In this document: in pieces, positions 1 through 64,000 of the stretch | Numbering within the stretch: position 1 is the first letter of the stretch | Layout of the letters: each line of letters begins with the position of its first letter | Assembly (NCBI GenBank): GCA_034439715.1 | Contig: JAWXAY010000070.1 | Location: forward strand, 15,581 to 79,580 | DNA: 64,000 bases | Source of the DNA: Pseudomonadota bacterium | Lineage (GTDB): Bacteria > Bdellovibrionota > Bdellovibrionia > Bdellovibrionales > SG-bin7 | Reading direction: 5' to 3' | Program-made: the position numbers and the translations under genes | The notes under the pieces: generated by a model | The model's input: the letters and a program-made list of their open reading frames with translations, nothing else | Told to the model about the DNA's origin: nothing | Databases searched by the model: none

Positions 1-375
1 AAAACCAACGTTAAGTTCCGTCAGGTTTTGCGTGGTACTAAATTTTATACCAGAGAAATCGTTATTAGGAACCATCCCCGCGCGGTAATCCGAAAAAGTA
101 TAGACGTTCCAGTCACCTGAAGGGCTAACATTTACCTCTGAATATTCTTTTTTTCCAACTTCGGCGACAAAAAGCTCAAAACAGGTTGTTTCCCAAAGCC
201 TGTTCATTCTCTGGGGTTGAGCTTTAGTGTCAGGAATAAAAAGATTTTCGAGGTCTCCGCTAACTCGGTACTGAACGTCGATTGTTTTATGTACAATCTT
301 TAAATCACATACGACAGTAAAGTCAGAGTTGGGAGTAAATGGCTTGAGTTCGATGGTGAGTTCAAGTTTAGTCAT
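1..375 (-). CDS. DOMON-like domain protein (partial, runs off the left edge; not in the ORF track)
   Basis: Manual minus-strand translation from ATG at 375: MTKLELTIELKPF...LWETTCFELFVAEVGKKEYSEVNVSPSGDWNVYTFSDYR..., open to position 1. The LWxxTCFExF / ExNxSPSGxWNxYxFxxYR pattern is typical of small DOMON-like proteins. Confidence 0.75.
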   Translation of the reverse strand, partial: MTKLELTIELKPFTPNSDFTVVCDLKIVHKTIDVQYRVSGDLENLFIPDTKAQPQRMNRLWETTCFELFVAEVGKKEYSEVNVSPSGDWNVYTFSDYRAGMVPNNDFSGIKFSTTQNLTELNVGF

Positions 376-382
376 AGTTTCG

Positions 383-411
383 TAGACAGCCCAGTTTCTC
401 CAAAGTATACT
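383..411 (+). promoter_or_regulatory. sigma-70-type promoter for ddl-ftsQAZ
   Basis: TAGACA (383-388), 17-nt spacer, TATACT (406-411), upstream of ddl. Confidence 0.6.
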
Positions 412-432
412 TAACAAAAAGCGAGATAGCCT

Positions 433-1377
433 ATGAAAAAAGTCGAAAAAAAAATGATAAAAAAAGTGGCCGTTCTTGTTGGGGGTATGGGTGCTGAGAG
501 GGAAGTCAGCATTAATACCGGCAATTCTTTTATAAAAGCTCTTAAGGAGCTCCCTTACGAGTATTTTGTAGTCGACGCCAAAGAAGATCTGCCTCGACAA
601 CTTATGGACCTTCGTCCAGATGTGGCGCTTCTGGCACTTCATGGAAAATACGCAGAAGACGGAACAGTTCAGGGAATTTGTGAGTATTTAAAAATTCCCT
701 ATACGGGCTCAGGGGTACTTGCCAGCGCACTGACCATGCATAAAATTATGTGTAAGGATTTATTTGTGCGCCACAAAATTCCCACGGCAGAATATGAAGC
801 GCATGATTTAAAACGCACCGAAGCGCAAGAGATTAAAACAAAAATTACACTTCCGCTTGTGGTAAAACCCTCGCGTGAGGGCTCGAGCGTTGGAATCACG
901 ATTTGTACAGAGAAAAGTCAGATCTTGCCGGCAATAAAATGTGCCGGAGAGTATGATCACTTGATTCTCATTGAAAAATTTATTGACGGTATGGAACTCA
1001 CGGTTCCTATTTTTCGCGGTAAAGCCATTGCGCCGATTGAGATTGTTCCGAAAACAAGTTTTTATGATTACACAAGAAAGTATACCAAAGGTGCCACCGA
1101 ATATTTTTTGCCGCCGCGCTTAGATGAGAAAGTTGTCAATCAGGCGAAAGAGATAGCACTAAAAGTTTTTGAATTACTGGAGCTCAGATTTTATTCGAGA
1201 ATTGATTTTCGCGTTAGGGATAACAAAGAGCCCTTAGTTTTAGAGGTAAATCCATTGCCCGGTTGTACGGAAACTTCGCTCGTTCCCAAATCAGCGGCTT
1301 TCGAAAACATATCTTTTAAAGAGTTCGTTAACCAATTAGTGGAGTCTGCAACGCTAGATTATGAAGGCCTTAAATAA
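433..1377 (+). CDS. ddl: D-alanine--D-alanine ligase
   Basis: GGxxxEREVS, LHGKYAEDG, VVKPSREGSSVG, FYDYTRKY, LEVNPLPG motifs; upstream of ftsQ. Confidence 0.97.
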   Translation: MKKVEKKMIKKVAVLVGGMGAEREVSINTGNSFIKALKELPYEYFVVDAKEDLPRQLMDLRPDVALLALHGKYAEDGTVQGICEYLKIPYTGSGVLASALTMHKIMCKDLFVRHKIPTAEYEAHDLKRTEAQEIKTKITLPLVVKPSREGSSVGITICTEKSQILPAIKCAGEYDHLILIEKFIDGMELTVPIFRGKAIAPIEIVPKTSFYDYTRKYTKGATEYFLPPRLDEKVVNQAKEIALKVFELLELRFYSRIDFRVRDNKEPLVLEVNPLPGCTETSLVPKSAAFENISFKEFVNQLVESATLDYEGLK

Positions 1378-2113
1378 AGTAAAATTTCCTATTCAGGCTT
1401 TAGTGGTGGTGGCTCTAACGCTGGCCTTTGGTACATTTATTGTTTGGGGGCTACACTCACCCCACTTTGGAATTTCTAAGATCCAGATAAATTCGCTTAA
1501 TCAAGAGACCCAGGCATATTTTTCTTATTTCAAAAAAGAGGTTGAGGCTGACCTGTTGCCTTTTCAAAAACAACTTTTATGGCAAATAAATATTCGAGAT
1601 ATTATGGTAAAAATAAAAAAGGAACCATGGGTGCAGGAAGCGCGCGTGCGGCGGGTATTTCCGAATAAATTAGAAATTGATTTGGGTCTACAAGAAGTGG
1701 AGTTAGTTTTTATTAGTGATCGTGGCGATAGATATCCTATTTCTAGTGAGGGAAATCTTCTGCCAAAAATAAGCGAAAAGTTATTGCCAGATGTACCGCT
1801 ACTCCGTGGTCGTAAGTTTTTAGATGATGCTGGATTGAGAGAGGACGCCCTCCTTTTGTCCAGTCAGTTGCCATTGACAGGCCCATTAAGTCGACCGTTA
1901 CTCTCAGAAATTTACTTCAATCCTAAACTTGGTTTTGAACTTTTGTTGAGTGAGTCAAGTTTTCGCGTAATACTTGGGCAAGACAATTACGAACTTAAAT
2001 TGAAACGGGTGGCAAAAGTGATCGAATATTTAAATGCCAAGAACATACAAGGCCGCGTCATCGACGCTCGCTACGAAAAAAAAATCCTTGTCAGACTGCG
2101 TAAGGGCACTTAG
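1361..2113 (+). CDS. ftsQ: Cell division protein FtsQ/DivIB
   Basis: N-terminal TM helix, POTRA-like PWVQEARVRRVFPNKLEI, C-terminal IDARY; lies between ddl and ftsA. Confidence 0.88.
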   Translation: MKALNKVKFPIQALVVVALTLAFGTFIVWGLHSPHFGISKIQINSLNQETQAYFSYFKKEVEADLLPFQKQLLWQINIRDIMVKIKKEPWVQEARVRRVFPNKLEIDLGLQEVELVFISDRGDRYPISSEGNLLPKISEKLLPDVPLLRGRKFLDDAGLREDALLLSSQLPLTGPLSRPLLSEIYFNPKLGFELLLSESSFRVILGQDNYELKLKRVAKVIEYLNAKNIQGRVIDARYEKKILVRLRKGT

Positions 2114-2173
2114 GCTAGGTGTTGGTTACAGGTTTTTGGTCGCGGATGACCGAATAAAAATTTAGGGGCATGG

Positions 2174-3427
2174 ATGTCTAAGCCTATTAATAGTCAAGCG
2201 AGGCTAGTTGCTGGCCTCGACATTGGTTCCTCAAAAATCGTTTTTCTTATTGGTACCCCTGGTGCACATGGCGAAATAGATGTTATCGGAATAGGCAATC
2301 AGCCAAGCCCGGGTATGCGTCACGGGGTTTTGATAAATATAGACCTGACGGCTGAAGCCATAGCAAAAGCTAAAGAAGAAGCCGAGCTCATGGCGGGTCA
2401 CAAAGTGGATGAAGTTTGGGTAGCTGTCAGTGGTACTCACGTTCGCTCTTTTGATTCTAAGGGAATGGTCGCCATTCGTAACAAAGAAGTTAATCAAGAA
2501 GATATTTTGCGAGTCATAGAGGCCGCTAAAGCGGTGGCCGTACCGGCAGATCGCGAAGTATTACATGTGTTACCTCGTGAATTTAAAATCGATGAGCAAG
2601 AAGGAATTTCAGATCCCATAGGTATGTCAGGCGTGCGTCTTGAAGCCTTAGTTCATATTGTAACGGCTGGTCAGACGGCACTGTTGAATACAGTAAAGGC
2701 CACGCAAAAAGCTGGCTTAAAAGTTAAGGGATTAGTTTTGGGTCAGTTAGCCTCTTCGCTAAGTGTTTTAAGTCAGGATGAAAAAAATCTAGGCGTAGCC
2801 GTTGTTGATATGGGCGGAGGCACTAGTGATCTTATAATTTATGTTCATGGCAGTGTGGCCTATACTTCAATTTTGCCGATTGGTGGGCAGTATTTTACTC
2901 ACGATGTGGCGGTGGGTTTAAGAACTCCACAAGACTCTGCTGAAGAAGTAAAAAAGAAATATGGTTCATCGCTACTCCGTCTCATTACTGAGGAAGAAAC
3001 TGTTGAAGTAAAAAGTGTTGGTGGTCGCGAAAATCGTATGGTCCTTAGAAAAAATCTGTGCGAAATCTTAGAGCCTCGTGCGGAAGAAACTTTAAATTTA
3101 ATTCAGAACGAAATCACTAAAAGTGGCCTCATCGTTCATCTGGGTTCGGGTGTGGTAATGACAGGCGGAGCAAGTTTGCTTGATGGTCTTGTCGAAATGG
3201 GCGAATTTATTTTTGATATTCCTGTGCGCCGGGCAAATCCGGCCAATGTCGGAGGTCTAACGGATGTGGTGAAGTCACCTATGTTCGCCACGGCTGTGGG
3301 ATTATTATTGTATGGAATTAAAGAAGAAAATTTAAATCAAGGAATAATTAGCAAGGATTTTAAAATTCCAGCTGTAGTGGCTGACTGGGCTCGTCGGCTA
3401 CGCGATATGGTAACGCAAGGATTATAA
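2174..3427 (+). CDS. ftsA: Cell division protein FtsA
   Basis: [27 protein letters not shown] actin-fold motifs; C-terminal amphipathic helix. Confidence 0.98.
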
Positions 3428-3443
3428 GCCAAGGAGGAGACGC

Positions 3444-4877
3444 ATGTTCGAATTAGAAGAAAACATAAATATAGGTGCCAACATTAAAGTAATTGGCGTT
3501 GGTGGAGGCGGCAGTAACGCCATCGCTACTATGATCGAAGAAGGCTTAAGTGGTGTAGAATTCATAGTTGGCAACACTGACATGCAGGCGCTTCAGGCGC
3601 ATCCTGCCGCTAGCAAATTACAACTTGGTTCTGAGTTAACAAAAGGCCTAGGAGCTGGTGCTAATCCAGAAATCGGCAAACGCGCAGCCATTGAGTCATA
3701 TAACGATATCGTGGAGTCCCTTGAAGGTGCTGATATGGTTTTTATCACGGCCGGGATGGGCGGCGGAACAGGAACGGGTGGCGCACCGATCGTTGCAAAA
3801 ATCGCTCGTGAACTGGGAGCCTTAACAATAGGTGTAGTGACACGTCCCTTTGTGTTTGAAGGTAAAAAACGCATGCGCCAAGCGGATGCAGGAATTGCCG
3901 AACTTCGAGAGAATGTTGACACTCTAATTGTGATTCCCAATCAAAAACTTCTTACAATTTCCGCTGAAAAAACTCCACTTCTTGAAAGTTTTAAGCGTGC
4001 AGATGCCGTATTGTTACAGGCTGTTAAAGGTATTTCTGATCTCATTAATATTCGTGGTCTCATCAATCTCGATTTTGCTGATATTCGCACTGTTATGATG
4101 TCTAAGGGAATGGCCATTATGGGCTGCGGAACCGCAACCGGCGAAAATCGGGCTGTTGAAGCCGCAACCGCGGCCGTCTCCTCGCCGCTTCTTGAGAATA
4201 TTGCGATCGACGGGGCTACCGGAATTATTATCAATGTAACGGGGCCTGAAAATTTAAGCCTTTGGGAAGTTAACGAAGCTTCGACTCTCATTACTGAAGC
4301 CGCTCATGAGGATGCCGAGATCATTTTTGGTGCCGTCATTGACAAGGATATGGACCCCAAAGAGGTGCGCGTAACCGTTATTGCAACAGGTTTTGGAAAT
4401 GCTTTTACACAAGCTTCGATCAGAGAACACATGGCTCGGGCACAAAATATCGTTCATACACATACTCAGAATCTTATGGCCGAAATACACACGCCCAATC
4501 TTGACTATATAATGAAGAGCCAAGATTTAGGCGCCCCGATTGCGCCTCAGTCGGAGCCCTACAGATCACCTGAGATTCCGAGGCCGCAGCACCAAATTGC
4601 ACCGCAAACCCCCCCGGTTGCTGTACCTTCATCCAAAGACGATTTATTGCCGCGGGATATTTTGCTCGCTAAAGCTCGAGCATATCGTGATCAAGCTGGC
4701 AGGAAGCCAGTGAATCAGGAACAACTGTCAATGGATGTTTCAGCTCAAGAAGGCCCAAGTGCATTTGGAAACTTTAATTCAGAAAGTACTAACTCGCCGT
4801 TTGAAAACTATAATCTAGAAGTACCGGCCTACATTCGACGCAAACAGAGTATGGACAACTCTGACTCCAGCATCTAA
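3444..4877 (+). CDS. ftsZ: Cell division protein FtsZ
   Basis: GGGTGTG tubulin signature, NLDFAD, C-terminal LEVPAYIRR peptide after a long linker; AGGAGG RBS. Confidence 0.99.
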
Positions 4878-4890
4878 AAGTTAAACCTAG

Positions 4891-5628
4891 ATGCTGGCTT
4901 ATTTTGTCTCAGATATTCACTTACGGTCGATTCAGGAAGTTAAGGCCCGGCATTTCGTACATCTTTTAAAATCAATTCAAGAAAAAGATGGTGCGACCCA
5001 TCTTTTTCTGGTCGGCGATATATTTGACCTCTGGCTAAGCGACTACAAATTTTTTCTCGACAAATGGGAACCGATCATAAAAGAAATTCAGCGAATTACC
5101 AAAGAGGGGATCGAGGTCCACTATTTTGAAGGTAATCACGATTTGTACCTCAGAAAATACTGGGGCGATCGGCTTGGCGTAAAAACTTATAAAGAGCACG
5201 CTGTATTTAAATTAGGGCCCCATAAAGTTCGCGTTGAGCATGGCGATCTTATAGATCCCCAAGACAAAGGTTATCTATTTTTGCGTAAAATGCTGCGGAC
5301 TGAGACTATGCAGTTTTTAGTCGAACACACGCCTGAAAACTGGATGACAGGTTTGGGTGAGAAAGCCAGTCGCACCAGTCGACTTTATACCTCGTCAGTC
5401 AAAACGGCAACCGTGGCAGAGACGATAGACAAAATTAGAACCTATGCTCACAAAAAAGTAAGAGAAACTGAATTTGACTACATTATCACCGGTCACGTGC
5501 ATGTGCGTGACGAGTACGGCTTTGTTTGGGGTGGTAAAAAAATTCAGTCAATAAATTTGGGTTCCTGGTTTGAGGAGCCCATGGCTTTAAAGTTAAGTGA
5601 CGAAGGCTATAGTTTTATTAAGCCTTAG
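4891..5628 (+). CDS. lpxH: UDP-2,3-diacylglucosamine hydrolase (metallophosphoesterase)
   Basis: SDIHL, GDIFD, GNHD, HGD, GHVH, NLGSW motifs. Confidence 0.8.
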   Translation: MLAYFVSDIHLRSIQEVKARHFVHLLKSIQEKDGATHLFLVGDIFDLWLSDYKFFLDKWEPIIKEIQRITKEGIEVHYFEGNHDLYLRKYWGDRLGVKTYKEHAVFKLGPHKVRVEHGDLIDPQDKGYLFLRKMLRTETMQFLVEHTPENWMTGLGEKASRTSRLYTSSVKTATVAETIDKIRTYAHKKVRETEFDYIITGHVHVRDEYGFVWGGKKIQSINLGSWFEEPMALKLSDEGYSFIKP

Positions 5629-5658
5629 GGCGCAGGCGGTTCCTCACTCGTCCCAGTC

Positions 5659-7587
5659 TTAAGAAGATTTTTTCTTAAAGAGACCACTGAAAACGTCGCG
5701 GAGGTCAGCTTTAAGAATTCCTTTAGCTAGCGAGGTATTGGATTTTTCTAAATTTAAAACCCGCTGTTCCCTTTGAGCGGCAATGAAGTCTGATTTAGCG
5801 GCGACAGCCTTGTCAATAAAGCTCGCAGCATTCGCCTTATTACCTAGGTAATTTTGAATGAGGCCCTTAACCAGGAGATAAACCGCATCGCTGCGTAGTT
5901 CCATTGGCATTGCGTCAGTGACCGATACTAATTCAGCAATGTTGATTGATCCCTGTTTATTCTCTCCTAGTTTTAAAGTCGCCCACATACGCAAGAGAGC
6001 TACCTTTGGCATTTTCGTTTCTAAACCTCGTATTCCATCGAGACTTTCAATTGCACTTTGAAACTGATTATTATTTACCATCCGAAATGAGCTCTCATAC
6101 ACAGTTTCTGCGTCTAAAATGGACTGTGCATTACCTTGTTCCAGTTCACGAAGATAATCGCGCTTTGTTCCATCTTTAATTAAAACATTAAATGCCGACT
6201 GCACCTTATCAAATATTTTACGAGTTAATTCCACAATCTCTTTAGGTAGATCATGGGCCTGTTTATCCGGGTGAAACACCTTTACTAGTTCGTGATAGGA
6301 TTTTTTGATTTCCGATTCCGGTGCATTATTACTAACGTTGAGAATTTGAAAATAATTTTTTTTCTCAAAATCCGCCAGAGTTTTCTTAAGACGGCTCTTA
6401 AGCCTCACGATGTCGTTAACTCCTCGCTCACCGTAGGCAATGACGCGATTAATAGCGAGGTAATGGGCCGCCGCCAGAAAGTCATGTTCATTAAAATTGC
6501 TGTCGGTTAACAGCCAGTCCAAACTTTTGTTGGAAACAAACAACTTATCCAGATTGGGGACACGTTGAAATAAAGGGTGCTCTTGTATTTCGACAAGCTT
6601 TTCATATAACGGTCCCTTAATGACAACTTGATCCATCCAGCGCACATAAAATGCTTTAAGCCATGGTGAAGGAATATGAGACCAGCACCAAGTCATTAGT
6701 AATTCTCGAAATTGAATTAAATTTAATCCCCGATCCGTAGGAAGATCGGGTGTTATATCAAAATTAATAGTGTAGGTGGTATCTTTAAGTAGATAGGTAA
6801 GTTGAGCCGTTAAAGCCGCCAACTGCAATTCTTTAGCAGCATGCGGACTAATAAGGTTTTGCCGTACCAAGTATTGTTCAATCTTCTCACCTGGGTTTAA
6901 ATTTTCTGTAGAAAAATTTGGAGGTAAATAGCCAAACTCCTCAGCTAAGCGACAAAAGGTTTTTTCGAGGTCACTGCCGTCTTCAACGCTAACAATCTCA
7001 TCGTTGTTAAAATAAATGTTTACAATCTGATTTTCGGGAGAGGTAACAGTCAGTTTTCCTGGTAGCCCCCCTTGCATTACAAACCCCAATAGAATAGCCA
7101 ATTCATATCCGTGGCATGACGAAGTCATATCAACAGCCTTTAGTATATCGCCTGTCTCCGCATCGGGCTGCCAAAAAATTCTAAATAATGGAGGGCGACT
7201 TAGAATTGACCGGTCCTCATTCTGAGATTCAATTAAATATATGATCTCATCAACTAAAAAAGGTTTTACAAAAAAATCAGTGGAACCCGTACGCGCCATG
7301 GCCTCACGAATAAAAACTTTATCTTTAAAGACACCGCTCATTAAAAAAAGTGGAGCATCTGTTAAATTTTGATCTTTAATTTTAGCCGCACAGTCAACGC
7401 CCTTTTCTCCTGGCAAAAAGCAATCAATGATAACGGCTCTAAAGGGTTCTAATTTTAATTTTTGATAGGCAGTCTCGGCTCGATTGCATATTACCGGCTC
7501 AAAGCCCTTTGCCTCGAGGCCACGACCAATCGCATTTGCTAATGTAGAGTCATCTTCAATAATTAATATTTTCTTTTCCTGAGCCAT
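5659..7587 (-). CDS. Response regulator with central DUF4388-like region, J-domain and TPR-like C-terminus
   Basis: Intact REC (IEDD, IIDCFLP, MSG, KP) starts at ATG 7587, preferred over 7683; J-domain NYFQILNV...IKKSYHELVKVFHPDK. Confidence 0.82.
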   Translation of the reverse strand: MAQEKKILIIEDDSTLANAIGRGLEAKGFEPVICNRAETAYQKLKLEPFRAVIIDCFLPGEKGVDCAAKIKDQNLTDAPLFLMSGVFKDKVFIREAMARTGSTDFFVKPFLVDEIIYLIESQNEDRSILSRPPLFRIFWQPDAETGDILKAVDMTSSCHGYELAILLGFVMQGGLPGKLTVTSPENQIVNIYFNNDEIVSVEDGSDLEKTFCRLAEEFGYLPPNFSTENLNPGEKIEQYLVRQNLISPHAAKELQLAALTAQLTYLLKDTTYTINFDITPDLPTDRGLNLIQFRELLMTWCWSHIPSPWLKAFYVRWMDQVVIKGPLYEKLVEIQEHPLFQRVPNLDKLFVSNKSLDWLLTDSNFNEHDFLAAAHYLAINRVIAYGERGVNDIVRLKSRLKKTLADFEKKNYFQILNVSNNAPESEIKKSYHELVKVFHPDKQAHDLPKEIVELTRKIFDKVQSAFNVLIKDGTKRDYLRELEQGNAQSILDAETVYESSFRMVNNNQFQSAIESLDGIRGLETKMPKVALLRMWATLKLGENKQGSINIAELVSVTDAMPMELRSDAVYLLVKGLIQNYLGNKANAASFIDKAVAAKSDFIAAQREQRVLNLEKSNTSLAKGILKADLRDVFSGLFKKKSS

Positions 7588-7594
7588 TAGAAGC

Positions 7595-7621
7595 TTTTCG
7601 GATAGGTAGGATAAAAATTTA
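7595..7621 (-). promoter_or_regulatory. sigma-28-like promoter, probably giving a leaderless mRNA for the REC-J-domain gene
   Basis: Minus strand TAAA-N15-TCCGAAAA ending 7 nt before ATG 7587; no Shine-Dalgarno. Confidence 0.55.
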
Positions 7622-7724
7622 ATGAATCGAGACCAAGGGTAAGCTAATCGAAAGGCTGGACCTAGGTGCAGGCGCTCCCCCACCTAGGCATAGGAGTCTT
7701 GCTATAGAATAATAGTCGAATAAT

Positions 7725-7751
7725 TAAAGAAAAAATCGGTGGCACCGATAA
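7725..7751 (+). promoter_or_regulatory. sigma-28 (FliA) promoter of the chemosensory operon
   Basis: TAAA (7725-7728), N15, ACCGATAA (7744-7751); consensus is TAAA-N15-GCCGATAA. Confidence 0.75.
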
Positions 7752-7824
7752 TTTATTTAGGTTTCGTCATCTGATTGTATTTGTTTTGTTCTGAATTAAT
7801 TAGCGAAACAAAAAGGGGAAGCAA

Positions 7825-9849
7825 ATGTTTAAGAGTTTTAAGGGCAGACTAATCGGCTTAATTGTTTTTATTATGTTTACGACGGGCGTGGTAAACTTTA
7901 TGCAATTTAAGCATGCCCTTAACGGGCAAAGCGAAGATATATTAAAGAGTTTCAATATTCACTCAGAGGCCATTGCCAACGCTATTGCAGCGCAGTTTTA
8001 TGAGCGATATGGCGACGTACAAGCATTTGCGCGTAATGACGGATTACTAAACCTCGATTCTAGTAATATAGAGGGTATTTTTAACGAATACGCAAAACTT
8101 TACGGAATATATGACGTCATTTTACTCGTAGACCTACAAGGAAAGTACATCGCCAGCAATACAATATTACCTGATGCGAGCCCGTTAGACTCAGGCCCCC
8201 TTAAAACCATGAATTTTTCTAATGAACCCTGGTTTAGGTCCGTTCTTAATGGCCAATTTACCGAAGAGCCAGCTAAGGCGCTAACTGGTACCTACGTTGA
8301 AGATGCGCATGTCGACCCCATTACAACAGCAGTACTAAAAAAAGAACAGTTCGGGAACAGCTTCACGGCGATTTTTAAAGATAAACAAGGTAAACCACTC
8401 GGTATAATTACCAACCGCGCTAACTTTAAGTGGGTTGAACTTGAAGCTCAGATTTCCTACCGTGCCTTAAAGGCTCGCGGTCTAGCAACGGCGGAGGTTA
8501 CCGTAATTAGTAAAGACGGTTCAGTAATAGTCGATTACGATCCCACAGTTAGAAATGGTAACGTCGACGTTCAACACGACTTTGCTGTTCTCAACAAATT
8601 AAACCTGGCGGAGAAAGGTCTTGATGCTGCTAAACAACTAGTTGCCGGAAAATCGGGTTCTCAACTTGCCAAACATATTCGTAAAGGAGTTAACCAAATT
8701 GTTGGTTTTAGCAAAATAGAATCACCGAAAATGTTAAGCTCCATGGGTTGGGGCACGATGGTGAGAGTCGATGCCGATGAGGTTTTTTCAGTTATTAATA
8801 ATTCTCAAAGGCTATTTTATCTAATCTCAGCTGTAATGTTCGTATTATTTGGACTTTTAGTGTGGTTACTTTCAAGCAAGATCGCAGCACAAATCGGCGG
8901 CATAACCCATAAGATTTCGGAAGCTGGTTTAAAAGTTTCTTCTGCCGGTTCTCAGTTGTCGATGGCGAGCCAACAAGTTTCCTCGGGATCTTCAGAGGCC
9001 GCTGCAAGTCTTGAAGAAACAGTATCTTCTATTGAAGAACTTTCAAGTATGGTGAAGCTCAATGCCGACAATGCAAAACAAGCCAAGGCACTCTCTCAGA
9101 CAAGCACTAAATCAGCTGAAGAGGGCGAAACTGAAATTCGTGGATTAATTACTTCTATGAAAGAGATTGCAAAAAGCTCAAAGAAAATCGAAGAGATTAT
9201 CAACGTGATTGATGATATCGCCTTTCAAACAAATCTTCTTGCCCTTAACGCAGCTGTAGAAGCGGCGCGGGCCGGAGAGCAAGGCAAAGGTTTTGCGGTA
9301 GTTGCAGAAGCCGTGAGAAACCTCGCCCAAAGAAGTGCATCCGCTGCCAAAGACATTACGTCATTAATTAAGGATAGTGTTTCGCAAATTGATCAGGGCA
9401 CAAAGGTGGCAGACGCCAGCGGCAATGTTTTGAAAAATATTGTTACCTCAGTTAAGAAAGTTTCTGATCTTAATAACGAAATTGCATCTGCAAGCGCTGA
9501 ACAGGCCAACGGAATTAGTCAAATTACTAAGGCGATGAATGAACTTGATCGCTCCACTCAGCAGAACGCATCGGCGTCGGAGGAAGTGGCAGGAGCGGCC
9601 ACGCAAATGTCGAGTCAGGCCGACACTTTGAAAACGCTAGTGAGTGATTTAACAATAGTTATTGAGGGTGTCGCATCCAGGACGGTAATTAAGGAAGAAC
9701 CGAAGGCTTCGCCACCGCGACAGGGTTCAATCACGCCCATAAGCGCTTCACGCAAGCATTCATCAAAACCAAAAAATGAAGAGGTTGAAAAAATGATTCC
9801 CTTTAATGACGAGACAGCCGGAAAACTTGGCACAACAGACGGGTTTTAA
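7825..9849 (+). CDS. Methyl-accepting chemotaxis protein with periplasmic Cache-like domain
   Basis: Two TM helices; hairpin tip IAFQTNLLALNAAVEAARAGEQGKGFAVVAEAVR. Confidence 0.97.
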   Translation: MFKSFKGRLIGLIVFIMFTTGVVNFMQFKHALNGQSEDILKSFNIHSEAIANAIAAQFYERYGDVQAFARNDGLLNLDSSNIEGIFNEYAKLYGIYDVILLVDLQGKYIASNTILPDASPLDSGPLKTMNFSNEPWFRSVLNGQFTEEPAKALTGTYVEDAHVDPITTAVLKKEQFGNSFTAIFKDKQGKPLGIITNRANFKWVELEAQISYRALKARGLATAEVTVISKDGSVIVDYDPTVRNGNVDVQHDFAVLNKLNLAEKGLDAAKQLVAGKSGSQLAKHIRKGVNQIVGFSKIESPKMLSSMGWGTMVRVDADEVFSVINNSQRLFYLISAVMFVLFGLLVWLLSSKIAAQIGGITHKISEAGLKVSSAGSQLSMASQQVSSGSSEAAASLEETVSSIEELSSMVKLNADNAKQAKALSQTSTKSAEEGETEIRGLITSMKEIAKSSKKIEEIINVIDDIAFQTNLLALNAAVEAARAGEQGKGFAVVAEAVRNLAQRSASAAKDITSLIKDSVSQIDQGTKVADASGNVLKNIVTSVKKVSDLNNEIASASAEQANGISQITKAMNELDRSTQQNASASEEVAGAATQMSSQADTLKTLVSDLTIVIEGVASRTVIKEEPKASPPRQGSITPISASRKHSSKPKNEEVEKMIPFNDETAGKLGTTDGF

Positions 9850-9850
9850 T

Positions 9851-10324
9851 ATGAAAATAACAAAGTATTTAACCTTTATTTTAAAAGGACAGCCTTACGG
9901 AGTTCCGATCGGTGCCGTGCGCGAGATTAATCGCGTGACGGAAATCACTCCAGTGCCTCAAACTCCTGCCTTCGTGGCAGGTGTAATAAATCTGCGAGGG
10001 AAAGTGATACCAGTCGTTGATTTGCGGATGAAATTAGGCATGCCCAACACGCAGCAGACTAAACAAACTTGCATTATAGTTATCGAAGGCCAGTCTGAGC
10101 AGGTTGGAATGATCGTGGACTCAGTGAGTGGTGTGGTGGATTTGAGCGAAGATCAAATTGAACCTCGTCCTACAATGGGTAATGAAGACAAACTTAATTA
10201 TGTACTCGGTATGGGCAAGATCGATAACAATGTGGTTATTCTAATTGATATCGTAAAAGCTCTAAATAAGGAAGAGCTGACTAAGATTTATTCAACGATT
10301 GAATCCAGTCAGATAGCAGCGTGA
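9851..10324 (+). CDS. cheW: Chemotaxis coupling protein CheW
   Basis: YLTF...YGVPIGAVREI, GVINLRGKVIPVVDLR, GMIVDSV; start moved to ATG 9851 just after the MCP stop. Confidence 0.95.
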   Translation: MKITKYLTFILKGQPYGVPIGAVREINRVTEITPVPQTPAFVAGVINLRGKVIPVVDLRMKLGMPNTQQTKQTCIIVIEGQSEQVGMIVDSVSGVVDLSEDQIEPRPTMGNEDKLNYVLGMGKIDNNVVILIDIVKALNKEELTKIYSTIESSQIAA

Positions 10325-10330
10325 GCAGGT

Positions 10331-11554
10331 ATGGAAACCAAACCGGCCATACAGCCAAATAACATCAGAATTGATTCTGACCGAGTCGAAAATATTCTCG
10401 ATCTGGTCGGCGAACTAGTGGTCATTAAGAGCCAAGTATTGAATCAATGTGCCAATTACGCGACCGATACTCGATTGAACTCCATCGCAGCGCAATTAGA
10501 TAAAACCATTCGTGAGCTACAAGATAAAACATTGAGTATGCGGCTAACTCCGCTAAAGAATCTGTTTTTAAAAACGCAACGAGTGGTACGGGACCTATCA
10601 GTAAAGCTTGATAAGCCCGTCGAGTTTCATATGCTGGGAGAGGACACCGAGATTGATCGCAGAATGGTCGATCTATTAGGTGACCCACTTCTTCATATTG
10701 TGCGTAACTGCCTAGATCACGGTGTTGAAGAAACTGTTGCGCGCAAGAAAAAGGGTAAGAATGCGTCTGGCCACATACACCTACATGCTAAACAACTTGG
10801 CGATAGAATACAAATTTCAATTACTGATGATGGTGCAGGTATAGACCGTAATGTCGTTATCCAAAAAGGCCAAGAAAAAGGCTTAATTTCGGCTACACAA
10901 GATGTCGAAAAACTCACGGACCAACAAGTTTATAGTTTGCTTTTCGAAGTTGGTTTTTCAACTGCCAGTGCCGTGACCGACGTTTCGGGCCGAGGAGTTG
11001 GGATGGATGTCGTAAAATCCAATGTAGAAAAAATGAAAGGCGATATTGAAATCGATTCGAAGCCGGGTGTGGGTACCAAAATCATACTTACTCTGCCACT
11101 AACAACATCGATTACCGATGGTATGATTACGCAGGCGGGAAATCACTTATATATAATTCCTATGGAGTGTATTCTTGAACTCATTCATGTTACCGACGCC
11201 GACTTTTTAACACTTGAAAATGGCACCAAAGCTATTAACCATCGCGAACAAGTCTACCCAATATTGGATCTCGAAGATATTTTTTCTAAAGAAAATCCAT
11301 TTAATGTAGAAAATCTCGCAAAGAGCGAACAAAAAATGTATGTCCTGGTGGAGTCAGGAAAAAAGCGTTTATTGGTTGGAGTCAATTTTGTAATTGGTCA
11401 AACCCAAGTTGTACTTAAACTTCTTGGTGACAGCTTTAGACAAATTAAGGGAATTTCTGGCGCTTCAATATTGGGTGACGGTAAAATTGCACTAGTTATT
11501 AATCCTTTGGGATTAGAAAATCTTTTGGATGACCCGTCATTGAGGAACCAATGA
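10331..11554 (+). CDS. cheA: CheA-type kinase lacking HPt (P3-P4-P5 only)
   Basis: Begins at the dimerization motif IRID..VENILDLVGELV; intact HIVRNCLDHG, DDGAG, GFST, SGRGVGMDVV; C-terminal CheW-like domain. Confidence 0.9.
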   Translation: METKPAIQPNNIRIDSDRVENILDLVGELVVIKSQVLNQCANYATDTRLNSIAAQLDKTIRELQDKTLSMRLTPLKNLFLKTQRVVRDLSVKLDKPVEFHMLGEDTEIDRRMVDLLGDPLLHIVRNCLDHGVEETVARKKKGKNASGHIHLHAKQLGDRIQISITDDGAGIDRNVVIQKGQEKGLISATQDVEKLTDQQVYSLLFEVGFSTASAVTDVSGRGVGMDVVKSNVEKMKGDIEIDSKPGVGTKIILTLPLTTSITDGMITQAGNHLYIIPMECILELIHVTDADFLTLENGTKAINHREQVYPILDLEDIFSKENPFNVENLAKSEQKMYVLVESGKKRLLVGVNFVIGQTQVVLKLLGDSFRQIKGISGASILGDGKIALVINPLGLENLLDDPSLRNQ

Positions 11555-12453
11555 AATATGACAACTCCGGTGCGGCTAAAAATCTCGTTGCTGAAGGGCA
11601 AGATGAGATCAAAGAACTGGTGGCGGAAACTGAGGGTTTCGAGAAACTAGCCGCTCTTCTAAAAGAATACACAGGTATAAACCTACCCACAAACTCAAAA
11701 AACATCTCGTTAATGGCGAACCGCATGCGAAAGGTTCTTAAAAGCTCCCAAGTCGTTAGCTATAAGGAATTTTTGCGTATTCTGGAGAGTGGAGACTCTC
11801 GTGGCCGTCATGATTTCGTGACAGCTCTAACAACTAATACCACTCACTTTTTTCGTGAAAATTCCCACTTCGAATTTTTACAACAAAATCTTCCAGCAAT
11901 GATTTCTCGCAAAAGAAAATTGGCTTCTCCCGAGTTGCGCATTTGGTGTGCAGCTGCAAGCACTGGCCCAGAGGTTTACTCAATTATGATTACCCTCCTG
12001 GAAGCGCTGGGTTCAACCTTTCTCAGTTATCCAATAAAGTTTTTAGCCACCGACATTGACGTCAAAGTATTAAAGAAGGCGGCTGCTGGAATTTACAATA
12101 AAAAAGAAATGGAAGGTGTGCCGTCTTTTTTTATGCAGAAATACTTCGAAAAGATTCCGAACGCAACCGAGGTTACTTACCGCGTACTTCCAATTTTGCA
12201 AAGCGGAATTCGCTTTGCCCCATTTAATCTTATGACAGAGAAATATCCATTTAAAAATCATTTTGACATCATATTTTGTCGCAATGTTTTGATTTACTTT
12301 GATTCTAAAACGTCGTTAGAAGTTGTCGGTCGGTTGGTCGATCGCTTGGAAGTAGGTGGTCTTCTATTTCTAGGACACGCGGAATTTGGTACTATGAAGG
12401 CTCCAAAGTTAAACATATTAGGGCACTCCATATTTGAAAAGAGACAAGCATGA
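11551..12453 (+). CDS. cheR: Chemotaxis methyltransferase CheR
   Basis: TTNTTHFFRE, IWCAAASTG, ATDID, FDIIFCRNVLIYF, LFLGHAE. Confidence 0.96.
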   Translation: MKYDNSGAAKNLVAEGQDEIKELVAETEGFEKLAALLKEYTGINLPTNSKNISLMANRMRKVLKSSQVVSYKEFLRILESGDSRGRHDFVTALTTNTTHFFRENSHFEFLQQNLPAMISRKRKLASPELRIWCAAASTGPEVYSIMITLLEALGSTFLSYPIKFLATDIDVKVLKKAAAGIYNKKEMEGVPSFFMQKYFEKIPNATEVTYRVLPILQSGIRFAPFNLMTEKYPFKNHFDIIFCRNVLIYFDSKTSLEVVGRLVDRLEVGGLLFLGHAEFGTMKAPKLNILGHSIFEKRQA

Positions 12454-14531
12454 GCAACGAAAAACTTGATCTCCATGAACAAGTTATGGTTGTTGCCACT
12501 GACGAGGGCACTCGCAAAATCGTCATGGCTGCGCTTGAAGACCTTACCCTTAATGGCAAAGGTTTTCCCTCTGCAGATCTTGCTCTAAAGGAAATGGGTG
12601 GTTTGAATCCTTTTCTTACAATAGTGGATTTTAAATTAATTGACATGGATCCCTTCGTCTTTGAACAAGAGATCAGAAAAGAATTTCCAGTCATGCCAAT
12701 TATGTTTCTTGTTGAATCCATTGATAAAGAATCTGCTGTTTCGGGTTTAGCTCGCAATTGCCAGATTATCGAAAAACCGGTAAAGAAGGAAACTCTCAAA
12801 AATTTTATTTTAAAAAGCGCCAAACAGAGAATTTCTGATATTGAAAATGACAACAAAGAGATAGAAGAAATCACTCAACTTTTTGTCGAAGAGTCATATG
12901 ACTTAATGAAAGACGCCCATCAGTTGATTTTGCGTCTAGAAGAAGAGCCCATCGATCCTACTGTAATCAATTCTCTTTTTCGAAAAGTTCACTCTATCAA
13001 GGGTGGCGCCAGCGCACTACCCAACGCAAAAACTTTAAATGCCCTTATGCATGCGTTTGAAACAGTCCTGTCTTCGGTTAAAAAGGGTGAAATTGTCCCC
13101 AACGCAAAGTCAATTAATCTTTTTTTGGAATCTGCAGACCTTTGCTTACATATTCTTAATGTCATTAAGTCGAACGCACAGCCCGATGACAAGCTTTTAT
13201 CATCTGTAAAAGCAGCAGTAGTGGGATTAAAGAACCTTAAGGATAGCGGAAATGTAGTGTCCGAGAAAAAGGTCGTTCAGACTGAAGTACCCGGCACGGC
13301 ACAGAGTTTTCAGCAAGAAGAAGAAGGCATTTGGGTTACCAATGAAAAACTAGATTCCTTCATGGCGCTGTCGGGAGAGCTCATTGTTTTGAAAAACAAT
13401 TTTTACATGATGAGTCGAGATGTAGGAATTCGATCGAGTCCTGAAAAACTTGAAAAAAAACATTCAGAGTTTGCCTATAGCTTGAATAAAATTACAGATC
13501 ATTTGCAAGAACACATTATGTCAGTGCGCAAAGTTTCTCTAGAAAAAGCTTTTAGTAAATTGGGTCGCATTATTCGCCAGACCGGTCTCGAAGTAGGAAA
13601 GAAAATTAAACTACGCACTGAGGGCCTTGAATTAGGTGTCGATAAAAATATTGCTGCAAGCTTAAGTTCGAGTCTTGTGCACATGGTAAGAAATTCGATT
13701 GATCATGGAATTGAGACTCCACAAAAGCGAAAAGAGGCTGGCAAGCAAGAGGAAGGCACGATTCTTATCAAAGCCTTCGAGAGTCGAGGAGTCATTCATA
13801 TGATCGTGAGTGATGACGGCGGCGGCATTCCAAAAAATAAGTTACTTGATCGCGCACTTCAAAGCGAACTCATTACGCAAGCTAAAGTACCCAGCATGAC
13901 GGACGAGGAGATTCTAGATTTGATTTTTCTGCCGGGCTTTACGACTGCAGAAAAAGTCACAGACCTTTCGGGCCGTGGAGTTGGCATGGATGTGGTTAAG
14001 TCTTCAGTTCTGCAGCACTCAGGAAAAATAAGGGTAGAAACCGAACCCGGAATTGGCAGCAAATTTTACTTAGAGATTCCAGTGCCAAAAGCGGTGATGG
14101 TAGAATACACAGTCTTGAGCCGCTGGAAAGGCTCGATGTTCGCAGTACCCCTAACAGCAATCGCGCGAATTGTTTCGTGTAATCGTTTAACTCTTACTGA
14201 AATTGGGCATGTAAGGATGTGTCAGTATGACGGAAAGTCGATAGTACTAAGAAGCTTCGATGAACTTTTACATGGACGTGATATTGAAAACGCCGAGACC
14301 GTTAAATTTAAAACTGTCATCGTATTAAGACATAAAGAAAAGTTTGTGGGACTGTTGGTTGACTGTATTGAAGATCAATTTGAGGCCGTTGTTAGATCGT
14401 TTGATCACATTGTAAAAAAGATTCCAGGGTTTAAAGGTACTGCCATTTTGGGTAATGACGAGATTGCCTATGTTATTTCGCCGGAGGAAATGGTGGGACT
14501 CTTGCAAAAAGATGAAAGTGTAGCAGCTTAA
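12450..14531 (+). CDS. cheA: CheA with N-terminal atypical receiver domain (REC-HPt-P3-P4-P5)
   Basis: HPt LFRKVHSIKGGA; HMVRNSIDHG; DDGGG; SGRGVGMDVV; N-terminal REC-like segment IVDFKL...IEKP. Confidence 0.92.
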   Translation: MSNEKLDLHEQVMVVATDEGTRKIVMAALEDLTLNGKGFPSADLALKEMGGLNPFLTIVDFKLIDMDPFVFEQEIRKEFPVMPIMFLVESIDKESAVSGLARNCQIIEKPVKKETLKNFILKSAKQRISDIENDNKEIEEITQLFVEESYDLMKDAHQLILRLEEEPIDPTVINSLFRKVHSIKGGASALPNAKTLNALMHAFETVLSSVKKGEIVPNAKSINLFLESADLCLHILNVIKSNAQPDDKLLSSVKAAVVGLKNLKDSGNVVSEKKVVQTEVPGTAQSFQQEEEGIWVTNEKLDSFMALSGELIVLKNNFYMMSRDVGIRSSPEKLEKKHSEFAYSLNKITDHLQEHIMSVRKVSLEKAFSKLGRIIRQTGLEVGKKIKLRTEGLELGVDKNIAASLSSSLVHMVRNSIDHGIETPQKRKEAGKQEEGTILIKAFESRGVIHMIVSDDGGGIPKNKLLDRALQSELITQAKVPSMTDEEILDLIFLPGFTTAEKVTDLSGRGVGMDVVKSSVLQHSGKIRVETEPGIGSKFYLEIPVPKAVMVEYTVLSRWKGSMFAVPLTAIARIVSCNRLTLTEIGHVRMCQYDGKSIVLRSFDELLHGRDIENAETVKFKTVIVLRHKEKFVGLLVDCIEDQFEAVVRSFDHIVKKIPGFKGTAILGNDEIAYVISPEEMVGLLQKDESVAA

Positions 14532-14547
14532 TAATTCGGAGGAAGAA

Positions 14548-15501
14548 GTGGAAAAGTCCGAACAGGATTTTTTAAAGGAGCTTCAAAAGCAGTGTGTATC
14601 GGACAGTACCGAATACACGGCTGCTGCCTATGAGGCGTTAATGGGTCTCACAAAAAATCCGCCTGAAACTTTATCTAAAATTATGAAGTGTTTTCATAGC
14701 GTAAAAGGCAACGTGCAAGCTGTTGGATTCAACTTCATGGGGGACTTCGTTCACGAAGTGGAGGAAACTCTGATATCGGTTAGCCAAAAGCTAGGTGACA
14801 TAGATGTCTTAGCTGGTGGCGAAAAAGACCTTTTGGATCTTGAATTTTGGTTGTCCAAAGTTATCCAAGCTACTGATGAATATTTTAAGGATCTGTCTGA
14901 AACATCAGTAGATTGCGAAGAATTTTTAGAGTGTAGACGAGGAACATTAGCTCTTTTGGCATCGTGGACTCCGAATACATCGCAGAGTACTGCAGGCAAT
15001 GAGGGCGAGGCTCCGGTTACTGAGATAGCCGTTCCGCAATGGGAGGCAACAGTTGCTCCTACGGAACCCGCTCCCCAGGCTAAGACAGGTAAAGGAGTCT
15101 ATCTTTTGTGCCGTAACCGTGACCGCGAATATGCCATACCAGTTCTGAATGTGGTTGAAGTCGTTAAATTCCGTAACTTAAGTTTAATTCCCTGCGAACG
15201 TGGTGATCTTATGGGCCTCATGAACCTGCGTGGCGAGGTTATGCCAATATTGGATTTAAGTCGCACGTTTGGCGGTCAAGAAAACCCTGAAAGATGTTTT
15301 ATCGTCATCTGTGAAGTCAAAGGCACGCGTTTTGGTTTTCCGATTGAAAACGCAGAGCATATCGAAGAACTAAATTTTGAATATTTTCAGAAAGGTCAAG
15401 ACCTTTCATCAAGTGATGAGCGCAGTTTAATTAACCACATATATGTCAAAGGCAATAAGACCGTCTTTGTTGTGGATGTCGAATGGATATTAGCTTCATG
15501 A
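14548..15501 (+). CDS. HPt-CheW fusion protein
   Basis: N-terminal MKCFHSVKGNVQAVGF...VHEVE HPt; P/A/T/E-rich linker; C-terminal YAIPVLNVVEV...GLMNLRGEVMPILDL CheW domain; GGAGG RBS before GTG. Confidence 0.88.
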   Translation: MEKSEQDFLKELQKQCVSDSTEYTAAAYEALMGLTKNPPETLSKIMKCFHSVKGNVQAVGFNFMGDFVHEVEETLISVSQKLGDIDVLAGGEKDLLDLEFWLSKVIQATDEYFKDLSETSVDCEEFLECRRGTLALLASWTPNTSQSTAGNEGEAPVTEIAVPQWEATVAPTEPAPQAKTGKGVYLLCRNRDREYAIPVLNVVEVVKFRNLSLIPCERGDLMGLMNLRGEVMPILDLSRTFGGQENPERCFIVICEVKGTRFGFPIENAEHIEELNFEYFQKGQDLSSSDERSLINHIYVKGNKTVFVVDVEWILAS

Positions 15502-17045
15502 AGAGTCTTTTTTTACTCCCAGGAAAATATGCGGCCTTTAATGAACCCTTAGAAATAAAAACGGTTCTTGGATCCTGTGTATCTGTAGTTTTAGTGGATC
15601 GAACAGCCAAATGTATGGGGATAAATCACTATTTACTTACGAGTTTACCTAAGAGTGAAGCTCCAACCGGTAGATACGGCGAATGCGCCATTCCTTTACT
15701 TCTTCAGGATATGGAAAAGTTAGGCGCTAAAATAGAGCAAATGCAGGCGCATGTGTTTGGCGGGGCAAACGTTTTAAAAGATGTGCAGATTGGCAAGGAA
15801 GTTGGCCAACTAAATATCGAGTATGCCTTTCAAACTCTAAGAACGCTTGGAATTCCCATTGTTGAAAAAAACGTGGGGGGAATAAAAAGCCGAAAGGTTG
15901 TGGTAAATAGTCATGATTTTTCGGTCAAAGAGGTTTTACTTAATGAGAGCGAGGCCCAAGAAATCGACATTACGGGATATAAAAAGCTCAAACAGATTAA
16001 AAAGGTAAAAGTGTTAATTGTTGATGATTCAGCCACAATACGAACTTTGTTTCAAAATATATTTAACAAAAACGGGCTAGAAGTCGTGGGTGTTGCGGCA
16101 GACGCTTATCAAGCTCGCGAGCTCATTGTTAGTAAAAAGCCTGACGTCATCACTTTAGATATAGAAATGCCAAAAATGAACGGCGTCGTGTTTTTAGAAA
16201 AACTCATGCAATCCATGCCTCTTCCCGTCGTTATGGTATCTTCGCTGGGCAATCAAGGAGAGGCAGCTTTAAAGGCATTAAGCCTTGGCGCAGTTGAGTT
16301 TATGCACAAACCCACACAATTTGATCCTCAGATTCTAAAACAATTGGGAGAAATGCTCGTCGAAAAAGTCAAAGCGGCTGCCAACGTAAAAGTTAGAAAA
16401 CTGGAATCGCAAAAAATAAACGAAAAGCATGCCGTGCACGTCAATGAAAAGAATGCTTTTATTGCGGGGTTAAATATTATCGCCGTCGGAGGAAACATAG
16501 GTTCCCAAAAAAGTTTAGAAACTCTACTTAGGAGCTTACCGGCAGATTCACCGCCTGTGGTTATTTCTAACTCAACAATCTCTGGTTTTTTAGATGCCTA
16601 TCTAAAAGAAATACAAAGAGGAATATCCGTGGAGTTGAGAGTCGCCAGTGACGGCGAGATATTAAAATCTGGCTGCGTATATTTTGCACCAGCAGAAATA
16701 CACCTCAAAGTTGTTGATCAGTCTTCTAATTTTATAGCGCGCTTAAGAGAAAGTATGCCTATTAACGGACAAAAACCTTCAATTGATGTTTTATTTTCAT
16801 CTATTGCGAAGTGCGCCAACGCAAAGGCTATAGGGATCCTAATGAGCGGCTTTGGACGTGACGGTGTCGACGGACTTAAGTCTCTTCACGCAGCCGGATC
16901 GCAAACAATGGTAGAAGAACCTTCGGCATGCGATTTTCCTTATGCCCCTCAACAGGCCATCAGTGTAGGAGTTGTGGACTACATAAGAGAAGCAAAAGAC
17001 TTTGTGACTACCGTCATGCAGGTCAGAAACAGGAGTGTGGCATGA
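15498..17045 (+). CDS. CheD-REC-CheB-like fusion with degenerate methylesterase domain
   Basis: CheD motifs LLPG, TVLGSCVSV, NHYLL, VFGGA; REC IVDDS/TLDIEMP/KP; esterase fold with GGNIGS and ISNS replacing ASTGG and VQH; ATGA overlap with the previous gene. Confidence 0.88.
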   Translation: MKSLFLLPGKYAAFNEPLEIKTVLGSCVSVVLVDRTAKCMGINHYLLTSLPKSEAPTGRYGECAIPLLLQDMEKLGAKIEQMQAHVFGGANVLKDVQIGKEVGQLNIEYAFQTLRTLGIPIVEKNVGGIKSRKVVVNSHDFSVKEVLLNESEAQEIDITGYKKLKQIKKVKVLIVDDSATIRTLFQNIFNKNGLEVVGVAADAYQARELIVSKKPDVITLDIEMPKMNGVVFLEKLMQSMPLPVVMVSSLGNQGEAALKALSLGAVEFMHKPTQFDPQILKQLGEMLVEKVKAAANVKVRKLESQKINEKHAVHVNEKNAFIAGLNIIAVGGNIGSQKSLETLLRSLPADSPPVVISNSTISGFLDAYLKEIQRGISVELRVASDGEILKSGCVYFAPAEIHLKVVDQSSNFIARLRESMPINGQKPSIDVLFSSIAKCANAKAIGILMSGFGRDGVDGLKSLHAAGSQTMVEEPSACDFPYAPQQAISVGVVDYIREAKDFVTTVMQVRNRSVA

Positions 17046-18109
17046 GCAGCAAAAAAATTCGTGTTTTGATCGTTGATGATTCATCTATTATAAGATCCTT
17101 ACTTAGGCGCTTTTTAACAAGTGATCCTGATATTGAAGTAGTGGGGGCTGCACCCGATCCTTATGTGGCTCGTGATATACTTCTGCGAGAAAAACCTGAC
17201 GTCATGACATTAGACGTGGAGATGCCACGAATGGACGGCGTTACATTTTTAGAGAAAGTCATGGCAAGTAATCCGGTACGCACAATTATCATCAGCAGCC
17301 TTTCTACTCAGGGTTCCGAGACAACCTTACGGGCATTTGAAGTCGGTGCAATTGACGTGATGGCTAAACCTGCAATAGATATAACACGCTCCATGGAAAG
17401 CATTCGCGAAGAAATCGTGAATCGTGTGAAAGCCGTCGCTAAAGCAAAATTGCCAATAAAAATGAAATACGAGGCTCGTCCTCCTACGGCAGTCAAATCG
17501 CAAGCTTTAGCTAAGACCACGCATCAAATCTTGGCGATCGCTTCTTCTACCGGTGGTACTGAAGCTCTAAAAGTCATATTGTCAAAAATGCCAAGCGATA
17601 TTCCAGGTACAGTTATTGTTCAACATTTACCACCGGTATTTACTGCGACCTATGCCAAACTTTTGCAAAAAATGTGTCCGTTTGAAGTCAAAGAGGCACA
17701 AGAAGGCGACAAGGTTTATCCAGGTAGAGTATTAATAGCTCCTGGCAATTATCATATGGAACTTTCACGCAGCGGAGCTTACTATCACGTGAAGCTGCAT
17801 CAGGAGCCAATATTAAACGGTGTTAGGCCTGCCGCTGATTTCCTCATGAAAAGCGTTGCAAAGTATGCCGGCGCGAATGCTATTGGTGTCGTATTAACTG
17901 GAATGGGAAGAGATGGTGCCGATGGCTTGGTTGCCATGAAAAACAGTGGTGCCTACAACATTGCTCAAAACGAAGAAACCTGCGTAGTGTTTGGAATGCC
18001 CAAGGTCGCAATTGAGCTCAAAGCCATTCAAAAAGTGTGCGCACTTGAAGATATTGCTAAAGAAATCATGAAACAAATAAAAATTATGGACGTCGTGAAA
18101 GCTAGCTAA
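17042..18109 (+). CDS. cheB: Chemotaxis response regulator methylesterase CheB
   Basis: REC plus intact ASSTGG, VQHLP, LTGMGRDG; start at ATG 17042 (ATGA overlap). Confidence 0.97.
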   Translation: MSSKKIRVLIVDDSSIIRSLLRRFLTSDPDIEVVGAAPDPYVARDILLREKPDVMTLDVEMPRMDGVTFLEKVMASNPVRTIIISSLSTQGSETTLRAFEVGAIDVMAKPAIDITRSMESIREEIVNRVKAVAKAKLPIKMKYEARPPTAVKSQALAKTTHQILAIASSTGGTEALKVILSKMPSDIPGTVIVQHLPPVFTATYAKLLQKMCPFEVKEAQEGDKVYPGRVLIAPGNYHMELSRSGAYYHVKLHQEPILNGVRPAADFLMKSVAKYAGANAIGVVLTGMGRDGADGLVAMKNSGAYNIAQNEETCVVFGMPKVAIELKAIQKVCALEDIAKEIMKQIKIMDVVKAS

Positions 18110-18116
18110 TAGGAGA

Positions 18117-18551
18117 GTGACCGTGCTTATTACATTTCCGCTAAAAGTTGCGATAGTCGATGATGATATAATTCAAACGAAACTCATTTCAGGATTTTTA
18201 AAAGAAGTGCCAGATCTTGCGCCCCATGTTTTTAACGACCCGGTAGAAGCCATGACCGCTATAGAAGCTGGTGGTTTTCGCCTCATCATAACCGACCTTA
18301 AGATGGAAGCACTCAGCGGCGATGATTTAGTCAGGCGTTGCTGCGAACTTCGGGGTGGAATGCAGATTCTGGTAGTAACGGGTACCGACCACCTAATGTC
18401 GGCAATTCGCTGTTTTAATGCTGGCGCACAACGAATAATCAGAAAGCCAATAGATAAAAAAGAATTGGTAGAGGCAGTGCAGTCATCTGTTGACCATTTT
18501 AAAGCCTTCAATGAAACCGTCAGAGCCATTAAATCGAAAAAAGCGAGTTAG
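18117..18551 (+). CDS. Single-domain response regulator (CheY-like)
   Basis: IVDDD, ITDLKM, VTG, RKP; last gene of the che operon. Confidence 0.88.
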   Translation: MTVLITFPLKVAIVDDDIIQTKLISGFLKEVPDLAPHVFNDPVEAMTAIEAGGFRLIITDLKMEALSGDDLVRRCCELRGGMQILVVTGTDHLMSAIRCFNAGAQRIIRKPIDKKELVEAVQSSVDHFKAFNETVRAIKSKKAS

Positions 18552-18593
18552 TTATTTTTTCTAGAATCGGTCCGAAGTTCGAAACGAGACCGT

Positions 18594-20282
18594 CTACAAA
18601 GAAATCAAAGCCTCAGCATGCGCCAAACTTGTCTTGGTAATTTTCTCACCCGAAATCAGTCGTGCGATCTCATTCACGCGAGCTTTACCAGTAAGTTCAG
18701 TCAGATCCATTCGCGTTCGTACACCATTTACTTTTTTACTGACGAAATAATGCGAATCAGCCTGCGCTGCGACTTGAGGTAAGTGTGTGATGCAAATAAC
18801 TTGCTGGCCCTTTGAAATTCGTCTTAGTTTTTTTCCTACTTTTTCAGCAGTTTCACCACTGACACCAGCGTCGACCTCGTCAAATAGGTAAGTGCGGGGT
18901 TTATCAGAGTGTCCAACAACTTGCTTGAGAGCTAAAAGAATTCGACTTAGTTCTCCGCCGCTGGCAAATTTGGCCAGCGCACGAGCGTGATCCTCTTTAC
19001 CAACGCGGGTCATGAATTCTACCTCAGAAATTCCAGTGCTAGATAGTTCTTCTATTTTGCTGATCAATACCTCAAATAATAGACCTTTCATGTTAAGGTC
19101 CTTTAGTTCTGCATTTACTTCTTGCGATAAAAGTCTGGCCGCTTGAATGCGTCGTTTATGCATATCTAACGACATACTTAGTAGTTCTTTTTCAATTTTT
19201 TCTTTTTCTTGATCTAAATTTTCGAGGCTAGATTCAAAATTCTCGAGACTAGAAAGTTCGTCATTAACTTTCTCTAAGAAACACAAAATGTCCTTGGCAG
19301 TATTGCCATATTTTTTTTGAAGGCCCCTGAAATCACTAAGTCGCTTTTCAAGTCGTTCCATTTCACTGGGGTCTACTTCGAGTGACTTTCCGTATTCTCT
19401 AATTTCGTAAACGACATCGTTTATAACCGATTTCACTTGAAAGAGTGGCGCCAATAAGTCGATTAATTTGGTGTCAACTTTTTGTAAATAAAGTGCCTTC
19501 TGTTCAATTTTGTGAAGCATTGAAAGCACAGAACTATCACCCTCATAAAGCAGCTCATCCACTAGCGTTTTAAATTCAATTAGGTGAGAAGAGTTGTGTT
19601 GCACTCGCACTTCGTTTTCAAGCCCCTCGCCGTCGTTTTCAGTCGGCGAAAAATTTTCGATTTCTGTCTTTTGATACCTTAAAAAATCAAGTCGCTGTTC
19701 GCGCCAACCTAAATTGGCTTTTAATTCATTTATCTTGCACTGAATAATTGTTCGCTTTTCAAAAACGGATTCGTAATCGCTACGGATTGACCAAACGCCG
19801 CTGTATTGATCCAATAGGTCAAGATGGTAAGCTTTAGAGGTTAAACTTCGATTTTCATGTTGCGAAGTAATCTCAATTAGTGGAACTGCAGAACCTGTAA
19901 CCTCTATGAGTGGCGAAACAATTTCTTTTAGGCTGGTGAGCGCACTTAAAGAGTCATTGAGATAGACCTTGTTTTTTCCTTGGGCAGAAACAATTCTTCG
20001 GACCACAAGATTGTCATCGTCAGCTTCGATCCCAAGTTCCTTAAGTCTATTTAAAATGTCAGGACGTTTTGACAAATCAAACAGACCTTCTATGACCGCC
20101 TGTCCTGAGCCCGCGCGAACAGTTTGGGTGTCCGATTTTTCGCCCATTAGGAGTCCTAGGCTTTTCATGATTACCGACTTGCCCGAGCCGGTTTCGCCAC
20201 TGAGAATATTGAGACCCGATTTAAACTCAATTTCGACTTCTTCTATGATGGCGAAGTTTGAAACTTTAAGCGCTAATAACAT
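18594..20282 (-). CDS. recN: DNA repair protein RecN
   Basis: SGETGSGKS, ASGGELSR, LFDEVDAGVSG, CITHLPQVAA. Confidence 0.97.
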   Translation of the reverse strand: MLLALKVSNFAIIEEVEIEFKSGLNILSGETGSGKSVIMKSLGLLMGEKSDTQTVRAGSGQAVIEGLFDLSKRPDILNRLKELGIEADDDNLVVRRIVSAQGKNKVYLNDSLSALTSLKEIVSPLIEVTGSAVPLIEITSQHENRSLTSKAYHLDLLDQYSGVWSIRSDYESVFEKRTIIQCKINELKANLGWREQRLDFLRYQKTEIENFSPTENDGEGLENEVRVQHNSSHLIEFKTLVDELLYEGDSSVLSMLHKIEQKALYLQKVDTKLIDLLAPLFQVKSVINDVVYEIREYGKSLEVDPSEMERLEKRLSDFRGLQKKYGNTAKDILCFLEKVNDELSSLENFESSLENLDQEKEKIEKELLSMSLDMHKRRIQAARLLSQEVNAELKDLNMKGLLFEVLISKIEELSSTGISEVEFMTRVGKEDHARALAKFASGGELSRILLALKQVVGHSDKPRTYLFDEVDAGVSGETAEKVGKKLRRISKGQQVICITHLPQVAAQADSHYFVSKKVNGVRTRMDLTELTGKARVNEIARLISGEKITKTSLAHAEALISL

Positions 20283-20293
20283 ATTTCCTCACT

Positions 20294-21187
20294 TTAGGCG
20301 CGTTCACCAAATTTTAGTTTGTCTCTCAAAATATTAAAATAATTGTGCGAAGGTTCACGTACAATTAAATGGTCTCTGTCATTTCGTTTTATAATAACTT
20401 CATCGTTGGGATGAAGTTGTTCTTTATTTTCTCCATCGATGGTTAAAAAAGCCGGATGTACTTGCGATAAAAGTTTTATAGAAATTGTTTGGTTGTCAGG
20501 CACCACAATCGGTCGCGTAGTTAGAGAATGCGAGTTTAGGGGTGTGCAAACAAAGACTCGTGAATCGGGATGAATGATAGGTCCCCCTGCTGCCAGGTTA
20601 TAAGCGGTAGAACCTGTGGGAGAAGCAATAGTTATTCCATCTGCCTTTAACTCACAGACGAGCTGCTTTTCAAAATACAGTCCTAAATTGATGAGATGTC
20701 CGCCAGCCGAACGTTCAATTACTGCATCATTGATTGCATGTTGGCGACTTTTTATTTTGCCACGCCTGACAAAGGTAACTTCGAGAATAGAGCGGGATAT
20801 GAAATCCATTTTTTTTTCGAGAGTATCTAGAATGGCCTTGTAAGAGTCAGCCACGCGCGTGACTGTTAAAAAGCCAAGTGAGCCCATATTTATTCCCAGT
20901 ATAGGAATCGGTCGACCGTCCAGAATTTGTGCTGCACGGAGATAAGTACCGTCACCCCCGATAACAATTGCAAGATCCAATTTATCTAAAGTCTTATTGA
21001 TCGAGGCACTGTTTGCTAGGGGTTCTACAAATGCACCCAATTTTTTTCCGAAGGGACTTGCTACTGAAATTTTAAGATCAGCGAGCCAATGGGCAATATC
21101 ACGAGAATGTTTTAGTGCTTCACTGTTGCCCGGCCGGGGGAAGATGGCAACATGAGTGCCTTTATATTTTCCCGAAACTTTTTTCAC
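20294..21187 (-). CDS. nadK: NAD kinase
   Basis: GGDGT, GINMGSLGFL, ADG...SPTGSTAYNLAAGGP; usual nadK-recN order. Confidence 0.96.
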   Translation of the reverse strand: MKKVSGKYKGTHVAIFPRPGNSEALKHSRDIAHWLADLKISVASPFGKKLGAFVEPLANSASINKTLDKLDLAIVIGGDGTYLRAAQILDGRPIPILGINMGSLGFLTVTRVADSYKAILDTLEKKMDFISRSILEVTFVRRGKIKSRQHAINDAVIERSAGGHLINLGLYFEKQLVCELKADGITIASPTGSTAYNLAAGGPIIHPDSRVFVCTPLNSHSLTTRPIVVPDNQTISIKLLSQVHPAFLTIDGENKEQLHPNDEVIIKRNDRDHLIVREPSHNYFNILRDKLKFGERA

Positions 21188-23229
21188 GATTTTAGTCCGT
21201 CTCTTCTAAATAAAGCATCGGGATCTGGTTCGCGTCCCCTGAAGTTTTTGTAAAGAGTCATCGGATGCGTGCTGCCCCCACGGGCCAAAATTTCTTCTTT
21301 AAATTTATTGGCGACCTCTTTATTAAAAATTCCACTTTCTTTAAAGTACTCAAAGGCATCAGCGTCTAAAACTTCAGCCCATTTATAACTGTAATATCCC
21401 GCCGAATATCCGCCAGAAAAAATATGCGAAAAACCTGTCGATATCGAAGTGCCTGAAACTCGCGGCATGATGGCCGTGTCCCGAGTGACTTGGGCTTCAA
21501 ACGCTTCAACGTCGATAGGAAGCGGAATGTTTCCCTCGTGCCAGGCGAGATCTAAGAGGCCAAAGTTCACTTGCCTTAAAGAAAACCAGCCGGCATGAAA
21601 ACGCGAAGTTTCTCTGATTTTCTGAATCATTTCATCTGAAATTTTTTCGCCCGTTTGGTAATGTTTGGCAAACAGATCTAGCGTTTCTTTTTCAAGTACC
21701 CAATTCTCCATAATTTGCGAAGGCAGTTCGACGAAATCCCAATAGACTTTTGGACCCGCTAACGAGCGGTAACGACACTGTGAAAGTAAAGAATGGAGCG
21801 CGTGACCAAACTCATGGAATAATGTTCTGGCCTCTTCGATGGTCAGAAGGGCTGGTTTTTGTGCTGTGGGTTTAGTGAAGTTACAAACAATCGAAACAAT
21901 CGGACGAACGAGTTTTCCTTTAAGCAATCCCTGATCACGGTAATTGGTCATCCAGGCGCCATTCCTTTTTGTTTCTCGCGGAAAAAAGTCAGCTAAAAAC
22001 ACACCGACGTGCTTTAAGGTTTTTTTATCTGTTACCTCGTAGGTTTTAACGTCTTTATGATATTTAGGAATGTCGCTGCGTTCTTTAAACTCGAGATCAA
22101 AAAGAAGTTCGGCAACTTTAAAAGCACCAAGAATTGTATCTTCGAGTTTAAAGTAGGGTCGCACTTCTTCGGCATCGAAATCCAATTTTTCTTTTTTTAA
22201 TTTTTCCGCAAAATAAAGATAATCCCAAGGCTTAACTTCAGGGTTGCCGGTTAATCGTTTTTTAAAGGCCTTCAACTCCTCCAGTTCCCTTAGGGAGGCA
22301 TCTTTAACCGTTGTGAGAACTTGGAGTAAGAACTCACGTACTTTTTGAGGATTGCTGGCCATGCGTTCTTCTAAGACAAACTGAGCGTGATTTTTATAAC
22401 CTAAAATTAATGCTCTTTCGTGTTTAAGTGACACTGTTTTTTCAATGAGTGGCCGATTGTCAAATTCACCTGATAATGAGCGGCTACTATAGGCGCGCCA
22501 TAATTTTTCACGAAGCGGTTCGCTATGGCAATAGGTGACGAGTGGCAGGTAGCTCGGGACCTGAAGATTAAATAACCAGCCCGCTAGTTTTTTCTGCTGG
22601 GCCAATTCCTTAGCCGCCTCGAGGCCTGACTCGGGGATACCTGCGATATCTTTTTCGTCGGTGAGGTGCATCTCAATACTATTGGTATGTTTTAAAACAT
22701 TTTCAGAAAAAAGTGGGCTCAATATGGCGAGGCTTTCGTCAATTTTTCGTAAGCGATCTTTTTGGCTTGTTGCTAAGAGCGCACCGTTTCTGACAAAACC
22801 CTTATAAGTCTTTCGTAAGAGTTCTTCTTGTTCCAAGGATAAAGTAAGCGTGGCCTTTCGATCCCAAACTGACTTAACGCGCTCAAAGAGCTTGGCATCA
22901 AGAGTGATGTCACTTGAAAAACCACTCAGCTTTTGTGAAATCGAGCTTGAGAGCTTTTGTATTTCTTCGGTGCCTTCGGCATGTAAAAGATTAAAATAGG
23001 TTTCAGAAACAAGGTCGACGTCCTCTGAAGAAAACTCCAGGGCCTCCAGGGTATTTTCGAAAGTGGGCGAAGCTTTTTGATATTTGATAATCTCGATGTT
23101 TTGCTTAGCCGTCAAAATTGCGGCGTCTAGCGCTGGCAAAAAATGCTCTGCTTTCAGAGCAGAAAATTCGACGACAGAAAAACTATTATTAGGAGGCGAC
23201 AACAGAGGATTTGTTAAATTGTTAGGCAT
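21184..23229 (-). CDS. dcp: M3 family metallopeptidase (peptidyl-dipeptidase Dcp / oligopeptidase A type)
   Basis: TLFHEFGHALH, DFVELPSQIMENW, FSHIFSGGYSAGYYSYKWAEVLDAD. Confidence 0.88.
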   Translation of the reverse strand: MPNNLTNPLLSPPNNSFSVVEFSALKAEHFLPALDAAILTAKQNIEIIKYQKASPTFENTLEALEFSSEDVDLVSETYFNLLHAEGTEEIQKLSSSISQKLSGFSSDITLDAKLFERVKSVWDRKATLTLSLEQEELLRKTYKGFVRNGALLATSQKDRLRKIDESLAILSPLFSENVLKHTNSIEMHLTDEKDIAGIPESGLEAAKELAQQKKLAGWLFNLQVPSYLPLVTYCHSEPLREKLWRAYSSRSLSGEFDNRPLIEKTVSLKHERALILGYKNHAQFVLEERMASNPQKVREFLLQVLTTVKDASLRELEELKAFKKRLTGNPEVKPWDYLYFAEKLKKEKLDFDAEEVRPYFKLEDTILGAFKVAELLFDLEFKERSDIPKYHKDVKTYEVTDKKTLKHVGVFLADFFPRETKRNGAWMTNYRDQGLLKGKLVRPIVSIVCNFTKPTAQKPALLTIEEARTLFHEFGHALHSLLSQCRYRSLAGPKVYWDFVELPSQIMENWVLEKETLDLFAKHYQTGEKISDEMIQKIRETSRFHAGWFSLRQVNFGLLDLAWHEGNIPLPIDVEAFEAQVTRDTAIMPRVSGTSISTGFSHIFSGGYSAGYYSYKWAEVLDADAFEYFKESGIFNKEVANKFKEEILARGGSTHPMTLYKNFRGREPDPDALFRRDGLKS

Positions 23230-23278
23230 GTCGGCTTAGGCTAGCACAAGCATGCCCTAAAGGTCTACTCTCGTGAGG

Positions 23279-23809
23279 TTAAATACAAACACCAAATCCG
23301 GTGTTATTTATAAATGAACAGTTACAGCCAGAGAAGTTACCACTGCATCCCATAAATGCGCTGCTTGGTCCCCAACTATTATAGTTTCCATAGTAGCCAG
23401 CATAATTCCAGTAACTATTATAATAGGAGTAAACATAGGCGTTTGTGGCATAAGAGTTTACCCAAGTAGCTGCAACACAGCCAGATCCATTCGAATTATA
23501 AACTGCATAGTAACCGGCGTAACATTGAATTCCATATCTTGTAACAGGAGCACCATAAAAATTATTACCATAACCGCCAAATCCACCGTTGTTATAGCCG
23601 CAGTTTGTGCCATATGAATTTGTGCCATAGCCATTGGCAGGATTGTATGAAGTCTGCTGCCCGGTTTGAGGATTGTAATAAGAATTTTGGCAATTCCCAT
23701 TAATGTTATTGGGATGGACCGCAACTTGGCCACCGCTTCCGTTTTTATTTTTGCTGGGACAGCCTATTGATGTCATAGCAATAATTGTGATTAATATTAG
23801 CTTTCTCAT
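23279..23809 (-). CDS. Tyr/Gly/Asn-rich, Cys-containing lipoprotein of unknown function
   Basis: GGAGG RBS, signal peptide ending TSIG-C, low-complexity mature region. Confidence 0.7.
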   Translation of the reverse strand: MRKLILITIIAMTSIGCPSKNKNGSGGQVAVHPNNINGNCQNSYYNPQTGQQTSYNPANGYGTNSYGTNCGYNNGGFGGYGNNFYGAPVTRYGIQCYAGYYAVYNSNGSGCVAATWVNSYATNAYVYSYYNSYWNYAGYYGNYNSWGPSSAFMGCSGNFSGCNCSFINNTGFGVCI

Positions 23810-23989
23810 ATGTTTGGTCCTCCACCCGTTTGAGGTTCAAGTTCGGTACGATGCATCAATAATAATTCGAATGCCACTTTTTTTTCGTTTTTTGAAAAAT
23901 ATCCATGGAACAATTGTTGAAACTCCGACTAAAATATTAAAGTGGCGAAAAATGAGTCGACCTTAACTATTTGATTTAACGGAGGTTTT

Positions 23990-24586
23990 ATGAGGTTAAT
24001 TCTGGCGGTTTTAGGGTTGGTTATTTGGCTACCATTTGCTAGTAGTGCTGCCGTCAAAGCTCTTAAATTTGAACCTAATAAACTAGATAGGTTTTTTGAT
24101 CAGGGAATTGCCGTTGGAGTAGAAGCGGGAAGAGCTTTTTCTATAACAGGAATTAATAAAAAATCAGAAAATCAAAACGGTTTAAGCGAAAGTATTTCCA
24201 TTAATGTGGGCGATGGGCTCGGAAGAAAACTCACAGGCTCTGTAGGCTTTTTTCAAGTGGCTGTTGAAAAAGATCCGGCAAGGCTTGTAATAGATTTGAC
24301 ACAAATGCAGCGGACTAAAGTTGATGAACGGCAGCTTGCTGCGGTTTTTCGCGACTCAGGCTTTATTAAAAGCACCGAGATGACAATGGATCCCGAAGAC
24401 TTCAGCACCAATTTAACATTTTTTTTAAAGAAGCCCGTCCGAGTAAAAGTTTCGAGCCCGGAAAAACAAGGACAGATATTAATCAAAATTGAAGAAGAGT
24501 CCGCTAAAAGAATTAAAAAAATTAAAAAAAATAAAAAAGAAAATAAAGAAAATAAAGAAAACAACAACCAGAAAAGTAAAAAGTGA
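23990..24586 (+). CDS. Secreted protein, possible AMIN-like domain
   Basis: GGAGG RBS, signal peptide, DPARLVIDL motif, K/N/E-rich tail. Confidence 0.6.
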   Translation: MRLILAVLGLVIWLPFASSAAVKALKFEPNKLDRFFDQGIAVGVEAGRAFSITGINKKSENQNGLSESISINVGDGLGRKLTGSVGFFQVAVEKDPARLVIDLTQMQRTKVDERQLAAVFRDSGFIKSTEMTMDPEDFSTNLTFFLKKPVRVKVSSPEKQGQILIKIEEESAKRIKKIKKNKKENKENKENNNQKSKK

Positions 24587-25353
24587 AAGTTTTGTTTTAC
24601 TCGAGTTTATTCACGCTTGTTTTGGCTTTCACAACTTCAACCACTGAAGCAAAGGTGTTTAACTTAACTAATGTGAATGCGTCATCATATCTAAAAGCAA
24701 TTGGTGGAACGTCTAACATTCACAACGATGCCTTTATCCATGGAGGGGGGGGCTACGACCAAGTGACAGTTAAAGACGGAGCCATATATTCTTTTGGTGG
24801 TGAATTTGGTTTTTCTTTTGAGGCGGGGAGCACGACTACTCGCTTAGGCATTGAGTTAGCCAGGCCGCAGAAACTAAGTGATTATGAAGTTAAGGATGCC
24901 AATGGCGCAATTCTTTACACGCTTGAAAGTGAGATCGTTGCATTTAGTCCATCAGTAACTTTTGAATGGGCTCTAGCAAAAGCCGGGACTTCTAAAACCT
25001 ATGTCTTCACAGGTGGCGGGTATTCGTATGTTACTCTCGTCAATAATTATAACATGACGTCAGCGGGTACCACCGCTTTTAGTAAAGCTAGTTTTATCGA
25101 AGACGCCAAAACTCAAGCTATCTTTGGTACCCTTGGACTCGGTTATGAAATGTTACTCGTAGATAACGTTACTATTTCTATGGAGTTCGGGTATCGACAC
25201 CTAGAGGCGCGAAGGTTTCTGATGCGAGGTACATCAGATGCTATTTCAAAAAATTATCAAGCCGATGATGTTTTAAAAAATACGGATGGGTCCGACCGAC
25301 GGCTAATTTTGAGCCACCCTTTTGTCGGGGTACTCTTTAAGTTTTACTTATGA
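24583..25353 (+). CDS. Outer-membrane beta-barrel protein (small barrel)
   Basis: Signal peptide, alternating amphipathic strands (GLGYEMLL, MEFGYR), aromatic C-terminal strand VLFKFYL. Confidence 0.7.
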   Translation: MKVLFYSSLFTLVLAFTTSTTEAKVFNLTNVNASSYLKAIGGTSNIHNDAFIHGGGGYDQVTVKDGAIYSFGGEFGFSFEAGSTTTRLGIELARPQKLSDYEVKDANGAILYTLESEIVAFSPSVTFEWALAKAGTSKTYVFTGGGYSYVTLVNNYNMTSAGTTAFSKASFIEDAKTQAIFGTLGLGYEMLLVDNVTISMEFGYRHLEARRFLMRGTSDAISKNYQADDVLKNTDGSDRRLILSHPFVGVLFKFYL

Positions 25354-26204
25354 TTCCGTCGGCAACAGAACTTCGTTATTTTATTGAGGTAGCACAAACC
25401 GAGAATCTCTCGCGAGCAGCAGAGCGCTTGGGGGTCAGCCAGCCGACATTAACATTAGCCATAAAAAGACTCGAGGACTCCTTGGGACACATTGTGCTTT
25501 TGCGTAGTAAAACCGGAGTTAAACTTACTAAGCCTGGAGTAAAGCTTTTGGCGCAAGCACGATTTCTTTTGGATGAGTGGGAAAAAATTCGAAATTCTGC
25601 CCTTGAAGACGAGTTAGAACTCCGAGGATTATTCAGTATTGGTGTGCATCAGTCAGTGGCCAATTATACTCTGTTTAAGTTTCTCCCTGCGCTTGTAAGC
25701 GAATTTCCTTACCTTGAATTCAAACTTGTGCACAAATTGTCTCGCCTTGTAACCGAAGAGGTTATAAGTGGAAAGGTAGATTTTGGATTGGTCGTAAACC
25801 CCGTGGCGCACCCTGATTTAGTGATTAAAAATCTGTTAACTGATGAGGTGACATTTTGGATGTCCGAAAAAATTAAAAAAAACTGGGAGAATCTGCCGCT
25901 CATTTGTGATCCAGAGCTTCTACAGACGCAGGCTCTCCTTAAACAAATTCAAAAAAAAGGTATATCCTTTTCAAGGCGAATTGAGTCATCTAGCTTGGAA
26001 GTGATAAATAAGCTAGTTGCGTTTGGTGCGGGTGTCGGTATTATTCCTGGGCGAGTGGCTGCCTGTGAAGAAAGTGAAAAACTTGTTAAAGTATCTCCAC
26101 AGTGGCCGGTGTTCCAAGATCGAATATGTCTCATTTTTCGGGCCGATTCCCAAAGGTCAACGGCAAGTAAAAAAATAGTTCAAAGTATTTTATCGATGAA
26201 TTAA
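25350..26204 (+). CDS. LysR family transcriptional regulator
   Basis: LRYF..VA...NLSRAAERLGVSQPTLTLAIKRLE HTH plus substrate-binding domain. Confidence 0.95.
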   Translation: MIPSATELRYFIEVAQTENLSRAAERLGVSQPTLTLAIKRLEDSLGHIVLLRSKTGVKLTKPGVKLLAQARFLLDEWEKIRNSALEDELELRGLFSIGVHQSVANYTLFKFLPALVSEFPYLEFKLVHKLSRLVTEEVISGKVDFGLVVNPVAHPDLVIKNLLTDEVTFWMSEKIKKNWENLPLICDPELLQTQALLKQIQKKGISFSRRIESSSLEVINKLVAFGAGVGIIPGRVAACEESEKLVKVSPQWPVFQDRICLIFRADSQRSTASKKIVQSILSMN

Positions 26205-26214
26205 ACGCCTATTC

Positions 26215-28011
26215 TTAGGATTCGACGCCGTAAAGGCCATCTAATATACTCTTATATTTTTTATCACAGAGTTTCCGCTTAACTTTTAGCGAGGGCGTTA
26301 GCTCACCTGACTCGATAGTAAAATCATCAGCCAATATTTCAAAATTTTTGATTGTTTCATAATTGGCGAGTTGAGAATTCACTTCTGCAATGGCATCGCG
26401 AATTACCTTTTGCACGTTCTGATTTTTCGAAAGCTCTTTAAATGAAGAATAAGAAATACTATTTTGTGAGGCAAACCGCTTCACTTCGTCAGCATTTAGC
26501 GTTACCAGAGTTACAATGTATTTTCTCTGATCACCGTGCACCAAAACATTAGATATATATTTATTTAGTTTTAAAAGATTTTCGAGTTTTTGAGGGGCTA
26601 TATATTTTCCGCCCGCAGTTTTAATAAGATCCTTTTTTCGGTCAGTAATACGTAAAAATCCGCGCTCCGTTAAGTCACCAATGTCACCCGTTGCAAACCA
26701 CCCGTCCAGCATTACTTCGTTTGTGGCAGTGGAGTTTTTGTAATACTCTTTCATTACCTTTTCACTTTTAATTAAAATTTCTCCGTCATTCGCAAATTTA
26801 ATTTTGACGTCTGCAAGTGGTTTACCTACGGTGCCGAAATCAAAATCGTGGGGTCGATTTAAGGTAATTGCGGCCGTAGTTTCAGTGAGGCCGTAGCCTT
26901 CAAGAACCAGGATTCCTGCTGCATGAAAAAATTCAGCAATTTGGGCGCTCAGAGGCGCGCCACCCGAGATAGCAAACCTAATCCGTCCGCCAAGGCCATT
27001 TTGTAGTTTACTAAAAACAAGTTTTTGAGCCACCATATATTGAGCGAAAAGCGAGATGGGAATGGTCTGATTTTTTCTTTTGAGTCGAGAGACTTCAGTG
27101 CCAATTCTTAGTGCCCATCTAAAGATAGTTTTTTTAGTGGCACTGATTTCAGATTGTGAAATTACCCCATTATAAATTTTTTCAAAAATTCGTGGTACGG
27201 CTACTAAAACTGTCGGTCTGATTTCCTTTAGATTGTCGCGAATTTTATCGATGTTTTCAGCAAATGCCATTGCGTACCCAACGTATATAGATCCCCAGTA
27301 TTCCACGCGCCCTAATACGTGTGAGTAGGGCAGAAAGGTCAATGTCAAATCGTCGGAAGTCATACCCAGCTCGCGAAAAACATCTTGAACCTCACTCGCA
27401 ATTTGTAAGTGAGTCAATAAAACACCCTTTGGCACTCCGGTAGTGCCTGAAGTATACGGAATAGTTGCGTCTTCAGCAAGAGTACGACATTGGCAAGCCT
27501 GGACATAAAAATCGGGAGTAGTGTTTAGTCTTTCTTTTCCGAGCTTCATGATTGCAGGCCAAGTTTGGTACTCACCTTGAGCTTTCGTGTTTTTGATGAG
27601 ATCACTAATTAATAAAACATTGGCCACAATGGGGCACTTAGCTTTAATTGAATTCCACTTTTCGTACTGCGCGGCATCCTCGAGAATAACAAGCTTAGTC
27701 TCAGAGTCATTGAGAATGTATTCAATTTCTTCTGCTGTGTTACTGGGGTAAATTGGGATTGTAATTGCGCCGAGGCCTAAAATAGCCAAATCGGCCACTG
27801 CCCACTCAGGTCGCGTATTGCTGATGATCGCCACTTTATCAGATTTATTTATTCCCAACGAATTTAGGGCGGCCGCGAGTTTTTCAGTTTCATGAAAAAA
27901 TTCGCCCCAAGTCCAAGAGGACCACTGTGTGCCGACTTTAAATGTCAGTGCAACATTAGCCGAAAGTTTTTGTTTTTTATCTAAAAAATAGTGAAGTATA
28001 GTTGGTGACAC
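26215..28011 (-). CDS. fadD: Long-chain fatty-acid--CoA ligase (AMP-dependent)
   Basis: YTSGTTGVPKG, EGYGLTET, GWFATGDIG, ITDRKKDLIKTAGGK. Confidence 0.9.
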   Translation of the reverse strand: MSPTILHYFLDKKQKLSANVALTFKVGTQWSSWTWGEFFHETEKLAAALNSLGINKSDKVAIISNTRPEWAVADLAILGLGAITIPIYPSNTAEEIEYILNDSETKLVILEDAAQYEKWNSIKAKCPIVANVLLISDLIKNTKAQGEYQTWPAIMKLGKERLNTTPDFYVQACQCRTLAEDATIPYTSGTTGVPKGVLLTHLQIASEVQDVFRELGMTSDDLTLTFLPYSHVLGRVEYWGSIYVGYAMAFAENIDKIRDNLKEIRPTVLVAVPRIFEKIYNGVISQSEISATKKTIFRWALRIGTEVSRLKRKNQTIPISLFAQYMVAQKLVFSKLQNGLGGRIRFAISGGAPLSAQIAEFFHAAGILVLEGYGLTETTAAITLNRPHDFDFGTVGKPLADVKIKFANDGEILIKSEKVMKEYYKNSTATNEVMLDGWFATGDIGDLTERGFLRITDRKKDLIKTAGGKYIAPQKLENLLKLNKYISNVLVHGDQRKYIVTLVTLNADEVKRFASQNSISYSSFKELSKNQNVQKVIRDAIAEVNSQLANYETIKNFEILADDFTIESGELTPSLKVKRKLCDKKYKSILDGLYGVES

Positions 28012-28053
28012 GTGGTTTCTCCGATTTCGCCATAGTGGCTACAAATTCAAATA

Positions 28054-30036
28054 TTATTTTATATTAGGTTGGGCCTTGTTGAGAAACAAATCAATTCTTT
28101 TTACTTTATTTTCTTCTACGAAAACTACTTGCGAGGCCTGGGTCTGCGTAATGGGATCTTCGGCGCGTACTATAATTTCTTTATTAGCTGGAATTGCATA
28201 ACTCTTGATGGGTAGTTTTTCTGGTATTCTTTGGCCATTTATGTAGACAATTGCTGTATTTGGAAACACATTGATATTCAAAAAGGCTTCACTGGTCTTT
28301 TGTAGTGAAGCATCAAGGCGGTCGACAGATTTATCTGCAAAGTATTCAGTGCGATAAATAAAGTATCCGGGAAGCTTCAGTGAAATTTCATGAGCCTTCA
28401 TGGAGTCCAATCTAATGCTAGAGGGCGTCGAGAATCCCGTTTCCTTTCCGTCAATAAAAATCTGTGCCTGCGGGGGGGTGCTGTAAACAGACACGGTAAA
28501 CTTAACTTGTGCTTCATTGGTTGGAATATTGGTGGAGTCATTGACGGGAGGACGGCTGGGCTCGTCATTTTGTGTAAGAAAAATAGAGCCTACAAATTTT
28601 TGAATTTGATTGATATCGGTATTTACGAGAGCCAAGAGAGCAGCAGCTACACCTATAACAGATAAAAACAATTGGGGCATTGACGAGGCATAGACTGTAT
28701 GTTTATTCGAATTTCTAATGGGGATAGATTTATGCGAGCCCGACATATCAAGTTTTAAGTTTTTAAAATCAGTTTGTTTTTCATTGGACTTTTTTTCATC
28801 AGGCTTTCTATTTCGTTTAGACTTTTTAGTATTTTGATAAACTGATGTGACTAACATGTTTTTAAATGCTTCTTCGAGGCTGTCACCACTATTTTCGCCC
28901 GTCGAGGTAGGAGTTGTCGTGCTTGAGGCGCCCTGTTTTTCCGATCGACTATCAGAGCCGTCAGTTTGTGTTGGCGTGGGAGTGAGAGTGATTTCCGCCT
29001 TTTTGTCGTACATCACGGTAGGTTCATGCCCAGCGTCTTTTCTAAACTGGCTGACACCTCCCATTGTCAAGTGGGCAAAATCGACAATCTTCTTTTTAAC
29101 TTCCAAAATTTCATCAGCAAATAGAGTCTTGGTAAAATCACTAAAATCATGAGGAGAAAAACTGGGGTAATGTTTATTTAAGAATGTACTGACATCTCGG
29201 TGAAGTGCCGCCGCTGTTTGGTATCTCATATTTCGATCGCGAGTGAGTATTTTATTACAAATTTTTTCGATCTCTTCGGGAATTTTAGGATTGATTTTAC
29301 GTAAAGAAGGGATTTGGCAGTCTCTGATTTTTCTTAACGTATTCATTTCGTTATTAGCAATAAACAGGCGGTCGTTGGCCAGTAGCTCCCACATCACAAT
29401 ACCTAGCGAAAAGACATCGGTTCTCAGGTCTACAGCAATTCCTTCCGCTTGTTCGGGACTCATGTAGCCGAATTTCCCTTTCAGCGTACCTACTTTTGTA
29501 GACTCGATTTGGCTTTCGGCTTTGGCGATTCCAAAGTCGACTATTTTGACCTCGCCTTCAAAACTTAACATGATGTTTTGCGGGCTCATATCACGGTGAG
29601 TAATATTTAGTGGACGTCCTGTGGTGCCATCTAAACATCGGTGAGCAGAGTCTAGGCCGGCAGCAACCTCTCGAATTATGTAAAGAATTTGATCTATATG
29701 AAGCGCCTCGCGCTTGTGTTTGATGCGGTTTATAATTTGTCGTAGATTTTTTCCTTCGACATAGTCCATGACTAAAAAGAATTGTCCTTTCTCGACGCCA
29801 AACTCATAAATGGATACAATGTTACTGTGGGCAAGATTGATGGCAATTTTTGCTTCGGCTTTGAACATTTCAATGAACTCTGGATTTTCAGAGTACTGAG
29901 GTAAAATGCGCTTAATTGCGAGGTACTTATTTATTCCGCTCGCACCTGGGGCCTTAGCTAAATATATTTCAGCCATTCCACCTGTGGCAATTTTCTCTAG
30001 CAAAATGTATTTACCAAACTTTTCTATTTTTGACAC
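28054..30036 (-). CDS. Hanks-type Ser/Thr protein kinase with TM helix and PEGA domains
   Basis: GGMAEIY, AIKRIL, HRDMSPQN, DFG, YMSPEQ; TM; STPPQAQIFIDGK PEGA motif. Confidence 0.93.
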   Translation of the reverse strand: MSKIEKFGKYILLEKIATGGMAEIYLAKAPGASGINKYLAIKRILPQYSENPEFIEMFKAEAKIAINLAHSNIVSIYEFGVEKGQFFLVMDYVEGKNLRQIINRIKHKREALHIDQILYIIREVAAGLDSAHRCLDGTTGRPLNITHRDMSPQNIMLSFEGEVKIVDFGIAKAESQIESTKVGTLKGKFGYMSPEQAEGIAVDLRTDVFSLGIVMWELLANDRLFIANNEMNTLRKIRDCQIPSLRKINPKIPEEIEKICNKILTRDRNMRYQTAAALHRDVSTFLNKHYPSFSPHDFSDFTKTLFADEILEVKKKIVDFAHLTMGGVSQFRKDAGHEPTVMYDKKAEITLTPTPTQTDGSDSRSEKQGASSTTTPTSTGENSGDSLEEAFKNMLVTSVYQNTKKSKRNRKPDEKKSNEKQTDFKNLKLDMSGSHKSIPIRNSNKHTVYASSMPQLFLSVIGVAAALLALVNTDINQIQKFVGSIFLTQNDEPSRPPVNDSTNIPTNEAQVKFTVSVYSTPPQAQIFIDGKETGFSTPSSIRLDSMKAHEISLKLPGYFIYRTEYFADKSVDRLDASLQKTSEAFLNINVFPNTAIVYINGQRIPEKLPIKSYAIPANKEIIVRAEDPITQTQASQVVFVEENKVKRIDLFLNKAQPNIK

Positions 30037-30057
30037 AACACTTCCTATTACTCTTAG

Positions 30058-30084
30058 TTATCGGAAATATTCAGGAAGTTTTAA
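30058..30084 (-). promoter_or_regulatory. sigma-28-like promoter of the Ser/Thr kinase gene
   Basis: Minus strand TTAA-N15-TCCGATAA (or TAAA-N14) about 20 nt upstream of the start. Confidence 0.5.
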
Positions 30085-30102
30085 AATATTTGGAGCCTTT
30101 TT

Positions 30103-30705
30103 TTGAAGTGGATTGGACTGACCGGAGGTATTGGTTCCGGCAAAACTACAGTGGCAAAAAATCTTGATCAAATGGGCGTTGCCGTCGTCTATGCCGACCA
30201 GTTAGCCAGAGACGCGACGCAGGTCGGAAGTCTAGGTCTAGAAAGTATCAAAAAAAAGTTTGGCTCTGAGATGGTAAATTCCGATGGCAGCCTAAACCGT
30301 CAGGCATTAGGAAAAATAGTTTTTTCTGACAAAGAAAAGCTAAAGACCGTAGAGCAGATTTTACACCCCCTAATCGCTGAAAAAACAAAAGAGATCCGTT
30401 CGAAGTTAGAGTCACAGGGACGTCAATATGCCATTTACGACGTGCCTCTTCTTTTCGAGAAAAAACTAGAGAAGCAATTTGATCAAATAGTATTGGTGTA
30501 TTGTGAAGAAAAAGTTCAGAGAGAGCGCATCTTTAAACGTGACTTGTTATCAGCTGACGAAATTGAATTGAGGATTCGATCGCAGATGCCACTTAGAGAA
30601 AAAATCACAAAGAGTGATTTTGTGATTTATAATGGTGGGACTATCGAAGATCTTTTAGTGCAAACAAAAGAACTTTTAGAGTATTTGAATAAAAAATGTC
30701 CTTAA
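30103..30705 (+). CDS. coaE: Dephospho-CoA kinase
   Basis: IGLTGGIGSGKT, LNRQALGKIVF, DVPLLFE, SQMP. Confidence 0.96.
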   Translation: MKWIGLTGGIGSGKTTVAKNLDQMGVAVVYADQLARDATQVGSLGLESIKKKFGSEMVNSDGSLNRQALGKIVFSDKEKLKTVEQILHPLIAEKTKEIRSKLESQGRQYAIYDVPLLFEKKLEKQFDQIVLVYCEEKVQRERIFKRDLLSADEIELRIRSQMPLREKITKSDFVIYNGGTIEDLLVQTKELLEYLNKKCP

Positions 30706-30709
30706 AAAC

Positions 30710-31363
30710 TCACCAGGCCCAAGCGTAACCAATTGCGAGCACTAAAAAGCCTCCCTCGGCATTGACGCCCAACTCAACGCCAATGGCCGCACTTAGTGGA
30801 GACTTAATTAAATCTTCAAAACCGGCGGCAACACGTAGTTGCACATTTCTGATGTTTACAATGCTCGCCACTCCCTCTTGGCTTTTTAATTTCATGGCAA
30901 TTCCTGGACGAATAAAGGGGCGGAATTTTTCTGTTCTTTGGTAAACAAATCGCCTTCCAATTTGCACATACCCAGTGCCACCCGTGTGAGCATCGAAGCC
31001 TAATTCCCAATGACGACCATTGTCTGAGGGCAATAAATAGGTCACACCAAATAGAAACACCAGATGAAAGTCACTTTGTAATTCTTTAGGATCAAGGACT
31101 AGTCCCACCCGTGGTGAAACAGACTGTCTAAAGGGATAATAGTAACTGCTTGTGGCGGAAGCATTAATTAAATTCTTATTATCGCTCTTTTTTTCAGGAA
31201 CAGTGATGTCCAATGTTTTCAATGGATCAGGCGAATTTTTTTTGGAGGGGGGGGGAGATGAGCTTTGCGGATCTGGATTTACGGCGGTGTCGTCATTGGG
31301 GGCAGCTTGGCCTTCGAAACTAATGAAACACAAAATAAGAAAGAGAATGACAGCATTTCGCAT
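30710..31363 (-). CDS. Secreted protein with C-terminal small beta-barrel
   Basis: Signal peptide from ATG 31363 (MRNAVILFLIL), Pro/Ser-rich linker, amphipathic strands ending GYAWAW. Confidence 0.65.
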   Translation of the reverse strand: MRNAVILFLILCFISFEGQAAPNDDTAVNPDPQSSSPPPSKKNSPDPLKTLDITVPEKKSDNKNLINASATSSYYYPFRQSVSPRVGLVLDPKELQSDFHLVFLFGVTYLLPSDNGRHWELGFDAHTGGTGYVQIGRRFVYQRTEKFRPFIRPGIAMKLKSQEGVASIVNIRNVQLRVAAGFEDLIKSPLSAAIGVELGVNAEGGFLVLAIGYAWAW

Positions 31364-31438
31364 AATTGACAATAATGTATGTTCAATCAAAAGTTTAAAC
31401 GATTTTAGTCGACACACAAATATAATTCGGAGGCCATC

Positions 31439-32587
31439 TTGAAAAAACTGGTTATTCTTCTACTGATTTTTACACAACAAACAGTTTTTGCAGAAACAAC
31501 TGCTAATTACGGTATTCACCAGGACTACGTGAGCACCAGGGCACTTGGTATGGGGAATGCGTTCACTGCTATGGCTGACGACTACAACACATTATTTTAC
31601 AATCCCGCTGGTCTGGCTCGTATTAAGAAGGCTCAGGTCAATATGTTTTTGAAGCCGGGAATATCATCAAGTTTTTTGAAGCTACAAAAAGATCTTGATA
31701 GTGCCGGAACAACTGGAACTGAGGCCGAACAAGCCGCCGCAGTCACAAATCTTATTGGTGATAACTATGGTGAGAGCTTTTATGGGCGCCTGAGTTTGGG
31801 TGGAGTTTGGGTGCGCCCGCGCTGGGGAATTGCGGTTATTCCATTAGATCTTGAAATTAATATGTCTATTCACCAACAGATCGGACCGTTTATTAATCTT
31901 GAGGCCTATCAAGATACGGTGATCGCGTACGGCTATGGCCGCGAAGTAAAATGGAGCGGGAGAGACGACTGGTATTGGGGCGCAACGGTAAAAGGTATAT
32001 ACCGCGGTTATGTGGGTAAAAAATTATCGGCAATTGACATGGCCAACAACCAAGAGTTTTTTCGCGAAGAAGATGCTCAAGAAGGTTTCACGGCCGATAT
32101 AGATTTGGGACTTATATTTGAGCCCCAGCGCGAGACGGGATTTTTAAGCAAAGTGAAGCCCTCATTTGCTTTTGTCGGAAGAAATCTTTTAGATCTGGGC
32201 TTTAAACAAAATTATCATTTGTTAAATGACAATTCAACGGAACCGCCCAAGCTGCAGCGTCGATTTGACATAGGTTCTAAATGGGAATTGCCAGAGTTTT
32301 GGAAAATATTTACTGTTCGTGCTCTTTTTGATGTGCGTGATATGGGTCACGATAATTGGAATTATATGAAGGGGCTGCACGTTGGTGCCGAGTTTGATTG
32401 GCGCATTGCCAACTGGTGGAAAGGCGCTTGGCGCGCGGGTCTCAATCAGAGTTACCTCACGATGGGATTTACCGGAAAGCTGGCGATCTTTCAGTTAGAT
32501 TTAGCAACCTGGGGCGAAGAAATTGGGACTCTCGATGCTAAACAACAAAATCGCCGATATCAGTTATCCGCGAGTTTGGATTTCTAA
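31439..32587 (+). CDS. TraF/PorV/FadL-like outer-membrane barrel, paralogue 1
   Basis: Signal peptide; RALGMGNAFTAMADD..TLFYNPAGLA; C-terminal GLNQSY..ATWGEEIG..RRY; terminal Phe. Confidence 0.78.
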   Translation: MKKLVILLLIFTQQTVFAETTANYGIHQDYVSTRALGMGNAFTAMADDYNTLFYNPAGLARIKKAQVNMFLKPGISSSFLKLQKDLDSAGTTGTEAEQAAAVTNLIGDNYGESFYGRLSLGGVWVRPRWGIAVIPLDLEINMSIHQQIGPFINLEAYQDTVIAYGYGREVKWSGRDDWYWGATVKGIYRGYVGKKLSAIDMANNQEFFREEDAQEGFTADIDLGLIFEPQRETGFLSKVKPSFAFVGRNLLDLGFKQNYHLLNDNSTEPPKLQRRFDIGSKWELPEFWKIFTVRALFDVRDMGHDNWNYMKGLHVGAEFDWRIANWWKGAWRAGLNQSYLTMGFTGKLAIFQLDLATWGEEIGTLDAKQQNRRYQLSASLDF

Positions 32588-33261
32588 TCTTTAAGTAAAG
32601 CTAAAAGTGCCGCGCCAATTGCCTGATTGTTACCTAGGTTTGGGGCAATCGCTGCGTTTACTTGGTCACAGATCTCTGTATTTTGTCCTGGTACAGTACA
32701 TTGTGTAGCAGCAAGTTGTACAGCTGTTGCGCCGATGCTAGCCTGAGCGGCGGGATTTGCCGCGGCGAGATCCACGGCAGCATCGATTGCAGCCGGGTCA
32801 ACTGGGTTACCAATGGCAATATCAGTACCAATACTGCCATCAAAACCCGTAATTATTGTGCCCATGCGCGCAACTTGTGCGATATAAATAAAACTTGCCG
32901 ACTCAGATTTATTACAATCAGCAAATGCTAGCGCTTCCAAGGCCGGATCAGAAAATGCAAATGTTCCCATCATGATTGCTGCTGGGTCCCGGCCAGCGCC
33001 GGCAGTTTTCAAGTTTGACATCGCCTCGGCAACGCGCGCCGTGGTTAATCCATTCATCAAAAACCTAGCAGCACATCGAATCGAATAAGAGTCGGCGGAT
33101 TCGAGTCCTGAGACCATGTTGAGGCAATCGCCAGCACCGGCCCTATTAGTTTTATCTAAACATTGTTGAGCTTTCGCTACGGTATTGTCTTCATCAGTTT
33201 CGCAACCCGTATTGAACGCCAAGCCAGCTAACAGTGAAATCGAAAATAAGATTTGTTTCAT
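32584..33261 (-). CDS. Cys/Ala-rich helical lipoprotein of unknown function
   Basis: GAGGAG RBS, lipobox-like FNTG-C, six further Cys. Confidence 0.75.
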   Translation of the reverse strand: MKQILFSISLLAGLAFNTGCETDEDNTVAKAQQCLDKTNRAGAGDCLNMVSGLESADSYSIRCAARFLMNGLTTARVAEAMSNLKTAGAGRDPAAIMMGTFAFSDPALEALAFADCNKSESASFIYIAQVARMGTIITGFDGSIGTDIAIGNPVDPAAIDAAVDLAAANPAAQASIGATAVQLAATQCTVPGQNTEICDQVNAAIAPNLGNNQAIGAALLALLKD

Positions 33262-33300
33262 GGACTCTCCTCAGTGAGGGCTGTCTTTTTATTCAACCTA

Positions 33301-33372
33301 GTGCAGCCATTATTACTCGTGCAGTTATAAATACTCACGCAGCCATTATTACTCGTGCAGTTACTTCTAAAT
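33301..33372. repeat. Four imperfect tandem 18-bp units (36-bp higher-order period)
   Basis: GTGCAGCCATTATTACTC / GTGCAGTTATAAATACTC / ACGCAGCCATTATTACTC / GTGCAGTTACTTCTAAAT; a perfect 25-mer occurs at 33303-33327 and 33339-33363. Confidence 0.9.
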
Positions 33373-33774
33373 CATATCGGTAAACGTTAGGTGGCCACAA
33401 GTACTGGCGAGTTGCGCCATTACAACAAAGTTGCGATCTAAAGGACAATTCTTCAACGTCTGGAAAATCAGCACCACAAGCCTTGAAATTGAATTTAATT
33501 GGACTAAAAATAAATTTTTGTTTCTAGATAAATCTCAAATTAAAACAATTTTTTCTTGACATGATATTTGTGATTCCAGTCCCCTGTAGGGGCGCGGCTC
33601 ATAATTTTTTCGAGATGCTTCGAGATTCTAATTTTTGGACTTGAGTAATGCCGGATTAGGAATTTAAAACAGGACCTGGAGCCCCAGACCACTCCCCACT
33701 AGGCTTCAAAAAGAACTCTAAATATTCAAAAAATAAATCTATGTTATTGTCCTTCGAAACAAAAGGGGGGCGGA

Positions 33775-34671
33775 GTGGAATTCAATATGAAGTTTAAAGA
33801 AATAGACTTGAAACTTAAAGATTTGGTGAGAAATGAACGAAAGATAACAGCAGAAATTATTTCTGTCATTTGCGACATTGATAAACGAAAGTTATTTTTG
33901 GAATTGGGTAGTTCAAGTTTATTCGCTTATTTGACAAAAAAAATAGGTTATAGCGCCTCGGCGGCACAGAGAAGAATAGAAGCGGCGAGATTATCAAAAG
34001 AAATTCCCGAAATTAAGGAAAAGTTAAAATCGGGCACGATTAATCTTTCAACCATTACCCTGGTGACTCAAGGTCTTCGCGAAAAAGCAAAAAATTCGAT
34101 AGTAACGCTCGAGTCAAAAAAAGCTTTAATTTTAAAAATTGAAAACAAAAACACCCAGCAGGCCCAAAAGATTCTTGCTGAGGAATTAGATTTGCCGATC
34201 GTAAATCTTGAAAAGACAAAAATTCAAAAGGATGAATCCATAAGAATTGAGCTTACTTTAAGTAAAGTGCAAAATGAAAAATTGGAGAGGGTGAGGCAGC
34301 TGACGTCGCACATCGATGCAGGTCTCAACTGGTCAGAACTTATTGAGCAATTGGCTGATTTTTATTTGAACAAAAAAACGGTAACAAAACGCACTTCCGA
34401 TACGGTAGTAAAGAATTCGAAGGAGCATAACGTGTCCTACAATCGTTATATTCCTCTAACTCTGCGTCGAAAAATATTTGAACGAGATCGCTCTTGCCAA
34501 TGGAAACATTCAAAGGCCAAGGAAATCTGCGGTTCAAAGCATCAGCTCGAAATTCATCATCAGAAGGCGATTTGGGCTGGCGGAATTTCAAGTGAAGATA
34601 ACTTGCAACTTCTCTGTCGGGCTCATAATGCTTATACCTATCGGAATGAAGCACAAATAAAACTGCTGTAA
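33775..34671 (+). CDS. Free-standing HNH endonuclease with DUF222-like N-terminal region
   Basis: N-terminal ERKITAEII...LFLELGSSSLFAYL...GYSASAAQRRI; C-terminal RYIP..RRKIFERD.SCQ..CGS..LEIHH..GG..NLQLLCRAHN; alternative start ATG 33787. Confidence 0.85.
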   Translation: MEFNMKFKEIDLKLKDLVRNERKITAEIISVICDIDKRKLFLELGSSSLFAYLTKKIGYSASAAQRRIEAARLSKEIPEIKEKLKSGTINLSTITLVTQGLREKAKNSIVTLESKKALILKIENKNTQQAQKILAEELDLPIVNLEKTKIQKDESIRIELTLSKVQNEKLERVRQLTSHIDAGLNWSELIEQLADFYLNKKTVTKRTSDTVVKNSKEHNVSYNRYIPLTLRRKIFERDRSCQWKHSKAKEICGSKHQLEIHHQKAIWAGGISSEDNLQLLCRAHNAYTYRNEAQIKLL

Positions 34672-34793
34672 CTACTTTGCAAGTTAGACCGAAGGTTGGA
34701 GCCGGACAAAGCCTAAGGCCTAAAGTCATTAGCTCAAAGACCAGTTTTTACATAGTGCTGCCCAAAAAATCTCTCAACAAATAGTACAGGGTC

Positions 34794-34821
34794 TCAATTT
34801 GCTGCGGGAGTCGTCCGATAA
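34794..34821 (+). promoter_or_regulatory. Possible sigma-28 promoter (leaderless) of barrel paralogue 2
   Basis: TCCGATAA (34814-34821) ends 7 nt before ATG 34829; -35 is imperfect (TCAA, N16). Confidence 0.45.
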
Positions 34822-34828
34822 TGAGACT

Positions 34829-35953
34829 ATGAGAGCATCCTTAATTTTTTCAACAATTATTATTAGTTTACAATCTACTGTTGCCATTTCTGCTGAAACA
34901 TTCGAGTTTTTTAATGGCATTAGACAAATGGGAATGGGTGGCGCTTCGATAGCAGTGGTCAACGACGAAACCGCCCTCATTGCTAATCCTGCCGCACTCG
35001 GAAAGCTGCGCGACAGCTTTACTACAGTCTTCGATCCGGAACTTGACTATGGAAAAGAAAATTCAAATGTCGCAACCGGAAACACCATCTTTAGCGCCGC
35101 CAATTTGCAAGGAATGCTCGATCAACTTAAACTCCACCCCAATAAAAGATTTCATTTACGGTCACAACTTTTTCCGTCGTACGTGACTGCTAATTTTGGC
35201 GTAGGGGTTTTTGGAAAATACACGGTCGATGGCGAGGTCGATGGAACAGTCACTCCCAATGTGTTTCATTTAGATGTCGTTCAAGATTTAGCCTTTGTTA
35301 TTGGTTACAACTTTAGAATTTGGGACGGCAGAATAAAATTTGGATTTAATGCCAAATATATAAATAGGACGGAGCTGAAAGATCAAGATCCACAGGTGCC
35401 ACTTGACACAACGGGACTGAGATTAGCAGATTTCGCAGATGAGGGCGGCGCCATGGCTGCAGATATTGGACTTATCATCACGCTACCGTGGGCCTGGTTG
35501 CCGACAATTGCTGGAGTGGTGAGAGACGCGGGTGGCACTAAGTTTACCTTTGCCAAGGGAATTTTGCATGGAGGTGCTGCCGACGCCAATGACCCTAATT
35601 ACCCAACGGCACAAGTGCCAAAACCGATTTCACAAACCATTGACGCCGCCTTTGCATTGTTTCCGATCACAGCGGGCCGAACTCGTATGACCATTACTGG
35701 AGAATACACAGACGTCACCAATGTCAATCTGGAGTTAGACTCCGCTAAAAAAATCCATGCGGGCTTTGAACTTAATTTTAGCGATTTGTTTTTCTTTCGA
35801 GGTGGATGGAACCAGAGATATTGGACGGCCGGTCTCGAGTTAGCATACGCAGACATGCAGTTTCAAATGGCTAGCTATGGTGAAGAAATCGGTACGGTAG
35901 ATGTAAATCGAGAAGACCGACGATATTCAATTAAGTTTGCTTATAGATATTAG
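34829..35953 (+). CDS. TraF/PorV/FadL-like outer-membrane barrel, paralogue 2
   Basis: Signal peptide from ATG 34829; RQMGMGGASIAVVNDETALIANPAALG; GWNQRYWTAG..ASYGEEIG..EDRRY; ends FAYRY. Confidence 0.78.
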   Translation: MRASLIFSTIIISLQSTVAISAETFEFFNGIRQMGMGGASIAVVNDETALIANPAALGKLRDSFTTVFDPELDYGKENSNVATGNTIFSAANLQGMLDQLKLHPNKRFHLRSQLFPSYVTANFGVGVFGKYTVDGEVDGTVTPNVFHLDVVQDLAFVIGYNFRIWDGRIKFGFNAKYINRTELKDQDPQVPLDTTGLRLADFADEGGAMAADIGLIITLPWAWLPTIAGVVRDAGGTKFTFAKGILHGGAADANDPNYPTAQVPKPISQTIDAAFALFPITAGRTRMTITGEYTDVTNVNLELDSAKKIHAGFELNFSDLFFFRGGWNQRYWTAGLELAYADMQFQMASYGEEIGTVDVNREDRRYSIKFAYRY

Positions 35954-35963
35954 AGAAAAGTGA

Positions 35964-36803
35964 GTGGTGATGGCTATTAGAGAGTGGGTTACGATCTATG
36001 TATTAGTCTTAACGTTAACGGGGTGCCGTAACTATTTGGAGACTTTTTCACAAGTGGACAGTGATCGCGCGAGACTTGTCGAAGCAAACCTTGCTCTCAA
36101 TGCCCGAGATTTCGATTTAGCACTGACGTGGATAGGAAGAATGGGAAGCGAATATCGTAACACTCGTGAAGTTAAATATATCGAGGCCTCGGCTCATTCG
36201 GGCAAGTGTGGGATGGAAGCCATGACTTTTTTGCAGACGGTCGATGCAGCAGCCGGAAGTGGATTCAATTTGTTTACAGTATTAATGGCCGCGTTTAAAG
36301 GTGGTACTTTAACTCAAATGGCAGATTGTCGTACGGCAGAAAACTTACTTCGCTCTATTAGCTCATCGGCAGAGGAAAGAACGGACAACGAAAATATATT
36401 TTTAGCCTTAGTAAGCCTTGCGAAAATTGGAATTATTTTGAATGAAGGGGCTGACTTGAATGATGACGGGCTAGTAAATGATGGCTTTGTTTCGCCAGAC
36501 CACTGTAATGCCACAACCGTTGTAGACAATAGTGAGGCGAATGAAATAGTCACGGGGTTAGTAAATTTTATGGAAAGCATTGGAGTTCTAGGATCCACTT
36601 TCGGCGGCGATGAGGTGGCGTCAGTTAATGTCATTTGTAATGATCCGTTAATTGATGGAACCACCTACGATTTTTGTGGAGTTACCAGTGCGGCTAGTGT
36701 GACAGTGGACCATCGCAAAGCAATCAGAAGTATTTTTGGATCCAGTGTAGGTTTAGGAATAGGAATTTGTACGGGAGATTTTAGCGCATGCGCGTGTCCT
36801 TAA
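35964..36803 (+). CDS. Cys-rich lipoprotein with TPR-like N-terminal helices
   Basis: Lipobox LTG-C; ANLALNARDFDLAL helix; DLNDDG acidic loop; ends CTGDFSACACP. Confidence 0.72.
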   Translation: MVMAIREWVTIYVLVLTLTGCRNYLETFSQVDSDRARLVEANLALNARDFDLALTWIGRMGSEYRNTREVKYIEASAHSGKCGMEAMTFLQTVDAAAGSGFNLFTVLMAAFKGGTLTQMADCRTAENLLRSISSSAEERTDNENIFLALVSLAKIGIILNEGADLNDDGLVNDGFVSPDHCNATTVVDNSEANEIVTGLVNFMESIGVLGSTFGGDEVASVNVICNDPLIDGTTYDFCGVTSAASVTVDHRKAIRSIFGSSVGLGIGICTGDFSACACP

Positions 36804-37945
36804 AAATTATATTACAACTAACATTAGTAGCAAACTCGGCTGACGCCTCGACGTTTTTGGTTGAAAACTATCGCTCTGCCAGAGCTGTGGGGATGGGAAA
36901 TGCCTACAGCGCTGTTGTTGACAACCTGGATGCCCTTTTCTATAACCCCGCAGCGTTGGCAAAATCCAGTGGCCTTCACTGGTTGATTATGGATCCGGGA
37001 GTTGGCGCGTCTAATCCCGAAGGCTTACAGCAGCTGACAGGTCTCGATGCCTCGAACTACGCAGAAACCATTAATAATTTGGCCGGGCAAAATTTCAATT
37101 TTTATGGTACTGGCAAAACAGGATTGCAAATTGGCACTTTTGCGTTTGCTGTTTATCAAAATTCAGACCTCACGCTAATTTCGAACAATGTAGTCACTCC
37201 GACTTTTGATATCAGCTATATTACAGATGTGGGTTATGCGATGGGCTTTGCTCTACCTTTTATTCCAGGAGTGTTGAGCTGGGGTTTAGATGTCAAGTAT
37301 GTGCGTCGCAATGGAAATCGATTTTCGATTGGCGTCAGTGAATTAGCCAGTCAAGACGATGCCTACTTAAAATCACTTTATGATTTAAACGGATCTGGGT
37401 ATGCGCTCGACACGGGATTTTTACTGCGTCTTCCAGGTCCCATAAGTCCCACTTTTGCACTGACATGGAAGAACGTCGGTGGCACAAAATTTAAACCCTC
37501 GATTGTAGGCAATCAAGCACCTCCCACAGATCCACAAGAAATTGGTGGCGCATTTGCACTAAATATCGATTTACCGTTACTTTCGTTTTCACCGATAATC
37601 GAAGTTAAGCACACAGAAAAGACGGATGTTAGTTTGGGAAGAAAACTGCACATTGGTTTTGAACTGGGAATACTTAACCTTGATCTTCGCGGAGGTTTTA
37701 ACCAGGGATATTGGGCGGGTGGCGTTGGCTTTAGCCTGGGATTTTTAGACTTGGATTTGGCTACATACGGTGTCGAGTTAGGTGAGGAGCCAGGACAAAT
37801 TGAGGATAGACGGTATATGCTACAAATAACCATGGGGCTCGGTTTAGATTTTGGCGGTGGCGGTTTTGGCGGCAAGAGTGGCGGCATAGAACAAACCAAA
37901 GCGGAGAAGCGAAAGACTGAGCGCCAACTTAAGAAGCGTCGCTAA
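36788..37945 (+). CDS. TraF/PorV/FadL-like outer-membrane barrel, paralogue 3, with Gly-rich and basic tail
   Basis: RAVGMGNAYSAVVDNLDALFYNPAALA; GFNQGYWAGG..ATYGVELG..EDRRY; extra GGGGFGGKSGG...KRKTERQLKKRR. Confidence 0.78.
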   Translation: MRVSLKIILQLTLVANSADASTFLVENYRSARAVGMGNAYSAVVDNLDALFYNPAALAKSSGLHWLIMDPGVGASNPEGLQQLTGLDASNYAETINNLAGQNFNFYGTGKTGLQIGTFAFAVYQNSDLTLISNNVVTPTFDISYITDVGYAMGFALPFIPGVLSWGLDVKYVRRNGNRFSIGVSELASQDDAYLKSLYDLNGSGYALDTGFLLRLPGPISPTFALTWKNVGGTKFKPSIVGNQAPPTDPQEIGGAFALNIDLPLLSFSPIIEVKHTEKTDVSLGRKLHIGFELGILNLDLRGGFNQGYWAGGVGFSLGFLDLDLATYGVELGEEPGQIEDRRYMLQITMGLGLDFGGGGFGGKSGGIEQTKAEKRKTERQLKKRR

Positions 37946-37983
37946 TCAGTAGACATGGCCTAAAGAGGTGATATACCTTTCTG

Positions 37984-40707
37984 GTGCTAGAAATTAGAGA
38001 ATTAAACTCACCCTCTGACAAACAGCAACTCTTAACAGAGTTTCATCCCAACGATCAATGTTGGGTCGTCCCTGACCTAGTTTCTAAAAAAAATCTGCAG
38101 CAAATTTTCTTATCGAAGAATCGAGTTATCGAAGAAGATAGTTGTCTTCGCGCGAGCGATCTCTGGCAAAAGCTATTGAGTCGTTTAAGGCCTGATCTCA
38201 GAGTAGTACCACCATCATTAATAATGGGAATCATCAAAAGTCACTTGAGTGAGAGCCTCCATGCTTGGGCACGTACGCCTGGCGCCAGCGATGAATTGAC
38301 CCGCTACGTTCGCGATCTCATGCCTATCTTGAGTCACCCCGACGCCGAAGAAATTATGAGTGATTGGTTTGGCAAAAATCAGTCGGCCTTTGTTCGTTGG
38401 GGCCATTGGTTCAAAGAAAGCTATACTGTTTGGCGAGCTCTCAATAAAATGGGAATTGTAACCCGAGAGTGGATTAGCGGTATTCTAGTCAACGAAACTG
38501 GTTTTGAAAAGGTTTGGCAGAGGCAACTGGTTTTTGATTTGGGCGTTGAAATTATTTCGCCAGAAACAGAGTTGATTTCAGTTTTGTCCCGTTATTTGCC
38601 AGTGTCGGTGATAAAGCCTACTCCCGCATGGTCGAGTGAGTATCCCAGTCTGTTTGCCCCCTATTCTTTTCTGGCGACTCAGCGTTCAAAAAAAATAGAG
38701 CCTCTTAATTTGTCCGAAAAAAATCCTCCCAGCGAATTCACTTATCGCAAGTTTGCAAGTGGCTTGGGCGAAATCAAAGACGCCGTAGCGCAAGCGAGAC
38801 TCTGGCTTGACCAGGGTGTGCATCCGAGTAACGTAGCCATTTTGGCTCCTGAGGTGCGAGAAGTTTGGCCATGCTTAAAAGAGTTTTTAAGCATGGAGGG
38901 AATTCCTTTTCGCCCTCGAGAGACCGAACTTCTGGCTAATCATCCGCAAGTGGCGCACTGGCTTTCAGTACTGAAGCTGAAGGGCCGAGAACTTACTAGA
39001 GGCAACTTAGAGATGGACCTCTATCATTTGTCTAAAGATTCAAAAGCGCCATTACGCTATGAGGAATTTGAACGATTCTATACTAATATTTATTCATTTG
39101 CGGATCTGGGGCGCCATCCATTAGTTTCAGCTCGGTACAAAAATGTTTGGCAAGAAAAAAACATTGGTACTAAGTTTGATTTTATTAGCCTTGCAATAGC
39201 AGAGTGGAAGGCGCATTGGAATTCGGAACTTATTGAAGGATTTATTTATGGATTTTTTGATCAAACTCCTGATGACCTGAAGCTCTCACTTAATATTTGG
39301 CTTGATTACTTAACTGCCGAGTTGAGGCGAGCAGACATTACGCTTCGGCCTGAAAGTATGGGTGGCGTTCAAATCGAAAATCTGGTGTCATCGGCTAATA
39401 TCGAAGCAACGCACGTATATATTTTGGGACTAAAGGATTCTAGTTTTCGGGGAACTCGTAAGACCAGTATATTAGAATCCGACATTAAGTCCCTCAGTGA
39501 ATTTACGGGCTTCAACCTGTCTAGTTTAGATCGCTCCAACTTGGAGTTTTATTTAAAGTGGTTTCTACTTAAGCCAATAAAAGATTGCATCTTGAGTTTT
39601 GCGGCAAATGATTTAAGCGGCAAAGTAGAAGCGCCGTCACTCGTATGGCTACAAAAAGCTTTAGAGATCAAAAAAAATATCAAAGAAACTGATGCCCACG
39701 GCTTGACTCGCTGGGATGAAATTCAGGCTCAGTCGCCAGAAAATATAAACATAAATAAAGATTTAGGCTTGGAACCTTTCGCACCATTACATGTGGATTT
39801 TGAGTTGGGACTTTCGGCGACCGGTATCAGAAACTACAAGCGTTGCCCGTTTGTTTATCTGACTCAAAATGTTTTGCGTTTGGCCGACCGTAAACCTTTT
39901 GATTTAGATTTGGACTCAATGGAAATGGGAAAGCTACTTCATAGAGTTTTAGAAACTGTGGTGACTCATCCGTTTACTGAAAATTACACTTCAGAGGAAC
40001 TTGATCAGATCATCGCGAATTCGGTTGCTGATGTGGGAGTTGTTTTTTTGGATCCTAAGCTTGGCCAATATTTTCAAGCTGAATTAAAAAAAACCACCAT
40101 CGGTTTTTTGAAAAAAGAATATGCGCTTCGGCAGAAATTTCCGGAATTAAGCACGCTTGCTAAAGAAGTTCAGTTTAAAGCCTATATCGATTCTGAATCT
40201 GGCGATTTTAGTATTGTTCCTAAACTCCAATCCCGAGGGGCCTCCTTTAAATGTGAGGGTTTTGTTGATCGAATAGACGAAAACAAATGTAGAGAGGTTT
40301 CAATTATTGATTACAAAAGTAGTGGTTATAATTTGAAAACACTAGGGTCCTGGATTAAGGATTCTGAGCTGCAGTTGCCTATTTATGCTATGGCCGTAGA
40401 ACAAGGCCTAACCGAGTTGGGACCACGAGAGGTAATTTCGGCACATTACTGTGTTGTTAAAGACGATGATCGCAACATTGGCTTTAAGATTATTGAAAAA
40501 TCGGGCACGCTTTATGACTGTGAAGATAAAAAAAGAAACAAACTTGAGTTGAGTAAAAAGAAAGACTTATTTGTTGAGACAAAAAAACAGCTGAAGCATT
40601 ACGCTAATGAAATGGGTTCAGGTCACTTTGCGCCCCTGCCCGAAGATGAAAAAAAATGTAATGAATGTCGTTGGAGGTTGGTATGCCGAGCACCGCACCT
40701 CCTCTAA
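37984..40707 (+). CDS. addB: AddB-like subunit: degenerate helicase fold plus RecB-family nuclease with Fe-S staple
   Basis: SATGIRNYKRCPF, GFVDRID, IIDYKS, QLPIY, CNECRWRLVC; directly upstream of an addA-like gene. Confidence 0.85.
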   Translation: MLEIRELNSPSDKQQLLTEFHPNDQCWVVPDLVSKKNLQQIFLSKNRVIEEDSCLRASDLWQKLLSRLRPDLRVVPPSLIMGIIKSHLSESLHAWARTPGASDELTRYVRDLMPILSHPDAEEIMSDWFGKNQSAFVRWGHWFKESYTVWRALNKMGIVTREWISGILVNETGFEKVWQRQLVFDLGVEIISPETELISVLSRYLPVSVIKPTPAWSSEYPSLFAPYSFLATQRSKKIEPLNLSEKNPPSEFTYRKFASGLGEIKDAVAQARLWLDQGVHPSNVAILAPEVREVWPCLKEFLSMEGIPFRPRETELLANHPQVAHWLSVLKLKGRELTRGNLEMDLYHLSKDSKAPLRYEEFERFYTNIYSFADLGRHPLVSARYKNVWQEKNIGTKFDFISLAIAEWKAHWNSELIEGFIYGFFDQTPDDLKLSLNIWLDYLTAELRRADITLRPESMGGVQIENLVSSANIEATHVYILGLKDSSFRGTRKTSILESDIKSLSEFTGFNLSSLDRSNLEFYLKWFLLKPIKDCILSFAANDLSGKVEAPSLVWLQKALEIKKNIKETDAHGLTRWDEIQAQSPENININKDLGLEPFAPLHVDFELGLSATGIRNYKRCPFVYLTQNVLRLADRKPFDLDLDSMEMGKLLHRVLETVVTHPFTENYTSEELDQIIANSVADVGVVFLDPKLGQYFQAELKKTTIGFLKKEYALRQKFPELSTLAKEVQFKAYIDSESGDFSIVPKLQSRGASFKCEGFVDRIDENKCREVSIIDYKSSGYNLKTLGSWIKDSELQLPIYAMAVEQGLTELGPREVISAHYCVVKDDDRNIGFKIIEKSGTLYDCEDKKRNKLELSKKKDLFVETKKQLKHYANEMGSGHFAPLPEDEKKCNECRWRLVCRAPHLL

Positions 40708-43700
40708 AAAAACAAGTACTAAACACGATTGTAAGAGCTGGGGCGGGCGCTGGCAAGACGACAGAACTGGTGCGCCGAGCCTTTGAGTTTGCCACAAAAT
40801 TCAAGAGCGAAAATGGGGTGTTCCCAAGACTAGTGATTTGTACCTATACTCGCAAGGCCACTCAAGAACTTCGAGAACGGATGATGGCAAAGGCCTGTGA
40901 AATCGGCGACTGGGCACTTCTTAAGTACTTTAGTTCATCCCAGGTTCATATTTCTACAATTCACGGTATTTTATCACTTTTTTTGGGCCGATACGGATTT
41001 CGCATCGGGCTTGATCCTAGATATAAGATAATTGACGACAGCAGGGCATTTCAAGTTGCCAAAGACTTAGTGAGGAATATCTACTCCAAAGATACTTTCT
41101 CTGAAGAAGAAAAAAGTTTGCTACTGAAAAATTTGGGTGTCAATAAAATGGCAGAAATCAGTCTTCGGTATTACGAAGCTGTCTTGTCCTCACCCGAATT
41201 TAAGCCACACGATGCAAACTCCTTAAGACAAACGCTTAAGGAGTTCGAAGCCCAACTGCTTGCTGATCTTGAGAGATTGAAATCAGAGTGGCAGGAACTC
41301 TCAGTTCCCACTGAAAACCGGGTGACCGTAAACGGAGTTTTAGAAAGTATTATGGCGCTTAACGCGGTTGTGCAAAACCAAGGTTTGCTTGAGGGACGAG
41401 AATTCTTGTTAGAAGTTTTAAACAATAGTCCACGTTTGAGTTTTGGCAAAAATAAAGAATTATTTTTAGAAGTTATAGAGAGCATTAAAGACTTTAAAGA
41501 GGGTTTAAAAAAGTTACTTGAAAAGCCAGCTTTTGATAAATCTCAGATTGAAAGTTCCGCACAGATATTTTCACTTTGTGAAATCTTTTTTAAAGAATTC
41601 GTAGCTAGTTATAAAGAAAAAAAGATATCGCTGGGCCAAATTCAAATCAACGATCTGGAGCTTTTTTCTTTGGAATGTATTAGATCCCATCCTGAAACCG
41701 CGCAGTTATTTTCGACTGAGTGGGATTACTGGTTGATCGATGAATATCAAGATACCAGCCCAATTCAAGTGGAACTTTTGAATCATCTCGTTGGCAAAAA
41801 TCCGCACTTTGTGGTGGGCGATCCTCAGCAGAGTATTTATTTGTTTCGCGGTGCTCGGGCAGAGGTTTTTGCAGCCAAAGAAAAATCGATAGAGGCCAAC
41901 GGTGGAGAAAGGCTTGTATTATCAAAAAACTATCGCTCGCAGAAAAATCTTGTGCATTTTTTCAACAAGCTTTTCCACAAAGGGGACGCGGCTTTTACTA
42001 AGTTAGAACCTATGCGTGAGGGTGTTTTAGGATCAGAGCCAGACGTGAGTGTGAGTCTTCCCTCCAAGGGCCAGGAGTATTTGGCCCTAACCCATCACGT
42101 AAAAATACTTTTGAGTAGGGGTGTGCCGCCAGAGGAAATTTGTATTTTAGCGCGTGACAACAAGACTCTAAAGCTGGCTGCCAAAAATCTTTCGCGCGCC
42201 AATGTGCCGAGCCTACTTCACTCGGCATCGGGATTTTATGAGAGACGCGAGATCTTAGACGCTTTGGCGTTTCTAAAATTTATTTTGAATCCTTATGACG
42301 ATGTAAATCTTGTTCAGCTCTTAAGATCTCCTTGGTTCTATCTCGACGACAATATCATTGTTAGTGTGCTCAGACCTAAAGGGTCGGACAAAAAAGGAAC
42401 CAAAGACGCGAACTCGGCCTGGGAAAAACTGGTTCAGGCGCCAGTAAGCCGAGAAGAATCCCCCATTTTGAAACTTGGTGAAATTTTGACTCGTCGAGAC
42501 ACCCTTGCCCTTTCATCATTATTTCGCAGATGTTTGTTAGACTTAGGTTTTTTTGATTTTGCTCAAAAACAAGATATCACAGGACGAAGAGAGGCCAACC
42601 TTTGGAAATTTATTTTAAATCTCGAACGCGAGTCACGAGAGCCGGGTTTTAATTTTATTGATTTTGTCACTCAATCAGAGCGCGAGATTGATTTAGAGAG
42701 CGCTATGGAACAGGATGCCGTTAGCGCACGCGAAGTCACGCGAGTTAATTTAATGACGGTCCATCAATCCAAAGGCCTGGAGTTTTCTCATGTAATATTA
42801 CTCGATATTCATCGCGAGCCGAATTTAACAAAGTGGCTGCCGATGAGTTTTGATGAGGACTTAAAACGATTTAGTCTGTCGCTAATAAATGCCGAGACTA
42901 ATGAAAGAGATTCTTCTTTAGGCTGCTTGCGCTGGGTAAAGAGACTTGCTGTACGCGAGAAGGAAGAGTTCAGACGATTACTTTATGTGGCTCTTACGAG
43001 GGCGGAAAAAAATCTGATCCTCATTGGACATCCAGTATTTGAAAAAGAATCATGGGGAAGTCAGATCCCGTGGGATCTGACGGTTGGTGAGCATGAGATG
43101 CAAGGGTTTAAGTACCGTGTAGAAAACGGCCCATGGGCTAATGAACAACTGGCAGCTAGTATAGATATTCCGGTAAAAGTACGGGAGAAATATAACACGG
43201 AAGACAAACTGATAAACTCCGTGGTTTCGGTAAGTGAAATTGTGAAAAAAGATTTTAAGGCCAATAGTAGTCTGGATTTGTCCCGAAATTATATTTTGAA
43301 TCGGGCGGTAAGTATTAGCACGGGAATTCAGGTTCATAGAATGTTGGAGCTGTTACGCTACTCTCCAGAGGGAATAAATAAAATCGTTATTCAAAAAATG
43401 TTTCCCAAGAGGGCCGAGGATATTATTTCATGTCTTGATTATATAAAAAAATTAGATACCCCGCCCATGATGAAGATATTAGAAACTGGTTTTGCTGAGT
43501 GGGGCTACCTCTTTAGGGACGGCGACAAGGTGATTGAAGGGCAAATTGATTTGTGGGGTGAAGTAGGTGCCGAGGTTTGGATCATAGATTATAAAACCGG
43601 AAGTTCCGAGTATAAAGAAACCGCGAAGCACCAACTACAAGAGTACGCGCGCGCTCTTAGGGCTTATGGCGTCACCAAATCGATTCGTTTGGCGGCGGTT

Positions 43701-43739
43701 TATCCTATGACCAAGGAATTCGAAGTTTGGGAAGGGTAA
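40683..43739 (+). CDS. addA: AddA-like UvrD helicase-nuclease
   Basis: AGAGAGKT, IDEYQDTS, VGDPQQSIYLFRGA, NYRS, MTVHQSKGLEF, LYVALTRAE, GQIDL..IIDYKTG; GGAGG precedes ATG 40683. Confidence 0.9.
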   Translation: MPSTAPPLKKQVLNTIVRAGAGAGKTTELVRRAFEFATKFKSENGVFPRLVICTYTRKATQELRERMMAKACEIGDWALLKYFSSSQVHISTIHGILSLFLGRYGFRIGLDPRYKIIDDSRAFQVAKDLVRNIYSKDTFSEEEKSLLLKNLGVNKMAEISLRYYEAVLSSPEFKPHDANSLRQTLKEFEAQLLADLERLKSEWQELSVPTENRVTVNGVLESIMALNAVVQNQGLLEGREFLLEVLNNSPRLSFGKNKELFLEVIESIKDFKEGLKKLLEKPAFDKSQIESSAQIFSLCEIFFKEFVASYKEKKISLGQIQINDLELFSLECIRSHPETAQLFSTEWDYWLIDEYQDTSPIQVELLNHLVGKNPHFVVGDPQQSIYLFRGARAEVFAAKEKSIEANGGERLVLSKNYRSQKNLVHFFNKLFHKGDAAFTKLEPMREGVLGSEPDVSVSLPSKGQEYLALTHHVKILLSRGVPPEEICILARDNKTLKLAAKNLSRANVPSLLHSASGFYERREILDALAFLKFILNPYDDVNLVQLLRSPWFYLDDNIIVSVLRPKGSDKKGTKDANSAWEKLVQAPVSREESPILKLGEILTRRDTLALSSLFRRCLLDLGFFDFAQKQDITGRREANLWKFILNLERESREPGFNFIDFVTQSEREIDLESAMEQDAVSAREVTRVNLMTVHQSKGLEFSHVILLDIHREPNLTKWLPMSFDEDLKRFSLSLINAETNERDSSLGCLRWVKRLAVREKEEFRRLLYVALTRAEKNLILIGHPVFEKESWGSQIPWDLTVGEHEMQGFKYRVENGPWANEQLAASIDIPVKVREKYNTEDKLINSVVSVSEIVKKDFKANSSLDLSRNYILNRAVSISTGIQVHRMLELLRYSPEGINKIVIQKMFPKRAEDIISCLDYIKKLDTPPMMKILETGFAEWGYLFRDGDKVIEGQIDLWGEVGAEVWIIDYKTGSSEYKETAKHQLQEYARALRAYGVTKSIRLAAVYPMTKEFEVWEG

Positions 43740-43748
43740 GGAAGAAAT

Positions 43749-44360
43749 TCACTCCATTTTATTAAATGCCATTTCGGCAGTACCCAGTGGGCCGGAGAGT
43801 GTAATTTTACTCGGTGCTGATTGCACGACCGAAACAGGAACACGAAATTTAATTGTGTAAGGCGTGCTCCAGCGATTGTGGTAGGGGTAAAGCCGCATTA
43901 GTTCAGTGGGATGCTCTGTATTTTTGATAACGGCTCCTTCGTATCGGCGGCCCCCGGCTTCTAAATAGACTGTCCAGATTGATCCTTTTTTTGCGAGATT
44001 ATTATCTTTATTGGCAGGAGTAAAAAAACTCAAGAATACATAAGTGTCATAGCTCAGCTCTTGTAAGGTTTTTTCTAACTCGCTGTTGAGTTTATCAGAC
44101 GACCAGCTTGAGTACTGCGCTTGAAATCTCACGCGGGCCTCGGACATCTCTGTATTGAGTAGGGTTGCATTAAATTCGTAGGCATTATAGAACCCGCTAT
44201 AGTAGACGTCTTTTACGGACCATTTTTCTACAATTTTAGTGTATTTCGCGGGGTCAAATTCATGGCGAAATGTTTTTTCGTCTTCAGCAATTTTGGGTTC
44301 GGATGAACAAGCCGAGAGAATTACTGAAAAAAGCATCAGCATTAGTAAGATTTTTTTCAT
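43749..44360 (-). CDS. Lipoprotein of unknown function
   Basis: Lipobox LSA-C; ATGA overlap with the upstream hydrolase gene. Confidence 0.75.
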   Translation of the reverse strand: MKKILLMLMLFSVILSACSSEPKIAEDEKTFRHEFDPAKYTKIVEKWSVKDVYYSGFYNAYEFNATLLNTEMSEARVRFQAQYSSWSSDKLNSELEKTLQELSYDTYVFLSFFTPANKDNNLAKKGSIWTVYLEAGGRRYEGAVIKNTEHPTELMRLYPYHNRWSTPYTIKFRVPVSVVQSAPSKITLSGPLGTAEMAFNKME

Positions 44361-45202
44361 ATTTTCTCCAAGAAGCCAGACAAAAAGTGATTGAGATCAG
44401 AATACACCAAAGGCCTCCCCACTTCGTTAAAAATTTCGTGATAGTAATCTTTGTAGAGCTTAAGGTCCTTGCGTTGAGATCCTACGCGTTCAAAAAATCG
44501 CTCAGAGGCTTTCACGCTGGTAATTAAATCCTCCCCAGCCAGTTGTGTAAGCAGCGGCATTTGAATTTTGGAGGCGTGGAGCATAGCGTAGTCCATTGTT
44601 TCGATCATGCTCAGATAAAGTGAAATTGAGATTCGGTCATGGCGAAGTGGATCGGAGGCATAGGAGCGATAGATCTGTTCGTCGTGAGTTAGATGCTCAT
44701 AAATAATTTCATTATTTAAAGTAAGACTAGGGATAAATCGGTGGATCAGTTTTGCGGCCATATCTTTAAACTGAGGTACAGCTAAGGCAATTCCAAGGAG
44801 AGGAGAGCTAAGAGAAAGGGCGCGAGTTCCCATATCACCAAAATCAATGACGGCTTGAATAGAAATTAAACCACCAGTAGAGTGTCCCAAAAGAAAGAGC
44901 GGTTCATGAACTTTGACCTTGGTTTTTAAATGATTAACAAGTTCATTGAGATCTTTCGAAAACTCACCAAAATGTTTGACATAGCCGCGCTTTCCTTCCG
45001 AGCGGCCATGTCCGCGCAAATCCCAGCCGATTAAGCTCCAGTTGAAAGGGGCTAGACCTTCAGCCAATCGATTGTAGCACTCAGAGTGTTCTGCCAGGCC
45101 ATGGGTTACTAAAATCGTGCCCTTGGGTGAATCGACATCCCATGTTTGAAAGAAGAGTTCGGTTCCATCATAGCCGCGAAAGGTGCCTTCTGTACGATTC
45201 AT
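44357..45202 (-). CDS. Alpha/beta hydrolase, lysophospholipase/monoglyceride lipase family
   Basis: HGLAEHS, DLRGHGRSEG, GHSTGG, YHEIFNE. Confidence 0.92.
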   Translation of the reverse strand: MNRTEGTFRGYDGTELFFQTWDVDSPKGTILVTHGLAEHSECYNRLAEGLAPFNWSLIGWDLRGHGRSEGKRGYVKHFGEFSKDLNELVNHLKTKVKVHEPLFLLGHSTGGLISIQAVIDFGDMGTRALSLSSPLLGIALAVPQFKDMAAKLIHRFIPSLTLNNEIIYEHLTHDEQIYRSYASDPLRHDRISISLYLSMIETMDYAMLHASKIQMPLLTQLAGEDLITSVKASERFFERVGSQRKDLKLYKDYYHEIFNEVGRPLVYSDLNHFLSGFLEKI

Positions 45203-45283
45203 GCAATTTAATTCTTAGCCTAAAAGGTAGGAGGGTCAAGACTCATTGTCCTTTTCAAAATTTTGAATTAGTATAGAAAAAAC

Positions 45284-45853
45284 ATGAAGAAAACAACCTT
45301 GACCTTAGTCAGTCTCATCCTCGCCTCAGTCTTTGCAGCGCCGCGGGTTTATGCCCAAAACGAAAACCGAAAAGACAATGCTGAGATTGGGCAAAATGTT
45401 GGCTCGGAGTGGGGATTTCATTTGGGTAGTTTTTTGCCCAATCAGATTGATGGCATCACCGAAATTTTACCCATGTGGGGATTGCGCTATGGTTTTAAAA
45501 CAAAGCGAGGATTTATTGAGGCTGGTGCTGATTTTTCAAAGGCAATGGGGACTCGGTTCTCATCACTTTCTCTCGGTGTTCGCGGCGATATCCCTGTTCA
45601 ATCATTAGTGGGTCACGTCTCTTTGGGGTTGGATATCCATCAAGTAATACCGCCAGATACTGAGCACACTACATATTTAGGTGGTGGGCATGTTGGTGGC
45701 GGAATTATGGCGCTGGTTGGTGGCGACGTGTGGTTTCGCACAGATATGAAATTTAACTTTAACCCCGGCACCAGCCTTTACATTGGCTTCGGCTTTATTT
45801 TCAGGTTTCCGGAAGGCACCGACGCCGACGGTGGTGGGCGTCCACCAGAGTGA
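45284..45853 (+). CDS. Small outer-membrane beta-barrel protein
   Basis: Signal peptide; Gly/aromatic alternating strands (WGLRYG, LYIGFGFIFRF). Confidence 0.65.
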   Translation: MKKTTLTLVSLILASVFAAPRVYAQNENRKDNAEIGQNVGSEWGFHLGSFLPNQIDGITEILPMWGLRYGFKTKRGFIEAGADFSKAMGTRFSSLSLGVRGDIPVQSLVGHVSLGLDIHQVIPPDTEHTTYLGGGHVGGGIMALVGGDVWFRTDMKFNFNPGTSLYIGFGFIFRFPEGTDADGGGRPPE

Positions 45854-45886
45854 ATTCGCGATTAGGGGCTGGCACTTTACGAGAAA

Positions 45887-47419
45887 TCACAAAATATAAT
45901 GAATGCCGACGGACTCTCTTCGAGCGAGAGCCGCGCGAACCATGAGCACAGCCACAAGCGCCAGATTCCTCAATTCTAAAATATCTTTATGAAGTGGGTA
46001 GTTCCAATAGTAATGATTTACTTCTTGTGAAATATCTTCGAGACGTTTTTCAGCACGAATCAAACGTTGCGTAGTGCGCACTATTCCCATGTAATTCCAC
46101 ATCAAAGTTCTGATTTCTTGCCAGAGGTGACGAATAACTATCATCTCGGTGCGATCCGGTGAGGGCGGAATCTCCCAATTTTTCGCCACAAGTGGCGAAA
46201 TCTCAAACTCCGACCAATGTTCCTTAAGATATCCCGAGGTGTTGTGTGCAGTCGCGAGACACTCTAATAAAGAATTCGAAGCCAAGCGATTAGCGCCATG
46301 TAGTCCGTTACAACCCGTTTCCCCAATTGAAAAAAGACTTTTGATCTCAGTTGCTCCTGTAATATCCGTAACTACGCCGCCACATAGATAGTGAGCAGCT
46401 GGGACTACGGGGATAGGTTGAGTGGTTATGTCGATCCCATAATTCAAACACTGTTTGTAAATAAACGGAAATCGCTCTTTAATGAACTTAGGATCCTTAT
46501 GAGAAATATCTAAATACACGCAAGGGTGCCCCGATTTTTTAATTTCTGCATCCATCGAACGAGCCACAATGTCTCGGGGCGCCAAGTTGCCCATCGGGTG
46601 CGCGTTCAGCATAAATTCTTCACGGCTAAAATTCACTAGTTTAGCGCCTTCACCACGTAGAGTTTCTGATAACAAAAAATTTCTGGCTTCGGGATGAAAA
46701 AGGCAAGTAGGATGAAATTGCATGAATTCCAGATTGGTTACTCTGGCCCCGGCTCGGTAAGCCATGGCGATACCATCGCCCGTGGCTCCACTCCAATTGG
46801 ATGTATAAAGGTAAACTTTGCCCGCGCCGCCCGTGGCAAGGACAGTCACCTTGGCCTTGATAGCTATTACTCGTTGATTCTCCATATCGTAAACGTAACT
46901 ACCGATACAAGTATTGGGTAAAATTGATAAGGGATTTAATTTTCTTGAAGTTAATAAATCTATGGCCATATGATTTTGCAAAACCTGAATGCGAGAATTT
47001 TCTTGAGTCTTTTTTAACAGTGCGGCGTGGACGGTACTTCCTGTTTGGTCTTTAATATGTAGAATGCGGTTTTCTTGATGTCCACCCTCACGGCCCAAAT
47101 CAAAATCAAATGTCACACCCCAATTTACCAAATCACGAATGCGAGCAGGTGCCTGGCGTACAATATTCTCAACTGTCTCGCGTCGACACAATCCTGCACC
47201 GGCGTCTAAAGTATCTTGTACATGCTTTTCAAAGGAATCAGTTTCAGTTATGACTGCGGCGATTCCGCCTTGAGCTAGGGCAGAACTCGAAAGGGTAGCC
47301 TCATCTTTAGAGAGTAAGATTACATTAAATTGGTCAGCCATTTTTAAGGAGAGAGTGAGACCGGCAGCCCCCGAGCCAATAATTAAAATGTCAGTTGAGA
47401 TTGATTCCACTAGGTGCAC
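45887..47419 (-). CDS. nadB: L-aspartate oxidase
   Basis: IIGSGAAGL, AQGGIAA, EFMQFHPT, SETLRGEG, LAPRDIVAR, PAAHYLCGG, GLHGANRLASNSLLE. Confidence 0.95.
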   Translation of the reverse strand: MHLVESISTDILIIGSGAAGLTLSLKMADQFNVILLSKDEATLSSSALAQGGIAAVITETDSFEKHVQDTLDAGAGLCRRETVENIVRQAPARIRDLVNWGVTFDFDLGREGGHQENRILHIKDQTGSTVHAALLKKTQENSRIQVLQNHMAIDLLTSRKLNPLSILPNTCIGSYVYDMENQRVIAIKAKVTVLATGGAGKVYLYTSNWSGATGDGIAMAYRAGARVTNLEFMQFHPTCLFHPEARNFLLSETLRGEGAKLVNFSREEFMLNAHPMGNLAPRDIVARSMDAEIKKSGHPCVYLDISHKDPKFIKERFPFIYKQCLNYGIDITTQPIPVVPAAHYLCGGVVTDITGATEIKSLFSIGETGCNGLHGANRLASNSLLECLATAHNTSGYLKEHWSEFEISPLVAKNWEIPPSPDRTEMIVIRHLWQEIRTLMWNYMGIVRTTQRLIRAEKRLEDISQEVNHYYWNYPLHKDILELRNLALVAVLMVRAALARRESVGIHYIL

Positions 47420-48195
47420 GGCTGTTCAAAGACTAATAGGCGTTTTTCTCGAGTGGAGAGATCCTCATACTCATAGCAGCGTGTGAAGTCCGACCGAAGC
47501 TCGCTGTCACTCTCAAAAGGGGGACACTCAATATATTTTTCAGGATTAAATGTGTCATTATATTTTTTTTCTTCTATTTTAAAGTGGCCATTAGTTTTAA
47601 TCGCCATTTGAAGTGTTGCCGACCCTCCTTCAGATGCAATGGGATAATCAATAAGAATACTTTCGCCAGCGACCGCCAGCGGAACTTCGTCAATGGGCAG
47701 CAGCCAGCTGCGAGCGATTTTTTGCTCTCTAACTTCAAGGGCCTTGCCAAGGGCAAAGGGTTTACCGCCTGGATCTGACAATGTCCCGGCAAAGACGGTT
47801 TTAATTTTGCCGCAAGGGTGGGGACCCAATTTATAATCGGTCACGGAATCTTCGCCTTCGCCCCAGATAATAATGGGCACGCCAAAATTTGCGCGGTAGC
47901 CATCTACTTGCGAAGCTATGGGTTTTTTCCAATCAACCTCTGATTTTAAAAAAGTCTCCCACTTCTTCGCTTGTTCCCCAAAATTTCCACCCATATAATC
48001 ATTTTCGTGTTGGGTTTCTGTACTTTCTGCCGGAATGCTGCCTTCTATTGGGGCGCTCTTTATTTCAATATCAGAGACTGTTTTGTTAGAATTATTTTTA
48101 AGCTTACTTATCAATACTGGCAACGACGCCAAGACTAAGAAGCCAATGAACAGAGTGAGAAGAAACTTACGGTTTATGCGCATCATACGGACCAA
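47410..48195 (-). CDS. Membrane-anchored hypothetical protein
   Basis: Long ORF with N-terminal hydrophobic helix and four Cys; overlaps the nadB start. Confidence 0.6.
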   Translation of the reverse strand: MVRMMRINRKFLLTLFIGFLVLASLPVLISKLKNNSNKTVSDIEIKSAPIEGSIPAESTETQHENDYMGGNFGEQAKKWETFLKSEVDWKKPIASQVDGYRANFGVPIIIWGEGEDSVTDYKLGPHPCGKIKTVFAGTLSDPGGKPFALGKALEVREQKIARSWLLPIDEVPLAVAGESILIDYPIASEGGSATLQMAIKTNGHFKIEEKKYNDTFNPEKYIECPPFESDSELRSDFTRCYEYEDLSTREKRLLVFEQPCT

Positions 48196-48340
48196 AGGCT
48201 AAAGCATTTCGCTTAAATTGGGAGTTTTTTTAGAGGTTAACTCGCATTGTCATGGACTGAGGACTTGATTATATAGAGACCCCCTACCTACAATTAACTG
48301 AGAGTGAAGACTAAGGAAGTCATACATTTTGAGGGCAAGG

Positions 48341-49969
48341 ATGCGTAATCAAAAGACACAGGCTTTCGTCCTGGTTTCAATAATTATATTTGCGGCGTTA
48401 GTGTTTGTTTACCGAACGACACACTATTGGCAAAATATGGAGCGCCAAACAATCAAAGATTCGCTGTCCTCTCAATTGGTGGTCTTGGCCACTAACATCG
48501 AGCAGCTTTCGAGCGATTGGGTCAATCTCGTAAAGTCGAGTGCAGTCAATGAACAGATTATATTTCGTGGTAATGTAGCCAAGAGTGAATCTGGAAATTG
48601 GCAAATCAAAGATTCTAAGGGCGATCGCAATGAGGGGCTTGAGTTCGTAAAGCAAATTCATTGGGAAAAGGTAGGGCCCCAAATTCAATGGATCGCGCGA
48701 TCAAATGGCCAAGGCGAGGCCATGGTGGGCTTAGTGTTGCCAGATGTTATCGCCGGCCAGTTTTTAGTGGGAGTAATCGATAGCCCATTTAAGGATCTAA
48801 CATCTCTTTATAAGGGTTCATTTTCTTCTATCTTTGTCTTGGACAAAAAACTCTCGTTGGTGGGTCATAGTAAAGAGGGATATGTTGGTACCCGGTACGA
48901 TTTTGGAAAATCAAATGGCTTTGTAAAAAATCACGCCACCACTTTTATCGAATCAAAAGACGGGCGTGGACTTTCAAATTTCACAGGTACGTTTCAATTA
49001 CCCGAGCTCAATTTAATAATGGGCGCCTCAATTGCCAAAAAATTTGTGCTCTTACAATATGTGCAATGGCTCTTCGAGGTGATTGCTTTTATTTTAGCTG
49101 CTACGGGAATATTAACTTGGTGGATGATGAGACGTCCTCAAGAGCTTGTGCGCACACAATCGGTAGCTCCCATGGCGGACCGTGGAGGGCACGAAATATT
49201 GAAAAATCTTTCGGGGGCACTGTCGGAACAGCTGAGCGGGCCTATCGATCATTTATTGTCCTACTTTAGGCTTTTAAAATCTAAAGAGGGAAAAGAAAAT
49301 AGAAGCGTTGATGCCAAGGATTTGGCTGATGTTGAACGTGAATCCGAAAAAATTCGTGAGGTAGTAGATACCCTTCAAACGGTGGGACGTCCCACCTCTG
49401 GTAGAAAAGAGCCTGTAAATCTTGAGCAAATGTTAAAAGTGATGATGGTTGAAATAAAAACTGAAGCCGTCAAATTAGGTATTGATTTCAGCGACAGCCT
49501 TTTACCAGTCGGAGACATTGTGGCCAATAGTTCGCAGATTCGCTCGCTCATTCACTCTTTAAAAAAGATGGCGTTTTTTAATGTGAGATTTGAAAAACAA
49601 AAAAGAATTTCAATGGATCTAAAGGGTATTGGCAACAGGTTGCAACTTACGGTGACTGACAATGGGCCCAAAAGAAACGTTGGTCTCGAAGATGTTCTAG
49701 CTGAACCAGCCTATTATGATCAAATGGGGCTTTCCATTCCTTTGGTTCATTCAATTGTCAAAGTTTATGCTGGGACTTTAGATATCAAATCTGATAATTC
49801 AATGGGTAACTCTATTATTATAACGCTGCCAACAGACGGTTCAAAACCAGTATCAGCACAAATGCAGATGGAGCGCGCGACCGAAATAAAAGCCAGATAT
49901 CGTGACCTTCGTGCCCAGCTCCCAGAGATCAAAATTAGACCCCCCAAAGTAAGGACGCTTGAGTCATGA
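48341..49969 (+). CDS. Degenerate membrane sensor histidine kinase (pseudokinase)
   Basis: TM-Cache-like-TM; H-box position reads LSEQLSGPI (no His); N-box lost; remnants VTDNGP and MGLSIPLVHSIV. Confidence 0.75.
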   Translation: MRNQKTQAFVLVSIIIFAALVFVYRTTHYWQNMERQTIKDSLSSQLVVLATNIEQLSSDWVNLVKSSAVNEQIIFRGNVAKSESGNWQIKDSKGDRNEGLEFVKQIHWEKVGPQIQWIARSNGQGEAMVGLVLPDVIAGQFLVGVIDSPFKDLTSLYKGSFSSIFVLDKKLSLVGHSKEGYVGTRYDFGKSNGFVKNHATTFIESKDGRGLSNFTGTFQLPELNLIMGASIAKKFVLLQYVQWLFEVIAFILAATGILTWWMMRRPQELVRTQSVAPMADRGGHEILKNLSGALSEQLSGPIDHLLSYFRLLKSKEGKENRSVDAKDLADVERESEKIREVVDTLQTVGRPTSGRKEPVNLEQMLKVMMVEIKTEAVKLGIDFSDSLLPVGDIVANSSQIRSLIHSLKKMAFFNVRFEKQKRISMDLKGIGNRLQLTVTDNGPKRNVGLEDVLAEPAYYDQMGLSIPLVHSIVKVYAGTLDIKSDNSMGNSIIITLPTDGSKPVSAQMQMERATEIKARYRDLRAQLPEIKIRPPKVRTLES

Positions 49970-51651
49970 GCCAAAACGTCAAATCACAATTCCAAATATA
50001 TTTTATTGGCGAAAATTCAATATGGAATCAACAGTTAGCGAGCGAAATAGAGCGAGCCCATCTAAAAATTGCTAAATTTAAGCAGGCCGAGCAAGTATTT
50101 AAAGTTTTGTACAAGAGTCCACCTCATATTGTCATTGTAGATTTCGATTCTCTTGATTTAACGGCTCAAGAATATTTGGCCCGTTTTTCTGAACTAAGCC
50201 CCGAGACACTTCATGTTGCTGTTTTAGGGGATGCTTGGTCTTCAAGATCGACCTCCATTTTAAGCGCTGGTTTTTATCAGGTTTTATTTAAAGACGTGCA
50301 AGATCCCAGTAGTGCTTTTTACTCTGTTGATCGCGCGCTTGAACGAATTTATTTACAATACCATATCGAACAACTGGGTGAGGACACCACGGCAAAGGTA
50401 AGTGAACTGGAAGCCGTCATTCACGCCAGGGATAGCAAGCTTGAAGAGTTTACTAAAAGTGGCATAAAGTCGCAGCGCCAAGAAGAAGAGTATTTCAACA
50501 AGCTTCGATCACTACAAACAAAAATTGGTCAGTTAGAACTAGAGTGCGAAGAATCTGAAGGCAAAACTCAGAGATACATTGGCGATTACTTAAAAATTAA
50601 GTCTGAAAAAGACAGCCTCGCAGAAAAATTAAAAGTCGAGCAGGCAAAATCTGGTGTAGGACGAATTAGTTATTCGGGACTTGTTAGTTCTCTGATAAAA
50701 AGCCACACAGTAGAAGAGGCGACACAGGACTGGCTAAATAAAGCGAATTTGTTGTTTTCTGGCGTACGGGCTGCTTTTTTTAAGTATGTGCCAGGGCACC
50801 CCTACCTCATGTTAACTCAATGTTCCGGAATGGAATTGGAAAGTGTGCGCGGTGTGGGTGTCAACCTTACGGGTTTAAGTCCACTCGAGCAAAAATCATT
50901 TTATTCGCACACTCGATTTTTGATGGCCCTGAAAGATCTCCTTAAGGGCGCCTTTAATTCCGACGGTTTTGAGTATAGAGAAATCATCTCTGATCGCGGG
51001 GTTTTGGGGATTGTGGTTGTATTTAAGACACTCGAGCATGAGCGCGAAAAAATATTTTTTAATGATTCTGTAGAAATTTTAAATATTGTAGTTCATAGGA
51101 ATAGTCTAGCCTTTAGAGTTCATGAATCTGATTTTAGAGATGAGCTTACGGAATTAAGAACACATAGAGCGTTAGCCGCCACGGTTGAGCTAGAGGTTTC
51201 AAGAGCTCGCCGAATTGAAAAGCCGGTATCGCTGCTTTATGTTCATATAGATAAGTTCGAGAAGCTCACACAAAACCGAGACACTAATGACATCGATAAA
51301 TTGGTCAAAATGGTGGCCCTGCTACTTAAGAAGAGCAGCCGCATGAATGACTTTCTATTTAGAGTAGATCGTGGAGATTTCGTGGCGGTTCTTCCTCATA
51401 CCGATCGCCAAGGAGCGGCAATTAAAGCTGAAATTCTCAGAAAATTAGTCGAAGGGTCTCGACAAGTAACAGTTAGCGTAGGAGTAAGTGAATACCCAGC
51501 TATTTGTCGCGATGCCGATCAATTAATTTCTGCCGCTGACGAAGCTATGTATGATGTGGCTGAAGAAGGTGGCAATCAAGTTTGTGTGGCGACTACGCTA
51601 GAAGAAGATGTTAAAAGCCGAGAGTTATCCGAAATGCAAGAACAGCAATGA
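49966..51651 (+). CDS. REC-like, coiled-coil, degenerate GGDEF protein with intact I-site
   Basis: DELTELRTHR, HIDKF, RMND (RxxD), DRGDF in place of GGDEF, VTVSVGV, ADEAMY. Confidence 0.85.
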   Translation: MSQNVKSQFQIYFIGENSIWNQQLASEIERAHLKIAKFKQAEQVFKVLYKSPPHIVIVDFDSLDLTAQEYLARFSELSPETLHVAVLGDAWSSRSTSILSAGFYQVLFKDVQDPSSAFYSVDRALERIYLQYHIEQLGEDTTAKVSELEAVIHARDSKLEEFTKSGIKSQRQEEEYFNKLRSLQTKIGQLELECEESEGKTQRYIGDYLKIKSEKDSLAEKLKVEQAKSGVGRISYSGLVSSLIKSHTVEEATQDWLNKANLLFSGVRAAFFKYVPGHPYLMLTQCSGMELESVRGVGVNLTGLSPLEQKSFYSHTRFLMALKDLLKGAFNSDGFEYREIISDRGVLGIVVVFKTLEHEREKIFFNDSVEILNIVVHRNSLAFRVHESDFRDELTELRTHRALAATVELEVSRARRIEKPVSLLYVHIDKFEKLTQNRDTNDIDKLVKMVALLLKKSSRMNDFLFRVDRGDFVAVLPHTDRQGAAIKAEILRKLVEGSRQVTVSVGVSEYPAICRDADQLISAADEAMYDVAEEGGNQVCVATTLEEDVKSRELSEMQEQQ

Positions 51652-51652
51652 C

Positions 51653-52762
51653 ATGGCATTTAGACCAACGATTGCGGATATCTCATTAAAAAATCTAATT
51701 CACAATTACAAGTTAATTTGTAAAACGCTTCCTAAGAGCTCCTTTGTTTGCCCTATGATCAAGGCCAATGCCTATGGGCACGGTGACAAAGAGGTCGCCA
51801 GAGCGCTGTCTAAAGCTGGCGCCAAAAAATTTGGTGTGTGTCTGATTGAGGAGGCGGTAAAGCTTCGTGATTCAAAAATTAGCTCAGAAATTTTGACTTT
51901 TGATATTTTTGATAGAGAGGGGGCGAAAGCAGTGGTGGACTATAATTTGTCACCGGCGCTATCTTCTTGGGATCAGTTAGCGGCTCTCGAAAAAGTCAAA
52001 AACAAAAAACCCATTAATGTGCACCTAAAATTTAATACCGGGATGAATCGCCTTGGCTTTGAGTTGTCAGACGCTAAAAAACTTCAGGTACATATATACA
52101 AGCATAAAAAATTAAATCTAGTCGGCATTTGTACTCACTTAGCGGTCGGTGAAGATGCCGGAGTGGAAGGGGGGGTGACCGATGGCCAGCTTCGTAGATT
52201 AAACGAACTGAAGAATATTTTTAAAGACCAAGAGTTTCACGCCTTAAACAGTTCTGCAATTTTTGGTTTAGCGCAGAATAACTTAGGCTTAGGTGCACGC
52301 CCCGGGCTTTCACTTTACGGTATTAAACCTGACTCAAAGGTGGGTGCTGATCCTGAATTAAGACCTGTCATGTCGCTTGTGAGTCATCTAAGTTTAGTGC
52401 GGGCACTAAAACGCGGAGAAAAAGTTTCTTATGGCGGTCGCTGGGAGGCCCTCAAGGATTCCATTATAGGTGTCGTGCCTGTCGGTTACGAGGATGGCTA
52501 CTTTCGCGCATTATCAAATAAGGCTTACATGATTGTTAGAGATATTTTTTGTCCTGTTATCGGCACGGTGTGCATGGATTATACGATGATTGACCTGAGC
52601 ATGGTCGCCTCCGCTCATAATGTAAAAGTGGGTGACAGGGTCACGATCTTGGGTCGCGAAAAATCGTCAGAGATTTTAGCATCCGATATTGCCAAGTGGG
52701 CCACGACAATTTCTTACGAAGTTTTGACTTCTGTTGGCGCCAGAGTGCCAAGAATTTATTAG
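51653..52762 (+). CDS. alr: Alanine racemase
   Basis: IKANAYGHG, TGMNRLG, RPGLSLYG, VGYEDG, IGTVCMD, TISYE; start moved to ATG 51653. Confidence 0.96.
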   Translation: MAFRPTIADISLKNLIHNYKLICKTLPKSSFVCPMIKANAYGHGDKEVARALSKAGAKKFGVCLIEEAVKLRDSKISSEILTFDIFDREGAKAVVDYNLSPALSSWDQLAALEKVKNKKPINVHLKFNTGMNRLGFELSDAKKLQVHIYKHKKLNLVGICTHLAVGEDAGVEGGVTDGQLRRLNELKNIFKDQEFHALNSSAIFGLAQNNLGLGARPGLSLYGIKPDSKVGADPELRPVMSLVSHLSLVRALKRGEKVSYGGRWEALKDSIIGVVPVGYEDGYFRALSNKAYMIVRDIFCPVIGTVCMDYTMIDLSMVASAHNVKVGDRVTILGREKSSEILASDIAKWATTISYEVLTSVGARVPRIY

Positions 52763-52871
52763 CTAGGAAAAATTTTCCCCGTCAAAAAGTAGGGATCTGG
52801 TGGTCGTGCTGGCCAAATTCATAATTAACCTTCACACCTAGGCATTCACTAAAATAGAATATCTGTAGTCT

Positions 52872-53705
52872 ATGACAGTACTTACTATACCGCGAAAAAT
52901 TACCGAGACTACTTGGGAAAAAATTATTTCCATCATAAATAGTTGCCATGATTGGTTTGCTGATGTCGGCGCCATTTTTTATTTTTTATTAGCCGCGATG
53001 CGGGGGTCGGTATCAAAGCCTTATAGAGTGGGTGAATTTTTTAAACATGCAGAATTTATCGGTAACAAATCTATTGGCATTGTAGCACTCACCGGACTTT
53101 TTACCGGAATGGCGCTTTCTTACCAAATTTATTTAGGCTTCAGCCTTGTCAACGCCTCTAACCTTGTTGGCCCCACTGTAGCACTGGCGATTGCACGGGA
53201 GTTGGGACCTGTGATGACCGGCCTCATCGTTTCTGCACGTGCGGGTGGTGCCATGGCAGCTCATATCGGAACAATGAGGGTAAGTGAACAAATAGACGCG
53301 CTTGAGGTTATGGGGGTTGATCCGATTCAGTATTTAGTTTCACCCCGTATTATTGCCGCCATCATGGTAATGCCGCTTTTGACTGCCGTTTTTGATTTTG
53401 TGTCTATGGTAGGAGCGCACTTAATATGCATTAATTTTTTACAAATGGACGGTGCTATCTTTTGGGAAAAAATTCGCATGTGGTTAGAGCCCCGCCACAT
53501 TTATGAAGGCTTTTTTAAGTCGATATTTTTTGGTTTCTTTTTTTCGATGATTTGCAGTTATAGCGGATACACGACAAAGGGTGGTGCCAGGGACGTAGGT
53601 AACGCGACTAATAGGGGAGTCGTCTCTAGCATGGTGATGACGATTGTTTTAGATTACTTTCTCACTCACTTTATTCGCATTTATTATAAATTGGTGGGAA
53701 TATGA
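52872..53705 (+). CDS. mlaE: MlaE family lipid ABC permease
   Basis: RELGPVMTG, GTMRVSEQIDALEVMG, GGARDVG. Confidence 0.93.
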   Translation: MTVLTIPRKITETTWEKIISIINSCHDWFADVGAIFYFLLAAMRGSVSKPYRVGEFFKHAEFIGNKSIGIVALTGLFTGMALSYQIYLGFSLVNASNLVGPTVALAIARELGPVMTGLIVSARAGGAMAAHIGTMRVSEQIDALEVMGVDPIQYLVSPRIIAAIMVMPLLTAVFDFVSMVGAHLICINFLQMDGAIFWEKIRMWLEPRHIYEGFFKSIFFGFFFSMICSYSGYTTKGGARDVGNATNRGVVSSMVMTIVLDYFLTHFIRIYYKLVGI

Positions 53706-54466
53706 CGGCCTCCGAAGTTGCCATAGACATCGAGAATCTCGAAAAAACTTTTGACGGAGAAAATTTTGTATTTAAGGGGATAAATTTGAAAATTCCCCGA
53801 GGTAAAATCACTTGTATAATAGGTTTTAGTGGAACTGGCAAAAGCGTACTATTAAAACATATTTTAGGATTGCTCCGCCCAACTGAGGGCAGCATTACGG
53901 TTCTGGGAGAAAATCTCAATAATCTGGCCAATCATGATCGCATTGAATTCCGCAAAAAATTCGGCGTTCTGTTTCAGAACGCTGCACTTTTTGACGACAT
54001 GAATACTATTGATAACGTCTGTTTTCCTATTCGCGAGCATTTGCGATATCTGAGCGATAATGAGATTACGAATATTGCGGTAGATCGATTAAAACTGGTT
54101 AAGCTCGACGAAATTCATTACCACAAATTACCTAACGAACTTTCTGGCGGAATGAAAAAAAGAGTTGGCCTGGCGCGTGCCATTGCTCTTGATCCCGATA
54201 TTCTAGTTTACGACGAACCTACGACTGGACTGGATCCAGTACTGACAGAAATGGTAGACGACCTAATTTTAGAAACTCATCGTCATCGCCCCGGCCTAAC
54301 ATCCCTGGTAGTTAGTCATGACTTGTACGCAGCATTTAGGATTGGCGACTTTATTGCGATGCTAGATAGTGGTAAAATTTTACTGTTTGGAACTCCTCAG
54401 GATTTTTATGAATCTGAAATTCCGCTAGTGAAGAAATTTGTCGCAAAAGGGACGAAGAAGACATGA
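53702..54466 (+). CDS. mlaF: MlaF family ABC ATPase
   Basis: GFSGTGKS, FQNAALFD, LSGGMKKRVGLARA, YDEPTTGLDP, SHD. Confidence 0.93.
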   Translation: MTASEVAIDIENLEKTFDGENFVFKGINLKIPRGKITCIIGFSGTGKSVLLKHILGLLRPTEGSITVLGENLNNLANHDRIEFRKKFGVLFQNAALFDDMNTIDNVCFPIREHLRYLSDNEITNIAVDRLKLVKLDEIHYHKLPNELSGGMKKRVGLARAIALDPDILVYDEPTTGLDPVLTEMVDDLILETHRHRPGLTSLVVSHDLYAAFRIGDFIAMLDSGKILLFGTPQDFYESEIPLVKKFVAKGTKKT

Positions 54467-55845
54467 ATGTATTAGGCACTCCCGAATTCAAAGTGGGCCT
54501 GATGGTAATGGCGGTGCTTTCGATTATAGGCATAATGTCTATGAAGGTATCCGAGAATCCCGATATTCTAGGCGGAACTAAAGACGCCTGGTTTTTATTA
54601 AAAGATGCTTCGGGTTTGATTAAGAACAGTTCCATTAAAATGGCTGGCGTAAATGTGGGAACCATTAAAGATATCAGACTGAAAGATGGGATGGCTCGAA
54701 TCGACATCACTGTCCAAAGCGATATTCCTCTGACTACATCGAGCTGGGTTGAGCTACGAGCCAACGGAATTTTGGGAGATAAGTACATTGAGGTCGTTCC
54801 CGGAAATCCCCAAGACCCACCGCTCCCAAAAAGTGGTCATATTGCCAAAACAATCGATCATGGTTCTATGAATGTTGTGATGAATGAAATATCAAAAGTA
54901 GCATCTTCTTTTGCAGATATCGCTGAGAAACTAAAAACGGCGACTGATGATAAGCCGGATCAATCACAACCACTCGGACGCATTATAAAAAATATCGAAG
55001 ATCTTACGCGTGACCTTGCTGAAATCACTTCTGCCAATAAGGGTAAGGTAAGTAGCTTATTGGAGCGAGCGAACAATATTGCGGGAACGCTGGATGGTCT
55101 GGTTAATGATAAAACGCCTGAGGGCTTAACGGCGACGTGGAAGCGCGTGATGCACGGGCTAAATCGTCTTGATGTGGTCATGAAGAATGCCGAAGAAGTC
55201 TCAGAGAAAATTAATAGTGGCAATGGTACTATTGGTCGGCTGATCAATGACGACTCTACCGTTGAAAAAATTGAGGGAGTAGTAGAAAAGGTTTCCGAAG
55301 TGTTTGATACCGCAAGCCAAATTGAAACTAGTTTTGATTACCATAGTGAATTTATGTCTAGAAGTGGCTTTGCGAAGTCGTTCGTGGGAGTAAAAATTCA
55401 ACCGGGGCTCGACCGATTTTATGAACTGCAAGCCATAGATGATCCTAAGGGCGTGGTTACCACTACCGATCTGAGTCGCACTCAGGGCGGAACAACAACT
55501 GACAGCACAGACGTTATCACCTATCGCAATAAAATAAAACTAACAGCGCTGTTTGCTAAAAACTTTTACGATCTTTCCATCAAAGGTGGTCTGATTGAAA
55601 GTCGCGGTGGCGTGGCATTTGATTATAATCTATATGGTCGAAAACTAAAGTTTTCGTTTGAGGCTTTTGATTTTGCGGATCTTTATGCGCGCGCCTATCT
55701 ACGATATAACTTTTTTAAAGGCGTTTACGTATTGGGTGGCGCCGACAATATTTTCGATAAGCAAGAATCCTCGACATTTTTTGGTGCGGGGTTGTTTTTA
55801 ACCAACGACGATTTAAAACTATTACTTACGAAGGCCTCATTTTAA
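54463..55845 (+). CDS. mlaD: MCE/MlaD protein with long helical stalk and C-terminal beta-rich domain
   Basis: TM, MCE motifs ASGL..SIKMAGVNVG and GILGDKYIEV, helical region with GTIGRLIND, amphipathic strands to the C-terminus. Confidence 0.88.
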   Translation: MNVLGTPEFKVGLMVMAVLSIIGIMSMKVSENPDILGGTKDAWFLLKDASGLIKNSSIKMAGVNVGTIKDIRLKDGMARIDITVQSDIPLTTSSWVELRANGILGDKYIEVVPGNPQDPPLPKSGHIAKTIDHGSMNVVMNEISKVASSFADIAEKLKTATDDKPDQSQPLGRIIKNIEDLTRDLAEITSANKGKVSSLLERANNIAGTLDGLVNDKTPEGLTATWKRVMHGLNRLDVVMKNAEEVSEKINSGNGTIGRLINDDSTVEKIEGVVEKVSEVFDTASQIETSFDYHSEFMSRSGFAKSFVGVKIQPGLDRFYELQAIDDPKGVVTTTDLSRTQGGTTTDSTDVITYRNKIKLTALFAKNFYDLSIKGGLIESRGGVAFDYNLYGRKLKFSFEAFDFADLYARAYLRYNFFKGVYVLGGADNIFDKQESSTFFGAGLFLTNDDLKLLLTKASF

Positions 55846-57377
55846 TGTACCGATTAGCTCTGGTTAGTGTTTCAGATAAAACCGGTTTGGTAGAGTTTTT
55901 ATCTCCACTGGTAAAACAGGGGCTCACCGTTGTTTCAACAGGCGGAACAGCGGAGCACCTAAAAAAAAATGGAATTAATGTAAAACATGTGAGTGAGGTT
56001 ACCGGCTTTCCAGAAGTCATGGATGGACGTGTGCGGACATTACATCCAAAAATTCACATGTCACTTTTGGCCCGAAGTCACGTATCCGAGGATATGAATT
56101 TGCTACGTGAACATCATCTAGAACCTTTTGACCTTGTTATTGGCAACCTTTATCCATTTGAGAAAGCCCTCGGCGAAGGTCATTCCGATTTGGAATTGGC
56201 AGAGTATATCGATATCGGAGGTCCGTGTCTTTTGCGGGCCGCTGCTAAAAACTATAGTTCTATTACCGTGATTTCTGACCCCGAAGACTACACTTGGATA
56301 AGCCGAGAGGCCCCAGTAAACTTGGGTGACCGAAAAAAGTTAGCCGCTAAAGTTTTTTTACATATTTCTTCGTACGATGCCATGATTAGCCAACACTTAG
56401 GGGCCGGGCTCGGAGAGAATAGGGGCGACAGCAAAGATTTTGCAGTCGCCTGCGCACTAGTGGATAAACTGAGATATGGTGAGAACCCGCAGCAGAAGGC
56501 ATTTTGGTTTCGCTTAAAAGGCTCAAAGTTAGGACTTCATGAGGCTGAGATTTTACATGGCAAGCAGTTGTCTTATAACAACATTGTTGACTTGGATTCT
56601 GCCTCCAAAACGCTACAAGAATTTGCTGAGCCATGCGTTGTAGGAGTTAAGCATAGTAATCCCTGTGGCGTGGCAGTTGGCGTAGATGGGCTTCATGCTA
56701 CTGCGAGGGCCGTTAGGGCCGATCCGATAAGTATTTTCGGTGGAATAGTAGCTACAAATGTTGAAGTTACTTTAGCCATGGCACAGGAGCTTGATAGAAT
56801 ATTTCTGGAATGTATTGTCGCCCCTGAGTTTTCTCAACAGGCGCTAGATTTACTCACAAAAAAGAAAAACCTTCGCATCCTCAAGTGGCCAAATATTAGA
56901 AAGCGTATGATTCACTTAGAGGTTAAAAGCATTTCTGGCGGATTGCTGGTGCAGACTCCCGATGACGTGGGAGGGTGGAATACCGACTGGAAAATACTTG
57001 GTCAAGAGCCCGGAGAGGAAATCAAAAAAGATCTTTTAATGTCCTGGAAAGTAGCGGCCCATTTAAAAAGTAATTCAATTGCTATCTGTGGGCAGGGTCA
57101 GACTTTAGGCTTGGGAATGGGGCAGGTAAATCGGGTTGATGCCGTCATACATGCAATTGAAAGAAAAAAGCTCCACCATCAAGATTATAGGGATAACCTT
57201 GTACTTGCGAGTGATGCGTTCTTTCCGTTTGTGGATTCTATTGAAAGAATTCACGACGCAGGAATTCGTTGGGTCATTCAGCCAGGGGGATCGGTGCGTG
57301 ATCAGGAGATTTTCAGCAAAGCCCAGCAGCTCGGAATTAATTTAATAATCACGGGGAGACGGCATTTTTACCATTAA
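55845..57377 (+). CDS. purH: Bifunctional AICAR transformylase / IMP cyclohydrolase
   Basis: ALVSVSDKTG, STGGT, IDIGGP, LRYGENPQQ, KHSNPCG, ASDAFFPF, QPGGS. Confidence 0.98.
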   Translation: MYRLALVSVSDKTGLVEFLSPLVKQGLTVVSTGGTAEHLKKNGINVKHVSEVTGFPEVMDGRVRTLHPKIHMSLLARSHVSEDMNLLREHHLEPFDLVIGNLYPFEKALGEGHSDLELAEYIDIGGPCLLRAAAKNYSSITVISDPEDYTWISREAPVNLGDRKKLAAKVFLHISSYDAMISQHLGAGLGENRGDSKDFAVACALVDKLRYGENPQQKAFWFRLKGSKLGLHEAEILHGKQLSYNNIVDLDSASKTLQEFAEPCVVGVKHSNPCGVAVGVDGLHATARAVRADPISIFGGIVATNVEVTLAMAQELDRIFLECIVAPEFSQQALDLLTKKKNLRILKWPNIRKRMIHLEVKSISGGLLVQTPDDVGGWNTDWKILGQEPGEEIKKDLLMSWKVAAHLKSNSIAICGQGQTLGLGMGQVNRVDAVIHAIERKKLHHQDYRDNLVLASDAFFPFVDSIERIHDAGIRWVIQPGGSVRDQEIFSKAQQLGINLIITGRRHFYH

Positions 57378-57391
57378 GGTAAAGAACAACT

Positions 57392-59371
57392 ATGGATACC
57401 AACTGCAAAAAATGTGGAGCTGAGGTTAAGACTTATCTCCAAAACCATGATTTACCGCTTTGTTTTGCTTGTGTGACCAAACGTTCAGGTCGCTCGAGTC
57501 GTATGCGTAGGTTAATGAGTGTAGAAACGGTTGATGTTGGCCCTGGTGGCAGTTGTATTTTCTGTCGGCAAACTTTTGAAAATAATCGAATTGGAATATT
57601 TCTGTCTGATGGTAAGGTCTGTGAGGGCTGTGCGCTTGAGGTTCAACAACACTCAGGAAAGTCATTCGCAAAAATCTTAGAAAGTCTTCCTAAAGAATGG
57701 CTTGTGAAATCTTCTGGCCGTGTGTTTGGCCCCTTTAGTCAAAAAGAAGTCGATGATCGGCTGATGGACAGGGTCATAGTTCCTCTGGATGAAGTGGGTC
57801 GGCCTTTCGAGCGTTGGAAATATATCCGTGACGAGGTTATTTTTTCGAAAACAGTTGATACTCTGAGGATTAGCGGAGCGGGTGCCAGAGAAGACACGTC
57901 GACAAACACAATACTTGAACAAACTGAGACTAGCTCGATGACGCCCTTTGAAGAAGGCACAGCGATGATGGACATTACGTCACGGGTGCAACAGGTGGAC
58001 CGGCCCGATGCCGACCAAAAATCTTTTGGCTTGATTGAAGTAGCTAGTCCCGCCACAAAACAGACTTTAAGCTCTGGATTTCACTTTAACTGGTACTATC
58101 CTCTTCTGGCGTTGGTGATTGTAGCGTTTTTATGGGTCTACATATTAAACAAAAATAAAATGCGAAACTCGTTCGAAGAATCCTATAGAAGTGGGCTAGA
58201 GGCGGCAGAAATAGGTGACTATCCACTAGCGTTAAATCATTTTACGAAGGCAAATTCTATGAGGCCTCAAGATGTTGAAGTTCGCTTGCAGTTGGCACCG
58301 CTCTTGATAGTTTACGAGCAAGAATATGTGAAAGCTGTGCGGTTGTTAGAGGGAATAGTTGAGTCAGAGCGAGGAGATGAATACCGATTAGAAACCTACG
58401 ATATTTTGGGATTGGCATCGATTTACCAAGAACAGGCAACCAAAGCTGCAGAATATTTTGATTTAGCACTGATGTCGGATAAGAGTTACTCTCCCGCACT
58501 TATCAACAAGGCGATTCTGAAAATTAACGACAAGAAATATCAAGAAGCGATTGAAATATTAAAAGACGAAAATTCTTATCGCTCTTATGGGGCATTGAGA
58601 TCATTACTGTTAGGAATTGCCACAATTCAAGAGGGCCTTAAGTCCGTTGATCTTAACTATTTTAAGAGAGCGCAGGTTGTTATTAAGCAACATCTCGCAA
58701 ACAGTGACGAGTATCGCCAAGAGGCCCTGTTATTAAATGCCTATATTCAGAGTCGGTTAAAATCTAAAGAGATGGGAATTTATGAACTGTTAGATTTTGA
58801 TCCCGAACAAAGTTCACAGTACTTGACCGATTTACTCACTTTCCGCCAGCCAGTCGAGTGGGCGGCACTATTTTCTTATTGCAAAGAAATTTTTGAGACG
58901 ACCGAAAAAACCACAGAGTCCACTGCGCTAATGGGCTACTGCCACATGAAAATCAATCAAATGGAAGACGCAAAAAAATATTTTGAAGTGGCGCTCTCCC
59001 GCGATCCCAACGATAGTCTCGTGGGTGCATTGCGAGGCTATTTTTTGTTGACCCGCGGTCGTGCAGATGAGGCTAAAGAAGAGATCAATTTGGCAATTCG
59101 AAATCAGTCTTCTTTTAAATTGCCCTATCTCTTAAAGGCACGCTATTGTTATCAGACGTCCGAGTATCAGTGCGCCAAAGAACACTGGCAGAATTTAGCC
59201 AAAAAATATCCCAATGATGTTTCAGTCTTGGCGGGGCTATCACAAACTCTTCTCACAATGGGTAACAAGAAAGAAGCCAGAGTTTGGCTTGAAAAAGGTT
59301 TGAAAAGAACGCGAAGTCATCGGCAATTACTTAGACTTGCGCGGGAGTTAAAGTATGCAGAACGTCAATAA
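57392..59371 (+). CDS. Zinc-finger, GYF-like, TM, TPR protein
   Basis: Four CxxC pairs; WLVKSSGRVFGPFS GYF_2-like motif; single TM helix; multiple TPR-like repeats. Confidence 0.72.
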   Translation: MDTNCKKCGAEVKTYLQNHDLPLCFACVTKRSGRSSRMRRLMSVETVDVGPGGSCIFCRQTFENNRIGIFLSDGKVCEGCALEVQQHSGKSFAKILESLPKEWLVKSSGRVFGPFSQKEVDDRLMDRVIVPLDEVGRPFERWKYIRDEVIFSKTVDTLRISGAGAREDTSTNTILEQTETSSMTPFEEGTAMMDITSRVQQVDRPDADQKSFGLIEVASPATKQTLSSGFHFNWYYPLLALVIVAFLWVYILNKNKMRNSFEESYRSGLEAAEIGDYPLALNHFTKANSMRPQDVEVRLQLAPLLIVYEQEYVKAVRLLEGIVESERGDEYRLETYDILGLASIYQEQATKAAEYFDLALMSDKSYSPALINKAILKINDKKYQEAIEILKDENSYRSYGALRSLLLGIATIQEGLKSVDLNYFKRAQVVIKQHLANSDEYRQEALLLNAYIQSRLKSKEMGIYELLDFDPEQSSQYLTDLLTFRQPVEWAALFSYCKEIFETTEKTTESTALMGYCHMKINQMEDAKKYFEVALSRDPNDSLVGALRGYFLLTRGRADEAKEEINLAIRNQSSFKLPYLLKARYCYQTSEYQCAKEHWQNLAKKYPNDVSVLAGLSQTLLTMGNKKEARVWLEKGLKRTRSHRQLLRLARELKYAERQ

Positions 59372-60053
59372 ATTGCTGATACTCGCGCTTACGAGCACAT
59401 TAGCTTGCAGTGAGAATACTGGCGACACTCAGTTTGAGCGCAAGGATAACTTTGAGAAGGTTTCTATAGGTCAGGGAAATCATGAAACAATGATCCCGAG
59501 TGAACTTTGGGATCGGCTAGAAAAATTTTATACTGATTCTGGTTTAACCCTCGAAGATAAAATTGCGGAGCGTGGGTCAAAACAAAAAAAAATTGAAGTG
59601 CCCGTTTTATTTATGCCTCTAAAAGTATTTCTATCAGAAAAAACAAGTGGCACCTTGGGTGGGCAAAATTATCAGATAGGTTTTGAGCAAGGCGGCGGTA
59701 CATTAGACCTAAAAAACTTTGTAAAAAAAAATTATCGATCATTTTATCTGGCGGTCGAACTGGGTGAGAATACTGAAAGCGGAAGTTTAAAAATATTCTT
59801 TGTCAGCAATGCCAAAGAGGCACCAATCGGTAAAGAGATCTATGGGTCTGGCTGTGGGAAGTACATGGATATTACAAGCTTTTACAATAAAGTAATATCT
59901 AAGGTTGGAGTCGAGCTTAGCGCGGCCGGCAACCGTTATGTCCATGTTGTAACAGGAACCTACATTTTTGCCTTGATTAAAAATTCCAGTCTTTATTTGT
60001 CCCAAGTTACAGTTCTAGATTCGCGATTTAAAAAGTCGATGTGCCGTTTTTAA
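59355..60053 (+). CDS. Lipoprotein of unknown function
   Basis: Lipobox TLA-C; overlaps the TPR gene end. Confidence 0.65.
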   Translation: MQNVNKLLILALTSTLACSENTGDTQFERKDNFEKVSIGQGNHETMIPSELWDRLEKFYTDSGLTLEDKIAERGSKQKKIEVPVLFMPLKVFLSEKTSGTLGGQNYQIGFEQGGGTLDLKNFVKKNYRSFYLAVELGENTESGSLKIFFVSNAKEAPIGKEIYGSGCGKYMDITSFYNKVISKVGVELSAAGNRYVHVVTGTYIFALIKNSSLYLSQVTVLDSRFKKSMCRF

Positions 60054-61156
60054 GTTGATAACTCTTTGATTTTATTCTTAAGCGTTTCCTCAGGAACCTT
60101 ATCTTTTTCGAGAGTCCGGCAAAAATCCATTAATTTTTGGAAGTCATGTCCCATAGCTCGAAACAAGAGTTCAAAACTGTTGAGATCATTGAAGTAAGTC
60201 TTGTAAGTTAAAAGGACGGCATTGTTTAATGGCAAACTCGCAAATTTCTTGTAATTTTCACTTCTGAGTTTTGGCATTACCGATACTTCAAATCTCTGAG
60301 CTAACTCACCTAATCGTTTTGTTTTAATTTCGGGTGAAATCACGACTACGTCTCTATACCAATCTCCTAACGCCGCAAGCTCCACTTTGATAAACTGGGC
60401 AAAAACCGAGTCATCTTGGTTCTCACTTTTTATTTTCTCAAGTACTTTTGAGTTTTGGCCTTCTTTTTTAAGATAAAATAATTCGGTACCTTTGTTTCCC
60501 AAAAAGGTTGCCAGTTGTTCATTGAAATCTGCCTGGCTAGAAATGTAAATCGTTGCGTGTACCGACTCATGAATCACAACATTGACTAGGTCATGGTCAT
60601 CATAGGCTAACATACTTGAGAGTAGTGGGTCATTAAACCATCCCAGAGTGCTATAGGCAGAGACGCCGCGCAGGTAGGTATCCAGACCCTGTGACTTGAG
60701 AACTTCTTGCTCTTTAATGGCTTCATTTTTTGTAAAATAACCTTTATAGGGGAGGCTTCCAACAATTGGAAAGTGCCAGAGATGTGGCTTGAGTTCGTAA
60801 GCTTGGGCGGCACTGACCGCGTAGGTAACATAACGATCTTTCAGAGATACATAAGTTTCATAATTCTTGGTTTGCTTGAGTCCTAAGTGTTTCTCAGCAA
60901 AATCTTTTGCTTCTTTAGCCAATAGTAATTTTCTTTTTGTTTCGGCATTTGTGTTGGGGTCAGAAATTACTTTATCTATTGCTACTCTTCGCCATAACAA
61001 GTCGGCTTGGTAGTAACCATTCTTGATAATGTAACCCATTTGGCAGCCCGAGGACAAAAAACCAAGAGTTAGAAGAATTGTAAAGTGACAAAAAAAAGCA
61101 AGTTTACTTGCTTGCTTAGAATAGCCAAGATAGACCGGCGCGCCCTGCATAGTCAT
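60050..61156 (-). CDS. Putative zinc aminopeptidase lipoprotein (start uncertain)
   Basis: SSG-C lipobox, FPIVGSLPYKGYF, AYSTLGWFNDP, HESVH, FNEQLATF. Confidence 0.82.
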   Translation of the reverse strand: MTMQGAPVYLGYSKQASKLAFFCHFTILLTLGFLSSGCQMGYIIKNGYYQADLLWRRVAIDKVISDPNTNAETKRKLLLAKEAKDFAEKHLGLKQTKNYETYVSLKDRYVTYAVSAAQAYELKPHLWHFPIVGSLPYKGYFTKNEAIKEQEVLKSQGLDTYLRGVSAYSTLGWFNDPLLSSMLAYDDHDLVNVVIHESVHATIYISSQADFNEQLATFLGNKGTELFYLKKEGQNSKVLEKIKSENQDDSVFAQFIKVELAALGDWYRDVVVISPEIKTKRLGELAQRFEVSVMPKLRSENYKKFASLPLNNAVLLTYKTYFNDLNSFELLFRAMGHDFQKLMDFCRTLEKDKVPEETLKNKIKELST

Positions 61157-61682
61157 ACGTTACCTTGTCTTGCGCAAGGGGGGTAGTCCAAGATTCTGCG
61201 CCTAATTTTATGCTGAGAGTATCTGTGAGAGCTATTTTTAGGCCAATGCCCGCACTGGGAGCCATACCATCAGCGTAGGGATGTTCAAAGGCTTCAAATC
61301 CACCATTCTGTTCGATAATCTTTTTGTGAATGTGGACGACGCCGACTTTAATGTAGGGCCTAAAGGGTGCGGTCTTATCAGCAAATGAAAGCACAAAGTC
61401 GGCACCAATGAGCCGCGACTCGCTTTGAATATTAGTATAAGTTGCGGTGTTACCTAAAATTCCTACGTTAGTGGTTTTGAGACCGCTCGTATATGAAACT
61501 TCAAAGGCCGACTGTTGCCAAAAGTAATAACTGATTGAGGCTGTCGCGTCTTTGGCTTCCTCATAATTTATTTCGTCGACGGTGTGCTTGACGTAAGAAC
61601 CCGAAGCGCTAACCTCAAAAAAACCCGCAAATCCGGGAGACGAAATCAGAAAAATTGAAAACACTAGCAGCGAAGATCTCAT
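61116..61682 (-). CDS. Small outer-membrane beta-barrel protein
   Basis: Signal peptide, FRPYIKVG strand, C-terminal AGLSWLF. Confidence 0.75.
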   Translation of the reverse strand: MRSSLLVFSIFLISSPGFAGFFEVSASGSYVKHTVDEINYEEAKDATASISYYFWQQSAFEVSYTSGLKTTNVGILGNTATYTNIQSESRLIGADFVLSFADKTAPFRPYIKVGVVHIHKKIIEQNGGFEAFEHPYADGMAPSAGIGLKIALTDTLSIKLGAESWTTPLAQDKVTYDYAGRAGLSWLF

Positions 61683-61741
61683 TCTATAAGACTATCAGAA
61701 GAGCATTCAAAGGGGTACCAAGCCCCGACCTTAGTCTGAGT

Positions 61742-62554
61742 TTAACGATACAAAGGATAGCTCGGATTCCAGCGTACCTGAAAAGCGTAATCGAGATAGA
61801 TTTTGCCATCTTGCTCAATCATTTCAGTAGGTGGATTGGGGAAGGGAGAGCCTTGTTTAAACGCTAAAATCGCAGCCTTATCAAATGCAGGCAGCCCAGA
61901 CTCACGCATTACCGAACCATTTAAAAAATTTCCTTGAGCGTCTAAGATGACCTCAATTTGAGTATTCCACTCCTCTTGATTGCGATTGCGAATTCGCAGG
62001 CCTTGAACATTGCCGATGATATTTTCGATTTGAGAAATCCAGCGAAATCTAATCTGATTCTTGACCCGAGCAAAAAAAGTATAATAGAGATTGGCATCAG
62101 TATTCAGAACCGTAAAATCTCCTAGACGAAATTGCTCTGGAATCGCATCGTCAGAGGCGGAAAGCCCTGGTGACCATTCGGGGCCGTGGTTTTTTTTGCG
62201 CTGACCAAATCCCTCATCATCAGGTCTTGGTTTTTTATTAGATTCTGATTTTGCTTTATTACTTAAATTAATTGTTGGCGCATTTAGACGTGCGCGAGTT
62301 TGTTCCGTCACTCGCAATGTTTTTTCTGATAGGAATTCGGCTTCCTTCTCAGGAGTTTTTACATCGAGAAGTTTATCGAGGGGAACTTCGGTTTGTTCGA
62401 TCATTTGTTTGCGAGGTTTTTCTTGAGAGTTCCGGTATTCAATTTCAACGGGAATTGGCAGTTCTTCAGAATGTCTCATATTGAGACGACCTAAGACAAA
62501 AGTCAGCACGACGTGAATAATAAGACTTAAGGTAAATGCCTGAAATGACGTCAT
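61742..62554 (-). CDS. TonB/TolA-like energy transducer
   Basis: N-terminal TM with SLIIH (SxxxH), charged linker, C-terminal ESGLPAFDKAAILAF..SPFPNPP. Confidence 0.85.
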   Translation of the reverse strand: MTSFQAFTLSLIIHVVLTFVLGRLNMRHSEELPIPVEIEYRNSQEKPRKQMIEQTEVPLDKLLDVKTPEKEAEFLSEKTLRVTEQTRARLNAPTINLSNKAKSESNKKPRPDDEGFGQRKKNHGPEWSPGLSASDDAIPEQFRLGDFTVLNTDANLYYTFFARVKNQIRFRWISQIENIIGNVQGLRIRNRNQEEWNTQIEVILDAQGNFLNGSVMRESGLPAFDKAAILAFKQGSPFPNPPTEMIEQDGKIYLDYAFQVRWNPSYPLYR

Positions 62555-62602
62555 TTCTCACCCATAATAGTGTCAATTTAGACCTTTGTCCATGCTGCGG
62601 TC

Positions 62603-62629
62603 TAAAGTTGAGACGAATTCAGCCGATAA
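62603..62629 (+). promoter_or_regulatory. Consensus sigma-28 (FliA) promoter
   Basis: TAAA (62603-62606), N15, GCCGATAA (62622-62629): exact consensus. Confidence 0.85.
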
Positions 62630-62649
62630 GTAAATCTATAGGGGGAATT

Positions 62650-63192
62650 ATGGCCGGAGAATTTTCAAACAAAGTCATTAATTTTCAATCGCTTAAGGCC
62701 AAAAAGCAAACTCATAAAGTTGCGAAACGCGCGGTTGGTGCTGAGCAAGTGCCTATCACGGATATCACCCACAAGCGCCAACAAATGATTGCTGAAGAAC
62801 GCCGTAATGTTCGGCGAACTATTTTGACAGAATTCGTAGGCGCTTTTGTTATTATTCCCCAAAGAGGTTTGGCGCGGGTTTCCCTTTACGACATTTCTGA
62901 TACGGGAGTGTCTTTCGATATTGATAGCAACTCAGGGCAACTCATGATTGGCGATGAAATTGCCATGCGTGTTTATCTTAATAATAAGACTTATTTTCCG
63001 TTTGCCATTAAGGTAAATCATGTTCGCAATATGAACGAACACATGTGTTATCGTCATGGCGCTAGTTTTGTTAAGGGCACAATCAATGATGTTGCCTTAC
63101 ATCATTTCGTAAAGTTTATCGAGTCGGTAAGCTCCTGCTTAGAAACAGATCATGGCGACATCATGATATCAAGTCATAACCCCAAAGCCTAA
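62650..63192 (+). CDS. PilZ domain protein
   Basis: ERRNVRR (RxxxR) and DISDTG (DxSxxG); AGGGGG RBS before ATG 62650. Confidence 0.85.
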   Translation: MAGEFSNKVINFQSLKAKKQTHKVAKRAVGAEQVPITDITHKRQQMIAEERRNVRRTILTEFVGAFVIIPQRGLARVSLYDISDTGVSFDIDSNSGQLMIGDEIAMRVYLNNKTYFPFAIKVNHVRNMNEHMCYRHGASFVKGTINDVALHHFVKFIESVSSCLETDHGDIMISSHNPKA

Positions 63193-63286
63193 AGTTTTAA
63201 TAGACTTAGCCTTCACATTGGTCGAGAATTATTGAGAGGGAATTTTTGAAATTCACCTCAAGTACTCTTTTCCTAGGAGTGGAGAT

Positions 63287-64000
63287 TTGGCTAAATCTGA
63301 AAGAATATCTGAAAAATCAGAAAAAATAATCGTCGTAGATACCAATGTCATTTTGTTCGACGCCCAAGCTATTTTTAAATTCAAAGACGCCTCTGTACAT
63401 ATTCCTATATCGGTGCTTGAAGAAATCGATCGCTTCAAACGAGACATGGGTGAAAACGGCAGAAACGCGCGTCAGTTTAGTCGATATGTTGATGAATTAA
63501 GAGGTAAAGGTCCACTTGCCAAGGGCGTTCCCGTAAATGGCAAAAGTAATTCGCGGATTGTTATTCAGGCCGGCTGGAATCAATCTCTTCTACCTAAAGA
63601 ACTCGACATGGAAGTTGTCGATAATCGTATTCTTGGCGTGGCGCTCTGTCTGCAAATCGAAAATAAATCAGCATCTGTTGAATTAATTTCTAAAGATATT
63701 AACTTAAGAATTCGTGCTGATGTGTTTGGCGTAAAGGCAAGAGACTATGAGCCCGATGATGTGGTTTTTGAAGAAATGTATTCCGGGTATAAAGAGCTTG
63801 ATGTTGGCTCTAAAGAAATTGACCAATACTACCAAGAAAAATTTTTTGCGGTAGATGAAGAAATGAAACTTTATGCTAATCAGTATGTGATATTAAAAGA
63901 TAAAGCGAATCCAAACCATTCGGCTATTGGCCGGCACAATGCCGTAAAAAAGGAACTTGTCCCGCTCCTCACAGCTTCTGAAAATACAAACATTTGGGGA
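63287..64000 (+). CDS. PIN-PhoH family protein (partial, runs off the right edge; not in the ORF track)
   Basis: Manual translation from TTG 63287 after AGGAG: VVDTNVIL, IPISVLEEIDRFK, GRNARQ, DNRIL, SKDINLRIRA, YSG. Confidence 0.88.
   Translation, partial: MAKSERISEKSEKIIVVDTNVILFDAQAIFKFKDASVHIPISVLEEIDRFKRDMGENGRNARQFSRYVDELRGKGPLAKGVPVNGKSNSRIVIQAGWNQSLLPKELDMEVVDNRILGVALCLQIENKSASVELISKDINLRIRADVFGVKARDYEPDDVVFEEMYSGYKELDVGSKEIDQYYQEKFFAVDEEMKLYANQYVILKDKANPNHSAIGRHNAVKKELVPLLTASENTNIWG

Follow-up and report, generated by a model that had tools for sequence, protein, structure and literature searches.

CheB and CheD are the textbook adaptation enzymes of chemotaxis. In Bacillus and Thermotoga, CheD is acted on in trans by phosphorylated CheY (CheY-P) and CheC. 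In the literature searched, no description was found of a CheD-receiver-CheB fusion or of a dead CheB domain, and Bd2829 of Bdellovibrio bacteriovorus appears there only in a proteomics study, where it is named CheD. In the window analysed here (the whole stretch of 64,000 nucleotides), the interval 15498–18109 consists of two genes in different frames. The ORF calls therefore rejected a single 2.6-kb fusion gene across the interval; start and stop codons overlap as ATGA at 15498–15501 and 17042–17045. Gene A encodes a fusion of CheD, a receiver (REC) and a pseudo-methylesterase (pseudo-CheB), and gene B a canonical CheB. The start of gene A is taken as the ATG used by its homologues, the longer frame opening at 15483. 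The features of the locus, all on the forward strand, are as follows.

7825..12453, forward strand: rest of the che operon (Pfam), comprising the next four entries
7825–9849, forward strand: MCP (Pfam)
9806–10324, forward strand: CheW (Pfam)
10331–11554, forward strand: CheA-like P3-P4-P5 protein without HPt (Pfam)
11551–12453, forward strand: CheR (Pfam)
12450..14531, forward strand: CheA kinase, REC-HPt-dimerisation-HATPase-CheW (Pfam)
14548..15501, forward strand: HPt-CheW protein, 317 aa (Pfam CheW 83.7 bits; Hpt 23.5 bits, slightly below the Pfam cut-off of 24.6)
15498..17045, forward strand: gene A, CheD-REC-pseudo-CheB fusion, 515 aa (ORF with three Pfam domains; orthologue of B. bacteriovorus Bd2829-type proteins)
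15498..15947, forward strand: predicted CheD deamidase domain of gene A (PF03975, 76.2 bits; Thr22, Cys27 at 15576–15578 and His44 at 15627–15629 intact)
16011..16322, forward strand: receiver domain of gene A (PF00072, 87.1 bits; phospho-acceptor Asp221 at 16158–16160)
16479..17000, forward strand: pseudo-methylesterase domain of gene A (PF01339, CheB_methylest, 123.6 bits)
17042..18109, forward strand: gene B, canonical CheB (REC + methylesterase), 355 aa (Response_reg 74.9 bits, CheB_methylest 209.4 bits)
18117..18551, forward strand: single-domain receiver (CheY-like), final gene of the operon (PF00072, 68 bits)

In alignments, the Ser-His-Asp triad of gene B and the H-S-V-K-G motif of the HPt-CheW protein are both intact. 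Gln-Gln and Glu-Gln pairs can be recognised by eye in the cytoplasmic helices of the operon MCP.

The CheD domain of gene A matches its family with a score above the PF03975 cut-off of 25 bits, and its predicted fold superposes on 2f9z_C with an rmsd of 1.8 Å (Foldseek). In the alignment to 2f9z_C, its T22, C27 and H44 correspond to Thr21, Cys27 and His44 of Thermotoga maritima CheD, for which the catalytic triad is given as Cys27/His44/Thr21 (PMC7022378). These three residues do not vary across the 44 aligned members of the family, and the domain is predicted to be an intact chemoreceptor glutamine deamidase, one among CNF1/YfiH-like cysteine hydrolases. The receiver possesses the acidic pair D176 and D177, the phospho-acceptor D221, the Ser/Thr residue S249 and the lysine K271, all of them likewise invariant in the 44 aligned members. 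A possible pseudo-substrate in the CheD–REC linker, which reads S-E-A-Q-E in the window, was dropped, since it is not conserved in the family.

The third domain keeps the fold of CheB and has lost its catalytic residues. Gene A was aligned with Salmonella typhimurium CheB (1a2o) and with gene B, using the CheB triad numbering Ser164/His190/Asp286 of PMC3180692. The motif GASTGG (1a2o) or ASSTGG (gene B) has become GGNIGS, so that Ser164 is replaced by Asn333 (codon 16494–16496); ITQHMPP or IVQHLPP has become ISNSTIS, with Ser359 (16572–16574) in place of His190; and GMGNDG or GMGRDG has become GFGRDG, in which Asp286 is retained as Asp455 (16860–16862). In addition to the PF01339 match, the domain superposes on the CheB catalytic domain with an rmsd of 1.8 Å to 1chd and 1.5 Å to 3sft, and the whole REC-pseudo-CheB unit superposes on full-length CheB with a TM-score of 0.77–0.80 (Foldseek, with an AF2 model of the fusion having a pLDDT of 88.1 and a pTM of 0.86). 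CheB methylesterase (EC 3.1.1.61) is defined by a Ser-His-Asp triad, which here reads Asn, Ser, Asp; with both Ser and His lost, the domain is a CheB homologue and not an esterase. Public annotations call members of the family either "chemotaxis protein CheB" or "CheD", and for the same reason the former name misassigns an enzyme activity.

The residue loss is shared throughout the family. All 120 homologues among the matches listed have the CheD, REC and CheB Pfam domains, and in 44 of 44 aligned homologues there is Asn at the Ser position, no His, and the Asp is kept. The 79 genome loci comprise 65 of the Asn type, 13 with Ser-His-Asp and one that is truncated; dead-type sequences make up 29 of 152 aligned rows, and the pattern of Asn without His recurs in every Bdellovibrionota-type homologue examined. 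This is far beyond chance. The mean pairwise identity is 0.53 for CheD, 0.73 for REC and 0.50 for pseudo-CheB, with dN/dS values of 0.033, 0.009 and 0.031, respectively, calculated from only five unsaturated pairs among 62 genes; by both measures REC is conserved more strongly than the other two domains. The loss of Ser and His is thus ancient rather than a recent decay, and all three domains are under strong purifying selection. An alignment of homologues had been proposed in the original prediction as a check for consistent Ser/His loss under purifying selection, and both were seen.

It might be argued that the esterase domain is a pseudogenised remnant without function, since CheB_methylest scores of the dead domains (~110–125 bits) lie below those of live CheB (160–228 bits) and the dead clade shows relaxed constraint at 30 positions that live CheB conserves. 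This reading is scarcely credible and is already contradicted by the data: the frame is intact and does not change in length across 61 genome loci (labelled Bdellovibrio, Oligoflexus and Silvanigrella), the dN/dS of the domain is low, its fold is confidently predicted, and 11 of its positions are newly constrained, 8 of them conserved only in the dead clade and 3 (S164N, M283F and V311F) fixed in both clades yet differing between them. Asn333, Asp455, Gly332, Phe452 and Pro475 show little or no variation in the dead clade, which indicates constraint on the former active-site region. Could the domain then still be an enzyme, acting through Asn333, Asp455 and the newly fixed residues by a non-canonical mechanism or on a new substrate? 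The constraint on these five residues would suit this possibility, but it is highly improbable, because the Ser position offers no nucleophile and the His position no general base, His being found in none of the 63 Asn-type loci having that column. Asn is not known to act as a nucleophile in the CheB fold.

The genomic surroundings of the fusion point to a kinase-linked module. The ORF directly upstream carries a CheW domain in 58 of 60 related loci, a CheA-like gene lies upstream in most of them, and in B. bacteriovorus the module consists of just cheA, a cheW-like gene and the fusion. CheB, on the other hand, occurs in the flanks of only 20 of 61 full-length loci, and the sole CheB of B. bacteriovorus lies 2.6 Mb from the fusion. 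The conserved partner of the fusion is therefore the upstream CheW-domain gene and not the adjacent CheB; the position beside an intact CheB, emphasised in the original prediction, holds for this window but is not conserved among the loci. Each of the dead-fusion genomes checked (G000, G001, G004, G005, G077 and G104) encodes one or more live CheB proteins. The Bd2829 protein of B. bacteriovorus has been detected and increases late in predation, according to PMC12546842.

In G157 and G228, both complete genomes from genus g10, which contains Bdellovibrio, nothing but a 155-aa CheD stands at the syntenic site; this CheD is 67% identical to the CheD domain of the fusion and orthologous to it. 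The cheA, cheW and REC-pseudo-CheB parts are absent from this site, and a dead CheB domain was not found elsewhere in the two genomes. In a third Bdellovibrio-genus genome (G165), a search at genome level likewise gave a short CheD frame but no dead CheB domain. Since CheD survives alone where REC-pseudo-CheB has been lost together with the kinase, it is the autonomous working part, and the attached module is dispensable for its function in some lineages. This bears on a reading in which the principal work is done by the receiver, serving as a phosphate sink or as a competitor of CheB and CheY for phosphorylated CheA at the array, where it would be placed by CheD and pseudo-CheB. The exceptional conservation of REC and the close linkage to cheW-like and cheA genes speak in favour of such a role; nevertheless we consider it unlikely, given that the CheD Thr/Cys/His residues never vary in the family, that CheD itself is under purifying selection, and that CheD is what remains after loss of the module.

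A fusion of CheD, REC and CheB is not unique in itself, as live-triad forms exist: 31 of 150 representative proteins are such fusions (7 of 7 examined were confirmed by Pfam, and 10 of 10 looked up are metagenome proteins), and they form their own clade (starred support 95). In a REC-CheB tree (69 rows, quick search), the dead clade sits on a long stem, and the Bdellovibrionota CheB clade is monophyletic without it (starred support 99), so the dead clade is not nested inside. The AU test rejected neither a sister relation of the dead clade to the Bdellovibrionota CheB clade (p = 0.377) nor one of dead to live-triad fusions (p = 0.579, with a slightly better likelihood). In the CheD tree (72 rows), the CheD domains of the dead clade group with stand-alone CheDs, whose rows were chosen by likeness to the query, with an unstarred support of 90; as this split leaves the CheD domains of dead and live fusions ungrouped, the fusion need not have arisen only once. 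Stand-alone CheD is the common form of CheD. Natural variants also include P0177, a protein of 379 aa encoded on a contig of 64.7 kb, which has CheD and pseudo-CheB without a receiver, and one form whose three domains are all degenerate. Locus L088 (Nitrospira MAG) was discarded as a fusion, since Pfam finds only REC and CheB and its long frame is an upstream read-through. P0139, P0144 and P0152 are likewise not genuine short dead-type forms but fragments, because their clusters contain full-length members of 519, 522 and 494 aa.

The original prediction was right about the CheD-receiver-CheB architecture, with Ser and His lost, Asp kept and CheD and REC intact, all of which Pfam and the alignments bear out. 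It had gone on to propose a duplicated CheB that serves as a phosphorylation-gated targeting module for CheD and replaces CheC control; spelled out, the duplicate would be devoid of catalysis, would still bind receptors and would tether CheD to their methylation helices when the receiver is phosphorylated. Here the evidence is less favourable. A true two-repeat CheC (PF04509) was indeed not found in this genome, which is 95.7% complete; its only two PF04509 matches, 170 and 160 aa long, belong to CheX (PF13690, 74.9 and 73.1 bits). The retained fold and Asp286, the selection acting on pseudo-CheB, and P0177, in which a direct partnership of CheD with pseudo-CheB would not need a receiver, also fit a tether. 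However, the replacement of CheC stays an analogy; four further genomes that encode CheD were checked and gave no CheC match either. A duplication from Bdellovibrionota CheB finds no nesting in the tree, ancestry shared with live fusions fitting slightly better. Many of the 30 relaxed positions stand beside the triad in sequence (they include T165, G167, Q189, P192, G313 and M314), and receptor binding by the former substrate pocket may therefore have been lost; moreover, stand-alone CheD is common and persists as an orthologue after loss of REC-pseudo-CheB, so that CheD needs no tether. The tether is thus a doubtful possibility. With the active-site region so remodelled and CheD surviving alone, regulation is better supported than targeting. 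A complex prediction of CheD (residues 1–152) against REC-pseudo-CheB (168–515) gave a score of 0.00 against a mark of 0.32, and weighs neither way.

We therefore favour, with a probability of roughly 55%, the reading that gene A is a CheD controlled by CheA-dependent phosphorylation of its receiver, the dead esterase domain being a regulatory or docking partner rather than an enzyme. The receiver would take its phosphoryl group from the co-encoded kinase/HPt system, with the CheA system at 12450..14531 as the likely phosphodonor; phosphorylation would alter the REC-pseudo-CheB unit as it does in CheB, and this change may switch the access of CheD to receptors, either by activation or by sequestration, while demethylation would be left to the canonical CheB. 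The fusion would in this way supply in cis what CheY-P and CheC give CheD in trans. P0177, which lacks the receiver, fits poorly with a purely receiver-driven scheme. One may speculate further, and only tentatively, that the pseudo-esterase, itself without catalysis, reads how the receptor is modified and, together with the fused receiver, gates CheD on or off the receptor, which would make the protein a single-polypeptide device replacing the CheC/CheD/CheY-P loop, parallel to the CheR/CheB loop, in predatory Bdellovibrionota.

A clade-wide, selected pseudo-CheB did not appear in the literature searched. If the receiver does gate CheD, B. bacteriovorus would offer a genetically tractable case of a dead enzyme domain reused as a regulator, with a bearing on the control of CheD in the many bacteria without CheC and on the division of labour between the two adaptation branches. 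The live fusions, the stand-alone CheDs, the receiver-less form and the triple-degenerate form are ready-made comparisons.

Gene A resembles CheB of S. typhimurium (1A2O) and P. atrosepticum (6YMZ) in the layout and fold of REC and catalytic domain (phmmer E = 1.5e-63 against 1a2o), as well as in the receiver residues and Asp286. Unlike CheB, it has Ser164 changed to Asn, His190 to Ser and Met283 to Phe, an altered VFGMP region and an extra N-terminal CheD, and it cannot be classed as a methylesterase. The live-triad fusions (among them P0147, P0148, P0154, P0161 and L076, the last a locus in a MAG labelled Proteobacteria bacterium PMG_129) match gene A in domain order, length (492–553 aa) and intact CheD T/C/H residues; they differ in keeping Ser-His-Asp, with CheB_methylest scores of ~200–212 bits, and in CheD domains that fall apart from those of the dead clade. 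In the CheC/CheD/CheY-P system of Bacillus subtilis and T. maritima (2F9Z), CheD is homologous and its catalytic triad is identical to that of gene A, and both systems would couple CheD to a phosphorylated receiver signal. Different from that system, the genome of the fusion has no detected CheC, the receiver is in cis, and the partner is a pseudo-CheB and not the CheC phosphatase. The cheD-cheB gene pairs of Caulobacterales, Chthonomonadales and other MAGs (L075, L078–L083, L085 and L089) have the same order as the fusion, but CheD and CheB are encoded there as distinct proteins and the CheB triad is live; such an adjacent pair could plausibly represent the precursor state of the fusion.

The interval 15498–18109 of the original prediction comprises two genes in different frames; the domains and residues it described stand, and its residue-level reading of gene A proved right in every detail once the two genes are told apart.

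15498–17045, plus strand: gene A, 515 aa, with Pfam CheD, Response_reg and CheB_methylest
17042–18109, plus strand: gene B, the adjoining canonical CheB, 355 aa, with Pfam Response_reg and CheB_methylest

Both starts lie in ATGA overlaps, that of gene A with the stop of an HPt-CheW gene (15498–15501) and that of gene B with the stop of gene A (17042–17045). The CheB_methylest score is 123.6 bits for gene A against 209.4 for gene B. When gene A was aligned with S. typhimurium CheB 1a2o (E 1.5e-63) and with gene B (33% identity), Asn333 was found at the position of Ser164 and Ser359 at that of His190, with Asp286 retained as Asp455; the triad is numbered as in a figure legend of PMC3180692. In the CheD domain, which matches T. 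maritima CheD 2f9z_C (E 8.3e-18), T22, C27 and H44 align with Thr21, Cys27 and His44, named as the triad in a figure legend of PMC7022378, and all five receiver residues are present. An AlphaFold2 model built from a 44-row alignment has a mean pLDDT of 88.1 and a pTM of 0.86, and in Foldseek comparisons the predicted fold resembles full-length CheB (6ymz and 1a2o; TM 0.77–0.80, target-normalised), CheB catalytic domains (rmsd 1.5–1.8 Å) and CheD 2f9z_C (rmsd 1.8 Å).

A word-indexed protein search with gene A gave 5908 proteins at E ≤ 0.001. Among the matches listed, the same three Pfam domains occur in 120 of 120, at 45–100% identity, and the source labels, where named, are Bdellovibrio, Pseudobdellovibrionaceae, Bdellovibrionota or Oligoflexia. 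In the family alignment of the window protein and 43 of these 120 (alignment A1), the Ser position is Asn in 44/44, the His position is His in 0/44 and Asp286 is Asp in 44/44; none of the 44 rows departs from the CheD T/C/H or from the five receiver residues. When one genome per species was scanned, 79 loci emerged, 65 of them Asn-type, 13 Ser-His-Asp and one truncated before the CheB domain, and His occurs in none of the 63 Asn-type loci that include its column. The loss of Ser and His, which the original prediction proposed to check among homologues, is thus consistent. The CheD-REC linker (15960–15980, residues 155–161) keeps a V-D-V-S-G-F-type motif in 43 of the 44 rows, at a place of low AlphaFold2 confidence (pLDDT about 59).

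Across 62 full-length genes, only five pairs had unsaturated synonymous divergence, and in these the median dN/dS is 0.033 for CheD, 0.009 for REC and 0.031 for the CheB-like domain without catalytic Ser and His (CheB*); the mean identity over all pairs of the 62 genes is 0.53, 0.73 and 0.50, respectively. Recent decay of the gene A triad is ruled out by the Asn in all 44 members and 65 loci and by the low dN/dS. A position-wise comparison set 29 dead-type CheB domains against 119 live ones: 30 positions are conserved in live domains only (including T165, G167, Q189, H190, P192, G313 and M314), eight in dead domains only, three in both yet with different residues (S164N, M283F and V311F), and nine in both with the same residue. 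Against the eight dead-only positions and the CheB* dN/dS of 0.031 (five pairs), plain decay of CheB* is scarcely credible; that CheB* serves as a non-canonical enzyme is very improbable. Judged from these alignments, CheB* appears to be an old, remodelled pseudo-enzyme with its own constraints.

In an exhaustive search over 1.84 billion cluster representatives, the best 150 matches were aligned with the window proteins, and dead-type rows make up 29 of the resulting 152. The CheD T/C/H is combined with a live Ser-His-Asp triad in 31 of the best 150 representatives (492–553 aa), and Pfam confirmed the three domains in 7/7 tested, including genome locus L076, with the esterase at about 198–212 bits. 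The CheD-REC-CheB fusion as such is therefore not unique to the dead clade, the Bdellovibrionota-type fusions with Asn at the Ser164 column. Variant representatives include a 379-aa CheD plus CheB* without receiver (P0177, on a 64.7-kb contig), a 299-aa CheD plus REC without CheB* (P0143, on a 45.5-kb contig) and P0165 (511 aa), which matches all three Pfam families and has changes in the CheD His, in the receiver residues and throughout the CheB triad.

On a 69-row REC-CheB tree from a quick search, the dead clade (100*), the live fusions (95*) and the Bdellovibrionota stand-alone CheBs (99*) are each monophyletic, and the dead clade has a long stem and is nested in neither of the others. Constraining dead and live fusions together gave a slightly better likelihood (p-AU 0.579), constraining dead fusions with Bdellovibrionota CheBs cost 4.36 log units (p-AU 0.377), and the AU test keeps both arrangements. 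Because neither is rejected, the duplicated CheB of the original prediction is possible but unproven. On a 72-row CheD-domain tree, the CheDs of the dead clade fall with stand-alone CheDs, whose rows were selected by similarity to the query, and not with live-fusion CheDs (split support 90, unstarred).

In g10, the genus containing Bdellovibrio, CheD is present in 18/18 sampled genomes and is a short frame in 3/18. In genomes G157 and G228 it stands alone at the syntenic site of the fusion.

L096 4018–4485 (G157): stand-alone 155-aa CheD
L097 3653–4120 (G228): stand-alone 155-aa CheD

It lies between di-haem oxidoreductase and aldehyde dehydrogenase genes, where in other g10 members the fusion sits with cheA and a cheW-like gene; neither of these two genes nor REC-CheB* is present at the site. 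This CheD is 67% identical to the CheD domain of the fusion and its T/C/H triad is intact. No dead CheB domain was found anywhere in the three short-CheD g10 genomes, which hold live CheBs only. CheD, left at the syntenic site, therefore works autonomously, and REC-CheB* was lost jointly with the kinase genes; nothing else in our analysis points so strongly to REC-CheB* being a CheA-linked input module. The stricter model of the original prediction, in which the dead domain brings CheD to receptors, is doubtful, since a CheD orthologue that persists after the loss of REC-CheB* has less need of that domain to reach them.

What is conserved beside the fusion is a gene with a CheW domain: it lies immediately upstream in 58/60 loci, and 7/60 of the upstream ORFs have a Pfam-detectable HPt. 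The H-[ST]-x-K-G histidine of this HPt is intact in the window and near relatives; in Bdellovibrio proper (L020 8237–9004 and related loci), the CheW-like protein begins with an N-terminal helical stretch, about 125 aa long, that aligns with the window HPt and is without the phospho-histidine (alignment A2). A receiver-centred role, with the fusion as a phosphate sink, seems unlikely to us. Gene B adjoins the fusion in the window as predicted, but an intact CheB is not a conserved neighbour: a CheB-like ORF lies in the fetched flanks of only 20/61 full-length loci, and in B. bacteriovorus kdesi, where the locus is cheA, cheW-like gene and fusion, the sole other CheB domain of the genome is 2.6 Mb distant. 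CheD matches occur in 78/301 genomes of the phylum, and 35 of these 78 have frames of at least 500 aa, as counted from the table.

The genome of the window (95.7% complete) holds one CheD, which is the fusion, only three MCP genes, but nine matches to CheB_methylest, of which some fall in very long frames reaching 1413 aa. As had been predicted, no true CheC was found in it, both PF04509 matches being CheX (170 and 160 aa).

L001 1396–1908, minus strand: CheX phosphatase, beyond the window
L002 1225–1707, plus strand: CheX phosphatase, beyond the window

One CheX adjoins a CheY-like receiver and an HD-domain protein (L001 1396–1908 with L001 1920–2324, both minus strand). Four other genomes with related loci gave zero CheC matches, and B. 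bacteriovorus strain kdesi gave one CheX-sized match in the CheC search.

In public databases, gene A homologues are named CheB or CheD. A passage of a B. bacteriovorus proteome study (PMC12546842) gives the orthologue Bd2829 as "probable chemoreceptor glutamine deaminase CheD" and reports that its protein level rises late in predation. The protein sequence is thus known, as CheB or CheD; a CheD-CheB fusion or a catalytically dead CheB was not found described in the literature searched, with most subscription journals outside its coverage, and within that literature the dead CheB in a CheD fusion is apparently undescribed.

By Pfam, the plus-strand che operon runs MCP, CheW, CheA-like without HPt, CheR, REC-HPt-CheA, HPt-CheW, gene A, gene B and a CheY-like receiver, and three of its proteins are CheA-related.

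10331–11554, plus strand: CheA-related protein with dimerisation, ATPase and CheW domains only, without HPt, 407 aa
12450–14531, plus strand: REC-HPt-dimerisation-ATPase-CheW CheA, 693 aa
14548–15501, plus strand: HPt-CheW protein with intact H-S-V-K-G motif, 317 aa

Elsewhere in the window, a 176-aa ORF (23279–23809, minus strand) is without Pfam match at E ≤ 0.001. We propose, with a probability of about 0.55, that the co-encoded CheA/HPt system phosphorylates the fused receiver and that this would set the action of CheD on receptors, which may be deamidation and possibly also receptor binding, the latter being known for B. subtilis CheD. The pseudo-esterase would be the structural partner through which the state of the receiver alters CheD or the receptor, and demethylation would fall to the separate CheB. 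Unlike gene A, cheD and a live cheB adjoin as separate genes under Caulobacterales, Chthonomonadales and other MAG labels. The layout of the three CheA-related proteins is reminiscent of the split kinases CheA3 and CheA4 in Rhodobacter sphaeroides.
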